Shown: positions 1-64,000 of the stretch, one piece after another
How the letters are laid out: each line of letters starts with the position of its first letter
Position numbering within the stretch: the stretch's first letter is position 1
Assembly (NCBI GenBank): GCA_051251855.1
Contig: JBPOGI010000004.1
Location: 160,001 to 224,000 of the forward strand
Origin: Roseibacillus sp.
GTDB taxonomy: Bacteria; Verrucomicrobiota; Verrucomicrobiia; Verrucomicrobiales; Akkermansiaceae
Length of the DNA stretch: 64,000 bases
Reading direction: 5' to 3'
The notes under the pieces: model-generated
What the model was told of the DNA's origin: nothing
The model's database searches: none
Seen by the model: the letters and a program-made list of their open reading frames with translations, nothing else
Position numbers and translations under genes: made by a program

Positions 1-1
1 T

Positions 2-739
2 CCCGATGCTCAACTCAACGAGCTCTCCCCCGATGGTGAAGGATCAAGTGAAATCACCAATCTCAACGGAAGTCTCACCGCAAACCGTATTAGCCGCTTT
101 CGCGTTCCTCTCTCTCGGTCGCTGGAAGAGGGTGGACCCGAGAAGACCTCTTTCTGGCTTGGGCCACGCGAATACACCGACGCTCAAATCGAAACTCTTG
201 CGCAAAATATCGTTGAAGAAATTAAGGACCGTGGACCCTTCCTCTCCATTGCTGAATTCGTCAACCGTCAACTTGGGCCCACGAACGAAGATCGCGCTCA
301 GATGGGAGCCCTCCAAGCTGCTATCGACGAAGCCAAGCTTAATGACCAATTGGTTGATGATTCGAATGCCGGCTTCGATATCGAGGTCGACAGCGTCGCA
401 GGTTACGAATACAAAAACACCAAGGCTGCTGAAGGCTCCAGTGCACAGGGAGCTCCCGGGTATCTCACCCAGGCCGATCTCCTCAGCGTTCTTGGAAATG
501 CCACCACCGCACGATCAGACACCTTCACGGTCCGAGGTTATGGTGAATCACGGGATAACTCTGGAAGAATCGAAGCCACCGCAGTTTGCGAGGCCGTTGT
601 ACAACGCTTCCCTGAGTGGATGGATAGCGTTGACGAAGTCGAAGAGCGACCTGTCGATTTGAAAAGCGAAACGAACCAGAAATTTGGCCGTCGCTTCCGC
701 ATGGTTTCCTTCCGCTGGTTAAGTGAAAGCGAAGTTTAA
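2..739 (+). CDS. C-terminal part of a large Verrucomicrobia-type protein (Verru_Chthon cassette protein A-like), 5' truncated by the window edge
   Basis: Frame is open from position 2 to TAA at 739. Contains RGPFLSIAEFVNRQL, RSDTFTVRGYGE and terminal GRRFRMVSFRWL motifs typical of this family. Confidence 0.7.
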   Translation, partial: PDAQLNELSPDGEGSSEITNLNGSLTANRISRFRVPLSRSLEEGGPEKTSFWLGPREYTDAQIETLAQNIVEEIKDRGPFLSIAEFVNRQLGPTNEDRAQMGALQAAIDEAKLNDQLVDDSNAGFDIEVDSVAGYEYKNTKAAEGSSAQGAPGYLTQADLLSVLGNATTARSDTFTVRGYGESRDNSGRIEATAVCEAVVQRFPEWMDSVDEVEERPVDLKSETNQKFGRRFRMVSFRWLSESEV

Positions 740-815
740 AGCGGCGCTGATTCCTTCATTGCGCACAAATCCTTTCTAGTGAACAATTGTTCCCTGCTAC
801 TCGTCCAATCTGCAA

Positions 816-1499
816 ATGAGCCGTATCAAATTACCCATCATCCTTCTCTCGCTGCTTGCCACTCTTGCTCCCAGCCTTTTGGCTCAGGACCTCAGACCAG
901 TGGAATGTCGCTTTCTTGCTCTCGATGAAAGACCCGATTCCATCCTGAACGCGGTGGGAGAGAACAAAGACATCAAAGTCAGCATCCTCAAGAATCGAAT
1001 CTCAGAACCCATCGAATGTATCGCCGTCAATGGGCGCCTTAACTTCATCGATGGCCAATCTCGTGAGCCCCTCGCCTCAACACCGATTCCCGCCAAGATC
1101 AAGAAGGCGATCATTATCTTTGTAGAGGTTCCCGATCAGAAAAAGTGGTTCATCGTCCCCTTCGAAGACAGTGCCGAACAATTCCCAAAGGGAGGAACCC
1201 ACGTTGTCAACCTGCACTCCGACGACATCCGCTTCATCTTGGGAGAATCAAAGGAAGTATTACCTCCTCGTAAGACCAAAGGATTCGAAATGCCCGAAAA
1301 ACGAAATGAGTTCAACATGGCTCCAGTAGTTTTCCAGTTTAAGAATAAAAAAGACGAATGGGTCAATGGCAAGGAAACAGCCTATCGTTTTCTCCCCGCC
1401 ATCCGCTACCTCCTTATTGCATACATCGATCCGAACAATAATCGCCCACGGGTAAAGACCTTCAAGGACACCTTCCGACCACGACCACCTGCCGAGTAA
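816..1499 (+). CDS. Hypothetical secreted protein
   Basis: 227 aa ORF with an N-terminal signal peptide (MSRIKLPIILLSLLATLAPSLLA). Confidence 0.75.
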   Translation: MSRIKLPIILLSLLATLAPSLLAQDLRPVECRFLALDERPDSILNAVGENKDIKVSILKNRISEPIECIAVNGRLNFIDGQSREPLASTPIPAKIKKAIIIFVEVPDQKKWFIVPFEDSAEQFPKGGTHVVNLHSDDIRFILGESKEVLPPRKTKGFEMPEKRNEFNMAPVVFQFKNKKDEWVNGKETAYRFLPAIRYLLIAYIDPNNNRPRVKTFKDTFRPRPPAE

Positions 1500-1560
1500 A
1501 GACGGGTCTTCCTGATATCGGGCATTGCCGCCTATCGCTGCTGACATCTAGACTGTCGCC

Positions 1561-2925
1561 ATGCAGCAACAACTCGTCCAACTACTTGGGCCTGACAAAG
1601 TCTCTCTCGCACCGGAGGTCATCGCAGAGCACGCGATTGATAAGTGGAACTTTGCCTCGTCCCCGCAAGTAGTTGTCTTTGCCCAAAGTACTGAAGACGT
1701 CGCCAAGACCCTCTCCTTTGCCCACAAAAACGGCATCCCCGTAACTACCAGAGGCGCAGGAATCGGATATGTGGGTGGAGCCGTGCCCGTCCAAGGCGGC
1801 ATCGTTCTCTCCGTTGCCCGTATGAACCAAATCCTCGAGCTCTCTCCCGCAGATGGGCTTGCCGTCGTACAACCCGGAGTCATCACCAAAACTCTCCAAG
1901 ACGCCGCAGTCTCAGAAGGCTGGTATTACCCCCCCGACCCAGCCTCCCTCAAGGAATGCTCCCTCGGAGGCAACATCGCCACTAACGCGGGTGGACCTCG
2001 CTGCCTCAAATACGGAGTTACCAAGAACTACGTGATGGGCCTCGAAGTCGTTCTCGCTGACGGCACCATCACTCGTATTGGTGGGCGCTGTCACAAAAAC
2101 AAAACCGGCTTCTCCTTGACCGAACTTTTCGTTGGTTCTGAAGGACTGTTAGGAATTGTCACTGAAGCCACCCTCCGCATCATTCCCCACCCGCAACGGC
2201 GGGCTATGCTGACCGCCACCTTCGCCCGTTTCTCCGAAGCTGCTGCCGCCGTCCAGACCATCCTCAACTCCGGTCATCTCCCCTCCGCCCTTGAAATCAC
2301 CGACGCCTTCACCCTCCAAGCCGCCCGCAACTATCTCGGCGCCGACACCCTTCCCGCCGGCGAAGCCCACCTCATTGTCGAGATCGATGGCCGTAACTCT
2401 GCTGTCGAAGCCGAGCTCCCCGAACTCGAATCTCTCCTCTCAAACGCAGGAGCTCTCTCCATTGAAGCCCACCGCGACGAAGAGGCTTGCGAGGCAGTCT
2501 GGAAACTCCGCCGCGAGTTCTCCTACTCCCTGCGTGCCACTGGCCTCACCAAACTCAACGAGGACATCGTCGTTCCACGCTCTAAGCTGGTCGAACTTGT
2601 TGAATTCGCGCAAGAGCTCGCCGCCAAAACCGGCATCCCCGTCGCCTGCTTCGGGCACGCTGGAGACGGCAATATCCACGTCAACCTCATGGTAGAAGAT
2701 TACGACGACCCAGAGAAAAAGAAACCCGCCGACGAAGCCCTCGACCAACTCTTCAACTGGATTCTCGCTAACCAAGGTGCCATCACCGGCGAGCATGGGG
2801 TCGGACTTGCAAAGAAGCGCTGGTTCGAACAAGCAGTGGGTCCCGCCAACTTCGCCGTTCACCAATCTATCAAGAAGGCCCTCGATCCCACCGCCACTCT
2901 CAACCCAGGCAAATTCCTCGACTAA
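1561..2925 (+). CDS. FAD-linked oxidase, GlcD/D-lactate dehydrogenase family
   Basis: Motifs RGAG, YPPDPAS, GGNIATNAGG, GSEGLLGI, GHAGDGNIH, TGEHGVG and terminal LNPGK. Confidence 0.92.
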   Translation: MQQQLVQLLGPDKVSLAPEVIAEHAIDKWNFASSPQVVVFAQSTEDVAKTLSFAHKNGIPVTTRGAGIGYVGGAVPVQGGIVLSVARMNQILELSPADGLAVVQPGVITKTLQDAAVSEGWYYPPDPASLKECSLGGNIATNAGGPRCLKYGVTKNYVMGLEVVLADGTITRIGGRCHKNKTGFSLTELFVGSEGLLGIVTEATLRIIPHPQRRAMLTATFARFSEAAAAVQTILNSGHLPSALEITDAFTLQAARNYLGADTLPAGEAHLIVEIDGRNSAVEAELPELESLLSNAGALSIEAHRDEEACEAVWKLRREFSYSLRATGLTKLNEDIVVPRSKLVELVEFAQELAAKTGIPVACFGHAGDGNIHVNLMVEDYDDPEKKKPADEALDQLFNWILANQGAITGEHGVGLAKKRWFEQAVGPANFAVHQSIKKALDPTATLNPGKFLD

Positions 2926-2953
2926 AAAACAATCTCAATCAGTCCCAAATATC

Positions 2954-3265
2954 ATGCAGTACGAAAACGTCACCGCCATCGCCGCCGCCAATGTCTACTT
3001 CGACGGCAAAGTCATCTCTCACGCCATCATCTTACCCGACGGGTCTAAAAAGACTCTCGGCGTCATTCTCCCTGGCGAATATCACTTCGGAACCGAAGCC
3101 GCCGAACTCATGGAAATCGTCGGAGGCGGTTGCTCCTACGTTCTCGACGGTACCGAAGAATCTCAAGCCGTTTCGGACGGGTCTTCTTTCAACGTCCCCG
3201 CCAACTCAGGATTCACCATCACCGTCACCAGCGAGCCCTGTCACTACGTCTGCTCCTTCCTCTAA
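2954..3265 (+). CDS. ppnP: Pyrimidine/purine nucleoside phosphorylase (YaiE/DUF1255)
   Basis: 103 aa from ATG 2954. ANVYFDGKV, KTLGVILPGEYHFGT, ELMEI and FNVPANSGF match the family. Confidence 0.88.
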   Translation: MQYENVTAIAAANVYFDGKVISHAIILPDGSKKTLGVILPGEYHFGTEAAELMEIVGGGCSYVLDGTEESQAVSDGSSFNVPANSGFTITVTSEPCHYVCSFL

Positions 3266-3624
3266 CAGGAACGGGGCGGCAGAGATTCTCGAAGCTTTTT
3301 GGGCATTCCCGCGACCACTAAATCATAGGAATGCTCAATCAGTTCTCTCATCAATTTCGTCGGCAGACTCCCATCAAAAACAACGGTGTTCCAATGCTTC
3401 TTATTCATATGGTAGCCCGGCTCCACCGCCTCCCACTCCTCTCTCAGCTCCACCGCACGCTCAGGATCACACTTTAAGTTCATCTGCCCCACCTCACGCT
3501 TCAGCCCCGCAGTCGCAAACATCTTTCCCGCCACCTTATAGACCAAAGCATCGGGACCAAACGGAGTCGTCTCCTCCACCTCGGGAAGACCTAGGCAAAA
3601 TTCAATCGCATCCTGCAGTTCCAT
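3262..3624 (-). CDS. MmcQ/YjbR family DNA-binding protein
   Basis: PFGPDALVYKVAGKMFA, NLKCDPE and PGYHMNKKHWNTV motifs. Confidence 0.92.
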   Translation of the reverse strand: MELQDAIEFCLGLPEVEETTPFGPDALVYKVAGKMFATAGLKREVGQMNLKCDPERAVELREEWEAVEPGYHMNKKHWNTVVFDGSLPTKLMRELIEHSYDLVVAGMPKKLRESLPPRSC

Positions 3625-3646
3625 CCTCTTATTCTAAGCGCAACTC

Positions 3647-4897
3647 ATGCCCAAAGACCATTATCAACTCATCGTCATCGGAGGAGGTGCAGCCGGATTC
3701 TTTGGAGCCATCACCGCCGCCGAGCAAGGACTCAAACGCATCCTGATTCTGGAAAAATCAAAAGAAGTTCTCACCAAAGTCCGCATCTCTGGCGGCGGCC
3801 GTTGCAACGTCACCCACGACTGCCCGGACCCCCGCGAACTCATCAAGAACTACCCCCGTGGCCACCGTAGCTTGCACGGCCCCTTCCACCGCTTTAACGC
3901 CACCGACACTATTGCCTGGTTCAACGACCATGGCGTCACCCTCAAGACCGAAGCCGACGGGCGGATGTTCCCCGCCACTAACACCTCCGAAACCATCGTG
4001 CAATGCCTCACCAATGCCGCACGCAAGCACCACATTGAAGTTCGAAACCGTAGCAAAGTCACCGCCCTCGAGTCCCTCCCAAACGATGGCTACACCGTCC
4101 ATCTCGCCGACGGCAGTATCCTACAAGGAGCCAACATCCTCATCGCTACCGGCGGTCTGCGCGGCGCAGAAGCACGCCAAACTGTTCGCGATGCAGAACA
4201 TGAATTCTCCTCTCCCGTCCCCTCCCTCTTCACCTTTCACATCGACGACCCTCGCCTCACAGACCTCCAAGGCGTTTCCGTCCCTCTTGCCACCGCCAGC
4301 GCTCTCAAAGAATCCATGGCAGGCCCCATCCTCATCACCCACTGGGGACTCAGCGGCCCAGGGATTCTTAGGCTTTCCGCCTGGAATGCTCGCCGCTTTG
4401 CCGACTGCGATTACCGCTTCAACCTCAAGGTCAATTGGACTGGCAACCTGCTCCCCCAAGAGGTCGAAACCATCCTCAACACCGAGCGCAAAAATCATAG
4501 CACCCGATCCATCGCGAAGCGCTCCCTCATTGAGGGCATCACCATCCGCTTCTGGACCCGCCTCTGCCAAGCGGCCGAAATCACCGAAGGCCAGACATGG
4601 GCCAACCTCACCAAGAAACAGACCCAAGAACTCGTTCACCAACTCACCGCAGCTGAATTTCAAGTCACCGGCAAGAGCACCAACAAGGACGAATTCGTCA
4701 CCTGCGGCGGCGTCCATTTGAAAGACCTCAATCTCAAGACGATGGAGAGCAAGACCCAAGCCGGGCTCTACTTTGCAGGCGAAGTTCTCGATATCGACGG
4801 CATCACCGGCGGCTTCAATTTTCAAGCAGCATGGACCACCGGACACCTCGCAGGAACGGCAGCAGCCCAATCAGAGCGAGGACATCACTCTCCCTGA
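3647..4897 (+). CDS. NAD(P)/FAD-dependent oxidoreductase, HI0933/YhiN (BaiN-like) family
   Basis: GGGAAG Rossmann motif, ISGGGRCNVT, THWGLSGP, VTCGGV and GEVLDIDGITGGFNFQAAW. Confidence 0.92.
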   Translation: MPKDHYQLIVIGGGAAGFFGAITAAEQGLKRILILEKSKEVLTKVRISGGGRCNVTHDCPDPRELIKNYPRGHRSLHGPFHRFNATDTIAWFNDHGVTLKTEADGRMFPATNTSETIVQCLTNAARKHHIEVRNRSKVTALESLPNDGYTVHLADGSILQGANILIATGGLRGAEARQTVRDAEHEFSSPVPSLFTFHIDDPRLTDLQGVSVPLATASALKESMAGPILITHWGLSGPGILRLSAWNARRFADCDYRFNLKVNWTGNLLPQEVETILNTERKNHSTRSIAKRSLIEGITIRFWTRLCQAAEITEGQTWANLTKKQTQELVHQLTAAEFQVTGKSTNKDEFVTCGGVHLKDLNLKTMESKTQAGLYFAGEVLDIDGITGGFNFQAAWTTGHLAGTAAAQSERGHHSP

Positions 4898-5013
4898 CTA
4901 CTCACAACCAATGTCCCCTCAATTGAAGCCCTCGAACTCACTCTAACAGCTCTTTAAACCCACACACCTCAGTCACCAAACCCCTTCTTGGGACGAAACC
5001 TAGCTATCCAACC

Positions 5014-5484
5014 TTAGTTCTTCGGGATTGCTCTGAGTAGCTCTTGCTTGATGACGATAGTGATGTCATCGATTGAAGATCTCGCATAGAGCAATGAGCT
5101 TCGATAATCATCTTTGAACACGATTTCGTATTTATCTTTGAATACCCGCTCAATCAGTTCTAGCAGATACTTCTGGCACAGTTGCTCCACTTTTTCCTTA
5201 TCGGCATCGTCATGCATCATTCCCGCCGCAGCCTCCATCGCATTCACTGCCTCCCCATTCATAATCGCCGCCTGCATCTTGGCTTGCACCTCTTTGGCCT
5301 TCATTTTCTTGGCTTCGTAACGTTCTCCAAGCTCCTGATTCCCATCCATCTCTAAAACGACCTTGAGCAAAAGATCGTCAATCTCTTTGTAATCAATCTT
5401 AGCAACACTGAATTCGGAATCCCCGGTAGCGATTGCCGACAGAGCCAAAAGAAAAACAAGAACAGGAGTGAAGACGGCTTTCAT
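5014..5484 (-). CDS. Hypothetical secreted protein (possible cassette gene)
   Basis: ORF from ATG 5484 (MKAVFTPVLVFLLALSAIATG, signal peptide) with a helical body. Confidence 0.65.
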   Translation of the reverse strand: MKAVFTPVLVFLLALSAIATGDSEFSVAKIDYKEIDDLLLKVVLEMDGNQELGERYEAKKMKAKEVQAKMQAAIMNGEAVNAMEAAAGMMHDDADKEKVEQLCQKYLLELIERVFKDKYEIVFKDDYRSSLLYARSSIDDITIVIKQELLRAIPKN

Positions 5485-5488
5485 ATTT

Positions 5489-5616
5489 GGGGAAGATTTC
5501 AGCATACCAAATCCAATCAATTTGGCACACCTTGACCACTTCTATCACGACCTCTCACTCCGTCAACATTCGACTCACCAGCAGGTTTCGATTTATGGTG
5601 CTTTGTCTCGTTCGGC
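5489..5616 (-). mobile_element. Degenerate attC-like site (integron cassette recombination site)
   Basis: On the minus strand it starts GCCGAAC (5616-5610) and is 34/51 identical, ungapped, to the site at 6018-6144. The 3' core is degenerate (CTTCCCC) and lies just before the next ATG. Confidence 0.45.
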
Positions 5617-6009
5617 ACCCCATCCCTCATATGGAAGTTCACTCGGCGCTATTCCAACGTAGTCGGGCTCCGGCAAGACCAGAAGGCAATAAGCAAGTAT
5701 CGTCTCTGCACCCTGATTGAGCGCCTTGCAGACCCGATGCATCCCATCCAACACTCGATACTCGGGATCCACAATAATAGGATACGTGAGATCCGCTTCT
5801 CGAATGAGCTGAGCATGCTCCGCTATCTTGCGACAAGTCGGCAAGTCACCCTCCAGATTGAACCAATGCGGCTCATCTAGTTCTGCTATTTCCGAAATCT
5901 GAATCTCAACGGGTGTTAAGCTCGAGACTCTTTCGATCAGGCCGACGACATCCCAAGCGAGCAAACCTTGGTCGGAGTCCCTAAAATGATACTGGGGGCG
6001 AAGCTTCAT
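5593..6009 (-). CDS. Small hypothetical protein with a ParB/Srx-like PII...DGMHR motif (possible cassette gene)
   Basis: 138 aa ORF containing YPIIVDPEYRVLDGMHRVCKA. Confidence 0.7.
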   Translation of the reverse strand: MKLRPQYHFRDSDQGLLAWDVVGLIERVSSLTPVEIQISEIAELDEPHWFNLEGDLPTCRKIAEHAQLIREADLTYPIIVDPEYRVLDGMHRVCKALNQGAETILAYCLLVLPEPDYVGIAPSELPYEGWGAERDKAP

Positions 6010-6017
6010 GTTTTTCA

Positions 6018-6144
6018 GGCGAACGTTTTAGAGCTCTCATCACACCAAATCACTGCACTTTTACAATTCCTACCACTTCACCTCCTGCAGTCAACGACGG
6101 ACTCGCCAGCGTAGTCGCATTGATGGTTCTGCGTCTTGTTAGTC
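6018..6144 (-). mobile_element. attC-like site
   Basis: Minus strand reads GACTAAC (overlapping the upstream stop codon) ... GTTCGCC, 127 bp in total. CATCA/TGATG complementarity lies near the ends, and the next gene's ATG follows 8 nt later. Confidence 0.55.
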
Positions 6145-6618
6145 ATCCTGATTGAGCTGCGGAGGATTGAAAAGAAGATTGGCCACCAGAACCGCCTGAT
6201 GAAGCCGCTCCTGCTTGCATTCAAACCGCATACACGATTGATAATCGGCGTGGTCAAATCTCATCTCGTCGATTGAGTAAGAGCGCTTATTCCCAGAAAC
6301 TTTGATCGCCGTCGAAATTTCGACATCAGGCGTCCTGAATAGCGCATTACCAGAAGTGTCCACCTGATACTCCAAGAGTCGATCACCCTGAAGCGACAAA
6401 TCCATCCGATACATTGAACCGTCAAACAAAAGGGCGCACCGCTGAAGAATCCCATCCCCACCCCAAAGCTCGTAATGATTACTCAAATTCGCAAACTTCT
6501 GGCTCCACCGAATCGCGAACCACCCGTCGTCACTGACCACTTCCGCACGGTATTTCCGAGCGATGCCGAGAAGAGCCCAAATACTATCGTTCTTTCGTAA
6601 TCCGACTGATCCGCGCAT
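6139..6618 (-). CDS. Hypothetical protein (possible cassette gene)
   Basis: 159 aa ORF with no recognised family, bounded by attC-like ends. Confidence 0.5.
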   Translation of the reverse strand: MRGSVGLRKNDSIWALLGIARKYRAEVVSDDGWFAIRWSQKFANLSNHYELWGGDGILQRCALLFDGSMYRMDLSLQGDRLLEYQVDTSGNALFRTPDVEISTAIKVSGNKRSYSIDEMRFDHADYQSCMRFECKQERLHQAVLVANLLFNPPQLNQDD

Positions 6619-6784
6619 ATTTTCTGGAAGACTGTCTGCTTATTTCGTTTTAACGTTCAAGAGCCTTATCGAGTTTTTCTCAAAATAGCCCTCAGGCGCA
6701 TATAGTCGTGCGAGAGAAGACCCCATTGTAGATTCACGCGATGAAAATCGAAAGAAGGATACCTAGTAGAATGGTCAGTCCCTC

Positions 6785-7132
6785 CTACTCCAACGGCCGA
6801 CACAGCACGAAAGGCGAAACAACCAATGCCTCGAACTGCGTCTTGCCCCCCTCCCATTGGAAGGCATGAATTGCCTCGATTTTCACAAGATCGCCCGACT
6901 TGAGCCACCCCTTCACCAAGGCAGAATCGTCCGACGCCATCGCCTCCCCGACCGCTACCAAATCCTGCGAAGGATCGACGAAGTAGAGGCTATCCCGCTC
7001 AAAGTGCGGCTTGAGATAACTCCAGTCCACCTCCCCCATGAACTTCGTCAACTTCTCACCATCGGTCGAATGGTCCTCGCCAATCATACCATACTTCATG
7101 GAGCCTTCTGGCTGCTCTTCACCTGAAATCAT
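6785..7132 (-). CDS. DUF2288 family protein
   Basis: VDWSYLKPHFERD, DLVAVGEAMASDD and ALVVSPFVL pattern. Confidence 0.8.
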   Translation of the reverse strand: MISGEEQPEGSMKYGMIGEDHSTDGEKLTKFMGEVDWSYLKPHFERDSLYFVDPSQDLVAVGEAMASDDSALVKGWLKSGDLVKIEAIHAFQWEGGKTQFEALVVSPFVLCRPLE

Positions 7133-7144
7133 TACCCCACCAAG

Positions 7145-7654
7145 CTACTGAGACTGCCCAAGGACACGCAACTCACAAATCCCCTTTGCGAGTGTTCCTC
7201 CCTTCACAATTCGACAACGTAGACCTCCCTTTCCTCGCAAAAACTCTTCCACCCCCGGCTTACAGGCTTCGTCCATCCAGTAGCATGGCTTTGCCTCTTC
7301 GCTCCCCGTGAACTCCAATTCTCCAATCGAGAAACGCTGCCCGATGAGCTCGTTCAAGTCCAACCCGCTCACCACCGCATTGCGCCGAAACGTGCTCACC
7401 TCCAACTCCGGCAAAGCAAACTTCTCACAAATCTCCTGCCAAACAGCCTCGTCGAAGAACGTGAGCTGTCCCTTATAGTCAGGCTTATAGTTAAAGTAGC
7501 GGTCTCCCACAATTCCACTTCCCGCCACCAGCTCCACCTCTTCCCTGTCCTCGATATCGTGCTCTCTTCTGCTCTCCCCATGCCTCCCCTTAAAATCATG
7601 GCCGGGCGAAACAAATAAGTTCTTCACCTCTAACGAATGGACGTCTGATTTCAT
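7145..7654 (-). CDS. MOSC domain-containing protein
   Basis: GIVGDRY, FRRNAVVSG, PCYWM and GGLRCRIVKGG. Start placed at ATG 7654. Confidence 0.85.
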   Translation of the reverse strand: MKSDVHSLEVKNLFVSPGHDFKGRHGESRREHDIEDREEVELVAGSGIVGDRYFNYKPDYKGQLTFFDEAVWQEICEKFALPELEVSTFRRNAVVSGLDLNELIGQRFSIGELEFTGSEEAKPCYWMDEACKPGVEEFLRGKGGLRCRIVKGGTLAKGICELRVLGQSQ

Positions 7655-7811
7655 AAAGACAACAAAGCCCAAAACGCTCTCTTTTGAACCCCTAATTTGC
7701 GCTCCTTTTTCTTCTTCTCGAATCTTCCCAATCTCTCCCACGACTCCTCAATCCTCCCTCCCCAGAGATTAAGAACTGACAAGCCCCCCATCATCATCGA
7801 TAAATACCCAA

Positions 7812-8789
7812 GTGTCGGCCATCCTTGTCCAAAATCTCTATCGCTACTTCGGCCAACTCAAGGCTGTCGATGGTATTTCATTCGAAGTTCCTCATGGATC
7901 TGTTTGTGGCTTCGTCGGAGCGAACGGCGCGGGAAAAACCACGACCATGCGGATTCTCGCCACCCTCGACTACCCCACGATGGGAACCGCCGAAGTTTGC
8001 GGCATCAACGTCGTTCACCACCCCGATAAAGTCCGCTCCCTCATTGGCTGGATGCCCGACCACTTCGGTAACTATGACAACATGACCGTGTTGGAGTACC
8101 TCGACTTCTACGCTCGCGCCCTCGGATTCAAAAACGACGAAAGACGCCACCGTATCCAAGAAGTGATGGAGTTCACCGACCTCGGGCCCCTCTCAGATCG
8201 CCTCTCTAACAAGCTTTCTAAGGGCCAAACCCAGCGCTTGGGCCTTGGTCGCGCCCTTCTTCACGACCCACAAATCCTCATCATGGACGAGCCCGCAGCT
8301 GGCTTGGATCCCAAAGCGCGCGTCGAGCTCAAGCACCTCATTCGAATTCTCGCTGAAGAGGGTAAAACCATTTTCATATCCTCACACATCCTAAGTGAAT
8401 TAGGAGAAATGTGCGACTCTCTCCTCTTTGTCAATGGAGGCCGAATCGTCCACCATGGCGACGCCGAATCTCTGAAAATGGGCTCCGACTCTACCGGAGG
8501 GGTCTTCTACGATGTTCAAGTCGCCAATCGGCCAGAAGTCGTTAACGATTGGGCAATTCTCAATCCTCAGGTCGAATTCATCGAATCTCGCAAACGAGGA
8601 GGCCGAATTCGCATTGCCTCTGCTGATGCAGAAAAAGCTGCCGAAGTCCTTCGCCGCATGGTCAAAGACGGTCTTCCCATTACCGAGTTTCATCGCGAGG
8701 AACGCAATCTAGAAGACGCATTTATCGACATTCTAAGCCGTATTGACGATGGAAAGACCGCCCTCGAACTTCCCGCTAGCAAAGATTAA
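7812..8789 (+). CDS. ABC transporter ATP-binding protein (ABC-2 type)
   Basis: Walker A GANGAGKTT, signature LSKGQ, Walker B LIMDEP and SSH motif. Confidence 0.93.
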   Translation: MSAILVQNLYRYFGQLKAVDGISFEVPHGSVCGFVGANGAGKTTTMRILATLDYPTMGTAEVCGINVVHHPDKVRSLIGWMPDHFGNYDNMTVLEYLDFYARALGFKNDERRHRIQEVMEFTDLGPLSDRLSNKLSKGQTQRLGLGRALLHDPQILIMDEPAAGLDPKARVELKHLIRILAEEGKTIFISSHILSELGEMCDSLLFVNGGRIVHHGDAESLKMGSDSTGGVFYDVQVANRPEVVNDWAILNPQVEFIESRKRGGRIRIASADAEKAAEVLRRMVKDGLPITEFHREERNLEDAFIDILSRIDDGKTALELPASKD

Positions 8790-8909
8790 CAAAATTCCTC
8801 CAAGAAAAAACGTCTTCAATCGTTTCTTCAGCAAGGAAAACACCCATCTTTGACAGCACTTGCTGCTTGTCAGACCCCGACTTAAATTCTTTCTTATTTG
8901 AATCCATTT

Positions 8910-10388
8910 ATGAGCCTTCACGCCCAATTGACCCCAGAAGCCGCTGAAAAGCTTCGCTCCCAAAAGCGAAACTCCACTTTAGCCAGTCTTCTCATCTCGA
9001 TCCTCACTATCGTCCTCGTCGGGATTATCTTGGTCATCATTACCATCGCCGGCATCAACTTGGAGCAACCAGATATCGTTACCTACAAGGCTTCTTCCGC
9101 CAACGATGAGTCCCTCGAAGTCAAAGAGATCAACCCCTCGATTCAACGCAAACCGTCCGCCCCCTCTTCCTCGATGGCGAAAGTGATTGCAGCGAACACA
9201 ACGAGCCCTACTGCGATTCCTGTTCCCGAAGTCGATATCCCGATTCCTTCCACCGACTTTGGAGATGGTGATGACTTTGGAGCAGGTTGGGGCACCGGAG
9301 GTGACGGCGGCGGTGGTGGCTTCGGCAACATCCCTGCGGAAATGCGCAAACGGTGTTCAAAGGCAGACCGTCTACAACGTCTTGCCGAAAATGGGGGCAC
9401 GGAAGCTTGTGAAGACGCAGTCCTCAAGGCTCTTCGTTGGATACAAAAGAGCCAAGTATCAGACGGAAGCTTTGGAGGTAAAAAGCCAGTTGCCACGACA
9501 GGATTGGCTCTTCTCGCCTTTTTGGGTCACTGCGAGACCCCCCTCTCAGAAGAATTTGGAGATACCGTGACTAAGGCTATGGTCTACCTCGTAGACAACA
9601 ACATGAAGCAGAAGGGAAAATCTGCCTCCGACCTTAAGGACAAGCACTGGTGTTACGAGCACGCCATCGCCATGTATGCCCTCTCCGAGTCCTACACCTT
9701 TTGTAAGCAACTCAATATCGAGCACGTAGTTCCACAACTGGGTGAGGCTGTCGAAAACGGGATGAACTGGATCATCGACAAACAGATTGGCAATACAGGC
9801 GGCTGGGAATACGACTACGACGTGGAAGCTAAGCGAGGTGGTGACTCGTCGATCGTTGCATGGCATATGCAGGCCTTAAAAGCGTCCAAAGCAACGGGAA
9901 TCAACCTTCCAAAACTCAGTCGTACTATTTCCAGCGGTCTAGACTTTTTGGACGAATGCCAAGATAGAAGTGGCGGATTTGGATACACTCGCAACAAGAA
10001 ACCGGTTGGCAGTTCAAATGGACACTACACCTTGACCGGCGCGGGGGCTCTTTGCTTCCAGCAGCACAAAGGAACCTCCAACTCCAAAGCCCGCAGCGGA
10101 GTCAAATACATCGACGAGAATGCGAAATTTAGCTACGCCGCTAATGACACCAATCTCTACGAGCATTACTATAATTCGCAAGCCATGATTAACCACGGCG
10201 GAGCCCAATGGGATAAATACAACAAACTCTTCCGCGACGAACTCCTCAAAGCTCAGAGAGAAGACGGTAGCTTCCCCAAAACAACGGGTCCCGGCTCACA
10301 AGGTGATGGCGTCTACTCAACAGCATTGGCCACTCTCATGCTCGAAGTCTACTACCGCTTCCTTCCAGGCACAGGAACAGCTCAATAA
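8910..10388 (+). CDS. Membrane-anchored prenyltransferase/squalene-cyclase-like repeat protein (paralog 1)
   Basis: N-terminal TM helix, Pro/Gly linker, QW-like repeats (Q.SDGSF, GGWEY, Q.EDGSF) and terminal LEVYYRFLP. Confidence 0.82.
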   Translation: MSLHAQLTPEAAEKLRSQKRNSTLASLLISILTIVLVGIILVIITIAGINLEQPDIVTYKASSANDESLEVKEINPSIQRKPSAPSSSMAKVIAANTTSPTAIPVPEVDIPIPSTDFGDGDDFGAGWGTGGDGGGGGFGNIPAEMRKRCSKADRLQRLAENGGTEACEDAVLKALRWIQKSQVSDGSFGGKKPVATTGLALLAFLGHCETPLSEEFGDTVTKAMVYLVDNNMKQKGKSASDLKDKHWCYEHAIAMYALSESYTFCKQLNIEHVVPQLGEAVENGMNWIIDKQIGNTGGWEYDYDVEAKRGGDSSIVAWHMQALKASKATGINLPKLSRTISSGLDFLDECQDRSGGFGYTRNKKPVGSSNGHYTLTGAGALCFQQHKGTSNSKARSGVKYIDENAKFSYAANDTNLYEHYYNSQAMINHGGAQWDKYNKLFRDELLKAQREDGSFPKTTGPGSQGDGVYSTALATLMLEVYYRFLPGTGTAQ

Positions 10389-10410
10389 CTGTCCACCTTG
10401 CCCAATTTTC

Positions 10411-10436
10411 AAAAAGGCTCCTTCGGGAGCCTTTTT
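10411..10436 (+). terminator. Rho-independent terminator
   Basis: AAAAAGGCTCC-TTCG-GGAGCCTTTTT hairpin plus T-tract just after the stop codon. Confidence 0.85.
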
Positions 10437-10636
10437 TGTGCCCCCGTGGAGAGCTTGGCCAGAAAGAACCGCCACCTAAAAAGGATCGGCAACAGCGAAT
10501 CAAAATAGAACACACCAAAAAACCTAATAAATCAGAGAACACTCTAAGAAAACATTCGATGAAGCGTTTCTAGACTAGCGACCTAATTATCAACCGAGCA
10601 TCCGTCGCCCACAAGCTCACTTCCCTAGATTACGCA

Positions 10637-12091
10637 ATGAGCCTTCACGCACAATTGACACCCGATGCTGCCCGCATCCTCCGACAACAAAAGAGAAACT
10701 CAACCATCTGGAGTCTTCTCATCTCTCTTTTTACTATCTTTCTAGTATCTCTTATCTTGGCCTTTCTATTCGTCCAAGGACTCACCCTCAACGAGGGCCC
10801 CGGCTTCATCCTTCATCATCCACCCCAAATAGAAAAACCTTCTCTAAGTAACCCTGTCTGCCGTGCAATAAAGAGGAGACCCAGCGCACCCAGCCGCTCA
10901 ATGACTCGGGTACTCGTGAGCAATTCATTCAGCCCAACCAGCCTCCCCACCCCTGAAGTCACTCGGGAGACACCTTCGAGCGACTACGGCTCAGGCTCCG
11001 AAATCGGAGGAAGCTGGGGAAACAACGAAGGCAATTCCTTTTCAGCTATCCCCTTAGAAAGCCGAAAACGCTGCTCCAAGTCAGATCGACTTCAGCGCCT
11101 TGCCCAAAGCGGAGGTAACGAAGCCTGCGAAGACGCCGTCCTGAACGCACTCCGATGGCTTCAAAAGAAACAAAAACCAGATGGCTCATGGGGCACCCAG
11201 AAGCCCGTCGCGATGACCGGACTGACCCTCCTAGCCTATCTCGGTCATTGCGAAACACCCACCTCCCTCGAGTTCGGTGCCACCGTCACCGACGCCATGC
11301 TCTTCCTTACCAACAACAGTATGAAGCAAGGCGGCAAGTGCGCCACTGACCTCCAAGACAAACACTGGTGCTACGAACACGCTATCGCCGTCTACGCCCT
11401 CTCCGAGAGTTACCTCTTCAGCAAGAACTTACAAATTGCCCCTCAACTCAAGCAAGCGGTCGAATCGGGAATACACTGGATTCTTGATCACCAAACTGAT
11501 GCTGGTGGCTGGGACTATTCCTATGCCACCGATAAACGCCCCGGTGACTCCTCCATCGTGGCTTGGCATCTCCAAGCCCTTAAGGCCGCCAGCTCAACCG
11601 GAATCCCCTTCCCTAAACTTAAAGGCTCTATCAGAGAGGGACTTCATTTCTTGGAAGAGTGCCAAAATAGCAGCGGTGGTTTTGGATATGGACTCAACCA
11701 GAAGCCCGTCGGCAGCGCCAATGGCCATTTCACGCTCACTGGGGCCGGCACCCTCTGCTTCCAGCAACACAAAGGAATCTCCCACTCCAACGCCCGAAAA
11801 GGTATCAAATACCTCGCTGCCAACACCCACTTCGACCTCTCCACCAATCAAGCCAATCTCTACGAACACTACTATTGTAGCCAAGCGCTTATCAATCATG
11901 GCGGTTCAGAATGGCGGAGCTACAACGCTCTCGTGCGCGATCAACTTCTCGACCATCAGCGAGAAAACGGCAGCTGGGCCACTCAGAAAGCCCCCGGCTC
12001 CCACTCCGACCCAGTTTACGCCACCGCTCTAGCCACTCTCATGCTGGAAGTCTATTACCGCTATTTACCAGGGTCATCGGCGCAATTTTGA
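10637..12091 (+). CDS. Membrane-anchored prenyltransferase/squalene-cyclase-like repeat protein (paralog 2)
   Basis: Colinear and highly similar to 8910-10388 (MSLHAQLTP, RKRCSK.DRLQRLA, DKHWCYEHAIA, LEVYYRYLP). Confidence 0.82.
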   Translation: MSLHAQLTPDAARILRQQKRNSTIWSLLISLFTIFLVSLILAFLFVQGLTLNEGPGFILHHPPQIEKPSLSNPVCRAIKRRPSAPSRSMTRVLVSNSFSPTSLPTPEVTRETPSSDYGSGSEIGGSWGNNEGNSFSAIPLESRKRCSKSDRLQRLAQSGGNEACEDAVLNALRWLQKKQKPDGSWGTQKPVAMTGLTLLAYLGHCETPTSLEFGATVTDAMLFLTNNSMKQGGKCATDLQDKHWCYEHAIAVYALSESYLFSKNLQIAPQLKQAVESGIHWILDHQTDAGGWDYSYATDKRPGDSSIVAWHLQALKAASSTGIPFPKLKGSIREGLHFLEECQNSSGGFGYGLNQKPVGSANGHFTLTGAGTLCFQQHKGISHSNARKGIKYLAANTHFDLSTNQANLYEHYYCSQALINHGGSEWRSYNALVRDQLLDHQRENGSWATQKAPGSHSDPVYATALATLMLEVYYRYLPGSSAQF

Positions 12092-12096
12092 ATTAA

Positions 12097-13119
12097 CTAG
12101 AAATCCCGCCGCACAAAAATCCATCCTCCCAGACCGAGCATCACCACTTGAAAAAGAGCCGAAGGGAGCAGAATTTCAGTCAATGACATCCTCTCCTGAG
12201 ATTCAGCCTGCGCATCCTTGATGAGCCCCTCGGGTGAAACCCCGCTCATCAAGTCCATCATGCTGACCCCTGCCAGAGGCCCCAGCTCTTCATCAAAGAC
12301 GAGAAGACGCCCCAATAATAGAGTCGACTTACGGGGTTTCGGTAGCACCCAAGTCGCTTTTCGGAATCCATTATAAAAAGCCATCAGACTCGGGTCCACC
12401 TCCTGAGCCTCATCGTGGTAGATAGTTTCCCCCGTCTTAAAGTCGATTTCCAATCCCGCTTTTGCAGGCATCACTCCCACATCGTAAATCAAACTCTCGG
12501 AGATATGGAGCAAGAAACTCACCCCCCAGAACAGCATGGTCGCCAAAAGAGCAAACAGTGTAGATTTGGTCCACACCCCAATCATCACTGCCAACGAGTA
12601 TAAAAGACTAAAGACGAAGGTCAGTAAGGGAACTGCGTAAAAAATCTCGAATTTCCATACCCCCACTCGCAGTCCCATCGCTAGGAACACAATGAGGCAA
12701 AACAGGCTCAGCGGCACCGCCATGAAGCCTAACATCCCAAGATACTTAACTGCGAAAATTTTCCAGCGCGAAACGGGCTTTGAAAGAACCGTCTCAATAG
12801 AGCCCTCCTTCATCAATTCGGGGAAAACCGAGCAACTGGTCACCAAGGCCAAAAGCACTGCCAAGAACCCCAGCCAATGAGGGGTGATGAAACTCGTGAA
12901 TATCAGAAGATAAAAAATCTTAGAAAAATCAGACCCTTTCACCACCAAATCATTGGGAACCGTTTTAAGGCCAAACAATATCGAGAACCCCTCGTCATTG
13001 AATCCAATCGACGCGTAGAGGAATCCCACCAACAGTGAAATCACGAGCACGATCCAGAAGAGCTTTCGGGCGCGCAGGAGCTTGAGAGAGTCTCCTAGAA
13101 TGGTCAGTGTTTCTCTCAT
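12097..13119 (-). CDS. ABC-2 type transporter permease
   Basis: Multiple TM helices, GSIETVLSKPVSR and terminal FVRRDF. Overlaps the ATPase gene. Confidence 0.85.
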   Translation of the reverse strand: MRETLTILGDSLKLLRARKLFWIVLVISLLVGFLYASIGFNDEGFSILFGLKTVPNDLVVKGSDFSKIFYLLIFTSFITPHWLGFLAVLLALVTSCSVFPELMKEGSIETVLSKPVSRWKIFAVKYLGMLGFMAVPLSLFCLIVFLAMGLRVGVWKFEIFYAVPLLTFVFSLLYSLAVMIGVWTKSTLFALLATMLFWGVSFLLHISESLIYDVGVMPAKAGLEIDFKTGETIYHDEAQEVDPSLMAFYNGFRKATWVLPKPRKSTLLLGRLLVFDEELGPLAGVSMMDLMSGVSPEGLIKDAQAESQERMSLTEILLPSALFQVVMLGLGGWIFVRRDF

Positions 13120-14075
13120 TTTATGGCAGGTGGTTGGGCGGTTTCTGGCAACTTGGGAGCAGCTCCCGGGGTATCGGTTCCGACGGTCTCCAAGAAAAGT
13201 TCTTCCAAGCTTGTTGCCTTGCGCGTCAAACCTTCGATGATCACTCCTCCTTGCCGTAACTGGTCGAGCAGGGGCATCACTTCTTTAACATCTCCGGTAT
13301 TCACCACCAGTTCGCCGGCCTCCCAGCGGGTAGTCGGACCCATGAGGGCGTTCTTGAGAGCGTCTTCAACCTTGCCACAAGAGATACGATACTCCACTCG
13401 GCGTCCCGTGAGGTCCTCAAGGTTCCCCTCTAACCTAATCTCTCCTTTGGAAAGAATGGCCACGCGATCGCAAACCATCTCCAATTCACCCAGCAGGTGA
13501 CTATTCACGAAAACCGTTTTCCCCTCCTCGCGAAGCTCTTCTAACAGTAATCGAATATCCCTCCGTCCCGCCGGGTCCACCCCATCCGTTGGCTCATCCA
13601 AAAAGATGACCTCCGGATCGTTAATCAAAGCCTGCGCAATTCCCACCCGCTGCTTCATACCTTTTGAGAAACTTCCCACTTTTTTCCCCTGCCAGTCGCC
13701 AAGACCAACCCTCTCTAACAAAGTAACCGATCTTGCCTTGGTGACTGCCGGATCCATACCGCAAAGCCCCGCCGCCATGTGAACGACTTCACGCGCTGTG
13801 AGATACTCCGGAAAGCGCGCATGCTCGGGAAGGTATCCCACTCGCTTCAACGTTTTCTTGTGACCGACCGGCTTGCCGAGAAAAGTTCCTTCACATGCAG
13901 AAGGCCGAATGATGGTGGTGAGAATTTTGACCAAAGTACTTTTGCCCGCTCCATTGGGTCCCAATAGACCAAAAACCGATCCCTTAGGAACCTGTAGATC
14001 AACTCCACGCAAAGCCTCAACGCCTCCGCGATAAGTCTTTCTTACCCCCTTCAAGTCCAAAACCCACTCACTCAC
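13116..14075 (-). CDS. ABC transporter ATP-binding protein
   Basis: GPNGAGKST, FSKGMKQR, IFLDEPT and NSH motifs. Confidence 0.93.
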   Translation of the reverse strand: MSEWVLDLKGVRKTYRGGVEALRGVDLQVPKGSVFGLLGPNGAGKSTLVKILTTIIRPSACEGTFLGKPVGHKKTLKRVGYLPEHARFPEYLTAREVVHMAAGLCGMDPAVTKARSVTLLERVGLGDWQGKKVGSFSKGMKQRVGIAQALINDPEVIFLDEPTDGVDPAGRRDIRLLLEELREEGKTVFVNSHLLGELEMVCDRVAILSKGEIRLEGNLEDLTGRRVEYRISCGKVEDALKNALMGPTTRWEAGELVVNTGDVKEVMPLLDQLRQGGVIIEGLTRKATSLEELFLETVGTDTPGAAPKLPETAQPPAIK

Positions 14076-14107
14076 GACTTCCTATATGGAGAAAGTTGAG
14101 CCCTTCG

Positions 14108-14998
14108 TCAATTTTTGAACCAGAACCAGAAAATGGGCAAAGGAAGCAAAAGAGCGACATCAGCCAATACCCGCAAGAGACGGGCCGAAAGCTGAGCTCG
14201 AAAATGGTCCAACATCAACAAGGCTGCCGAAGCTACCAGCATCGCGTAGTAAAACGGCTTCTGATATTCGTGCCAAAAGGTAGCAGCCAAAAGAGCAGTG
14301 AAACCAATAATGAGAAGTGGGAGCGTCAGCAAAAAATCTCTCAAAGGAAGATCCTCGCCCAGCTTTTCTTCCCTCTCCCAAAGATCGATTGCGTTAAGAT
14401 TCATCAAACACAGAAAGGCAAAGCCCACAGCCTCGTAGGAGAACACCATCCCAAAAACCCCTTCGAAGGTATAAAAATGTGCCCCTATCGCGGTGCCAAA
14501 CGCGAACGTCAACGCAGCCAAGAAGTTTTTGAACAAAGCGGAGTCCATTCCAGCTCCCTGCCGGTGCCCCACAACAAAGAAACTCGCCGCCAAAAAGACC
14601 ACGAGAGCGCCGTGAGTAATGATGGCATTCGCAAAAGCCTCCAGACTCAGAGGATAACCTCGCGGCCAGTCCCAGACGATGGCTGGAGGCACTCCCAAGA
14701 AGAAACCGACCATACAGCCCAAGAACACCAGACCAGCGAGGGTCGTGAAGATACGGCGATATTTCCAAAGGAACTGATGGCGATCGCGCAGCTCGGAATC
14801 GCCATTCTCCACATCTCGAATCCGATCCAAGACATAGATCACCCAAACCATCCCTCCCAGAATCCAGTAGACAGCAGGATCCTGATACTTGACGTAGTAG
14901 AGACGGGAAAACATCCAGAGCCACGCGACCGCAACCAGCGGGGCATCAAGGCTCAGCAGGTTTGGCCATTGCCACCAAGGTGTCCGGCTCTTCTCCAC
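14108..14998 (-). CDS. Hypothetical polytopic membrane protein (distantly UbiA-like)
   Basis: About 8-9 hydrophobic segments, with NLLSLDAPLVA and WVIYVLDRIRD motifs. Confidence 0.7.
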   Translation of the reverse strand: MEKSRTPWWQWPNLLSLDAPLVAVAWLWMFSRLYYVKYQDPAVYWILGGMVWVIYVLDRIRDVENGDSELRDRHQFLWKYRRIFTTLAGLVFLGCMVGFFLGVPPAIVWDWPRGYPLSLEAFANAIITHGALVVFLAASFFVVGHRQGAGMDSALFKNFLAALTFAFGTAIGAHFYTFEGVFGMVFSYEAVGFAFLCLMNLNAIDLWEREEKLGEDLPLRDFLLTLPLLIIGFTALLAATFWHEYQKPFYYAMLVASAALLMLDHFRAQLSARLLRVLADVALLLPLPIFWFWFKN

Positions 14999-15050
14999 GA
15001 GGGAGGAGATGTATCAGAACGGGAACAAACTCAAGCGCGGAGTATGGCCG

Positions 15051-16217
15051 CTAGGCCTCCAACTTTGTCCACGCTGCGTTACTGGCACTCGAACCAACCA
15101 CCGCTTCAATGAAGGCCATTCCTCGGATTCCATCGTCGATGCGAGGGTAGTCGAGGGCGATTTCGTCAGCCTCGGTGCCATCTTCCACCGCTCGGATGTG
15201 ATTCGCAAAGTTGCGGTAAACGTTCGCAAAGGCTTCTAAATAACCCTCTGGGTGCCCTGCAGGAGTCCGGCAATTTGCGGTGGCAGCCGCTCCAAGATAT
15301 CCCTGCCCGGCACGCCAAATCTCGGTAGGTTTGTCTATGCGGTGCACTTGCAGCGTATTGGGCTCAATCTGATGCCACTCCAAGCCGCCGCTCTCTCCAT
15401 AGACACAAATCTTAAGATTATTTTCGCAACCGACGGAAATCTGAGAAGCATGAAGCACCCCTTTGGCTCCGTTCTCGAAGCGCAGCAAAACATTGCCATC
15501 ATCATCTAACAAACGGCCATCGACAAAGCTGGTCAAATCAGCCGCGAGTTCGGAAATCGTCAGTCCTGAAATATACTCGGCCAAATTCTCTGCATGAGTG
15601 CCGATATCGCCCATGCAGCCGGCAGCTCCGGAGCGCTTGGGGTCCGTGCGCCACTCAGCCTGCTTGGCGCCGTCTGCTTCCAAGCGGGTTGCAAGCCATC
15701 CCTGGGGGTACTCCACCACCACTTTCCGAATCGCTCCAAACTCACCAGCCTGCACCATTTCGCGGGCCTGCTTGACCATGGGATACCCAGGATAATTGTG
15801 GGTGAGACAGTAGAGCTTGCCACTCGCCTCAATGATTCCTTTCAGCTCCTTTGCTTGCGCTAAATCGAGAGTGGCAGGCTTATCGGAGAGAACGTGAAAA
15901 CCCGCTTCCAAAGCAGCCTTCGCGGCCGGAAAATGCATGTGGTTAGGAGTAACAATGGCGACAAAATCCATCCGCTCGCCAACAGGCAAAGCTGCTTCTT
16001 TTTCCATCATCTCCTCAAGGGTTCCGTAGCAACGCTCTTCAGGAAGAAGGAAGTCTTTCCCAGAGGCCTTCGACTTTTCAGGGGTCGAACTAAACGCCCC
16101 ACACACCAACTCCACCTGCTGATCGATGGCAGCAGCAATACGATGAACTCCACCGATAAAGGCATCACGTCCTCCACCAATCATTCCCATCCGAACTTTT
16201 CTCTCACTCAAAGACAT
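15051..16217 (-). CDS. Gfo/Idh/MocA family oxidoreductase
   Basis: GMIGGG..AFIGGVH, VTPNHMH, SDKP, GDIGTHA and [14 protein letters not shown] motifs. Confidence 0.92.
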
Positions 16218-16231
16218 CTCTTAAAAATCGA

Positions 16232-17284
16232 TTATTGGTTTTCTTTATCGAAAGCGGAATCAAACACCACATCGCTAGGAGCGAAGTCGAGTTGACGAGT
16301 AAACTGACAACTCTCCGTGGCTCCATGGATACGGTCCATGCGCCCATCTTCCCACTCAATGGAAAGAGGACCTGAGTAGGCAATATCATTCAGCGCCACG
16401 ATAATTTCCTCAAAGTCAGTGTCGCCACGGCCCACACTGCGAAAGTCCCAGTAACGACTCGGATTAGTGAAATCGGTATGCCCACCGAAGACCCCTACCG
16501 TGCCATCCCCGTGTCCCCACCAAGCATCCTTCATATGGACGTGGAAAATACGGTCAGAGAACTCACGGATAAACCGCACGTAGTCCACGCCCTGATAGCC
16601 CAAGTGACTCGGGTCATAGTTGAAACCGAAACGCTTGTGCCCATTCAGCGCAGTCAAGGCCCGAGCTGCCGAAGCAATATCAAAGGCAATTTCGGTCGGG
16701 TGAACCTCCAAGCCGAAGTAGACATCCACCTCTTCAAAGGCATCCAAAATTGGGGTCCATCTGTCCGCAAAATCTTGGAAACCCTTATCCAAATACGCCT
16801 GATCCGTCGGAGGAAAAGCATACAAAGCGTGCCAAATACTTGAGCCCGTAAAACCATTCACCACCACATTGCCAGAGCCGACAGGCTTATCCGCCATGTA
16901 GCTTTTACCCGCATCAATGAACTTACGAGCGGCCTTACCGGTATCGATCATCTCTTGCGCTGCACGCTGACGCACGCCTTCGGGATCGCCATCTCCCCAA
17001 ACATCGGGCGACAGAATGGCTTTGTGACGCTCATCAATCAAATCGCAGACCGCTTGGCCCACCAAGTGATTAGAAACCGAGTAGCAAATCAAATCATTGG
17101 CCGCGAGCAGGTCCCAAAGACTCTCGACATACCCCTCCTCATTAAGAGCCCTCTGAACCTCAAAGTGGTCGCCCCAACAGGCAAGTTCCACTCCATCATA
17201 GCCCATATCACGGACTTTCGGGAGGAGTTCAGCGATCGGAAGGTCAGCCCATTGGCCGGTGAAAAGAGTAACAGGTCTTGGCAT
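16232..17284 (-). CDS. Sugar phosphate isomerase/epimerase (xylose isomerase-like TIM barrel)
   Basis: [34 protein letters not shown] and SIEWED motifs. Confidence 0.92.
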
Positions 17285-17308
17285 GGTGAATAAAAGAGTT
17301 GTGTGAGT

Positions 17309-18871
17309 TTACGTATGGTTCAAGCGGTTCTTCAAGACTTCGGCAAATACTTTTTCGAGCTGAGCATAAACTGCCGCATTTTCTTTCCTCGGCTCCACGT
17401 CGCGGCCTTCCGCGGGAGCCGAAAACGCGGCCTCCAACTCATTGATGTCATCGCCAAGAGAAACTGCCGCACGAATCGCCGCTCCTAGAGCCGCAGAACC
17501 CGCCACCGAGAGTCGGCGCACCTTTTTTCCAAAGATATCAGCCACGATTTGCGCAATGCCGTCGTTCTCGGAAGCACCTCCGGTCAGGAGAACTTCTTCG
17601 GTTTCGACGCCCAACCAATCGGAGTGCCTCTTCATATTCAGAAACTGCCCCTCCAAAACACCACGCACCCACTCATCAGGAGTCGGTTCCCCTTCCCAAC
17701 CCTCGGTCGAGAACCCTTCCGAGCTCAGCAGAGGCGTGATCTCATCCCCCACAAAAGGCAAAATGACTCTGCCCCCGTTGCCTACCTCCGTTCGCGCAAG
17801 TCCTTGGGCATCAAAATCACTCCAAGACAAGCCGTGACTCTCCTTCACCGCTTCACGGGACAGAGAACCATTGCGAAAACATATCAAGCTCATGAAGCCA
17901 CCCAGCGGATTACCAAAGACATGGCCGTATCCTCGTGGATCAGTCACCGGCCCAGGCATCGCCGCGAACAGAGTGTCACTCGTGCCCAAGCTAATCACCA
18001 CCTTACCGGGCTGCGCTGCTCCCATTCCCACCAAGCTACAAGGATTATCTCCAGACCAGAGCACCACTTGGCATTCCGGATTGAGACCATACTTTTCAGA
18101 AAAATAAGATGAGACCGTCCCCGCAACCGAAGAAGCAGGGGCTACCGGAGGAAGCTTGGCGAGCAAGTCAGGCGCCGTGGCAGCCACCAACTCGGGGTCC
18201 CAGTCCGCTTTCTCCAAATTCATGAGGTTCATCCCCGCGCCATCGCCAGTATCGATCGCAACGCTCTTGCCCGCTAAGACACTCGCGAGAAAAGAGCTCA
18301 CCAGATGAATAGAGCCCGTTGCGGCATAAGCCTCGGGTTCAATCTGCGCGAACTTACGAATCTGCGGCCCGGTGAAACGCTCAACCGCGATCGACCCACT
18401 ACGCCGACAAACCTCCTGCGCCCCCCCCAGCGCAGCCGTGATCTCCTCACATTGCCGAGTCGTCGAAGTATCCATCCAGATTGGCGAAGTCGAGCGCGAC
18501 AACACCGTTTCCAACTGCTCAGCGAGAGACTTCTCACCTTTCAGACCAACAAGAACATCTTCCCATCCCTCTTGAAGATAAACACTGCCATGCTGCTGAC
18601 CCGAGCCCGAGAGCGCCTCCACCTTATCAAGCGGAGCCCCACTAGCCTTCAATTGGACGAGCACCTCATCAAGAGCATCCAGCCACATTAAGGGATTGGA
18701 ATGGACTTCTCCATCCAGTCCACTGTCGCAAAAACCAGACTTCATCCCATATTGGGGCAAGTCTTGGCCGAAGTTCACTGACTTCTCGGCTACAATTTTG
18801 CCAGATCGACTATCGATGACTAACCCAGTGAGACTTTGGGTTGAAGAATCGAAACCTAAAACTAAAGACAT
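17309..18871 (-). CDS. xylB: Xylulokinase (FGGY family, resembles the eukaryote-type XYLB/XKS1 subfamily)
   Basis: FDSSTQS, GSGQQHGSVY, PIWMD, RFTGPQI, GDNP, ISLGTSDT and TGGAS motifs. Located downstream of xylA. Confidence 0.85.
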   Translation of the reverse strand: MSLVLGFDSSTQSLTGLVIDSRSGKIVAEKSVNFGQDLPQYGMKSGFCDSGLDGEVHSNPLMWLDALDEVLVQLKASGAPLDKVEALSGSGQQHGSVYLQEGWEDVLVGLKGEKSLAEQLETVLSRSTSPIWMDTSTTRQCEEITAALGGAQEVCRRSGSIAVERFTGPQIRKFAQIEPEAYAATGSIHLVSSFLASVLAGKSVAIDTGDGAGMNLMNLEKADWDPELVAATAPDLLAKLPPVAPASSVAGTVSSYFSEKYGLNPECQVVLWSGDNPCSLVGMGAAQPGKVVISLGTSDTLFAAMPGPVTDPRGYGHVFGNPLGGFMSLICFRNGSLSREAVKESHGLSWSDFDAQGLARTEVGNGGRVILPFVGDEITPLLSSEGFSTEGWEGEPTPDEWVRGVLEGQFLNMKRHSDWLGVETEEVLLTGGASENDGIAQIVADIFGKKVRRLSVAGSAALGAAIRAAVSLGDDINELEAAFSAPAEGRDVEPRKENAAVYAQLEKVFAEVLKNRLNHT

Positions 18872-19030
18872 GTGGAATACTTTGTGTTTACACTTTTTCG
18901 GGAAGTCATCATTTCTTCGTCTATTTCAGGAATTTTAAGCATTTTTTTCATTTTTCAGTCAAAAAAACCTGCGGTGTGACGTTTAATTGGCACGAGCGAT
19001 GCTATCGTAACGATGCCGTGTTGCTTGAAT

Positions 19031-19083
19031 GGCATGGGGGTCAAAAGTGGTTTCATGGGTTTTTCCACCTCGACCTCCATGCC
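19031..19083. terminator. Long imperfect hairpin between xylA and xylB (terminator or mRNA stabiliser)
   Basis: GGCATGGGGGTC...GACCTCCATGCC arms with inner GTGG/CCAC pairing, 11 nt after the xylA stop. Confidence 0.55.
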
Positions 19084-19094
19084 TCTTTTTTTGC

Positions 19095-20405
19095 CTACAG
19101 GTAATCGTTTAGGAGGTTTTCCAAGCGTTCTTGGCGACCGCTTTCCAACTTCGGAGGCTCTATCCCTTGTGCATAGGCATCCAATGAATCCAGGCTAGCA
19201 GTTCCGGATTCAATCTCTGCACCAACTCCGCTATCAAAACTACGATAGCGTTCTTTAATAAAGTCGGTGAACTTGCCGTCCTCCTGCATCTTCGCCGCCA
19301 CCTTGAGCCCGCGAGCAAAGGCATCCATTCCTCCAATGTGCGCATAGAAAAGATCTTCTGGCTCATGAGATTCACGACGACGCTTGGCATCGAAGTTGAG
19401 GCCACCTTTGGTAAAGCCACCCATCTTCAAAACCTCAACCATGATCTTGGTCGCTAAATAGTAGTCCGTCGGGAACTGATCTGTATCCCAACCCAGAAGC
19501 TCATCACCACGGTTGGCATCAATGGAGCCCAAGGCACCTGCGCCCGCAGCTACCTGCAATTCGTGCTCCATCGTATGACCCGCCAAGGTCGCGTGGTTGG
19601 TCTCGATATTGAGCTGAAAGTGCTCAAGGAGATCATACTCACGAAGGAAGTTCAAACAGGCCGCCGAATCTGAATCATACTGGTGAGTCGACGGTTCACG
19701 TGGCTTAGGCTCGATGAAGAACTGCCCTTCGAACCCAATCTTCTTAGCGTGATCCACTGCCATGTGGAGGAAACGTGCCAAATGATCAACTTCACGCTTC
19801 ATATCGGTATTGATGAGAGAACCGTATCCCTCGCGACCTCCCCAAAAGACGTAACCCGTTCCACCCAAGCGATGAGTGGCCTCCAAAGCATGCTTCACCT
19901 GACTCGCGCCATAGGCAAAGACATCAGCCATCGGTGAAGTGGACGCACCCTGCGCATAACGGGGATGAGCAAAGAGACAGGCAGTTCCCCACAGCAACTT
20001 TTTCCCTGAGGCCTGCTGATGCTTCTCCAAAGAATCAACCACCTTGCCGAAGTAATCATGAGTTTCCGCAAGGCTCGAACCCTCCGGAGCAACGTCCCGG
20101 TCATGGAAACAATAAAGGTCGATATCAATCTTCTCGAGAAACTCGAAAAAGACCGGCACTCGTGCCAAAGCGTTGTCCAAAGAGTCTGAACCGTCATCCC
20201 ATGGCATCAAAGCGGTGCCAGCACCAAAAGGATCGGAGAGCTCATTGCGCATCACGTGCCAGTAGGCCGCCGCGAATTTGAGATGCTCGCGCATCGACTT
20301 CCCAGCGACCACCTCATCGGGATTGTAGTGGCGAAAGGCAAAAGGATTATCAGACCCAGGGCCTTCATAGACCACCTTGGGAACATTAGGAAAAAAATCA
20401 GACAT
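19095..20405 (-). CDS. xylA: Xylose isomerase (class II)
   Basis: [46 protein letters not shown] and NFDAK motifs. Confidence 0.97.
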
Positions 20406-20592
20406 GATATTTGTTTGTTTTCGTCAGGCCAAAAATATTCGACGAGTTCGGACGTTAACGAATCGAATTAGATACGACTACGAGAAAACTCGGCTTATAT
20501 TTTGCAAAAAGCCGCAAACGAGCGAAAATACTTTGCGGGTATAACTTATCCCTCACAAATACCACGAATGCGGTATGCATTGAGCCTTTCCC

Positions 20593-21375
20593 ATGAAATC
20601 TCAACCTAAACAGAAACAAACCCAAGACTGGACCGCCTTCTCGGATTTCGTCAACGAGATGCAACCCGGTCAAATCGCTTTGGGACTTTTTGAGGCTCTT
20701 CCGGACGTCATTTTTTGGATCAAAGACCGCTCACACCGCTTGCTTTTCGTCAATCAGGCATACGGCGAACTGTGGGGACACCCGCCCGATAATCTCGTTG
20801 GAAAGACCGACCAGGACATCAATGCCGACGAACTCGCACGCGTTTACACCCAAGATGACGAGACCGTCACCTCCACAGGCAAAGCCATGCACAACAAGAT
20901 GGAACTCGTCACTCGTCGCGCCGGCGGCGTGGAGTGGCGCATGACCTCCAAAATCCCTCTTTACGGCAAAGATGGCAGCCTCATCGGCACTGCCGGAGTC
21001 TCCAGAAGGCTCGACCAGCACGAGGGGCACCCCCTCCCAGCACCTTACCGCGCCATGTCCAAACTCGTTGAATACGTGCACGAAAACGTATCCGAGCCTC
21101 TCGCCGTCGATCAACTGGCCAAACTTGCCGGCATGTCCGTTTCCACCCTTGAGCGACGCTTCCGCTCCCACCTCGGAACTTCCCCCAAACGCTTCATCCT
21201 TCACTCCAAAGTCGCCGCAGCCTGTGAGCGCCTTCTCTCTACCCCCATGACCATCAGCGAAATCTCGGAGTCGCTCGGCTACAACGAGCACGCCTCCTTC
21301 ACGCGCGCTTTCACATCGGTCATGCACATGTCCCCCACGGCCTACCGCAAATATTACAAGGCAACTGGAGCTTAA
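20593..21375 (+). CDS. AraC family transcriptional regulator with N-terminal PAS domain
   Basis: PAS-like IFWIKD...VNQA...GKTD region and C-terminal double HTH (LAKLAGMSVSTLERRF; LGY...FTRAF...SPTAYR). Divergent from xylA. Confidence 0.9.
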   Translation: MKSQPKQKQTQDWTAFSDFVNEMQPGQIALGLFEALPDVIFWIKDRSHRLLFVNQAYGELWGHPPDNLVGKTDQDINADELARVYTQDDETVTSTGKAMHNKMELVTRRAGGVEWRMTSKIPLYGKDGSLIGTAGVSRRLDQHEGHPLPAPYRAMSKLVEYVHENVSEPLAVDQLAKLAGMSVSTLERRFRSHLGTSPKRFILHSKVAAACERLLSTPMTISEISESLGYNEHASFTRAFTSVMHMSPTAYRKYYKATGA

Positions 21376-21467
21376 AAAAAGACACCCTTACCAGCTCAAC
21401 GTTCTCCGCCCAATTTTCCCCTTTCCCAGCACCCCATCTTCTAGGCTATAGTAAGAAGTGATAGTCT

Positions 21468-23042
21468 ATGAGCTACGCTTCCCTTCTCTTCCTCAGTGTC
21501 CCTCTCATCCTAGGCCTCGCTTTTGGTTGGCAATTGAAAGGGCGAATCCCCTCTCTTTCGTGCGAACAAGCGACTGAAACTCAGGCCACAAATCGCTCCT
21601 CATCCTCTTCGGGCACTCAAACCACCTCGTCCCCAGCCCCTTCCATCAAGAGCAGCGACACCACCGAAGACCTCCTCGCCCTCCCCTCTACCGAACTCTA
21701 CGACCGCCTCGCCCATTGGGTCTTCGACGCCAGCCCGTCCGAGATCGCAGCCTTTTATCAAGGCTACCGCGACCGCGAAAAGCGCCCTCGCAGCGTTACC
21801 GACCTCCTCTTTATCGGGTGGACCAAGGTCGATCCTGAGGCAGCCATCACCGCCACCCGAGAAACTGCCGACTTCCGCCGTGCCTATTGGGCTTGGGCCT
21901 GCCACGACCCAGCGAAGGCCCTCACCACCGCCATCGAGCGCAATGAAGGCATTGGCGACACCGCTTTGGGTATCGGTGAGTTTCACCCCAAATGGTTGGC
22001 AGAGAACATCGAGAGTATTCCACCCAACTCCCGCTACACGGCCATGCAAGGCCTCGCAAAATGGCCCGACACCGGAACCCCTCAACTCTCCGTCCCTCTC
22101 CTGCTAGAAAATTTCAGGAGTATCCCCGAGCCTACCCTGCTGGCTCTCGCTCGCCAGAATCCCGCCAAAGCCCTCCAGCTCCTCAAAGACTACGAACAAA
22201 GCGGCGGCCACCGAGCTCAATCTCGTGACTACCTGCAGCAACTCCTCAAAGCCGTGGCTGTCCACGACCCTCAACTCCTCGCCGAAATCACTCCCTTGCT
22301 CAAATCCCCGAAGGAGAAAAACGCTGCTCAACCCCTTCGTTTCAATAACCTTCTCAATCAGGACCCTGAGGCGGCCCGGGCCATGTTGGATAAAACCCCG
22401 CGCTCTTGGCTCAAGGACGAGCTAGCCATCACCTATGCCAATCACCTTCTCACCACTGATCGCCAAGAAGCTTTTGACTATGCTTTGCAATTTTTCGGAG
22501 GAGAACTTTCAACCTTCACCCGTCGAAAGACATTCGATTACCCCGGCGGAAGAAGTTCATCCAGCTCCCAGCTTGTCCCCGGGGCGAACGAACTCATTTC
22601 CTCACTATTAGAACAGAACCCGGAGAGCCTCCTCAACACCCTTATCCCAAACGAGACTTCGGACCAGGCTCCCGTCACCAACGCTCAAAGAGAAGCATTC
22701 AATACGGCCAGCAAACTTTGGTCTCAACAAGATCTCACCGGATTCGCTGACTGGGTCATCTCCCGCAAAGGTACTCGTGAATATAGTGATGGCGCCGCGA
22801 GGATGACGAAAGCCCTTACCGCACAAAAGGAACTCGGCCTCGCCATGGAGTGGGCTGAAACGATTCCAATTGACGATGGAAGAAGAAACTACCGAGCCGA
22901 ACAACTCTATACCACTTGGGTCAAAAGCGACCCCGAAAACGCCGCTGCCTGGCGGCTTTCGGAAGACTTTAGTCAAGACCCCGACAAGTTTCCACTCCCC
23001 GAGGGGTACCAAGAACGCTCACCCCTCTCAGGCTCACCGTGA
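21468..23042 (+). CDS. Hypothetical Verrucomicrobia-type helical repeat protein, N-terminally anchored
   Basis: N-terminal hydrophobic segment, Ser-rich linker and recurring W-x-x-x-D-P-x-A-A motifs. Confidence 0.75.
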   Translation: MSYASLLFLSVPLILGLAFGWQLKGRIPSLSCEQATETQATNRSSSSSGTQTTSSPAPSIKSSDTTEDLLALPSTELYDRLAHWVFDASPSEIAAFYQGYRDREKRPRSVTDLLFIGWTKVDPEAAITATRETADFRRAYWAWACHDPAKALTTAIERNEGIGDTALGIGEFHPKWLAENIESIPPNSRYTAMQGLAKWPDTGTPQLSVPLLLENFRSIPEPTLLALARQNPAKALQLLKDYEQSGGHRAQSRDYLQQLLKAVAVHDPQLLAEITPLLKSPKEKNAAQPLRFNNLLNQDPEAARAMLDKTPRSWLKDELAITYANHLLTTDRQEAFDYALQFFGGELSTFTRRKTFDYPGGRSSSSSQLVPGANELISSLLEQNPESLLNTLIPNETSDQAPVTNAQREAFNTASKLWSQQDLTGFADWVISRKGTREYSDGAARMTKALTAQKELGLAMEWAETIPIDDGRRNYRAEQLYTTWVKSDPENAAAWRLSEDFSQDPDKFPLPEGYQERSPLSGSP

Positions 23043-24751
23043 AAACTCTTCTACCGCGCATCGCCAGCACCATTCTCCTCTTCGTTCTTGGCTCTCTCCT
23101 TGGCTGGGCTTTCAGCGCCATCAAGCAAGTTCCCTCCTCGCAGATCAGCGAGGCTTCCACCTCAAGCCCCACCAAGTCGAACAACTCACCCAAATCGACC
23201 ATATTAAAGCAAGCGCCTTCACCCGAATATGCGCTTCTGCAATCGATATTCGATTCTTTCGACGAACCATCGCGTATACATAAGGCCATTGCGCTCGCCC
23301 GCACCCTCCCCCTCTCCGAAGCGGGCAAATGGCTCGAACAAGGACTCTTCTCTCAACGCGAAGGCTATGCCCTCATCGCCTTCACCCAAGCCCTCAAAGA
23401 GCGATGGAAAAAAGAAGACTCCACTGGCTATGCCCTTTGGCAAATCGAAAACGGTCTATCCCCGACTGAGCAACAAATGACAGTGCTCGCCGATTCTGAC
23501 CCCGAGCTTCTGCTGACCCGAATCCGCCTTCTCAAGAAGAGCGACGACAAAGCCAAGGCCCTCTGCTCCCTCGCCGGAAGCCGACCCGACCTCACCCTAG
23601 CCGAACTGGCCAAACTCAACCCCGCCAGCCTCGACAAGAGCGCTTGGTTCAAAGGAATCTTTCGGAACCTCGTTCAAAAAGATCGCCCCGCCCTCGAAGC
23701 AGCCCTCGAGGGCTTGCCGTCCGCATTTCGCGCTCAAGCCCAAGCCGCCATTTACAGGGAAAAATTGCGTGAAAATTTCAAGACGACTATTGTTGAACTT
23801 CAACAGGAGCCAGACGGCCTCGATATTCTGACCGACTCAGGCAACACTCTGTCCGAAAACCGCGCAGGAATCCTTGCCGCTTTTTCCGGCCTCCCCTCTG
23901 CTTGGCAGAAAAAAATCGCAAACAAGCATTTCGCTTTGACCTACGGCATGAGTCATCAGGAAAAACTGAGCACCGACTGGGAGGCCCTCGGTTTTAGCTC
24001 CCAACAAGCGAGCAAGGTCCGCATTGACTCTTTCTTCCAAACCATTCGTGACAAAAAAGAGACCGTTCTGGAAGAATTTCAAGCAATCCAGCTCACTCCC
24101 GAGGACAAGCGCTACCTCATCGACAGGCTCGGTTCAACGAGCGACTCCGAGCTCACTGAAGAGCTCCTTCCCCACCTTGACCCAAAGAGCCAAAACGCCA
24201 TCGCCGAAAAACAAGTAGAAAGAGATTCCCGCTACGTCTTTCAAACCTATTCCAACGCTTCCGAACTTTCCCAAGGTCTCTCGCAAGCGGAGAAAAATCA
24301 AAGCATCCTTCTCCGAAACCGGCTCGCCTCTTGGAGCCAGGCCGAGAGAAAACAGTTCCTCGAAGACTACCAAGCCTTGCAGGGAGAAGAACGCCAAACC
24401 CTCTCAACCGTTATCGCGACCTCTTCGTCGAACTCCTACCTCGCCTTGGAAACCCGCTCTCTCGCAGTGGAAGACATCGTTAAAAATTCGGAACGCTTCG
24501 AGCAACTCGATGATAAGCAAAAAAAAGAGGTTGGTCGCAACATTTTCCAAATCGCCCTCGATAAATTTAACGTAAATCCAACCACCGCTACCGCGTGGGT
24601 CCAAGAGCTCCCCGAAGGAGATAACCGCCAATACGCTATCAACAACTTGGCCGCGTATTGGACCGACTTCGAGCCCGACGCCGCCCGCAACTGGGTCAAT
24701 CAACTCCCCGCCACCGACCGCACCGCCGTTCTCGACCACCTGAAAGACTAA
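23039..24751 (+). CDS. Hypothetical Verrucomicrobia-type helical repeat protein, N-terminally anchored
   Basis: Same architecture as the upstream gene (WTDFEPDAARNWV), with a 4-nt GTGA overlap. Confidence 0.75.
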   Translation: MKTLLPRIASTILLFVLGSLLGWAFSAIKQVPSSQISEASTSSPTKSNNSPKSTILKQAPSPEYALLQSIFDSFDEPSRIHKAIALARTLPLSEAGKWLEQGLFSQREGYALIAFTQALKERWKKEDSTGYALWQIENGLSPTEQQMTVLADSDPELLLTRIRLLKKSDDKAKALCSLAGSRPDLTLAELAKLNPASLDKSAWFKGIFRNLVQKDRPALEAALEGLPSAFRAQAQAAIYREKLRENFKTTIVELQQEPDGLDILTDSGNTLSENRAGILAAFSGLPSAWQKKIANKHFALTYGMSHQEKLSTDWEALGFSSQQASKVRIDSFFQTIRDKKETVLEEFQAIQLTPEDKRYLIDRLGSTSDSELTEELLPHLDPKSQNAIAEKQVERDSRYVFQTYSNASELSQGLSQAEKNQSILLRNRLASWSQAERKQFLEDYQALQGEERQTLSTVIATSSSNSYLALETRSLAVEDIVKNSERFEQLDDKQKKEVGRNIFQIALDKFNVNPTTATAWVQELPEGDNRQYAINNLAAYWTDFEPDAARNWVNQLPATDRTAVLDHLKD

Positions 24752-24771
24752 TCTAAAAAGCAACGGAAATA

Positions 24772-24981
24772 TGGAGTGCTGAGGCTTGCTTCCGCTCTCA
24801 TCGCTAACCTTCTCCAGCCTGCACATGTCGAAAGGGAGCTACTTGCTACTCCAACCATTCGACCTTCCCCATTCCTTGATTCGAAGTCACTCAGTGGTCG
24901 AGCAAGCAAGCTTTGCTCTCTCGGGCACACCAACAAACTTTCCTATCAACCCCAAAGCGGGAGCAAGCTATCCGCACTCCA
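24772..24981. repeat. REP/REPIN-like inverted repeat element
   Basis: TGGAGTGCTGAGGCTTGCTTCCGCT (24772-24796) is an imperfect reverse complement of AGCGGGAGCAAGCTATCCGCACTCCA (24956-24981). Lies between convergent genes. Confidence 0.6.
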
Positions 24982-24986
24982 AAAAA

Positions 24987-25784
24987 TCATCCTAACGCTT
25001 TTTCTCGCTCACCCAAAAGCTTCGCCAGCCTTTGCGTCACCGGACCCACCGTAAATTCCTGTCCCTCAAACTGCGTCACCGCCCCCACTCCTAACAAGCT
25101 GCTCGTCATAAAAACCTCCTCCATCTCCCCGACCCGCGCCAACGGCACTGCCACTTCCTCCACTTCCAAATTCGTCTCCCGCGCCAACTCCATCACCACC
25201 TCCCGTGTGACTCCTGCCAAACACCCACTCGCCAGCGGCGGAGTCAACACCCGCCCTTTCTCCACTGCAAAAACATTACTCCAGGCCCCCTCACACCAGT
25301 CACCCTTCGTGTTCGCAAAGAGCACCTCATGAGCCCCCCGCTTTTTCCCCTCCGCTAACGCAAGCGAATTTTCGCCATAAGAAATCGCCTTTATCCCGGC
25401 CAAAGCACTCTTCTCATTGCGAACAAAAGGACTCGTCACCAACACTAACTTCTCCGGATACCCCTGCCCCTCACTCGCCGTAAACACCAAATGATCAGGC
25501 GTTCGCGTCACTCGAACTCGGATCCTGCGACCTCCGTCCACCAGCTCATTCCGCCTCAGCAGCTCCTCACAAATTTCACGACCTTCCGCCACCTCACAAA
25601 TCTCCAACCCAAATCGCTCGCACCCCAACTCCAACCGCCGCCAATGCCGCTCAATCTCAAAGACCCGCCCTCCCAAAGCCAACATCGTCTCGAAAGCACC
25701 CTCTCCACGCAGCAGAGCACCATCATTCGCTGCCACAGCCGCCTCGCCTTCCGCCTTCCATTCACCATTGAGCCAGATCATCAT
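24987..25784 (-). CDS. Aminotransferase class IV (branched-chain/D-amino acid/ADC lyase-like)
   Basis: IWLNG, RGEGAFET, HWRRL, catalytic Lys in GIKAISY, EG..SNVF and LAGVTR motifs. Confidence 0.9.
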   Translation of the reverse strand: MMIWLNGEWKAEGEAAVAANDGALLRGEGAFETMLALGGRVFEIERHWRRLELGCERFGLEICEVAEGREICEELLRRNELVDGGRRIRVRVTRTPDHLVFTASEGQGYPEKLVLVTSPFVRNEKSALAGIKAISYGENSLALAEGKKRGAHEVLFANTKGDWCEGAWSNVFAVEKGRVLTPPLASGCLAGVTREVVMELARETNLEVEEVAVPLARVGEMEEVFMTSSLLGVGAVTQFEGQEFTVGPVTQRLAKLLGEREKALG

Positions 25785-25834
25785 CTCGTCGGCGCGACTT
25801 ATAGCCCGTTTATCAGCCGCCTTCTCTCCAAAAA

Positions 25835-26452
25835 ATGAACTTCCTTGCCCATCTGGCCCTCGCCGGTCCCGACGACGCCTCGCGCATCGGCAATATCTTG
25901 GGTGACTTTGAGAAAGGAACGCCCGAGTCCCTGCGGGAAAGACTCCCTGCTCCTATCGTCGACGGCATCATGATGCATCGCCGCATCGACCGCTTCACCG
26001 ACGACCACCCCGTCTTTCGCGACACCAAGAAACTACTTGCTCCCGAACGCCTGCGCTTCGCCGGTATCCTCATCGATATTTTCTACGACCACTTTCTCAA
26101 CAAGCACTGGAACGACTATCACCCCGGCACCGTCGCTGACTTTATCGAAGAGAACTACCGCCTCTTCGATCGCCGCCCCGACTGGCTCGGCACCAAGTTC
26201 GGCCCCCTCGTCCCTCTCCTCAAAGCCGAAAACTGGCTCGCCTCCTACGGAACCTTCGAAGGCCTCGAAAAAACACTCTCTCGAGTCGCCAGCCGCTCGT
26301 CTAGACTTTCCCCCATCTGCAATGGCGTCGACGATCTCAGAACCCACTACAAACTGTTCGAAGACCACTTTGGCGCCTTTTATCCTGCCGTTCGGCAACA
26401 CGCGACCAGCCTCTTAGGCCAGAAAACACTTCTGACGCCCTCTTTTCCTTGA
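25835..26452 (+). CDS. acpH: Acyl carrier protein phosphodiesterase
   Basis: MNFLAHL, GNILGDFEKG, HRRIDRFTDDHP and DIFYDHFL motifs. Confidence 0.92.
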   Translation: MNFLAHLALAGPDDASRIGNILGDFEKGTPESLRERLPAPIVDGIMMHRRIDRFTDDHPVFRDTKKLLAPERLRFAGILIDIFYDHFLNKHWNDYHPGTVADFIEENYRLFDRRPDWLGTKFGPLVPLLKAENWLASYGTFEGLEKTLSRVASRSSRLSPICNGVDDLRTHYKLFEDHFGAFYPAVRQHATSLLGQKTLLTPSFP

Positions 26453-26510
26453 AAAATGAGCGTATTCACGCAGTTTACTTAAAGTTCTTCGCTAAGAAGA
26501 ACACACCCCT

Positions 26511-27890
26511 ATGAAACCAATGAGAAACCTCCTTGCCGTTCTGGCGATTTCCGCTGGCTGCTTGTTCGCAGACCAACACGCGGAAGCCAAGAAAATCGAA
26601 AGTCCCGAATCTCGCGTTGAGCACTTGCTTACCGCCGCCGACCACCTCGAAGCGGCTGGTGCCGTTCGCGAAGCCGAATCTATTCGCAATCACGTGAAAG
26701 CGATGAAAGCTCAAGCTGCAAAGCCTGCCGCGCCCGCCGCCAAATCAGACAAAAAGGGAGCCAAGGCCGGAGCTACTGCTGGTGCAGCCAAGGCCGCAGC
26801 TAAAGCCTCCAAAGCGGTCGCCGTAAAAGGTGCCGACAAGAAGCACGCTTCAAAGCCCGTCGCCGTCTCCCAGCCCATCGAGGTCAAAGTCACTCAAAGC
26901 GACGACCCAAAGGCTCCCAAGAAAGCGGAAGTTAAGCTCGCACAGGCGCCTGCTCCCAAAGCTGCTGAAAAGCCTGCCAAAGAGGTAGCAGTCAAGGCCT
27001 CCAAGCCCGCCGAAAAAGCAAAACCTGCCAAGAAAGAAGAGGCCAAAAAGAGCGCTCCCAAGAAAGCAGAAGCTAAAAAAGAAGCACCCAAGAAGGCAGA
27101 AGCCAAGAAAGACGCTCCCAAGAAGGCAGACGCTCCAAAAAAAGCAGCAGCCAAGAAGGATGCTCCCAAGAAAGCCGAAGCCAAGAAAGCTCCCGCCGCT
27201 CCCGCCGGAAAGTCTGACACTGAAGTAGCGAAAAAAGTGGAGGCTAAAGACGCCAAAGCCCCCTGCTGCCCAACTGAAACTCGTGCTGCGGCACTCAAGG
27301 CCGCTGCTCCCGCAAAGAAGGCTGAAGACCATGGCCACAGCCACGCTGATGGCGCAGCCCACACTCACGGTGCCAAAGCCGAGAAGAAAGCCGACTGCTG
27401 CGGCAAAGGCGGCGAGTGCTGCAAAAACGGAACCTGCCAGAAAGAAGTCAAATGTAGCAAAACTGCTTGCGCGGATGGCGAGTGCACAGAAGGCAAATGC
27501 GAAAAGTCTGCCAAAGCTACTGACTGCTGCGGAAAAGGTGGCGAATGCTGCAAAGACGGAACCTGTAAGGACTCCGCTAAGAAAGATTGCGACAAAGCCG
27601 CTTGTGACAAAGCAGAGTGCAAAGAAGGCAAGTGCTGCGGTGAGTGCGGCGGCGACAAAGCCAAGTGCAAAGAAGCCAAGTGCGAGCCCGGCAAATGCTG
27701 TGGCAAAGACGGAAAGTGCTGTGGCAAATGCGACAAAGCTTCCTGCGACAAGGGCGAGTGCAAAGAAGGCAAATGTGACAAGGGTGAGTGCGAAAAAAGC
27801 GCATGTAGCAAAGGTTCTTGCGACGACGTCATCGAGAGACTCGATGCAATCGAAGAGACCCTCGACGCCATTCTTGAGAAAATGAAGTAG
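26511..27890 (+). CDS. Secreted low-complexity protein: Lys/Ala-rich, His-rich and Cys-rich (metallothionein-like) regions
   Basis: Signal peptide, (K)KDAPKKAEA repeats, HGHSH...HTH, about 33 Cys in the last ~165 aa and a coiled-coil end. Followed by a terminator. Confidence 0.75.
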
Positions 27891-27918
27891 TCGCTGACGA
27901 CTCTTTCCAACAATTTTC

Positions 27919-27947
27919 AAAGGGAGCCTTCCGAGGCTCCCTTTTTT
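27919..27947 (+). terminator. Rho-independent terminator
   Basis: AAAGGGAGCCT-TCCG-AGGCTCCCTTTTTT. Confidence 0.85.
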
Positions 27948-28036
27948 GTATCCCCATTTTTCCTGAAAAAAACACCCTCCATTCTCGACAAAACCGCCTC
28001 GTTGCGCCAAACCCCCCGCCGAACCTTAAAAAGAAC

Positions 28037-30154
<2,118 letters not shown>

Positions 30155-30193
30155 TCGGAGCGCGGAGCACCAGCTCCGCACCAGAACCCTTTC

Positions 30194-30226
30194 AAAAAGG
30201 CGGTCCCTCAAGGGCCGCCTTTTTTT
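30194..30226 (+). terminator. Rho-independent terminator after fusA
   Basis: AAAAAGGCGGTCCCTCAAGGGCCGCCTTTTTTT, preceded by a second small hairpin GCGGAGC-ACCA-GCTCCGC (30162-30179). Confidence 0.8.
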
Positions 30227-30374
30227 GTCTTGGGCGGAGGCCTTTACTACCGTCTGCATCGACCTGAGCGACAATAAAAGTCGCCCCTCCTTCGAACAAC
30301 CCTCCCCACTTAACAAACTCTTAAAGAATTCAAGCTTTCCTCATCGTGAGGCCCCAACCAAAGTGACAACTTAG

Positions 30375-31469
30375 ATGAAAAGATTCGTCCTATTCAGCGC
30401 CTTCTCCCTGGCTACCCCTCTCGCCGCCCACGAGCACGAAGATCACAACCACGCTCAACCGAAAACCATCCTCGACCCCGCCCACTTCTTCCAAGAAAAC
30501 CTCACTGGAAAAGTCGAGCAGCAACAAGCCAAGCTCGCCGACGGCAGCGAAGTTCTCTGCTGGGTCATCCCCATCAAATCCGAGCCGGTCGAACACGCCA
30601 TGGGCCCCTGGTGCCCCACTTCCGTCACCGACGACAAGAGCCTCGGAGGCAAGTGGTTTTTTGGAGGCGAGCTCGTCGATGTTGATGGTGACTTCGTCAA
30701 GAACCTCGCTCAACTCTACGAAGACAACGAATGGAATCTCGTCAATGACGACGGCTCTATCAAAGTCACCGACACCGAAGAAGCCTTCCTTCTCGCCGCC
30801 CGTCCCAATGTCGACCCGAAGTATCAAAACCACTGCGTAGAAGCCCCCGCCGATTTGGAAATTGATTCCCAGACGGTCTACACCATCCCCGTCAACCCCG
30901 TCATCAACGACCAGCCCACCCGCCTCACCCGCGGCGGAGTCGCGGTTGCCTTCAACGGCGTCAACTTCGACCCGCCCGCACCCACCAGTGCCATTCTCGC
31001 CGCCCACACCATCGCTCCCCTCGACGACCACGGTGGACACATGAATCCCTTCGAGGGCTATCACTACCACGCCGTCACTGGCAGCACCAAGGAGGTTGCC
31101 AACGAGAAAGGCCACGCCCCTCTCATCGGCTACGTCATCGATGGTTTTCCCCTCCATGCCCAAAAGAATGCCGAGGGAGAAGTCGCCCCCGACCTCGACG
31201 ACTGCGGAGGCCACCAACATGGCGAAGGAAGTTATCACTACCACGCCGGCGCTCCCGGCAGTAACCAAATCATCAAGGCCTTTCGCGGCAGCCCGGGCAC
31301 GGTGGTCATGCCCAACGGGAAGAAGCAGGAACGCGGTCCTCGAGGTGACGGACCTCCTCCCGGCGCCGGCCGCGGCGGACGACCACCACGCGGCGAAGGA
31401 GGTCTTCCCCACCAACGCCCCAACGGTCCTCCTCCTGGAGAGCGCCCTCCTCATCCAGAAGAGAGTTGA
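30375..31469 (+). CDS. YHYH domain protein, secreted
   Basis: Signal peptide, His-rich start, two GGH...YHYH motifs (GYHYH, SYHYH), LIGYVIDGFP and a Gly/Pro/Arg tail. Confidence 0.88.
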   Translation: MKRFVLFSAFSLATPLAAHEHEDHNHAQPKTILDPAHFFQENLTGKVEQQQAKLADGSEVLCWVIPIKSEPVEHAMGPWCPTSVTDDKSLGGKWFFGGELVDVDGDFVKNLAQLYEDNEWNLVNDDGSIKVTDTEEAFLLAARPNVDPKYQNHCVEAPADLEIDSQTVYTIPVNPVINDQPTRLTRGGVAVAFNGVNFDPPAPTSAILAAHTIAPLDDHGGHMNPFEGYHYHAVTGSTKEVANEKGHAPLIGYVIDGFPLHAQKNAEGEVAPDLDDCGGHQHGEGSYHYHAGAPGSNQIIKAFRGSPGTVVMPNGKKQERGPRGDGPPPGAGRGGRPPRGEGGLPHQRPNGPPPGERPPHPEES

Positions 31470-31511
31470 CCGTAATATCTCCCTGCCTTAGGTCGTATCC
31501 TCAAAGTCACT

Positions 31512-31907
31512 TTGACGCGGATTTTCCAGTATCTTTTGCTCGCCCTTGGCCTCATCCACCTTACCATCGGCCCGAGCAATGCCCTCCAAGTTCTCGCTTG
31601 GACGAAAATGCTGGTCGACTACTCGGAAGGTCGCAGCTTTGCGGAAGCGGCCGAAATGACCTTCGACGGCGATCACCCCTGCTCTATGTGCCTCGCGCTA
31701 GAGGAAAGTCGCGAAAAGGAAGAGAGCGACCCCGCGCCCCGGCCGAAGCGGTCAGCCGAGCGCAACGACCTCTTCCCCCAACAAGATATTCGCCCCAAGA
31801 ACCGTCGCGCCATTGTGACCGCGAATAGCCCCCCTTCTCCCGCCCGCCTTTTGGGCCACTGTCAATTTGTTCCCGAGCGGCCCACCCCGCCACCCCGGTT
31901 TGTCTAA
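31512..31907 (+). CDS. Small CxxC / Pro-rich-tail protein (DUF2946/CruR-like leader candidate)
   Basis: N-terminal hydrophobic segment, TFDGDHPCSMC and C-terminal RPTPPPR. Located directly upstream of an outer-membrane protein gene. Confidence 0.65.
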   Translation: MTRIFQYLLLALGLIHLTIGPSNALQVLAWTKMLVDYSEGRSFAEAAEMTFDGDHPCSMCLALEESREKEESDPAPRPKRSAERNDLFPQQDIRPKNRRAIVTANSPPSPARLLGHCQFVPERPTPPPRFV

Positions 31908-31908
31908 A

Positions 31909-31932
31909 GGAGCAAGGACATTCCTGTCCTTG
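31909..31932. repeat. Single GGAG-led REP-like hairpin
   Basis: GGAG-CAAGGACA-TTCC-TGTCCTTG, a perfect 8 bp stem right after the stop codon. Confidence 0.5.
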
Positions 31933-32058
31933 AATACTCAAAGTCTCGGCAAATTCCACGAGCCACCCAAGACCAGGCCCTCCGCCTGCCTCTTGCCCTC
32001 CCGCACCACCGTCGGTTCAGGGCTCCCTTTCACGAACAAATCAAATAGACATAAACTA

Positions 32059-33117
32059 ATGAAAAACACTTTTATCGTATCCGCCCTCGCCACTGCCACC
32101 GCCTTCGCTGGCACCTCCGGGGACTTTCTCGAAACAACGGGCTGCCCTCCTGATCACGATCACTCCGCCCACGAGCACCATCATAACAACGCCCCTATCG
32201 GCGTGATGGGAAGCCACACCCACGCAGCAGGCGAATGGATGGCTAGTTACCGCTACATGTTCATGCGTATGGAGCAAAACTATGATGGCAGCAGCACCGT
32301 GAGCGATAGCTCAGTACTCAGTGACTTCGTGGTAACTCCCCAAAACATGGACATGCAGATGCACATGTTTGGAATCATGTATGCCCCCACCGACAAGATC
32401 ACCATCATGGGAATGCTCAATCTCGTCGAGATGACTATGGACCACCGCACCCGCATGGGTGGCGCCTTCACCACTGAGTCATCGGGCCTCGGCGACAGCT
32501 CCTTCGGCGCACTCTATCAGCTCTTCGCTGACGACAGCCAGTCCGTCCATATCGGCCTCATGGCTCTCCTTCCCACCGCCGACATCGACCAACGCGACGC
32601 CACCCCATTGGGACCGGATAGCCAATTGCCCTACCCCATGCAACTCGGTTCTGGCAGCTGGGGAATCTCCCCCTCCATTACCTGGACCGGACATCAAGAC
32701 GCCTGGTCCTACGGTGCCCAAGCGAGCGGAAAGTTCTACCTCGCCGATAACGAAAATGACTACCGTCTCGGCAACCGCTACGAAGGAACTCTCTGGGGCG
32801 CACGTCAGTGGTCGGACTCGTTCTCCACCTCTCTGCGAGTGAGCGTCTCCCGCTGGGAAGACATCGACGGAGCCGACCCTTCCATCGCTACCACCCCACC
32901 CATGGGGCCGATGGCAGGAGTCCCTCTCGTCCCCACCGCTGATCCTGAGCTTCGCGCCGGCACCCGCATCGACCTTTCGGCCGGAGCCAACTTCCGTATC
33001 CCCAACACCGGAGCCACTCTCGCAATCGAAGCCGGAGTGCCCGTCTACCAAGACCTCGACGGCCCCCAACTCGGCGTCGAATGGTTCGCCACCGCCGGAC
33101 TCCAATTTGCCTTCTAG
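32059..33117 (+). CDS. Outer-membrane beta-barrel 'transporter' (Phenol_MetA_deg-like) with His/Met-rich N-terminus
   Basis: Signal peptide from ATG 32059, HDHSAHEHHH, APIGVMGSHTH, MDMQMHMFGIMYAP, LPYPMQLGSGSW and terminal Phe. Confidence 0.8.
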   Translation: MKNTFIVSALATATAFAGTSGDFLETTGCPPDHDHSAHEHHHNNAPIGVMGSHTHAAGEWMASYRYMFMRMEQNYDGSSTVSDSSVLSDFVVTPQNMDMQMHMFGIMYAPTDKITIMGMLNLVEMTMDHRTRMGGAFTTESSGLGDSSFGALYQLFADDSQSVHIGLMALLPTADIDQRDATPLGPDSQLPYPMQLGSGSWGISPSITWTGHQDAWSYGAQASGKFYLADNENDYRLGNRYEGTLWGARQWSDSFSTSLRVSVSRWEDIDGADPSIATTPPMGPMAGVPLVPTADPELRAGTRIDLSAGANFRIPNTGATLAIEAGVPVYQDLDGPQLGVEWFATAGLQFAF

Positions 33118-33144
33118 TCCCTTTCTTAATTCAAGTTCTCACCC

Positions 33145-33175
33145 AACGGTCACTGGCAACAGTGGCCGTTTTTTT
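33145..33175 (+). terminator. Rho-independent terminator
   Basis: AACGGTCACTG-GCAA-CAGTGGCCGTTTTTTT. Confidence 0.8.
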
Positions 33176-33179
33176 GAAT

Positions 33180-33239
33180 GGAGGGGCGACCTTTAATGTC
33201 GCCCGCACAAGCTCCAGCGGCAATAAAGGCCGCCGCTCC
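33180..33239. repeat. REPIN-like pair of GGAG-led inverted REP copies
   Basis: GGAGGGGCGACCTTTAATGTCGC (33180-33202) matches the reverse complement of 33217-33239 at 19/23 positions. Confidence 0.6.
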
Positions 33240-33290
33240 TTTCAATTCCAGACTTGGCCACGAGTCTCTTAGTGTTCAGGCTCCTCGCCA

Positions 33291-34178
33291 GTGCATCGCA
33301 TCGCCACCATCGCCTTTGGCACCTTCACCCAGCTTGTACGGATGAAGGTCTTCTACTTTCTCGCCATTTTTGTGGTGCTGGCCATCGCGCTCAACTTCTT
33401 CCGCCTCCCCCACACCATGGGACCCGAGGCCGTCGCTGCTGAGGAGCTACGCCTTTGGAAGTCGGGCACCATCGGGTTGATGAAACTCTTTGCTATCATC
33501 TTCTCACTGGCCGCTACTGCACTGCTCATCCCCCGCGACCTTGAGGACCGTATCCTCTACACCATCCTCTGCAAACCCGTCCCCCGCCTCGACTACCTCA
33601 TCGGCAAACTTCTCGGCGTCCTCATGCTCACCTTCATCGCCCTTCTCGCGATGGACCTCCTGATGACCGCCGTTCTCCATCATCGCACCGGCATTGTGGA
33701 AGCCGAGCGGGTTGCCTTCTTGGAAAGCCGAAACTTCTCCAAAGCCGACATCGCCCTTGAGGTTGCCGAAGTCCGTCGCCATGGCCCCACTCTTTCGCTC
33801 CAATTTGGCATCTTGGGCATCTTTCTCGAAGCCGCCGTCATCGCTGCTGTTGCCCTCCTCATCTCCACCTTTAGTTCCTCTACCCTCTTCACCATCATCA
33901 GCACGATTATGGTCTACTTCATTGGCTTTTTCATGGGCCAAGCGCGTGAATTTTGGATGCAAACCACCAATCTCGGCGACTCCTTTGTTGGCCAAGCCGC
34001 CCTGCAACTCCTTTCCCTCATCTTCCCCGATCTCTCCATCTTTGGGCTCGCCGATGCCGCCATTGCCGGAACCGTCATCCCCGCGCTCACTGCCCTCAAA
34101 GTTTGTGGTCTCGCCCTCGCCTACCTCGTCACCTACACCCTTGTGTCTTGGTTCGTTTTTGCCGACAAAGAGTTTTAA
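33291..34178 (+). CDS. ABC-2 type transporter permease
   Basis: Multiple TM helices, IPRDLEDRILYTILCKPVPR..YLIGK and terminal FADKEF. Confidence 0.85.
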   Translation: MHRIATIAFGTFTQLVRMKVFYFLAIFVVLAIALNFFRLPHTMGPEAVAAEELRLWKSGTIGLMKLFAIIFSLAATALLIPRDLEDRILYTILCKPVPRLDYLIGKLLGVLMLTFIALLAMDLLMTAVLHHRTGIVEAERVAFLESRNFSKADIALEVAEVRRHGPTLSLQFGILGIFLEAAVIAAVALLISTFSSSTLFTIISTIMVYFIGFFMGQAREFWMQTTNLGDSFVGQAALQLLSLIFPDLSIFGLADAAIAGTVIPALTALKVCGLALAYLVTYTLVSWFVFADKEF

Positions 34179-34194
34179 CGTTCAGTCTTCAATG

Positions 34195-34224
34195 TTGGAC
34201 GTGAAACGTTCTCCTGCCTACCCT
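34195..34224 (+). promoter_or_regulatory. Candidate sigma70-type promoter for the retron-like ncRNA
   Basis: TTGGAC (34195-34200), 18 bp spacer, TACCCT (34219-34224). This would start transcription at about 34231, immediately before the inverted repeat. Confidence 0.35.
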
Positions 34225-34232
34225 TCTCTCAA

Positions 34233-34396
34233 GGGAGTCGTTCAACGGCAAGACAGGGAATGGTGAAAACCAGCCCCGCTTCGGGGTTACCCCGAGGACT
34301 CAGCAAAACCGACCCATTCGACGCCGGGCTTAATCACGGTTCCACCGTGAGAGCGCCCGACGCAGGACCAGACAGGTTGCCGGTTGAACGACTCCC
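34233..34396 (+). ncRNA. Putative retron msr-msd non-coding RNA
   Basis: Terminal inverted repeat GGGAGTCGTTCAACGGCAA (34233-34251) / TTGCCGGTTGAACGACTCCC (34377-34396), perfect except for one bulge. G at 34252 follows the 5' arm. Two small 5' hairpins and one longer 3' hairpin lie inside. Directly upstream of an RT gene. Confidence 0.8.
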
Positions 34397-34436
34397 ACTC
34401 CTTCTTCCTTTCCAAGAGCACCCCACCTGCGCCAAC

Positions 34437-35708
34437 GTGCCCGACGTGTCCTCGCAGCGTCAATGGCTTGAGAACTTCGCCACTCTTCTCCTCGAACGCG
34501 AGCGAAGCTTGGCAAGCTGGCAGGATCTCGCCACCGAGACCATCCCCGGCCCCCGACGGCGCTCCTTTCGGCTTCTTCTCGGAGAAGTCTGGGCTGCCAC
34601 TGACAAGACCCCTCTTCTCGAACACTGGCACCTCGCAAATATCCTTCAGGCCAACTCCCGCTTCAAACGATGGTGGGACAAAGGCCCTTGCCCGCTCCCT
34701 CCCGCACTCACCGCTGGCAATCCAACCGCCCAAGTCGACAACTCTGCTTGGGACCTCCCCGAAATCCCCACCCTCTCCTCACTCAACGATCTCATCGAAC
34801 TTCACCCCGACGACATGGGCTGGCTTCTCGGTCCCTCCCATCACTATCACCAAAAGTTGCTTCCCAAACGACGCGGCGGCCGACGACTGTTAGAATCTCC
34901 CAAACCCCTCCTCAAGCAAACGCAGCGAATCCTTCTTCGTCGCTTACTCGACCGCATCCCCCCCCACGAAGCCGCCACCGGATTCCGTCAAGACCATAGC
35001 ATCATCGACTTCGCCAAACCTCATACCGGAAAAGACGTCGTCCTCAAGATGGACCTTGCCCACTTCTTTCCCTCTCTCGGTCGCCCCCGAATCAAGCGCC
35101 TCTTTATGGCCCTCGGCTACCGTGAATCCGTGGCCTTCGCTCTCGCCAGCCTCTCCACCACTCGAAGCTCTTGCCCCCACTTCACCACCCCCGAGCGCAC
35201 TCTCTACAGTCGCTATCATCTCCCCCAAGGCGCGCCCACTTCTCCAGCCCTAGCCAACCTCGCCGCCTTCCGCCTCGACTGTCGTCTTGCAGGCTTGGCA
35301 AAAAAAGCAGGCGCAACCTACACCCGCTACGCCGACGACCTTCTCTTTTCAGGCGATCGAGACTTTACCCGCCAATGCCCACGCTTCCAAATTAAAGTCA
35401 TGGCCATCACTCTCGAAGAAGGCCTCGCCATCAATGCACGTAAAACACGCACAATGCACCGCAGCCAAAAACAATCCGCCGCAGGCCTCATCCTTAACTC
35501 GAAGCTCAACGCCCGCCGTACCGACTACGACCAACTCAAGGCTATTCTCCACAACTGCCGCCAACAAGGCCCCGCCTCCCAAAATCACCAAGCCCACCCC
35601 CACTTCGCAGCCCACTTGAAAGGACGCGTCGCCTGGATTGCCTCTCTCAACCCAGCTTGGGGTGAAAAGCTCCAGTCCACTTATTCCGCCATCGACTGGG
35701 AAAGTTGA
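34437..35708 (+). CDS. Retron-type RNA-directed DNA polymerase (reverse transcriptase) with N-terminal extension
   Basis: PKRRGGRRLLESPKPLLKQTQR, HEAATGF, KMDLAHFFPS, LPQGAPTSPALANL and YTRYADDLLFSG motifs. Likely start is GTG 34437 or 34446; the ORF-track ATG at 34260 lies inside the ncRNA. Confidence 0.92.
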   Translation: MPDVSSQRQWLENFATLLLERERSLASWQDLATETIPGPRRRSFRLLLGEVWAATDKTPLLEHWHLANILQANSRFKRWWDKGPCPLPPALTAGNPTAQVDNSAWDLPEIPTLSSLNDLIELHPDDMGWLLGPSHHYHQKLLPKRRGGRRLLESPKPLLKQTQRILLRRLLDRIPPHEAATGFRQDHSIIDFAKPHTGKDVVLKMDLAHFFPSLGRPRIKRLFMALGYRESVAFALASLSTTRSSCPHFTTPERTLYSRYHLPQGAPTSPALANLAAFRLDCRLAGLAKKAGATYTRYADDLLFSGDRDFTRQCPRFQIKVMAITLEEGLAINARKTRTMHRSQKQSAAGLILNSKLNARRTDYDQLKAILHNCRQQGPASQNHQAHPHFAAHLKGRVAWIASLNPAWGEKLQSTYSAIDWES

Positions 35709-35743
35709 TTTCCAAAGCCCCGGCCACCCTTCACACTCACGCC

Positions 35744-36595
35744 GTGAGCGATATCCCCGAACAGGAGAACCCCAACCCCCTCTTTGCGCTCGCAAAGCAA
35801 TACCCCTTCTTCGCACGCACCCCTCGTCGCCGTCGCATTGCCGCCAAGCTCGACCAAATCATCGGCCTTGCCGGTCTCAGCGCCATGCCTGCCAGCATCC
35901 CCATCGGCCATCGGAACCCTTATCAGGCTGGCCACCAATATTTGGACATCGCCATCGAGGGAACTGACGATTTTCTCGCCAAGATCCCCAAAACCGGCCC
36001 CACCCTCGTCGTCGCTAACCATCCCTATGGAGCACTCGACGCCCTCATCGCCTCTGACCTCACCCTCCGCGTCCGCCCCGATGCCCTCATCTTTGGCAAT
36101 GCCGTCCTCGTTCATCCCGTGCATGAAGAATGGCTACTTCCCCTCGAAATCCTCGACGAATCCTCCGCCGCACGCCGTCGCAACCTTGATAGCATGCGCC
36201 GCGCGCTCACCCACCTCCAGGCCGGCGGCTGTGTCCTCATCTTCCCCGCTGGCGAAGTCGAGCGCTGGCGCTGGCCTCGACTCCGCATCGAAGAAGGCGC
36301 TTGGACCGCCCACCTCGCCCGCCTCGCTCTCAAATCCAAAGCGACCATTCTCCCCCTCGCCTACCCGGGCGAAAACCCCCTCTGGTTTCACCTCCCTGGC
36401 GCGCTACATCCTACTCTTCGCCTCCTCGCTCTTCCCCGTGCCTTCCTTTCTCTGCGAGGAAGAACGATTCCCATCCGCACTGGCCAGCCCATCCCGATCG
36501 AAAGCCTCCCCTCCGACCCACACGCCCTCACCGAAGCTGTGCGCCAAGTCGTTCTTCGCCTCGCAGGAAGAGAAGATCAAAGCGACGGGAAATAA
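35744..36595 (+). CDS. Lysophospholipid/PlsC-like acyltransferase (OlsF N-terminal-like)
   Basis: VVANHPYGALD (HxxxxD) and IFPAGEV motifs. Start taken at GTG 35744; an in-frame TTG at 35705 overlaps the RT stop. Confidence 0.85.
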   Translation: MSDIPEQENPNPLFALAKQYPFFARTPRRRRIAAKLDQIIGLAGLSAMPASIPIGHRNPYQAGHQYLDIAIEGTDDFLAKIPKTGPTLVVANHPYGALDALIASDLTLRVRPDALIFGNAVLVHPVHEEWLLPLEILDESSAARRRNLDSMRRALTHLQAGGCVLIFPAGEVERWRWPRLRIEEGAWTAHLARLALKSKATILPLAYPGENPLWFHLPGALHPTLRLLALPRAFLSLRGRTIPIRTGQPIPIESLPSDPHALTEAVRQVVLRLAGREDQSDGK

Positions 36596-36637
36596 AATGG
36601 ACCCTTGGGCCCTCTCATGGGAAGAATAGCCCCGACG

Positions 36638-37147
36638 ATGAACGCACTCATTGAAGCCAATCTCCATTATATCGTTCAAGCAGAACGACTTCTGGCTCAA
36701 TTGACCGACGAGACGTTTTCTCAAGAATCGCCGGCCTTCTACCGTTCGACTATTGGAGGCCATCTCCGTCACTGCCTCGATCACTACGACTCCTTCCTCA
36801 ATGCCTTGCAGGACGGAAAAGTCGACTACGACGAGCGCATGCGACTTCCTGCCCTTGAAACCGAGACCGCCAGCGCCGCTGCGAAAGCAACCGAAATTCG
36901 CGAACGCTTAGAAATCGTCTCTGCAAAGGAAACCCCGGTAGGCCTGCTGGTCAAAATGGACTGCGGCATCGATAACACTGACTGGCAGCCCTCCACTCTT
37001 GGTCGCGAGCTGCAATTTCTCGTGAGCCACACCGTGCACCACTTTGCCATGATTGGTGGTATCTGCCGTGAACTCGGTATCGAACCCGAGAAAAACTTCG
37101 GCGTTGCCCCCTCGACCATTCGGCATCATGCCAACGTTTCGGCCTAA
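36638..37147 (+). CDS. DinB family protein
   Basis: TIGGHLRHCLDHY, VDYDER, RELQFLVSHTVHHFAMI and FGVAPST motifs. Confidence 0.88.
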   Translation: MNALIEANLHYIVQAERLLAQLTDETFSQESPAFYRSTIGGHLRHCLDHYDSFLNALQDGKVDYDERMRLPALETETASAAAKATEIRERLEIVSAKETPVGLLVKMDCGIDNTDWQPSTLGRELQFLVSHTVHHFAMIGGICRELGIEPEKNFGVAPSTIRHHANVSA

Positions 37148-37148
37148 G

Positions 37149-38024
37149 ATGACCGCTACCGACTTAAGATCCGAAGTTCAAAACCTGGAAGCAAGCGCCC
37201 GCTTAGCCACCCAAGGAAACCTCGAAGTCTATCTCGCCACTGCCCAAGAAATTCCGAACGTCCTCCAAGAAATCGGACGCTTGCGCGAAATTTCCTTTCA
37301 AGCGGTCGGAGAAGGCACCGGACACGAAATCGACCTCGACCGCTTCGACGAACACTACCTTCACCTTTTTCTCTGGGACGGCGAAGAGCATCGCATCGCA
37401 GGGGCCTACCGGCTCGCACCCACTGACCAAATCATCGCCCAGCAAGGGCCCACCGGACTCTACTGCTCCACCCTCTTCGATTTCCAACCCGCCTTCCTCG
37501 AGCACCTCAATCCCGCCCTCGAACTCGGTCGCTCCTTCGTCACCCCGGCCTACCAAAAGTCCCTCGCCCCCTTACTCGCGCTCTGGAAAGGCATCGCCAC
37601 CTACGTCTCGCGTAACCCACTCTATCATCGCCTCTTCGGGCCCGTGAGTATCTCTCAAGACTACACCCCCCTCTCGCAAGATATCATCGTCAAATTCCTC
37701 CGAGAAAACCGATGGAACCGCGAACTGGGCCCTTTAGTCCGCCCCCTCAACCCCTTCCCCGGCAACCCCGAAATCTCGCCTCTGTTAGAAAGCATCGACC
37801 AAGTCTCCGCCAGAGTCTCGGAGTCCGAAGCCGATGGCAAAGGCATCCCCATCCTCCTCAAGCAATACCTCAAACTCAACGCCACCCTGTTAGAGTTCAA
37901 CTTGGATCCCTCTTTCTCTGACTGCCTCGACGCCTTGATCCTCGTCGACCTCCACGACGCACCTCCCGCAGTGCTCTCCCGTTACATGGGCAAAGAAGCC
38001 TACGCGAAATTCAAAAGGCAATAG
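37149..38024 (+). CDS. GNAT family N-acyltransferase (OlsB/OlsF C-terminal-like, 'putative hemolysin')
   Basis: EIGRLREISF, DLDRFDEHY, AGAYRL, LELGRSFV, LFGPVSIS, IPILLKQYLKL and FNLDPSF motifs. Confidence 0.87.
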   Translation: MTATDLRSEVQNLEASARLATQGNLEVYLATAQEIPNVLQEIGRLREISFQAVGEGTGHEIDLDRFDEHYLHLFLWDGEEHRIAGAYRLAPTDQIIAQQGPTGLYCSTLFDFQPAFLEHLNPALELGRSFVTPAYQKSLAPLLALWKGIATYVSRNPLYHRLFGPVSISQDYTPLSQDIIVKFLRENRWNRELGPLVRPLNPFPGNPEISPLLESIDQVSARVSESEADGKGIPILLKQYLKLNATLLEFNLDPSFSDCLDALILVDLHDAPPAVLSRYMGKEAYAKFKRQ

Positions 38025-38054
38025 ATAACATTAGAAGCCTTCTAGGCCGGGATT

Positions 38055-38258
38055 GTATTCTTTGACGCAGAGCCACAGAGGAGACGCAAAGTTCACGCAG
38101 AGATTGAATTGAGACCTGATTGAAAAAAAAGAATTTCAGGCCCTGAATTTCCCCCTAAAATCAGGCTCTTTTCTGAGCTCTTCCTAAAAAACTCAAACTC
38201 AGAATCCCGACTCTGCGTTCAGTCTCTGGGTCCTCTGTGGCTCTGCGTCGAAAAATAC
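38055..38258. repeat. MITE-like/nested palindromic element (~204 bp)
   Basis: 28 bp terminal inverted repeats with 2 mismatches (38055-38082 / 38231-38258), an inner ACGCAGAG/CTCTGCGT pair and an AT-rich core. Confidence 0.7.
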
Positions 38259-38283
38259 TGCCCAAATCGCAAAAAAACTGATC

Positions 38284-38310
38284 AAAAAAGGCGACCCGCA
38301 GGCCGCCTTT
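38284..38310 (-). terminator. Terminator downstream of the azurin gene
   Basis: AAAAAAGGCGACCCGCAGGCCGCCTTT hairpin; the T-tract is on the minus strand. Confidence 0.65.
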
Positions 38311-38333
38311 CAAATTCTAGAAATCGAAGAGCC

Positions 38334-38834
38334 CTACTTGGCCTCCACCGTCATCACGCCCTTCATCACACCAAAGTGACCCGTAAAGGTGCAGATGTAG
38401 TCATACTTTCCAGCCGCAGGAGCAGTAAAAGTCACCGTCTCTTCCTCACCAGGTCCGAGAATCTTCGTGGCAGCAACAACCTGCTCTTTCAATTCTGGCT
38501 TATTGGGCAAGCCGGTGGTCTGCGCATTTGCCATGCAGTCCATTGCAAATGTTGGCACCACTGTTCCGGTCTTCAGGATCACCACATTGTGACCCATCGC
38601 CGCCTTAGGCAACTTACCCACATTCTTGAAAGTCAGCGCAACAGTCTGACCTTCTTTGACAGTGAACTCCTTTTTATCGAACTGCATGGTGTCGTTGCCC
38701 TCGATCGTGACTTCGACATCTGCCTTCTTCACCTCCGCTACGGGAGCTTCCTTTTTGGCCTCCGCTTCGTCGGCCAAGGCGATACTCATTTGGGCCGCCA
38801 ATGCGACTCCGGTTGCAATCATCAATGTTCTCAT
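38334..38834 (-). CDS. Azurin-like blue copper protein
   Basis: Signal peptide, GNDTMQFD, MGHNVV and YICTFTGHFGVMKG (type-1 Cu ligands H, C, H, M). Confidence 0.9.
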   Translation of the reverse strand: MRTLMIATGVALAAQMSIALADEAEAKKEAPVAEVKKADVEVTIEGNDTMQFDKKEFTVKEGQTVALTFKNVGKLPKAAMGHNVVILKTGTVVPTFAMDCMANAQTTGLPNKPELKEQVVAATKILGPGEEETVTFTAPAAGKYDYICTFTGHFGVMKGVMTVEAK

Positions 38835-38902
38835 ATGCATGTTGGGAAAGTGCCCTTAATACGGCCGGAAGCAAAAGATTATTCATATCTGCACAGAAAA
38901 TA

Positions 38903-39274
38903 TCAACGATTGCGCATAAAGTCCGCAACTCCAGAGAAAAACGTCATCAGGGTTTCTTTGGTCTCATCGGCAACCTTCTCAGCATCCATTGCCGCCTCCA
39001 TGAGCTCCAGCCATCGGTCCCTTTCCGCTTCACCAATACTGAATGGCATGTGCCGTGCACGCAGCCGTGGATGCCCTCGCTCTTGCAAATAGCTTTCATC
39101 CTGCCCGAAGCGGAATTTCAGAAACGAGGCCAGCCGATGCTCAGCTCCCTCCCAATCCTGTTCCGGATACATGGGACCAATGATAGAATCGCGCCGCACC
39201 CGCTCGTAAAAGGCAGCAGAAATTCCATCGAATCCTTTCGGACCCAACTCCTGCCAAATTGCTTCTTCGTCCAT
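38903..39274 (-). CDS. Group II truncated hemoglobin (GlbO-like)
   Basis: AFYERV, MYPEQD, YLQERGHPRLRARHMPFSIG...RDRW and ADFMRN motifs. Start placed at ATG 39274. Confidence 0.9.
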   Translation of the reverse strand: MDEEAIWQELGPKGFDGISAAFYERVRRDSIIGPMYPEQDWEGAEHRLASFLKFRFGQDESYLQERGHPRLRARHMPFSIGEAERDRWLELMEAAMDAEKVADETKETLMTFFSGVADFMRNR

Positions 39275-39430
39275 CTGCTGCCGAAGGTGCCTAAAAGCCC
39301 ACTCAACACGAAGAAAAAACACACATTGCTCTCCACATTAGCAACTTCCTTCTTCACGCTCTGGGCAAGTCCAATTTTTTCCTAAATAAATAAACGCCAC
39401 CAAACGTTATTCTAGTTAACTCTCTTACCT

Positions 39431-42082
39431 ATGTCCGAAGACGCCTCACCTTTCGAACTTCTTCCCGCTGAGGAAGTTGAAAACCTCTTGCCTTCCTATA
39501 GCCAAATTTCTTTTCTCGCAAAAGGAGGCATGGCAGCCGTTTACCGTGGGGTGCAAACATCCCTGGAGCGCCCCGTCGCCATCAAAATGCTCCCAGCGGA
39601 ATTCGGGGCAGACGAGTCCTTCCGGCTCCGCTTTGTGGCAGAAGGTAAAGCGATGGCTCGCCTCAACCATCCCAACCTAGTCGGCATCTTCGATTTCGGA
39701 CAAGTGGATAACCTTCTCTACCTCGTTATGGAATTCGTGGAAGGGCAGACCCTGCACGAACATGCCTACGGCTCACCCATGGACGAGCTCGAAGCAGTTG
39801 ACCTTTGTCAAAAAGTCGCCGATGGCCTCGCCCATGCCCACGAGCACGGCATTCTCCATCGCGACATCAAGCCAGCCAACGTGCTCCTTGATAAAAACCT
39901 CAACCCCAAGCTCGGTGACTTCGGACTCGCCGAAGGAGACGAACGCGAAGAAGGCGATGACCTCGTCTTTGGCACCCCCGGCTACACCTCGCCTGAGGTC
40001 ATGGCAAATCCCGCCGCTGCCGACGAAAAGGCTGATATTTTTGCCATTGGTATCATGCTCTACGAGCTCATTACTACCACCCTGCCGGCAGACCCTTACC
40101 AGCCGCCATCCCGCGTTGCTAATACCGATCCTCGCATCGACCCCATCATCGCGACCGCTATACAACCTGACCCCAATCACCGCTACGCCTCTGCCAGCGA
40201 ACTCGCGGCGAGCTTGAAAAGCCTTCACGAGAAAATGAAGGCCGCTCCTCGCAAAAAGTTAGCCACCAAAGGCTCTTCAGGCAGCGCGGCCCGAACTCTC
40301 AAGGTCGACGCCCCCGCGCCTCCCAAAGATTTTCCCAACCCTGGGTCTGTCTTGGCTACCGGTGATTCCAATGGAGGCTCCGCGGCCCCGCCCCGCAGCC
40401 CCGCTCCCGCCATGGCAGGAGCAGCGCCCTCGAATCTCCCTTTGATTCGAAATCTCATTATTATTGGAATGCTCTGCGCAGCCATCGCCGTGGCATGGGA
40501 TGCACTCAAAGGCAAACAGGCGCGAATCGACAAAGAGAATCAGGTTCAGATCGAAAAAGCAGATCGCGAGAAAGCCAGGAAAGCCAAACTTGAAGCCGCT
40601 CGCCTCGCCAAGATGCAAGGCGGAGGCTCGCCCACAAACTCCGGCCAAGGATCCGCGACTGGCAAGACCAAGCCTACCGAACCTCACGTTCCCGAAGTCG
40701 AAGCACCCATCCCGCTCAGCCCTCGCGAGCAACTCGACGAACTCCAGTCTGCCCTGCAAGCTGGAGAGCGAGATCGCTTCCCCGAAGGCTCCAAGCAAAG
40801 AGGCACTGCTCGCTACTTCTTCATCAACGACGCACTCACTTGGTATGAAGCCATCGAATTCGCAGAAAGCTACGGTGGACACTTGGCAATGGCCCCCAAA
40901 GACAGCGACCTCAGCTGGTTAGCGAAAGAAATCCCGACCGACGACGATATCTGGCTCGGTGCAGGCGCCATCTCCCGCAGTGATTGGGAGTGGCTCGACG
41001 ACAGCATCGAGTTTGAACATAAAAAGCCTCGCACCAGCACCGGCACTGCCGCCATGGTAACAAATACCGGCTTCATCAGAGCGCGTGAGCCCTCCCTCAA
41101 ATTGCCCTTCTTCATTCAGTGGAACGACAACGGCAAGCGACTCGGCAGCCGAGAAATAGACTTCTTACAACTGTCGGAGACCCTCACTACTTCCGCGCCG
41201 TCTTGGCCTCCTGGCGTCATCTCCTACGAAGAGCGCCGCTACCTCATTCTCGGACGCTCTTTGACTCAATCCGAAGCCGCTGCCATCGCCGCCAGTGCCG
41301 GAGGAGCCCTCGCTGTCCCCTCCAACGAACTTGAAGCCTCCTTCCTCATGGAAGCGGTCACCAAATCTGGTCTTTCCGCCCTCTGGCTGGGAGGAGAAAA
41401 GCGAGGCGATGCATGGGCTTGGAGCACTAACGAGCCCTGGGAATTCGCACGCTGGAATGATGGCTATCCTCTTCCTGCAGAAAAGGCCGTCGCCCTCCAA
41501 ACGGTCGGCAAGGGATGGATCAACACCGATCCGTATCAAGATGCGCCCGGCTTCATCATCGAGTGGTCCGACGACGCCAAAAACGCTCCCGAATCCGAAG
41601 TTGCTCAGAACGATGGCCTCGCCGCCCTGAATACTCTTCGCGCCAAGGCGAAACGGTTCCTTGCGACCGAACAAAAGAAAACGCTCAAGGTCACCAAAGA
41701 CAACTACTTAGCCCAAGGCATGGCCATGAGACAAATGTTGCGAAACATCGCCAAAGAAGACGCCAAGGTCATTGGAGCTCGTTACGAGAAGTATCTCGCA
41801 GCCTCTGCGGGAAGTCGTCTTCTCGACCCCGCCGACTCTCCCATTGCAGGAGCCAATGATGCCGTTAAAATTCTCACCCGTTACTTTGAGATTCAAAGCG
41901 AGGCTGAGGCGAAACTCGTGAGCACCGCAGCTAAGGTCAGAATCAGCTACCACAAGGAGATCGACGACCTGATCACGGATGCAAAAGCCAAAGGACTCGC
42001 GTCCCAAGTCTCTCCCATGGAAAAAGAAAAAGTCGCTACTGGCACCTCAGGCGCGAGCTTCCTCCGACATTTGGGGCTCTAA
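39431..42082 (+). CDS. Transmembrane Ser/Thr protein kinase with two C-type-lectin-like domains
   Basis: Hanks motifs GGMAAVY, VAIK, HRDIKPAN, DFGLA and GTPGYTSPE. One TM helix, then two CTL-like modules (TWYEAIEFAESYGGHLA...IWLGA; GGALA...LWLGG...WAWSTNEPWEFARW). Confidence 0.88.
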   Translation: MSEDASPFELLPAEEVENLLPSYSQISFLAKGGMAAVYRGVQTSLERPVAIKMLPAEFGADESFRLRFVAEGKAMARLNHPNLVGIFDFGQVDNLLYLVMEFVEGQTLHEHAYGSPMDELEAVDLCQKVADGLAHAHEHGILHRDIKPANVLLDKNLNPKLGDFGLAEGDEREEGDDLVFGTPGYTSPEVMANPAAADEKADIFAIGIMLYELITTTLPADPYQPPSRVANTDPRIDPIIATAIQPDPNHRYASASELAASLKSLHEKMKAAPRKKLATKGSSGSAARTLKVDAPAPPKDFPNPGSVLATGDSNGGSAAPPRSPAPAMAGAAPSNLPLIRNLIIIGMLCAAIAVAWDALKGKQARIDKENQVQIEKADREKARKAKLEAARLAKMQGGGSPTNSGQGSATGKTKPTEPHVPEVEAPIPLSPREQLDELQSALQAGERDRFPEGSKQRGTARYFFINDALTWYEAIEFAESYGGHLAMAPKDSDLSWLAKEIPTDDDIWLGAGAISRSDWEWLDDSIEFEHKKPRTSTGTAAMVTNTGFIRAREPSLKLPFFIQWNDNGKRLGSREIDFLQLSETLTTSAPSWPPGVISYEERRYLILGRSLTQSEAAAIAASAGGALAVPSNELEASFLMEAVTKSGLSALWLGGEKRGDAWAWSTNEPWEFARWNDGYPLPAEKAVALQTVGKGWINTDPYQDAPGFIIEWSDDAKNAPESEVAQNDGLAALNTLRAKAKRFLATEQKKTLKVTKDNYLAQGMAMRQMLRNIAKEDAKVIGARYEKYLAASAGSRLLDPADSPIAGANDAVKILTRYFEIQSEAEAKLVSTAAKVRISYHKEIDDLITDAKAKGLASQVSPMEKEKVATGTSGASFLRHLGL

Positions 42083-42103
42083 CATTCCATCCTCTTTCAA
42101 GCG

Positions 42104-42598
42104 CTACTTCCAAGCCGGCAGCCTCCGAGCTTGGAATTTTTCTTTATCGCGCACCTTTCTGGTCCAGCGAGGGCCATCTGCTTCGGTTTGACCTTGGGTA
42201 TCAAAGCGCACCCCAGCCACGGTCACAAAGACGTGTCCTTTCCGAACCCAGACAGTCAAATAGCGCCCCTTTCCTTTTTCTCCAAACTCAAAAAAACCAC
42301 CCGACGAACGCACACCCTTCATCGCTCCAATCTCTCGAAGGAAGAAACTCGCCGCCCCCGAACAATCGTAACCTGTATCTTCGAACTGGGCGTGTCCTCC
42401 TCCATACTTGTAGGGCTTTCCTATCAGCTTATTTCCAGCCGCCACCGCTTTCTTCACAATCTTCGGAGCTTCCGCCGAAGCCACTGCTCGGCCATCCTTG
42501 CCCAAAGTCACCAAAGGTGTCGCCACCTCCGCTTGCACTAAAGTAGCCCAGCTCCATAGGAAAAAACCAACGATTGCAAATCGAATCATAATAGCCAT
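42104..42598 (-). CDS. NlpC/P60-like peptidoglycan endopeptidase
   Basis: Signal peptide, GKPYKYGGGH, GYDCSGAAS and GHVF motifs. Confidence 0.85.
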   Translation of the reverse strand: MAIMIRFAIVGFFLWSWATLVQAEVATPLVTLGKDGRAVASAEAPKIVKKAVAAGNKLIGKPYKYGGGHAQFEDTGYDCSGAASFFLREIGAMKGVRSSGGFFEFGEKGKGRYLTVWVRKGHVFVTVAGVRFDTQGQTEADGPRWTRKVRDKEKFQARRLPAWK

Positions 42599-42641
42599 GA
42601 CTCTGCAACGAGCTCAGCTCGAATTCCATTCACCCCGAATT

Positions 42642-43313
42642 TCATCGACGCCTCCGAAGAGCGAAGCAAAGCGCCAGCCCACTCAACAAAGCCACCGATG
42701 GCTCGGGCACAACCTTAATTGAAAAAGGAGTGTGTGTTCCGGGAAAAGTCGCAGTCCCCTGATCCTCAAATCTCTCGGTAGGAGTGAAAAAATCAATTTC
42801 CTCAAAACCTGTCACCGCATAGGTCCCCGGAGTTGCATCGAGAGGAACGGTCCAATCAATTTGGAAAACCCAATCCGCATCCCAAGTAGTCACCCCTGCC
42901 TCTGGACGGTCGAGAATATCATCCGCGCGCAAAATTCCAAAGTCTCCCGAAGAAGTTGATGGAATGAACTCATTGTCTGCGTCGGCGGCATCGACCATGA
43001 AACCAGAAACGGCACCATTCGTACTGGCTAAAGGAACAATGAACGAGCCATCAGCATTCGCTCCCTCAAAAGTGATTGTGGAAATCCCCAAGTCGATTGA
43101 ATAGTCAACAACACCCAATCCAACACCAAGATTACCCCCTGCTGCCCAGCGAGTTACAACCTCGAATGAGAATGTGTCTCCTGGAGACATACACGTATTT
43201 GTAAGCGGAAGAATATCAATATTCCATTCCACTCCTTCGAGCGACGAGGGAGATTGCGCCATCAGAGCTGAAGCGGAACAAATGTTGAGAAAGAATAGGG
43301 GATACTTCGCCAT
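42642..43313 (-). CDS. PEP-CTERM sorting domain protein
   Basis: Signal peptide and C-terminal VPEPSVALLSGLALCFALRRRR. Confidence 0.88.
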   Translation of the reverse strand: MAKYPLFFLNICSASALMAQSPSSLEGVEWNIDILPLTNTCMSPGDTFSFEVVTRWAAGGNLGVGLGVVDYSIDLGISTITFEGANADGSFIVPLASTNGAVSGFMVDAADADNEFIPSTSSGDFGILRADDILDRPEAGVTTWDADWVFQIDWTVPLDATPGTYAVTGFEEIDFFTPTERFEDQGTATFPGTHTPFSIKVVPEPSVALLSGLALCFALRRRR

Positions 43314-43371
43314 GCCAAACATTAGCATTTTTCGAACCATCTAACAATCATTAAAAACTTCGAAATCCATA

Positions 43372-43977
43372 TTAGTTAAGATACTTAATAACAAGCCGTA
43401 ACGCTCGGCCGCGGTGACTCATCCCGTTCTTAATCTCTGCACCCAGCTCCGCAAAAGTCTCTTCGTAACCCTCGGGGATGAAATACGGGTCATAGCCAAA
43501 GCCCCCCTCTCCCCGCGGCTTTTCCACCAATCGACCCTCCACCGAGCCAGCAAACTCTCCCAACGACTCTCCCCCCTTCGCCAGCACCATCACACAACGA
43601 AACCGCCCCGTGCGCTTCTCCTCGGGAACACTGGGCAACTCGCGTTCGAGCCGAGCATTATTCTTCAAATGATTCCCTTCCTCCCCGCCATAACTTGACG
43701 ACCAAACCCCCGGCTCTCCATTCAAGCCATCCACTTCCAAACCCGAGTCGTCAGCGAGCACCAGCCCTTCAACCTCTCTACTAATACCCACCGCCTTCAA
43801 GCTCGCGTTCTCCGAAAAAGTCGTCCCCGTCTCCTCAATCTCAGGCAAAGACACCCCCTCCGCTTCCAGCTCAGTAACATCAATCACCTCGTAAATACCT
43901 TGCAGCATCTCCCGAATCTCAATCGTCTTTTTCTTATTCCGCGTTGCCACAATCAATCGTTCCAAGGGAGCTGCCAT
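43372..43977 (-). CDS. rdgB: Non-canonical purine NTP pyrophosphatase (RdgB/HAM1)
   Basis: ATRNKKK, EETGTTFSENA, ADDSGLEV, GFGYDP and KNGMSHRG motifs. Confidence 0.93.
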   Translation of the reverse strand: MAAPLERLIVATRNKKKTIEIREMLQGIYEVIDVTELEAEGVSLPEIEETGTTFSENASLKAVGISREVEGLVLADDSGLEVDGLNGEPGVWSSSYGGEEGNHLKNNARLERELPSVPEEKRTGRFRCVMVLAKGGESLGEFAGSVEGRLVEKPRGEGGFGYDPYFIPEGYEETFAELGAEIKNGMSHRGRALRLVIKYLN

Positions 43978-44043
43978 CCCCCTTCTCAACAAAAGATTCT
44001 TTTTTTGTGAAATAAATTCCGCGTCTCCTGCATCCTACGAGGG

Positions 44044-44472
44044 ATGAAAGCAATCCTAACGACCCTCGCTCTATTCCTCACCGCTACTTTCGCCACTGCG
44101 GCCAATGAAGACTGGAGCACCGACCTCAAAGCAGCCTTCGCCAAGGCGAAAAAAGAAAACAAACATGTCCTCGTGGAGTTCACTGGCTCCGACTGGTGCC
44201 CACCCTGCAAAATGATGCGCAAGAATGTCTTCTCTAAGAAGAGCTTCACCAGCAAGGCCTCCGAAGACTTTATTCTCGTCGAACTCGACTATCCACGCGG
44301 CGACAAAGCCCTCGCCAAAAAGAACGAGCCCTATGCGGAGAAATACAAAATCGAAGGCTTTCCTACCGTCATTCTCTTCAATCCCAAGGGAAAAGAATAC
44401 AACCGCTTCTACGCTTCCGAGCATCCCTCGATTGACAAATTCCTCGCCCACTTGAAGAAAGTCAAAAAGTAG
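44044..44472 (+). CDS. Secreted thioredoxin family protein
   Basis: Signal peptide, FTGSDWCPPC and GFPT motifs. Confidence 0.9.
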   Translation: MKAILTTLALFLTATFATAANEDWSTDLKAAFAKAKKENKHVLVEFTGSDWCPPCKMMRKNVFSKKSFTSKASEDFILVELDYPRGDKALAKKNEPYAEKYKIEGFPTVILFNPKGKEYNRFYASEHPSIDKFLAHLKKVKK

Positions 44473-44513
44473 CCCCCCTTCTTGGTAATTTCCCCCCGAA
44501 AGGACCAAATTGA

Positions 44514-44558
44514 GAAAACCCCGTCCGAGCGCTGCTGCTTGGCGGGGTTTTCCTTTTT
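44514..44558 (+). terminator. Putative terminator hairpin
   Basis: GAAAACCCCG...CGGGGTTTTC followed by CTTTTT. Confidence 0.65.
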
Positions 44559-44640
44559 AAGCTTCCGGACTCGCGTTCTTGCAAAAGGAACTAAAATCCC
44601 TTGAATAAAAGACGGCCTCCCCAAGGTCATAGTATCAGTT

Positions 44641-45786
44641 ATGAAGAAGTTTCTCCCTCTCTTGCTCGCCCTCGTCGCGCTTCCTTTCCTTCAGTCCTGC
44701 GTCGGACCCGGCTATTATGGCTCCAGCTACGGCTCTGCCACCAATTACGGCGCCAGCGTCGGTATCATCTCCACTTCTCATTCACGTTGGGGATATGACC
44801 CCTATCGCCGCTCCTACTACGACTACTCTCTCGGGCAATACTACAACCTTAACGGCGGTCGCTACTACACCAGCCTCCCTACCCGCTACAATAGCCCCTA
44901 TTATCCCAGCTACTACACGCGTGGTTCCTCTTTGCGCTGTCCCACCAATCTCCCCTACCTGAACACCAGTTTCAGCCGTCCATCGGTCACCTTCGCCAGC
45001 ACCGGCAACTCCCGCTGGGCCTATGATCCCTATCGTCGTTCCTACTACGACAAACAAAGTAAGCGCTACTACAACACTTCCAGTGGCAGTTACTACAACT
45101 CGCTTCCCAAGCGCCATTCATCCCCCTCTTACCCCAGCGGACATCGCTCCGGACAACAGGTCCAGCTGCACAACCGCCTCCCCTACGTCAGCCATCAGAG
45201 CAGCTCTCAGCGCACACGTAGCAGTAGCTCCAGCAGCCGCAATCAACGCCACAGCTATCCCTCTAGCAACCAGCGCTCCGTTTTCCCAAGTCGAAACAGT
45301 CGTAGCACTCAGCGTCCGACCATTAACAGTTCCAGTTACCGCACTCGCTCATCAAGCAGCAGACCATCTTCCAGCTCACAGCGAAGCCGCCCTTCTAGTT
45401 CCCCGAGCCGGACCACAACCCGCACTCAGGTCATCCCGCAGAATCAACCAACGCGCACTCAACCAACGCGCACTCAACCAACGCGCACTCAGCAAACACG
45501 TACTCAGCAAACGCGCACCCAACCTTCCCGCTCCTCCTCTGAACGCGCCCAGCAAGCCCTTCGCCAAAGGAACGAACAGGCCGCCAGAGCAAGCGAAGCC
45601 GCAAGAACGCGCGAAAGCTCATCTCGAAGCAACCGCGGTAGCTCAATCGCACCCACCTCGCGAGGAAGCAATCGTAGCGGAAATTCAACCTCCACCCAAA
45701 GACAACCCAGCCCTCGGTCTTCCAGCAATGGAAGTGGGCGCGGCTCCAGAGGCAGCTCAAGTGAGTCTGGTCGCGGAATCTACTAA
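44641..45786 (+). CDS. Lipoprotein with a duplicated Tyr-rich module and a Ser/Arg-rich disordered tail
   Basis: Lipobox-like LQSC, two copies of RW(G/A)YDPYRRSYYD...LP and QPTRT repeats. Confidence 0.75.
   Translation: MKKFLPLLLALVALPFLQSCVGPGYYGSSYGSATNYGASVGIISTSHSRWGYDPYRRSYYDYSLGQYYNLNGGRYYTSLPTRYNSPYYPSYYTRGSSLRCPTNLPYLNTSFSRPSVTFASTGNSRWAYDPYRRSYYDKQSKRYYNTSSGSYYNSLPKRHSSPSYPSGHRSGQQVQLHNRLPYVSHQSSSQRTRSSSSSSRNQRHSYPSSNQRSVFPSRNSRSTQRPTINSSSYRTRSSSSRPSSSSQRSRPSSSPSRTTTRTQVIPQNQPTRTQPTRTQPTRTQQTRTQQTRTQPSRSSSERAQQALRQRNEQAARASEAARTRESSSRSNRGSSIAPTSRGSNRSGNSTSTQRQPSPRSSSNGSGRGSRGSSSESGRGIY
45445..45519 (+). repeat. Intragenic 15 bp tandem repeat (x5)
   Basis: CAACCAACGCGCACT x3 perfect plus two variants, encoding Q(P/Q)TRT. 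Confidence 0.9.
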
Positions 45787-45806
45787 GATCGTCTCTCCCT
45801 TTCCCC

Positions 45807-45842
45807 AAAAGCCGCTCGTCTTGATCGACCAGCGGCTTTTTT
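45807..45842 (+). terminator. Rho-independent terminator
   Basis: AAAAGCCGCT...AGCGGCTTTTTT. Confidence 0.75.
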
Positions 45843-45906
45843 GTCCGAAAAAACGACCTCATAAGTCTGGACTCTGCAATCTGGATTCAAGAGTCTCCCC
45901 CGCATT

Positions 45907-48465
45907 ATGTCCGACGAACGCTCCAAACCCTTTCCCTTCCACGAATTCGAACCCCGCTGGCAAAAGCGCTGGGCCGACGAAAAGACCTACCGCACCGCCG
46001 GACCTGGCGAAGACGGCTTCGACGCCTCCAAGCCCAAATACTTCGTCCTCGACATGTTCCCCTATCCCAGCGGCGCCGGCCTCCATGTCGGACACCCCGA
46101 GGGCTACACCGCCACCGACATCATCGGTCGCTACAAGCGCATGAACGGCTTCAACGTCCTCCACCCCATGGGTTGGGACGCCTTTGGCCTCCCCGCCGAA
46201 CAATACGCCATCAAAACCGGCCAACACCCCCGCGTCACCACCGAGGCCAACATCGACAACTTCCGCCGCCAGCTCCAGTCCCTCGGCTTCGCCTACGACT
46301 GGGATCGCGAGGTCAACACCACCGACCCTGGCTACGTCAAGTGGACGCAATGGATCTTCCTCCAGCTCTACAAATCCTACTTCTGCGAAAAAACGCAAAA
46401 AGCCCAGCCTGTTTCTCAACTCGAGGATAAAGGCTGGTCCCCCGAACAAATCGACGAAGTCCGCCTCGCCTTCATTCACGAAGCCCCCGTCAACTGGTCT
46501 CCCAGCATGGGCACCGTCCTCGCCAACGAGGAAATCGAAGAATGGAAAGCAAAGGGCGAAACTGTGGAACGTCGACCACTTCGACAATGGATGCTGCGTA
46601 TCACCAAATACTCCCAACGCCTCATCGACGAACTCGAGCCCCTCGACTGGCCCGACTCCATTAAAGCCCTGCAACGCAACTGGATCGGCCGCAGCGAAGG
46701 AGCCGAGGTGGACTTCAAAGTTCTCATCATCGATGAAGAGAAGTCCAAGGACGACGAGTCTCGCCACCTTAAGGAAGGCGACGATAGAATCACTGTCTTC
46801 ACCACCCGACCCGACACCCTCTTCGGAGCTACCTACATGGTCCTCGCTCCCGAGCACCCCCTCGTCGCCGAAATCACCACCCCCGAACAATCCGACGCAG
46901 TCAAATCCTACCAAGACACCTGCGCCAACAAATCCGACCTCGAGCGCGGCGACCTCAACAAGGACAAAAGCGGCGTCTTCACCGGAGCCCACGCCATCAA
47001 CCCCGTCAACCAAGAGCCCATCCCGATCTGGATCGCAGACTACGTCATGATGGGCTACGGCACCGGTGCCATCATGGCTGTTCCCGCCCACGACGAACGC
47101 GACTTCGAGTTCGCCAAAAAGTTCGAACTCCCCATCACCCAAGTGGTGCAACCCAAAGGCGACGACGACTGGCAAGGTTTCACCGGAAACGGGACCTCCA
47201 TTAACTCCGGTTTCCTCGACGGCCTCGCTACCCCTGAAGCCAAAGCAAAAATCATCGACTGGCTCGAAAGCGAAGGCAAAGGCACCCGCAAAATCCAATT
47301 CAAACTGCGCGACTGGCTCTTCTCCCGCCAGCGTTACTGGGGCGAGCCCTTCCCTCTCCTTTGGGACAAAGAGACCGGCGAACACTCCCCACTCCCCGAA
47401 AGCGAACTCCCCCTTCTCCAACCCGAGATGGAAGACTTCAAGCCCACCGGCGACCCCCGTGGCCCCCTCCTGAATTGCACCGACTGGATCAACTACAGCG
47501 ACACCCTCCGTCGCGAGACCAATACCATGCCCCAGTGGGCCGGCTCTTGTTGGTATTACCTCCGCTATTGCGACCCAGGTAACGAACAAGCCTTCATATC
47601 CAAAGAAGCGGAAGACTACTGGTCCGGCGACAACGCCCACGTTGACCTCTACATCGGCGGCACCGAACATGCCGTCCTGCACCTTCTCTACGCCCGCTTC
47701 TGGCACAAGGTCCTCAACGACCTCGGCCACCTGAGCACCAACGAGCCCTTCAAAAAGCTCGTCAACCAAGGCCTCATCATGGGTGAGGACGGACAAAAAA
47801 TGTCCAAGTCCCTCGGCAACGTCGTCAACCCCGATGAAGTCGTCGAAAAATACGGCGCGGACTCCCTCCGCCTCTACGAAATGTTCATGGGCCCCCTCGA
47901 GCAGGTCAAACCCTGGTCCATGAAAGGCGTCGAAGGCGTCTCCCGCTTCCTTGCTAAAGTTTGGCGTCTCCAAGACAAGGTTAGTGCCGAATCCAAAGGC
48001 GGCGACCTCGCCAAGATCACCCACCACACCATCAAGAAAGTCGGCGAAGACATCGAGGCCCTCAAATTCAACACCGCCATCTCCACCATGATGGAATGCG
48101 TGAACGCCTACACCTCCGCCAAAGAGATTCCCCAAGACCTCTTCCTCGACTTCTTGAAAGTCCTCAATCCCTTCGCGCCCCACCTCACCGAAGAATTGAA
48201 CTCCAAACTCGGCGGAACCGAACTTCTCAGCGAACAACCGTGGCCCGCCTTCGACGAATCCCTCCTCGTCGAATCCGAAATCACCATCATCGTGCAAGTC
48301 AACGGCAAGCTCCGCGCCAAACTCCAAGTCCCCGCCGACTCCGACAAAGCCACCCTCGAAGACCTCGCCAAGGGAGAGCCTAACGTGCAACAACACACCG
48401 AAGGCAAAACCATCCGCAAAGTCATCGTCGTTCCCGGCAAGTTGGTTAACATAGTCGCCAACTAA
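45907..48465 (+). CDS. leuS: Leucine--tRNA ligase
   Basis: [62 protein letters not shown] and VQVNGKLR motifs. Confidence 0.98.
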
Positions 48466-48475
48466 GGCTGGCTTG

Positions 48476-49234
48476 ATGAAGAGGGTTTTACTTGCCAGCT
48501 TACTCGTCGGAGCTTTTCTCACGGCCAAGATTACCGCTGGAGACTGGTCCCCTTCTCCGGTGACTCAATGGCTAGTACAAACTCCCAAGCCAATTACGCC
48601 CAAGGTTCAGGAAGACGATTTTTCCTGCGGCTTCTTGGCCCTCTCATCGATTTACCAAAGCTACGGTCTAGATGCCGAACAAGCCCGTCTTCGCGAGAGA
48701 CTGGGAACCAACATCCCAGCCATCCCTTTTATTAAGTCTTCTAACGGGACCCTCCAACCCGACCTCTTTCGAGTTCTCAAGCAAGACGGATTTAGAGTAG
48801 AAACACTAAATCCGAAAAACCCTATGGAGATCCAGTTGCTCAAAGATCACCTTCAGGGGCCACACTACGCTCTCGCCTTAGTCAGCACTGCGCGGGCCGG
48901 AGGCCTTCACTGGATCGTCTTTACTGATTTCGACGATACTAGCGGAGCGGTCACTATTGCAGACTCCCTTCAGAGCAATCTACAAGAGCAACCGCTTTCT
49001 GAGCTTGTCGATACTACTTTGATCAGAGCACTCCTTCTACAGCCAGGCAGCCCTGATCCCAACGGTTCCTATGGTGCAGCCCACTGGATCGGAACCCAAG
49101 AAATGCTCTTCACTCTCACAACGACCCAAAAAATTCTAATCTCGGTTATCCTTCTAGCTCTTTTGGCAGCCTCCGTCTTCATCGTCTTGCGCCTAGCGAA
49201 GTTCATTGCCAACCTCAGAAGAAAAAGGGGCTAG
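48476..49234 (+). CDS. Putative C39-like (papain-fold) peptidase with N-terminal signal and C-terminal TM anchor
   Basis: QEDDFSCG...LHWIV...IADS (Q, C, H, D arrangement) and a hydrophobic C-terminal helix followed by a basic tail. Confidence 0.6.
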   Translation: MKRVLLASLLVGAFLTAKITAGDWSPSPVTQWLVQTPKPITPKVQEDDFSCGFLALSSIYQSYGLDAEQARLRERLGTNIPAIPFIKSSNGTLQPDLFRVLKQDGFRVETLNPKNPMEIQLLKDHLQGPHYALALVSTARAGGLHWIVFTDFDDTSGAVTIADSLQSNLQEQPLSELVDTTLIRALLLQPGSPDPNGSYGAAHWIGTQEMLFTLTTTQKILISVILLALLAASVFIVLRLAKFIANLRRKRG

Positions 49235-49402
49235 TCCGGCCCGATTTCTACTCCAAATCGTCCCCAACAACCTGAGAATCAGGTCCGCAAGCTCCAGTTA
49301 AACCACACGTTAAACTCTCTTTCTTCAGGCATCTAAGAGAAACAGAAAGGTAAATTGGCAAACTTACGGATTTGCGGACGTATCCTTGATACGCCGTCAC
49401 CC

Positions 49403-52399
49403 GTGCTTTCCACTTTGACCTCACTTTCGCTTCTCCCGCTCACCAAGCAGCTTCGCAACCTGCTTTCCATCTCGCTTGTCTTCATCTCCAGCGCTAACGC
49501 CGAGATCGACTTCAACCGCGACATCCAGCCCCTTCTCTCTGAGAACTGCTTCTATTGCCACGGCACCGACCCCGAACACCGCGAAGCCGACCTACGCCTC
49601 GACCTCCGCGAAGAAGCCATCAACGGTGGAGCCATCGCCCCCGGCGACCCCGCCAAATCCGAGATGCTCACCCGCATGCGCCTCGCACCCGACGACGAGG
49701 ACCTCATGCCTCCCAAAAAATCCCACCGCTCCCTCACCGACGAGCAAATTAATCTCATCGAAACCTGGATCAGCGAAGGAGCCGAATACGCCGACCACTG
49801 GTCCTTCACCTCCCTCCCCGAGCCCACCGGAACGTCTATCGACGAAATCGTCACCACCCAGCTTTCCCAAAAAGACCTTGCTCTCAAACCCCAGACCGAA
49901 CCTCACACTCTTCTCCGTCGCCTCACCCTCGACCTCACCGGTCTTCCACCCACCCCCGAAGAAATCGAAGCCTTCGACCCCACCCAAATCGAAGCCACCA
50001 TCGACCGCCTCCTCGCCAGCACCCGCTTTGGCGAACACATGGCCACCCCGTGGCTGGATATCGCCCGCTACGCCGACACCTACGGTTTCCAACAGGACAA
50101 AGACCGCTTCGTCTGGCCCTACCGCGACTACGTCATCGAAACCTTCAACAAGAACAAGCCCTTCGACCGCTTCATCCACGAGCAACTCGCCGGCGACCTC
50201 CTCCCCGACTCCGATCACGAGAGCCGTCTCGCCACCGCCTTCTCTCGTCTCCACCAACAAAAGGTCGAAGGCGGCTCCGTCGAAGAAGAATTCCGAGTCG
50301 AATACGTCGCCGACCGACTCCAAACCTACGGCACCGCCTTCCTTGGTCTCACCATGGAATGCTCCCGCTGCCACGACCACAAATACGACCCCACCACCGC
50401 CAAAGACTACTTCTCACTCTTCGCCTTCTTCGATGATGTCGACGAAGCCGGGCTCTACTCCTACTTCAACCCCGAGGCCGTCCCCACTCCCACCCTCCCC
50501 CTCCTCTCTGAGCAGGAAAAAACCAACCTCGCGGCTCTGGAATCCACTGTAAAAAACGCCGAGACAAAGCTCCAACAAGTCACCTCCGATCACAAACTCC
50601 CTAAACTCTTCACTCCCCTCCAAAATCAGCTCCTCTACCTCGACTTTGACGACCCGAATACCGTCGGAGCCAATTCCTCCGTCCCCGGAAAAAACGAAAA
50701 CGCCATTCAGCTTACCGGCGATGATGCCGTCGCCACCGAGGTCGGCGATTTCCCACGCGAACAACCCTTCACTGTTTCCGCTTGGATACAAACGCCCGAC
50801 ATCAAGGAACGCGCCGTCATCTTTTCTCGCTCCAAAGCGTGGACTGATGCCGCCTCCCGAGGCTACGAACTCCTCCTCATCGACAACCAGCTTCAATGGT
50901 CCCTCGTTCACTACTGGCCCGGCAATGCCATCTCGGTAAAAACCGAACAATCTCTCGAACCCAACCAATGGTATCATGTCACCGTCACCAACGACGGCTC
51001 TTCTCGAGCAGCGGGGCTCAAAGTCTTCATCAATAGCCAAAACGCCCCCACCGAAGTCATTCGCGACCAACTCACCAAACCCATCAAAGGAGGCGGCAAC
51101 CCTCACATCCGCATCGGCGAGCGCATGCGTGACCGCGGCTTCAAAGGAGGCCTCGTCGATGACTTCCAAGTCTTCGACCGCCTCCTATCCCCCCAAGAAA
51201 TCAAACTTCTCCATCAACTTGCTGACATTGTCCCTGATGCCGAAACCAACCTCATCCTGAGCGAAGAATATCAAGCCGCCCTCACCGAACTCCAAACCGC
51301 CCGCACCGCCTTCTACCGAGCTCAAAACGCCGTCGTCGAAATCATGACCATGGTGGAACTCCCCGAGCCCAAGCAAGCCTACATCCTCAACCGAGGCGAA
51401 TACAGCAATCGCGGCGAGCCCGTCGACCCCGCCTTCCCGGCCTTTCTTCCCACCCTCGGTTTCGAAGCCCCCGAAGGCAAAGTCATGAACCGCCTCGACC
51501 TCGCCCGCTGGACCACCCATCCCGACAACCCCCTCACCGCACGCGTCAACGTCAACCGGGTCTGGCAATCCTTCTTCGGTCGCGGCCTCGTCGCCACCTC
51601 CGAAGACTTTGGCATCCAAGGCGAATACCCCGAATACCTCGACCTCCTCAACGAACTCTCCGCGCGCTTCATCGCCTCCGGCTGGGACTTCAAAGCCCTC
51701 GTCAAAGAGGTCGTCTCCTCTCAGGTCTACCAACAACAGTCCCTCGCCAGCCCCGCCGAACTCGAAGCCGACCCCGACAACCGCCTTCTCGCTCGCGGCC
51801 CTCGCCATCGCCTCACCGCCGAGGTCATTCGCGACCAAGCCCTCTTCACCTCCGGACTACTCGTCGAAAAAATAGGAGGACCTCCCGTCAAACCCTACGA
51901 CCTTTCCGAGTCCTTCAAACCCAACGAGCCCGACACCGGCCAAAACCTCTACCGCCGTTCTCTCTACACCTACTGGCGACGCACCGCCCCCTCCCCCGCC
52001 ATGATGGCCTTCGATGCCGGCAAGCGTGACGTCTGCTCCGCCAAGCGCGACACCACCTCCACCCCGCTGCAAGCCCTCGTCCTCCTCAACGGAACCCAAT
52101 TCGTCGAAGCCGCCCGCCACCTCGCCGAAAAAGCGATCACCGAAGAACCCGACATCACCAAGCGAGTCGCCCAAACCTTCTTCACCCTCACCTCTCGTCA
52201 ACCCGATGATGCCGAAGTCACCATTCTCACCCAACTCTACCACGAACAACTTGCCCACTACCAAGAACATCCCGAAGAAGCAAAAACCTTCCTCAGCCAA
52301 GGCCAAGCCCAGCCCAAAGAAGCGACCCCCGAACTCGCGGCCTTCACTGCCCTGACCCAAGCCCTGATGAACTTGCACGAAGTCAACATCAAGCCCTAG
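49403..52399 (+). CDS. PSD1/planctomycete cytochrome c protein (PSCyt1 + DUF1549 + LamG-like + DUF1553)
   Basis: FNRDIQPLLSENCFYCHG, WLDIARYADT, ECSRCHDHKYDP, LamG-like WYHVTVT, NPLTARV, RRSLY and TPLQAL motifs. Start codon uncertain (49355-49415). Confidence 0.9.
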   Translation: MLSTLTSLSLLPLTKQLRNLLSISLVFISSANAEIDFNRDIQPLLSENCFYCHGTDPEHREADLRLDLREEAINGGAIAPGDPAKSEMLTRMRLAPDDEDLMPPKKSHRSLTDEQINLIETWISEGAEYADHWSFTSLPEPTGTSIDEIVTTQLSQKDLALKPQTEPHTLLRRLTLDLTGLPPTPEEIEAFDPTQIEATIDRLLASTRFGEHMATPWLDIARYADTYGFQQDKDRFVWPYRDYVIETFNKNKPFDRFIHEQLAGDLLPDSDHESRLATAFSRLHQQKVEGGSVEEEFRVEYVADRLQTYGTAFLGLTMECSRCHDHKYDPTTAKDYFSLFAFFDDVDEAGLYSYFNPEAVPTPTLPLLSEQEKTNLAALESTVKNAETKLQQVTSDHKLPKLFTPLQNQLLYLDFDDPNTVGANSSVPGKNENAIQLTGDDAVATEVGDFPREQPFTVSAWIQTPDIKERAVIFSRSKAWTDAASRGYELLLIDNQLQWSLVHYWPGNAISVKTEQSLEPNQWYHVTVTNDGSSRAAGLKVFINSQNAPTEVIRDQLTKPIKGGGNPHIRIGERMRDRGFKGGLVDDFQVFDRLLSPQEIKLLHQLADIVPDAETNLILSEEYQAALTELQTARTAFYRAQNAVVEIMTMVELPEPKQAYILNRGEYSNRGEPVDPAFPAFLPTLGFEAPEGKVMNRLDLARWTTHPDNPLTARVNVNRVWQSFFGRGLVATSEDFGIQGEYPEYLDLLNELSARFIASGWDFKALVKEVVSSQVYQQQSLASPAELEADPDNRLLARGPRHRLTAEVIRDQALFTSGLLVEKIGGPPVKPYDLSESFKPNEPDTGQNLYRRSLYTYWRRTAPSPAMMAFDAGKRDVCSAKRDTTSTPLQALVLLNGTQFVEAARHLAEKAITEEPDITKRVAQTFFTLTSRQPDDAEVTILTQLYHEQLAHYQEHPEEAKTFLSQGQAQPKEATPELAAFTALTQALMNLHEVNIKP

Positions 52400-52409
52400 C
52401 CAGTCAACA

Positions 52410-52510
52410 GGAGCGTGGCTTTGCAAGCCGCCTCAACGAATCGTCAGAATTAGCTCACCCACCAACCACCTTCCAAACATCAACCTCAGCGGCTTAAAAA
52501 GCCACTCTCC
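52410..52510. repeat. REPIN-like pair of GGAG-led inverted REP copies
   Basis: GGAGCGTGGCTTTGCAAGCCGC (52410-52431) matches the reverse complement of 52489-52510 at 19/22 positions. Confidence 0.65.
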
Positions 52511-52515
52511 CGATT

Positions 52516-53949
52516 ATGAACCGTCGCGAACTCATCCAAACTTCCACCATGGGCTTTGGCAGCCTTGCGCTCAACTCCATGTTGGCCGCCGAGAACAAGC
52601 CCGACCAACTCCCGCACCTCGTCGCCAAGGCCAAGCGGGTCATCTTTCTTTGCCAAGCCGGCGGGCCCTCCCAAGTCGACCTCCTCGACCCCAAGCCCCT
52701 CCTCAACAAGCTCCATGGCCAGCAACTCCCCGACTCCGTGCGCGGCGGACAACGCCTCACCGGAATGTCCGGCAATCAGTCCTCCATCCCCCTCGCTGGC
52801 TCGCCCTTCAAGTTCTCCCAACACGGTGAGTCCGGACAATGGTTCTCCGAAATCCTTCCCTACACCGCCAAAATCGCAGACGACATCTGTGTAGTGAAAA
52901 ACATGTACACCGAGGCCATCAACCACGGCCCCGGCGTCACCTACCTCCAAACCGGCTCCCAAATCGCAGGCCGTCCCTCCATGGGAGCGTGGATGCAATA
53001 CGGACTTGGCACTACCAACGAAGACCTCCCCGCCTTCGTGGTCCTCGTCACCAAAAACAAAAACGGCCAACCCCTCGTCTCGCGGCTCTGGGGCTCAGGC
53101 TTCCTTCCCTCCGAGTATCAAGGCATCCGTTTTCGCTCCGGCAAAGACCCCGTCCTCTACCTCAACAATCCCGAGGGCGTTTCCCCCAAGGCTCGCCGCC
53201 AACTCCTCGACCGTCTCGCCGACCTCCACGCCCATCAACACGCCGTCGCGGAAGAACAAGCCATCATGGACCGCATCAAGCAGTATGAAATGGCCTTCAA
53301 TATGCAATCCAGCGTGCCCGAAGTCGCCAACGTCAGCGACGAACCCGACTCCACCTTCGACCTCTACGGCAAAGACTCACGCAACCCCGGAACCTTTGCC
53401 GCCAACTGCTTGTTAGCTCGCCGCCTCGCCGAACGCGGAGTCAAATTCATCCAACTTTATCACCAAGGCTGGGACCAACACAACAACGTCAAAGGCGGGC
53501 TCACCAACCAATGCCGCGAGACCGACCAACCCTCTGCCGCTCTCGTGCAAGACCTCAAACAACGAGGAATGCTCGAGGACACCCTCGTCGTCTGGGGCGG
53601 CGAATTCGGCCGCACCAACTACTCCCAAGGCAAGCTCAATGGCGACAACTTCGGCCGCGACCACCATCCTCGTTGCTTCTCCATGTGGATGGCTGGCGGT
53701 GGCATCAAGGGCGGCGTCTCCCACGGTCAAACCGACGACTACGGCTACAACATCGTCAACGCTGACGGCGTCCCCATCTCACCCACCAAGCATCACTACA
53801 CCGAAGACGCCGTTCACATCCACGACCTGCAAGCTACCATGCTACACCTCCTCGGCATCGACCACACCGCTCTCACCTACAAATTCCAAGGCCGCCGCTT
53901 CCGCCTCACCGACGTCCACGGCGACATCGTCAAACCTATCCTCGCTTAG
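52516..53949 (+). CDS. DUF1501 domain protein (Tat-exported)
   Basis: NRRELI Tat motif, AKRVIFL..AGGPSQVD, CLLARRLAERGV, GWDQH, GEFGRT, GRDHH and RLTDVHG motifs. Confidence 0.93.
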   Translation: MNRRELIQTSTMGFGSLALNSMLAAENKPDQLPHLVAKAKRVIFLCQAGGPSQVDLLDPKPLLNKLHGQQLPDSVRGGQRLTGMSGNQSSIPLAGSPFKFSQHGESGQWFSEILPYTAKIADDICVVKNMYTEAINHGPGVTYLQTGSQIAGRPSMGAWMQYGLGTTNEDLPAFVVLVTKNKNGQPLVSRLWGSGFLPSEYQGIRFRSGKDPVLYLNNPEGVSPKARRQLLDRLADLHAHQHAVAEEQAIMDRIKQYEMAFNMQSSVPEVANVSDEPDSTFDLYGKDSRNPGTFAANCLLARRLAERGVKFIQLYHQGWDQHNNVKGGLTNQCRETDQPSAALVQDLKQRGMLEDTLVVWGGEFGRTNYSQGKLNGDNFGRDHHPRCFSMWMAGGGIKGGVSHGQTDDYGYNIVNADGVPISPTKHHYTEDAVHIHDLQATMLHLLGIDHTALTYKFQGRRFRLTDVHGDIVKPILA

Positions 53950-53972
53950 AAACGAAGCAGGCCCCTTCTCCG

Positions 53973-54944
53973 TCAGAGTGCCTCGGCCATTCCCTTCCCA
54001 ATCAAGTAGTAGGTCTCCCAATTGCGCATCCAGTGATAGCCTTGTTTGGAAGGCGACTCCCCTACACTTCGCTGAAAGTCACGCGTCTCCACTCCAAAGA
54101 CATTCCCCGCAAACTCGGGATACTTCTTCCCATCGCTCAAGGCTAACTGCGCGGTCATCAGCTTTTCCACCCGCTTCTTGTAGCTGCCAGAAATATCCCA
54201 TCCCCCCATCCCGGTATTTGCGATCACGAACGGCAGGGCCTCATCCCCCAAATCCTTCCGCATATCCTTCACGAAGTTCACCATATTCTTCTCATAAGCA
54301 TCCACCGCATCCGCATTGATGCGATCATTCCACCCTTGATGCCAACCAAAGCCCACTAACTCAAATTCTTCACCAGAGTGTTCAGGAAAATAGGTCTTCA
54401 AGTTGTTCGTTACCTCTCCCACATGCGCCACCACCTGCGCATAGTGAAATCCCTTGTCGCCATCCTTTTTCGGCTCGGGATAATCAGCTGAACTTGGAGA
54501 AAGAAAGTCGTTGAAAAGCGAACGTCCACCCCAAGCGGACTTAATGAGCAAGACCGGATCCTCAAACCGATCTCCCATCACAAATCCAAAACCAAACTCA
54601 GGCCCAATATGGTCCGCCTTCGCGCCATAGCCCGTCGTCAACCACCCTTGCCGCAAATCTTCCTTGTTCGATAAATCGACAATCCAGACATCGTCCCGCA
54701 CGACAGGTTCACCGCTCTTATCCACCAAATGGCCATAATCATCCGGCTTGGACTTCACATAGTGCTCCATCGTGCCCTTCTCTCCCTTCACTTGCCCAAA
54801 GCCCACCATATTGGACTGCCCGGCCAGTACGAAAACCTTCAGCTTGCCGTTAGCAGGGACAGTTCCTGTTACGGAAGAGTCCTCAGCAAACGAGCTCAAC
54901 GGCAAGAAAAACAGAAGAACAGCCAGCGTTTTGAGATTCATCAC
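53973..54944 (-). CDS. Sialate O-acetylesterase (SASA/CE6-like SGNH hydrolase)
   Basis: Signal peptide, LAGQSNM, GPEFGFG, KSAWGG, WHQGWND and YHW motifs. Confidence 0.85.
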   Translation of the reverse strand: MMNLKTLAVLLFFLPLSSFAEDSSVTGTVPANGKLKVFVLAGQSNMVGFGQVKGEKGTMEHYVKSKPDDYGHLVDKSGEPVVRDDVWIVDLSNKEDLRQGWLTTGYGAKADHIGPEFGFGFVMGDRFEDPVLLIKSAWGGRSLFNDFLSPSSADYPEPKKDGDKGFHYAQVVAHVGEVTNNLKTYFPEHSGEEFELVGFGWHQGWNDRINADAVDAYEKNMVNFVKDMRKDLGDEALPFVIANTGMGGWDISGSYKKRVEKLMTAQLALSDGKKYPEFAGNVFGVETRDFQRSVGESPSKQGYHWMRNWETYYLIGKGMAEAL

Positions 54945-55003
54945 CTAAGCAAACTGCCAAGAGCTGCCATTTGTTACAGAATTCTCACTCACCGCCGACA
55001 CAC

Positions 55004-55831
55004 CTACTCGAACAACTCCACCCGAATCAGCACGAAGAGATTTTCAGTAGGGGCCAAGTCCTTCTTCCTATCTGGGGCAAGTCTTTCGAGAGCCGGTTGC
55101 AGATCGGAAGAAAGCCCCCCGATAGCGAGATACTGCCCGCTTTTCATCGTGACCGTCGAAGCTAGCTTTTTGACGTCAAAGAGCGGCATTTCAATCCGAT
55201 TTTCGGTCACTACCACGTCCACCGGATTCCCGAAAAGACCTTTCGCAGGAGCCGTGATGGGAGAACCGTAATTGATGAAACCAAAGAAAGAGGTCCGGCT
55301 CACATCGAACGAAAAGTCAATACTGTCACCAACCTTGCGTCCTTTGAAGCTTGCCTCAAAACCGACATTTCGAGTCTCAAAGCTCTTTGGACTCGATGGC
55401 GTCACCGGAAAGAAGCCTTCATGATCTTCCTTCTTCTCCGGCAACGAGGGCGGATCATATTCCGTCGGGTAAGTGAGCTCACGAATGAGCTCCACTTTAC
55501 CGGACTCGTTATTCCGACAGGTCAGCGTGGGCGTCGAAGTCAGCTCGAAACCACGGCGCGAACTCAGTTGCTTGACCAACTTGGCCCCCTCAGCCTCCGA
55601 AAATACGCCCGCCACGTGAGCCCCTTTGGCATCCTCCAAAACCTGATATCCTTTGGGAGCAGTGAAGAGATAGCTTTGAAACCTCAAGGCAGTCCCCTGA
55701 ATTTTGACCGGAGGAGTTTCTCTTCTCGGCTCAGCCACTTCATCTTTCGTTGATGAACAAGCGCTGAAAACCAAGAGAACCCCTGAAAAAACCAGCATTT
55801 TCCGGAGCCATTGCTTATTTTTCCCATTCAT
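55004..55831 (-). CDS. Lipoprotein resembling only the C-terminal secretin domain (Amuc_1098-like type II/III secretion family)
   Basis: Lipobox FSAC; RELTYPTEYDPP, PVTPSSP..FETRNVG, GFINYGSPI, ENRIEMP and LAIGGL motifs. Confidence 0.65.
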   Translation of the reverse strand: MNGKNKQWLRKMLVFSGVLLVFSACSSTKDEVAEPRRETPPVKIQGTALRFQSYLFTAPKGYQVLEDAKGAHVAGVFSEAEGAKLVKQLSSRRGFELTSTPTLTCRNNESGKVELIRELTYPTEYDPPSLPEKKEDHEGFFPVTPSSPKSFETRNVGFEASFKGRKVGDSIDFSFDVSRTSFFGFINYGSPITAPAKGLFGNPVDVVVTENRIEMPLFDVKKLASTVTMKSGQYLAIGGLSSDLQPALERLAPDRKKDLAPTENLFVLIRVELFE

Positions 55832-56033
55832 ACGATCTCTTGTCGCAGGGCCGACCACAGCCGTCAAGGACGTGAAAATAAGAGCGCTCCGCCCTAAATC
55901 ACGTGAATTTCAACTTTCAAGATAAGTTAATGATAGTTAGGGTCTTCATCAGCTGGCTACAATTCCGTTGTTTCCTTTTGCTCAAAAAAAACCGAAAAGG
56001 GTGGTTGCTCTTTTTTTCTCAACTCGCTCGCTT

Positions 56034-59000
56034 ATGAATCCGAATTCTTTCATCCAAGACCGAGGGGCTCTCGGAGGAATCCTACTCCTCTCGACTCTCT
56101 CCTCGCTAGCGGTGGATCTCGATTCCGATGGCTTGTCCGATCTATGGCAACTGAACTATGGCGCGGAATCCGAGTCCGCCAATGGCGACCCTGATGGCGA
56201 TGGCTACACCAACGCCGAAGAGTCTAGCGCCGGAACTGATCCATTTTCTGCCAACAGTTTTCCCGATCTTGGACCTTTTCAAATGGACACCAGCGGGAAT
56301 CCGATCTTCTTCACTTTCCCTACAGAGGCAGGCAAATTTTACCAACTGTCTCAATCGACCGATCTGCTCAATTTCCAAACCTTTGGCCCCACTATCGCTG
56401 GCGATGGCTCCGAGCAATCCGTCACCCTCAAGGACACCGAAGCATCCACTCGCGATGGACACGTGCAGCAGAGCTTCTGGTCCAACTTCGCAGGCACCCA
56501 AGTCAGCGACCTCGCTAACCTTCCCAACTTCCCCGCACAATCCGACGGACAAAATGAACTTACTCAGTTCGAGACTCAACGCGTGCAAGGCAGTGGATTC
56601 GGCAGTCGCCTGCAAGCACTCATCACTCCACCCGAGACCGGCAGCTACACCTTCGCTCTCTCCTCAGGTAGCCCCGCAAAGGCCTTTCTGAGCACCGACA
56701 CTGATTCGAACAACTTCGTAGACCTATCAGAAGTCTTCTTAGCTCAAGCAGATATTCTTCCCAATGAATGGGACCGCTACTCTTCCCAACGCTCAACACC
56801 GATTCTCCTCACTGCTGGTGAAAGCTACCTGCTCGAGGTCCAGCTGCTCTCGCTCACTGCCGAAAGCCACTGTCAGCTCGCATGGACGGGCCCCGGTATC
56901 ACCGATACCGCCATCATCACCTCGGAGCACCTCGCCCCACTTGAACTCCTTCCCGCGCCAAGCACCACACAAGACCTGCTCGTCCACGACTACGACACGA
57001 CCACCACCACTCTTTGGCCTAGCAATACCGAAATCGTGGACGCTCCCGAGGGCATGAATGGCAATGCCGAAAAGTTCAATGACGACCCCGGCAATCTCGC
57101 AGCCGAGACCCTCCTTCTCCCTCAATCCAGCAGCGACCATCTCTATGCGACTTGGCAGTTCCGCATGAGCCCCGGCCATGACGACGTCCACTTCTACTTC
57201 CAAGGCCCTGACAGTTCCGAAGAAGGCCCACGCGTTAATCTGGAGGAGCGCAATAGTTTCTCTACCGTCGCCGTGCGGACTGGCGGCACCTACGGAGTGC
57301 GCCAAATCGATGTCGAATTCGACACCACCTACCGAGTCGAACTCGTTGCTTCTCTCGACACTCCCTTCACTTACCAAGAAGGACTCTCCACTCGCACCGT
57401 CTCTCCCGACACTTTCGATATCTACATCACCGACACCAACGGTAAGCTCATTGGCAGCGAGTTCGGTCTCACCTTTAAAGATGAAGGAGAAAATGTGGTG
57501 AGTATTTTTGACCGCGTGCGTGCAGCTTCCATCACCCTCCCGAACATCGTTGTCGACTCTTGGGAAATCACGGATGGAAAAATCGCAGGTTCCGGCATCC
57601 TCAACCGCAACATCTCTGACTTCACTCTCGATGCCGACGGCCAATTCTTTCGACTACATATCAACGATGGAGACCAAGACGCCGACGGCCTCTCCAACTG
57701 GGAGGAACTTCTCCTCGCTAAACACCAACCCTTTCTCTTCTTTGATGCCGAGACCACTTCTGGCACGACTGATGCCGCCGCTATTAGCTCTCTTCTCACC
57801 AACAATACCGGCACTCCCGTCATCTCACTCGCCGCTTCAGATACCGCCGCCTTCGAGGACAACAGCCCCAATACCAGTGAAGACCATGGTGCCATTCTCA
57901 TCACCCGCACCGGCACCCTCGCACCAGTCACCATCAATCTTTGCATCGCAGCTTTGGAAAATACGGGGAGCACGGCCACCGTTTGTGACGGCACCTGTTG
58001 CTCCCTGATTGGAAGCGCTGGCGACGAAGAAGCGGAAGTCGGCGACTACACCCTCCTTGACTCTGACGGCAACCTCATCACCGACACCGTCAGCTTTGCT
58101 CTAGGAGAAATGAGCAAGACCCTCACCGTGGTAGCGCTACCCGACAACATTAACGAATACCCCGAAACCCTCAACCTCGCCGTTGCTCCCAGTATCGATG
58201 CCAGCTATCAACTCTCCGAGACTCTCAACGGGGCCTCCATCCAACTCTTCGACCTCGCCGACAATCCAGCTAACAACGCCATCTTCACCGGCAGCTTCAG
58301 CCAAGACGGTAATGCGACCCTTTCCTCGTTAGGTTCTGGCTTCACCACCGCTATCCTCAACGGACCTCGTACTAAACTTTTTCTCACCAACGAATTCTCG
58401 AACCTCACTTCGGTGCAACAAGACTCCCACGTCCACAAGTCCAACCCAGGACCTACCCCTGGCGACATTATCTATTCTATCACCAACGAACCTGGTGCCG
58501 AATCCCAACCTCCTCCCGCCTCCGACCCCTACCTCGGCTTCCTCACAGATTATGAGTGGGACCTGACCGAATCCTCAGGCGCCGTTCCAACCTCTGGCGG
58601 GGCCGCCTCCAAGCAAACTATCATCGACTCTCTCTTCGCCCAAAACAGCGAATCCCCCCTCTACCTCAACATCCACACCGTCGACAACCCTGCCGGCGAA
58701 ATTTGGGCCTTCCTCAATCTCACCGGCGGCTCCACTACCGACCCCGGCACCCCTACCGCAGCCGCCCTCGCTGGTTCAGCTGAATACCCGCAACTCTTCG
58801 ACGATGAGCTCGAAGCTGAAGTTCGACGCTTCCTCAACCAAGCCACCTTCGGTGCCACCGACGCTCAAGTCGCCGCCCTGGTCTCCACTGTTGAAACCGC
58901 TCGTGCCGCCGACTCAACTTATCATCGCGCTACCGCCTTCGAAGACTGGATTGACAACCAGATGGCCCTCCAACAGACCTACCTGTTAGATTACCACCTT

Positions 59001-61034
59001 GCTACCGACTTCCAATTCATGACCCTGAACGGCGCCTTCGACCCTGTCCTGAATCCCAGCGCCGAAGACTACACTACACCCACCCCACCGACGACTTGGC
59101 CCACCGTCAACCGAAGCAATCCGGACCCCGAAAAATGGCACCTCAGCGGACCCTACCCGCTTACTCGTGATGACGACCGCCTCGCCGACATCAACGATCT
59201 TCGAGTTGAACCCGGAAACCGCGAACGTCGTCACGCGCACTGGCAAATGATGCTCAACGCTCAAGACCAACTGCGCCAAAAGACCGGTTTCGCTCTCCAG
59301 CAAATCGTGGTCGTCAGCGCCGCGATCACCGCCATTCGCGATAGCCCCTATGCTGCCAGCAACTACCAAGACCAACTCAACATCCATGCCTTCGGCCACT
59401 ACCGAGACGTCCTAGGCTACGTCAACTGGAGCCCAATCATGGGCAAATGGCTCTCCAGCCTAGGCAATCAAAAAGGAGTCGATATCGATGGCGACGGCAC
59501 CGACGACATTTCTCCCGATGAGAACCTCGCACGCGAGAACATGCAGCTCTTCTCCATCGGCCTCTTCAACCTCTGGCCTGACGGGACCCTCCGTCTCGGA
59601 ACAGACGGAGCCCCTAACAACACCTACAACAACGAAGACATTCGCGAATTTGCCAAAGTCCTTACTGGCCAAAGCTTCAGCGTCCACAACGACCGCGAAG
59701 TCCCTTGGGGTGGAGTTCCCTTTGCCGACCTCGAAGAAAACACAAACTTTGGCCGCAACCAGAACCAAGCCCAGCTTCACGAAATCAAATACAACTACCC
59801 GATGAAAATGTTCGGTGAATTCCACGATCGCTCGGTCAAGAGCTTCGCCGGAGTCACCATTGACAACACCAACCTCACCGACCCCACCGAACAGGGAATC
59901 GCGGATATCGAAGATGCCATCGATTGGCTCGCAGGCACTCCCGGCGACGGCAACCCGGACTTTGACATGGTTCACAGTCACGGCAGCACTCCCGCCTTCA
60001 TCTGCTTGCGCCTCATCCAACGCTTCACCACTTCCAACCCTTCTCGCGATTACCTCCACCGCGTCGCCACCGCCTTCAAAGATGGCGAAGGAGACCTCGC
60101 CGCCACCGTGAAGGCCATTCTCTTAGACGCAGAGGCGAGACAACTCGACCCCACTAACACCACCTTCGGCCTCAAACGCTCCCCTCTCGAAACCTACCTG
60201 CAACTCGCCCGCTCCATGGAGGCCATCAGCTACCTGCCCATTCTTCCTCCGGGGAATACTTACCCCTTCGACACCGCACCCGGTGACTTTTCCAATAGCG
60301 ACCTCTTCCTCGACAACTTTGGCCTCCCCGCATCGCAACTTGCCAATCAAGAACGCAATCACCGCTTCCTGCAACACTACACCATCACCAGCGGAGCTAC
60401 CGGCATTCAGATGGTCCCTTTCCGCCAGGAAACAGTCTTCAACTGGTATCTCCCCGACTACGCTCCCAGCGGCCCCATCGCCGATGCCGGTCTCGTCTCC
60501 CCCGAACTCCAACTCGCCAATGAGCCTGACGTCATTCGCAACATCAACTACCAGCACTATCTCTTACGAGGCAACAACGGAATCTTCGTCGAATCTCTTG
60601 GCGGCTCCAGCGCGACCCAAGGCCGAGCTCTAGGTGCAGCCAGCGGTGACACCTCTTTCAACAACAACGATAACATTCGCCTCGATCGCGATAAGTGGGT
60701 CGCCCTCCTCTACCCTCCTGCCGAACCTACCGCGACCGACACCCGCACTGCTGAATCCCTTGCCGACGAGCAACTGGTAGACGAGCTCGACAAGCGCCTC
60801 ACCTATGGCTTCTTGAAGGCTAAGTATCCTTACGACCCCAGCGACGATGACGACCCCAATATCCCGGGCGTGGACAACTTCCTCAAAAACCCCCGCGAGC
60901 TCATCATCGATGGGATCACCGCCGGTCACGGTAATCCTTACAGCGGAAACAATGACGAAAGCGACAAGCGCGGAAAGTTCATCGACTCCCTTTACCTCAT
61001 CAGCGTCACTCCCGAGTTTCAGATTAAAAAGTAG
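56034..61034 (+). CDS. Large secreted DUF1800 family protein with PA14-like, Calx-beta-like and CHRD-like modules
   Basis: DLDSDGLSDLW/DPDGDG repeats, PPETGSYTF (PA14), DNINEYPETL (Calx-beta), SHVH...LYLNIHT.DNPAGEI (CHRD), RFLNQATFG, DQLRQK, PDENLARE.MQLFSIGL and terminal PEFQIKK. Confidence 0.88.
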   Translation: MNPNSFIQDRGALGGILLLSTLSSLAVDLDSDGLSDLWQLNYGAESESANGDPDGDGYTNAEESSAGTDPFSANSFPDLGPFQMDTSGNPIFFTFPTEAGKFYQLSQSTDLLNFQTFGPTIAGDGSEQSVTLKDTEASTRDGHVQQSFWSNFAGTQVSDLANLPNFPAQSDGQNELTQFETQRVQGSGFGSRLQALITPPETGSYTFALSSGSPAKAFLSTDTDSNNFVDLSEVFLAQADILPNEWDRYSSQRSTPILLTAGESYLLEVQLLSLTAESHCQLAWTGPGITDTAIITSEHLAPLELLPAPSTTQDLLVHDYDTTTTTLWPSNTEIVDAPEGMNGNAEKFNDDPGNLAAETLLLPQSSSDHLYATWQFRMSPGHDDVHFYFQGPDSSEEGPRVNLEERNSFSTVAVRTGGTYGVRQIDVEFDTTYRVELVASLDTPFTYQEGLSTRTVSPDTFDIYITDTNGKLIGSEFGLTFKDEGENVVSIFDRVRAASITLPNIVVDSWEITDGKIAGSGILNRNISDFTLDADGQFFRLHINDGDQDADGLSNWEELLLAKHQPFLFFDAETTSGTTDAAAISSLLTNNTGTPVISLAASDTAAFEDNSPNTSEDHGAILITRTGTLAPVTINLCIAALENTGSTATVCDGTCCSLIGSAGDEEAEVGDYTLLDSDGNLITDTVSFALGEMSKTLTVVALPDNINEYPETLNLAVAPSIDASYQLSETLNGASIQLFDLADNPANNAIFTGSFSQDGNATLSSLGSGFTTAILNGPRTKLFLTNEFSNLTSVQQDSHVHKSNPGPTPGDIIYSITNEPGAESQPPPASDPYLGFLTDYEWDLTESSGAVPTSGGAASKQTIIDSLFAQNSESPLYLNIHTVDNPAGEIWAFLNLTGGSTTDPGTPTAAALAGSAEYPQLFDDELEAEVRRFLNQATFGATDAQVAALVSTVETARAADSTYHRATAFEDWIDNQMALQQTYLLDYHLATDFQFMTLNGAFDPVLNPSAEDYTTPTPPTTWPTVNRSNPDPEKWHLSGPYPLTRDDDRLADINDLRVEPGNRERRHAHWQMMLNAQDQLRQKTGFALQQIVVVSAAITAIRDSPYAASNYQDQLNIHAFGHYRDVLGYVNWSPIMGKWLSSLGNQKGVDIDGDGTDDISPDENLARENMQLFSIGLFNLWPDGTLRLGTDGAPNNTYNNEDIREFAKVLTGQSFSVHNDREVPWGGVPFADLEENTNFGRNQNQAQLHEIKYNYPMKMFGEFHDRSVKSFAGVTIDNTNLTDPTEQGIADIEDAIDWLAGTPGDGNPDFDMVHSHGSTPAFICLRLIQRFTTSNPSRDYLHRVATAFKDGEGDLAATVKAILLDAEARQLDPTNTTFGLKRSPLETYLQLARSMEAISYLPILPPGNTYPFDTAPGDFSNSDLFLDNFGLPASQLANQERNHRFLQHYTITSGATGIQMVPFRQETVFNWYLPDYAPSGPIADAGLVSPELQLANEPDVIRNINYQHYLLRGNNGIFVESLGGSSATQGRALGAASGDTSFNNNDNIRLDRDKWVALLYPPAEPTATDTRTAESLADEQLVDELDKRLTYGFLKAKYPYDPSDDDDPNIPGVDNFLKNPRELIIDGITAGHGNPYSGNNDESDKRGKFIDSLYLISVTPEFQIKK

Positions 61035-61046
61035 TAACCCAGCACC

Positions 61047-62588
61047 ATGTCCGACTCCTACCAAATCTCCCGCCGTAAATTTCTCGCCACTGGCACCTGT
61101 GGGGCGATGGGCATTGGCTCGCTCGTCAACACCCTCGCACAGCTACAACTCATCAACTCCGCCGCTGCCGCAACAGGTGCCGGCGGACTCGATGTCGTTG
61201 GTGACGACTACAAAGCTCTCGTCTGTATTTTCCTTCGAGGCGGTTGCGACATGAACAACGTCCTCATTCCTGTAGCAGGAAATCCGCAAGCAGCAGGCTA
61301 CACTGCCGACCGTAATGTCGTGAGCATCCGTAACGGAGTGGCAGAGCCTACCCTCAATCCTGCGGGAGAAAACGACACCCTCGCCCTCAACACCACCGGC
61401 GACCCCTTCGGCCTTCATCCCTCCCTCGTCAATTTGCAAGCGATGTTCAACGGCAACGATGCCGCCTTCGTCAGCAACGTCGGCACCCTCGCCGAACACA
61501 CAAATCCAGGAACCTACAACAGCGCATCTCTCCCACGGCAGCTCTTCTCCCACTCCGACCAAGTCACCGAGTGGATGTCCTCTATCGCAGACCAACCCTA
61601 TCGCTCGGGTTGGGGAGCACGAGTAGCCGACCTCTACCACTCGACATGGAACCCCGACAGCCAGACTTCCATGCTCATTACTGCCGCGGGAAACAATCAA
61701 TTCATGAACGGCGGCACCGAAGCTCAATACTCGGTCACATCCTCCGGAGCCATCAGCTTAGCAGGATTTAGCAGCGGTGGACTTCCCTACGGAGGCGCTC
61801 TCGAAACCGATGGCAGCTACAAGACCAACTCCACCGGTAATCGCTTGCAGGCCCTCGAGCGCATCATGGCCTACAGTCATGCCAATATTTTGGAGGACGG
61901 CTACAACACCGTCGTCCAACGGGCTCGTGAGAACGAAGCCATCGTCACCGAAGCTTCCGAAGTCGCTACCAGCCTCGGACTCGACCTCGACACCATCTTT
62001 GCCAACGCCGATACCGGAATTGGAGACGAACTCAAAGCCGTCGCTAAGCTCATCACCGGCCGTAAATGCCTCGGCAACAAACGGCAAATCTTCTTTGTCG
62101 ACCTCAGCGGCTTCGACAATCATCAAGACATCAATGCTGACTTAGGAGGACTCCTCACCAATCTCGACAACGCTATTGGAGCCTTCAATGAGGCGATGAA
62201 AGCGCTCGCACTGGCCGACCCTGACTTCGAATACGACAAAGTCACCACCTTCCAAGCCTCCGATTTCAACCGCACTTGGACTCCCAACAGTGCCGATCCC
62301 AACACCGCAGGAACCGACCATGCTTGGGGGACTCATACCTTCATGTTCGGAGGGGCCGTGAACGGAGGACAGATCTACGGCACCTTCCCCGAACTCGCCG
62401 TCGGTGGTCTCGTCGATGTTCCCAGCGGCAGCCGAGGACGCTGGATTCCCACTTCTTCCGTCGACCAGTATTGTGCCGTCCTCGCCAATTGGTTTGGCGT
62501 TGATTCCAGCCTCATGGATACAGTCCTCCCCAACTTGGACCGCTTTGCAGACCCCTTCGACATCGCAACCAACCTCTCGTTTCTCTAG
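61047..62588 (+). CDS. DUF1501 domain protein (Tat-exported), partner of DUF1800
   Basis: SRRKFL, DYKALVCIFL.GG.D, LFSHSDQ, GFDNH, SDFNRT, GTDHAWG and GRWIPT motifs. Confidence 0.92.
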   Translation: MSDSYQISRRKFLATGTCGAMGIGSLVNTLAQLQLINSAAAATGAGGLDVVGDDYKALVCIFLRGGCDMNNVLIPVAGNPQAAGYTADRNVVSIRNGVAEPTLNPAGENDTLALNTTGDPFGLHPSLVNLQAMFNGNDAAFVSNVGTLAEHTNPGTYNSASLPRQLFSHSDQVTEWMSSIADQPYRSGWGARVADLYHSTWNPDSQTSMLITAAGNNQFMNGGTEAQYSVTSSGAISLAGFSSGGLPYGGALETDGSYKTNSTGNRLQALERIMAYSHANILEDGYNTVVQRARENEAIVTEASEVATSLGLDLDTIFANADTGIGDELKAVAKLITGRKCLGNKRQIFFVDLSGFDNHQDINADLGGLLTNLDNAIGAFNEAMKALALADPDFEYDKVTTFQASDFNRTWTPNSADPNTAGTDHAWGTHTFMFGGAVNGGQIYGTFPELAVGGLVDVPSGSRGRWIPTSSVDQYCAVLANWFGVDSSLMDTVLPNLDRFADPFDIATNLSFL

Positions 62589-62762
62589 GTTTCACGAGAA
62601 GCGGGAAAATATCTTCACCTCCAACCTCATCAAATTTGAGGAGGTGAATTCCCTTCCAATGCCCCGATGAGAATCTAGGTTAGAAGGATGCTATCTCTCT
62701 GAGATTAAGAATTTTAGAATTTAGATTCTTCTGTGGAATAAATGAATTTTTCAACCAACCCA

Positions 62763-64000
62763 ATGAACACTTCGTTTGGCGCTCGTTTGCTCCCTCTTGC
62801 AGGGATGCTCCTTGCTCTTTCATCATCGTCACCCGCGATTGACCTCGATATGGACGGACTCTCGGATGTCTGGGAGCAGCAATATGGAGCCGAAAGCCTG
62901 CTCGCTGGAGACGATACCGATGGCGATGGCTTTACCAACTTGGGCGAATCCGCGGCAGGCACGGATCCTTTCGATTCGAACGACCACCCCAAACTAGAAT
63001 TCTCACTTCTCGACCCCGAAGACCCCCCGCTCGTTTTCACTTTCCCGACTCAAGCGGGAAAGCTTTATCAATTTCAAGATTCTCTGGATTTACAGATTTT
63101 CCGTCCTGTTGGAGAACCCATCACTGGCGACTCCACCCCCCTCACCTTAGCTCTGGACCCCGACAATGCGTCCTCTATCAGTGGCAATGTCATTCAACAA
63201 TTCTGGGCAGACCTCTCGGGCAACGATCTCACCACTCTTACCAACGACCCTAACTTCCCCGACAGCCCAGACGGAGAAACACGTCTCTCCTCACTCGAGC
63301 CTCCCCTCCTCTCAAGTTCCGGATTCGGCTTCCGAATGACGACTCTCGTCTCTCCCCCCCAAACGGGAGACTATAGCTTTTTCCTCTCGAGTGGTAGTTC
63401 GGCCGAACTCTCCCTTTCCAGTGACGACAGCTCCACGAACCTAGCGCTCATCGCTCAACTTCTCTCAGGACAATCGGTTGCACCCAATCAGTTCGATAGC
63501 TTCAGCAATCAACGTTCGGATGTCATCACTCTGAACGCAGGGCAATCCTACTTGCTAGAGGTCATCTCTATGAGCTCAACGCCCAAGAGTCATTGTCAAA
63601 TCGCTTGGACCGGACCGGGTATCACCGGCACGCAGATTATCGACTCCTCTCACATTGCTTCCTATCCCTTTCTTTCCGACGACTCGACCGACCTTGCCCT
63701 TCTAGAACACGACTATGATGAAATGGGAGAGACCTCACCCATCATCCAAGGAAATGTCGAAATCGTAACTGCGCCCGCAGGAATGTCTGGTCAAGCGGAG
63801 CGGCTACGTCCTTCTTCCTCGTCAGCTCTCTCAACCTATTTCCCTGAAACCAACGACCACTTATTTTTCTCGGTCTTGGTTAATGTTGATCCATCGAACG
63901 AGAACGTCTCGTTATTTCTCAAGGGATCCGGAAACGGTACCGAAGGGCCTCGCATCGATTTCGACTTATCCAACAGCCTACCCGCGATTCGAGCAGGAGG
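62763..64000 (+). CDS. N-terminal part of a paralog of the 56034-61034 protein (3' truncated by the window edge)
   Basis: MNTSFGARLL...IDLDMDGLSDVWEQQYGA, DTDGDGFTN, FTFPTQAGK and PPQTGDYSF are colinear with the upstream DUF1800 protein. No stop seen before the window end; an alternative in-frame ATG lies at 62742. Confidence 0.8.
   Translation, partial: MNTSFGARLLPLAGMLLALSSSSPAIDLDMDGLSDVWEQQYGAESLLAGDDTDGDGFTNLGESAAGTDPFDSNDHPKLEFSLLDPEDPPLVFTFPTQAGKLYQFQDSLDLQIFRPVGEPITGDSTPLTLALDPDNASSISGNVIQQFWADLSGNDLTTLTNDPNFPDSPDGETRLSSLEPPLLSSSGFGFRMTTLVSPPQTGDYSFFLSSGSSAELSLSSDDSSTNLALIAQLLSGQSVAPNQFDSFSNQRSDVITLNAGQSYLLEVISMSSTPKSHCQIAWTGPGITGTQIIDSSHIASYPFLSDDSTDLALLEHDYDEMGETSPIIQGNVEIVTAPAGMSGQAERLRPSSSSALSTYFPETNDHLFFSVLVNVDPSNENVSLFLKGSGNGTEGPRIDFDLSNSLPAIRAG

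Follow-up and report, generated by a model that had tools for sequence, protein, structure and literature searches.

A probable clade-11 retron with no effector gene in cis in a Roseibacillus genome

Retrons consist of a small folded RNA and a reverse transcriptase (RT) that copies part of that RNA into DNA. The described retrons closest to the locus reported here belong to RT clade 11 ("outgroup"). In its available text, the work of Mestre et al. (2020; PMC7736814) reports msr-msd-RT cassettes that stand alone, in clades 2 and 11, and poses the use of effectors in trans as a question. The accessible part of a census preprint (PMC10849725) gives 18 clade-11 retrons, 17 actinobacterial and one from Myxococcus, 9 of them with a bacterial RT-DNA vector, and its wording implies an intermediate RT-DNA yield for the clade. 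A 2026 survey (PMC13712802), in the portion available, counts 71 clade11-A and 39 clade11-B candidates plus 9 residual ones, regards their novelty as low and provides OutgroupA/B RNA models; its supplements as accessed hold 6 Verrucomicrobiota rows for clade 11, and the strings Roseibacillus and Luteolibacter are absent from them. The available portions of PMC9252829 and PMC12548924 contain nothing bearing on clade 11, and a literature search for "retron" with "clade 11" returned no functional study among titles and the opening lines of abstracts.

We analyzed a 64,000-nucleotide stretch of DNA from Roseibacillus sp. (assembly GCA_051251855.1, contig JBPOGI010000004.1, positions 160,001 to 224,000; hereafter the window), in which a 164-nt RNA at positions 34233-34396 is followed by an RT of 420 amino acids with a YADD motif and a likely start at 34446. 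Our data indicate that this locus very probably holds an intact clade-11 retron of two parts, RNA and RT, whose product would be a complex of RT, RNA and msDNA. A preliminary description of the window had proposed a retron architecture here, and its main parts are borne out: the a1/a2 repeat, the G directly after a1, the msr, the msd and a retron-type RT. It had also implied that the locus might be a new type peculiar to Verrucomicrobiota, and this did not hold up, since the RT falls in a clade described as stand-alone since 2020 in the available text of PMC7736814 and represented by Verrucomicrobiota rows in the accessible supplement of PMC13712802. On the sequence comparisons below, the locus joins an already known effector-less lineage rather than forming a new type. 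The known clade-11 set and the window share an RNA and an RT with no associated protein cluster, and the same RNA family is found before a Dietzia RT; the set of Mestre et al. is essentially actinobacterial, whereas the window's branch lies within Verrucomicrobiales, beside branches from Planctomycetota, Acidobacteriota and Burkholderiaceae.

The RNA, like the RT and the two flanking genes, lies on the plus strand. It is bounded by an inverted repeat whose a1 arm (34233-34251) and a2 arm (34377-34396) form a 19-bp stem with one bulged G at 34382 and enclose 125 nt, at the coordinates given in the preliminary description. The repeat surrounds both msr and msd and lies upstream of the RT, as expected of a retron. 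Directly 3' of a1, within an AAG, G34252 faces G34376, giving the opposing G pair that retrons carry at the base of the a1/a2 stem. By analogy with established retron biochemistry, G34252 is the predicted branching residue, whose 2'-OH would prime reverse transcription; its context is AAG here, in contrast to the TTAG common in known retrons. Retron-Eco1 (Ec86, type II-A3) has the same layout of a1/a2, opposing G, msr and msd. Eco1 also has a linked NDT effector and a VTG motif and lacks a 100-residue N-terminal domain, whereas the window locus is the opposite on all three points.

Within the repeat, the msr contains a variable stem-loop a (34256-34276), whose core at 34261-34272 matches a hairpin of the preliminary description, and a stem-loop b (34279-34297; CTTCGGGG-TTA-CCCCGAGG), the most conserved element of the RNA and, by analogy with characterized retrons, the likely hairpin for RT recognition. 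The second msr hairpin drawn earlier, CCCCG-CTT-CGGGG at 34274-34286, had to be given up, as 49% of its cells pair in 20 relatives compared with 100% for 34279-34297. An A-rich linker (34298-34311) follows, which is the predicted stop zone of reverse transcription under a termination rule given in the accessible text of PMC10849725. The msd hairpin proposed earlier is real by folding and covariation: a stem-loop with an internal loop at 34325-34359 (core 34334-34350) would template the msDNA hairpin, and a conserved GAC-containing end at 34370-34376, which includes the opposing G34376, would template the msDNA 5' end. Folding of 34225-34405 gave -82.2 kcal/mol (z = -5.14), with none of 200 shuffles as stable, and the copied msd strand folds as DNA at z = -2.85. 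Rfam returned no meaningful match to the RNA (best E 0.059). The heptamer AGACAGG is found at each end of the sequence between the arms (34251-34257 and 34370-34376), so that the 5' end of the msDNA would complement the RNA at the branch point; the heptamer is partly kept in relatives within the genus and not beyond.

To assess conservation, we aligned the RNA from 20 Verrucomicrobiales loci picked for a clear AAG...GTT frame, covering 40 base pairs in five helices. Both sides had changed at 24 of the 40 pairs, including 11 of 15 in the a1/a2 helix, all seven in stem-loop a (81% of cells paired) and 5 of 6 in the upper msd stem; in stem-loop b, 6 of 8 pairs are invariant and every cell is paired. 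Overall, 93% of cells are paired, compared with 37-51% for slid partners. None of 500 shuffles reached any of the five measures, a count that is not a probability because the 20 sequences are kin. The AAG...GTT frame is invariant across the 20 loci, and each of its ends is present in 75 of 79 further loci. A covariance model built from the 20 relatives (R1) found the full RNA at all 79 clade loci outside the training set, spanning Verrucomicrobiota, Acidobacteriota, Planctomycetota and Burkholderiaceae, and at none of nine other RT loci. R1 also matched upstream of the Dietzia RT (E 1e-6), and gave no convincing RNA before a second actinobacterial RT, from Tsukamurella (L159). The RNA upstream of homologous RTs is therefore both conserved and covarying, as the retron reading of the preliminary description predicted.

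Three further observations concern the RNA. One locus carries a second, weaker R1 match (L094:4193-4309, E 3e-4), located roughly 1.3 kb 5' of the main match and possibly a partial duplicate. In another, a stretch of roughly 300 bp that includes a long inverted repeat and looks MITE- or REP-like separates the ncRNA from an intact RT (L021:5363-5690). In the window's genome, 18 nt of the msd hairpin tip also recur without mismatch, away from any long open reading frame (G000:C10:175334-175351); we set this copy aside as compatible with chance, since a match of this kind is present in 53 of 400 random windows.

The preliminary description had placed a YADD RT about 40 nt 3' of the repeat. The RT itself is confirmed, and its start is corrected: GTG at 34446 is the most likely start (34446-35708, 420 amino acids, with an alternative at 34437), judged by its register with the starts of genus relatives. 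In four of these relatives, the stop-to-stop RT frame measures 428-442 amino acids. We rejected the 481-residue frame from ATG 34260 that is the protein on record (P0002), as it runs through the ncRNA and is closed in relatives. A weak sigma-70-like motif, TGGACG-N17-TACCCT (34196-34224), with 7 of 12 consensus matches, would put the transcription start near 34231, just 5' of a1. A standard promoter scan returned no site, the 7/12 motif falling under its threshold. Across the clade, motifs with at least 8 of 12 matches occur in 38 of 94 upstream segments compared with 2 of 94 control segments taken inside the RT, and their spacing to the branch G is similar. From this, we infer a sigma-70-like promoter ahead of a1. 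A terminator scan found none on the plus strand after the RT.

The RT contains one Pfam domain, RVT_1. The two PADLOC clade-11 profiles are its best matches, RT_other (PDLC02949) at 411 bits and RT_outgroup (PDLC03740) at 390 bits, and both cover nearly its full length; the next profile, type XIII, scored 303. These two profiles ranked first in all 28 clade RTs given to PADLOC; the other three proteins in that set were two type-XIII-like RTs, for which RT_XIII ranked first, and a second, unrelated RT from the window's genome. Among solved structures, retron RTs match best, and that of Ec86 ranks first in the comparison of sequences (E 1.6e-47) as well as in that of folds (TM 0.80 over the target; model pLDDT 93), which agrees with the retron-type class assigned by the PADLOC profiles and with the class that the preliminary description had supposed. 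In a quick tree of RT cores, the window's RT groups with two actinobacterial RTs (Tsukamurella and Dietzia; SH-aLRT 97), apart from the type-XIII-like pair, and one very long viral branch (L103) also falls inside the clade at an unsure position. We assign the RT to Mestre clade 11, an assignment that rests on the profile scores and the two actinobacterial proxies. A GTDB scan with a single protein query found nothing, and the clade relatives in GTDB were obtained with an alignment query. In viral contigs, we found seven distant RTs (24-35% identity), none with this RNA.

YADD is present in 98 of 99 clade RTs. Retron RTs in general have VTG in region Y and NAxxH in region X, with the G and the H as the most conserved letters. 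VTG is found in none of the 99 clade RTs, which counts against the retron reading: LAG replaces it in 53 and AAG in 32, and the final G is kept in 98. The window has AAG at this position (35478-35486), and the replacement looks like a variant of the whole clade, not damage. For region X, given as HEAATGF, the histidine aligned to that of NATPH in Ec86 is kept (FAKPH, invariant H196) and the NA letters are changed. The RT ends with its thumb at residue 420, with no effector fused to its C-terminus. The second RT of the window's genome mentioned above (L161, G000:C6:76435-77082) lies in a 608-aa open frame, is not retron-like by PADLOC and is probably of the group II intron type.

Two other groups of retrons bear comparison. 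Type XIII (clade 10; Mx162, Mx65, Ne144 and Sa163), the source of the next-best profile, also has a long RT with an N-terminal extension; its SWIM and HEAT/ARM partner genes have no counterpart among the window's flanking proteins. We therefore rejected type XIII identity on the lower profile score, the separate branch and the absence of SWIM or HEAT/ARM neighbors. Type-XIII-like RTs do occur in the same family (L007 in G008 and L014 in G019), where they branch apart and have a different upstream RNA, with a long hairpin in L014, and an unrelated N-terminus; G019 carries both kinds of RT. The Retron-Eco5 (Ec107)-like orphan branch of clade 2 likewise has an RNA and an RT with no specific partner in the available text of PMC7736814, but belongs to a different RT clade, and its profile scores 176 bits compared with 411 for the best profile of the window's RT.

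Ahead of the RT core, about 100 residues (34446-34745) form five helices in the predicted model (pLDDT 84), and this domain is kept across the clade. It evolves under purifying selection (dN/dS 0.15-0.48), weaker than that on the RT core, and has no invariant residue in 66 sequences. Pfam gave no match for the window's sequence and scattered weak matches among the 66 members. A PDB sequence search gave a best E of 0.033, Foldseek returned nothing at E 0.001, VIA-align reached a best Z of 5.8, within the noise for helical bundles, and the best match in the ESM Atlas scored 0.78; these blank fold searches do not make the domain a new fold. Templates built from single sequences, which are weak tests, gave no alignment to the N-terminus of one type XIII RT or of one actinobacterial clade RT. 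Among the best 150 of 820 matches to a profile of the domain, an RT core follows in 98, the sequence stops no more than 25 aa from the domain in 35, and the other 17 carry unrelated tails, mostly resembling frameshifted fragments. The consensus is rich in Arg and Trp, a composition that would suit RNA or DNA binding better than catalysis. The PADLOC clade profiles span this region, so an extension belongs to the known clade; a literature search returned no description of it.

We show that the retron has no effector gene in cis, in agreement with the preliminary description, which had noted no obvious one. It is flanked by an ABC-2-type permease (33291-34178) upstream and an acyltransferase (35744-36595) downstream, both host genes outside the retron, and then by DinB and GNAT genes, all families that the preliminary description had named correctly. 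PADLOC matched none of seven neighboring proteins in the window. An all-against-all comparison of open reading frames from 79 GTDB loci (flanks of up to 6 kb) and six regions from the genus and family found no family that kept its position; histidine kinases, ABC ATPases and shadow frames over the RNA itself made up the largest clusters. We then compared the first 330 residues of 140 nearest neighbors, drawn from 72 of the 79 loci (seven were left out for short contigs or as close Luteolibacter-type repeats), with PADLOC models. Ten matched any model, each by way of what resembles a generic helicase, ATPase, ankyrin or TPR domain, and in none of the 140 was a retron effector the best match. 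The downstream neighbor lies on the opposite strand in 42 of 70 loci. Frames were called naively with a minimum of 70-90 aa, so a small effector could be missed. The locus thus shows neither the linked nor the C-terminally fused effector of tripartite anti-phage retrons, and it shares with clade 11 the lack of a specifically associated protein.

Two other features of the window lie further upstream. Between fusA and the permease (30375-33117) are a YHYH protein, a small Cys/His-bearing frame and a His-rich outer-membrane protein of the MetA pathway, possibly a metal-uptake module, and absent from this position in G004. A protein of 459 aa that looks secreted (26511-27890) combines Ala/Lys/Pro repeats with a long, Cys-rich repeat region at its C-terminus.

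Within the genus, five of nine genomes encode the RT, and the RNA is present in exactly those five and in none of the four lacking the RT, one of which is only 79% complete. The permease is present in all nine genomes and has the retron behind it in four (G000, G001, G003 and G004), three of which have the acyltransferase-DinB-GNAT genes behind the retron. One further genome (G007) carries the retron at a different site, and one (G006) shows an empty site, with the permease about 60 bp from the acyltransferase. At the family level, 37 of 401 genomes are positive, with one copy each, and the RT tree mostly follows taxonomy. Divergent clade members from other genera of the family (L138 in G256, L006 in G019, L139 and L140) lie on long branches apart from the main Verrucomicrobiales group, a hint of a second acquisition. 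The RT core has a dN/dS of 0.04-0.21 (17 of 18 pairs computable), and this purifying selection shows that the RT is not decaying. Synonymous divergence (dS) of the RT in the genus, about 1.5-1.6, is similar to the 1.1-1.4 of the adjoining permease, although it approaches saturation. The permease tree has no resolution, so gain and loss within the genus are not polarized. The shared site, similar dS and joint presence and absence fit a long residence with repeated loss. In the best explanation, inheritance of the retron has been largely vertical, at a housekeeping site, and its losses have removed the entire unit.

These data suggest how the retron would operate. A single transcript from the retron's own weak promoter would carry both the 164-nt RNA and the RT message. 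Pairing of a1 with a2, a structure supported by covariation, would bring G34252 opposite G34376. As in characterized retrons, the RT would bind stem-loop b and prime from the 2'-OH of G34252, copying from about 34375 back to the A-rich linker, where the termination rule in the accessible text of PMC10849725 would end synthesis. We are confident, by analogy with these retrons, that the product would be a 2'-5' branched msDNA of about 67-78 nt, folded as a bulged hairpin and staying bound to the RT. With no effector in cis, vertical inheritance, purifying selection and loss as a whole unit, the RT-RNA-msDNA complex is most likely the working product.

What this complex does is a separate matter. 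It may sense phage or DNA stress, or act as a decoy against either, by engaging an unlinked protein via its msDNA hairpin and the N-terminal domain, a role to which we give slightly less than even credence; a neighborhood unlike a defense island counts against any role in defense. A somewhat unlikely alternative, which would leave the clade-11 identity unchanged, is a domesticated, non-defense retron whose msDNA or RT complex performs an everyday task in the cell or its regulation, such as acting as a decoy for a host protein that binds nucleic acids. Housekeeping neighborhoods, a single copy in each of the 37 positive genomes, an RT tree that largely follows taxonomy, and the suggestion of domestication for clade 11 in the available text of PMC7736814 all fit such a role. 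Set against it are a patchy presence (37 of 401 family and 5 of 9 genus genomes), more typical of accessory defense genes, and the lack of a known phenotype. We consider it improbable that the N-terminal domain is a built-in effector, a toxin held inactive by msDNA, which would make it the N-terminal equivalent of fused types I-C, XI and XII. The domain is indeed kept across the clade under the purifying selection described above, and no clear free-standing version appears among the best 150 of its 820 profile matches; yet it lacks invariant residues in 66 sequences and any match to an enzyme family, and its Arg/Trp-rich consensus would better suit nucleic acid binding.

Other readings deny the locus a host function, and jointly we regard them as distinctly improbable. 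A selfish or mobile element persisting by its own insertion at new sites would account for the clean empty site in G006, the different site in G007 and the varied neighborhoods across phyla. Such an element sits poorly with one copy per genome, with a common site in four species whose synonymous sites are near saturation, with the absence of any linked integrase or transposase family, and with viral contigs whose best relative shares 35% identity; the available text of PMC7736814 adds that autonomous mobility has not been shown for retrons, and we rate this reading as very improbable. Barely credible is a tripartite retron in decay after losing its effector, to which one might ascribe the missing effector in cis, the replaced VTG and the losses within the genus: the frames are intact, YADD is kept in 98 of 99 RTs, dN/dS is far below 1, the RNA shows compensatory changes, and the same effector-less state recurs in five phyla.

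To the described clade, our analysis contributes an RNA model, backed by covariation, for a branch found in five phyla. It also gives evidence that the RT is under purifying selection and occurs together with the RNA, and it documents a fixed site that is empty in one relative, the replacement of VTG throughout the clade, and an N-terminal domain without a known fold. An effector-free retron is also a handy part for making single-stranded DNA in cells. The function of the clade matters because Mestre et al., in the available text of PMC7736814, ask whether orphan retrons use trans effectors or act otherwise. It is possible, though on balance doubtful, that the clade-11 RT-msDNA complex differs from every characterized retron by acting without a separate effector, through its uncharacterized N-terminal domain or in a non-defense cellular role. 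If so, the fixed site, the empty-site relative and the defined RNA model would make the function of an orphan retron directly testable.
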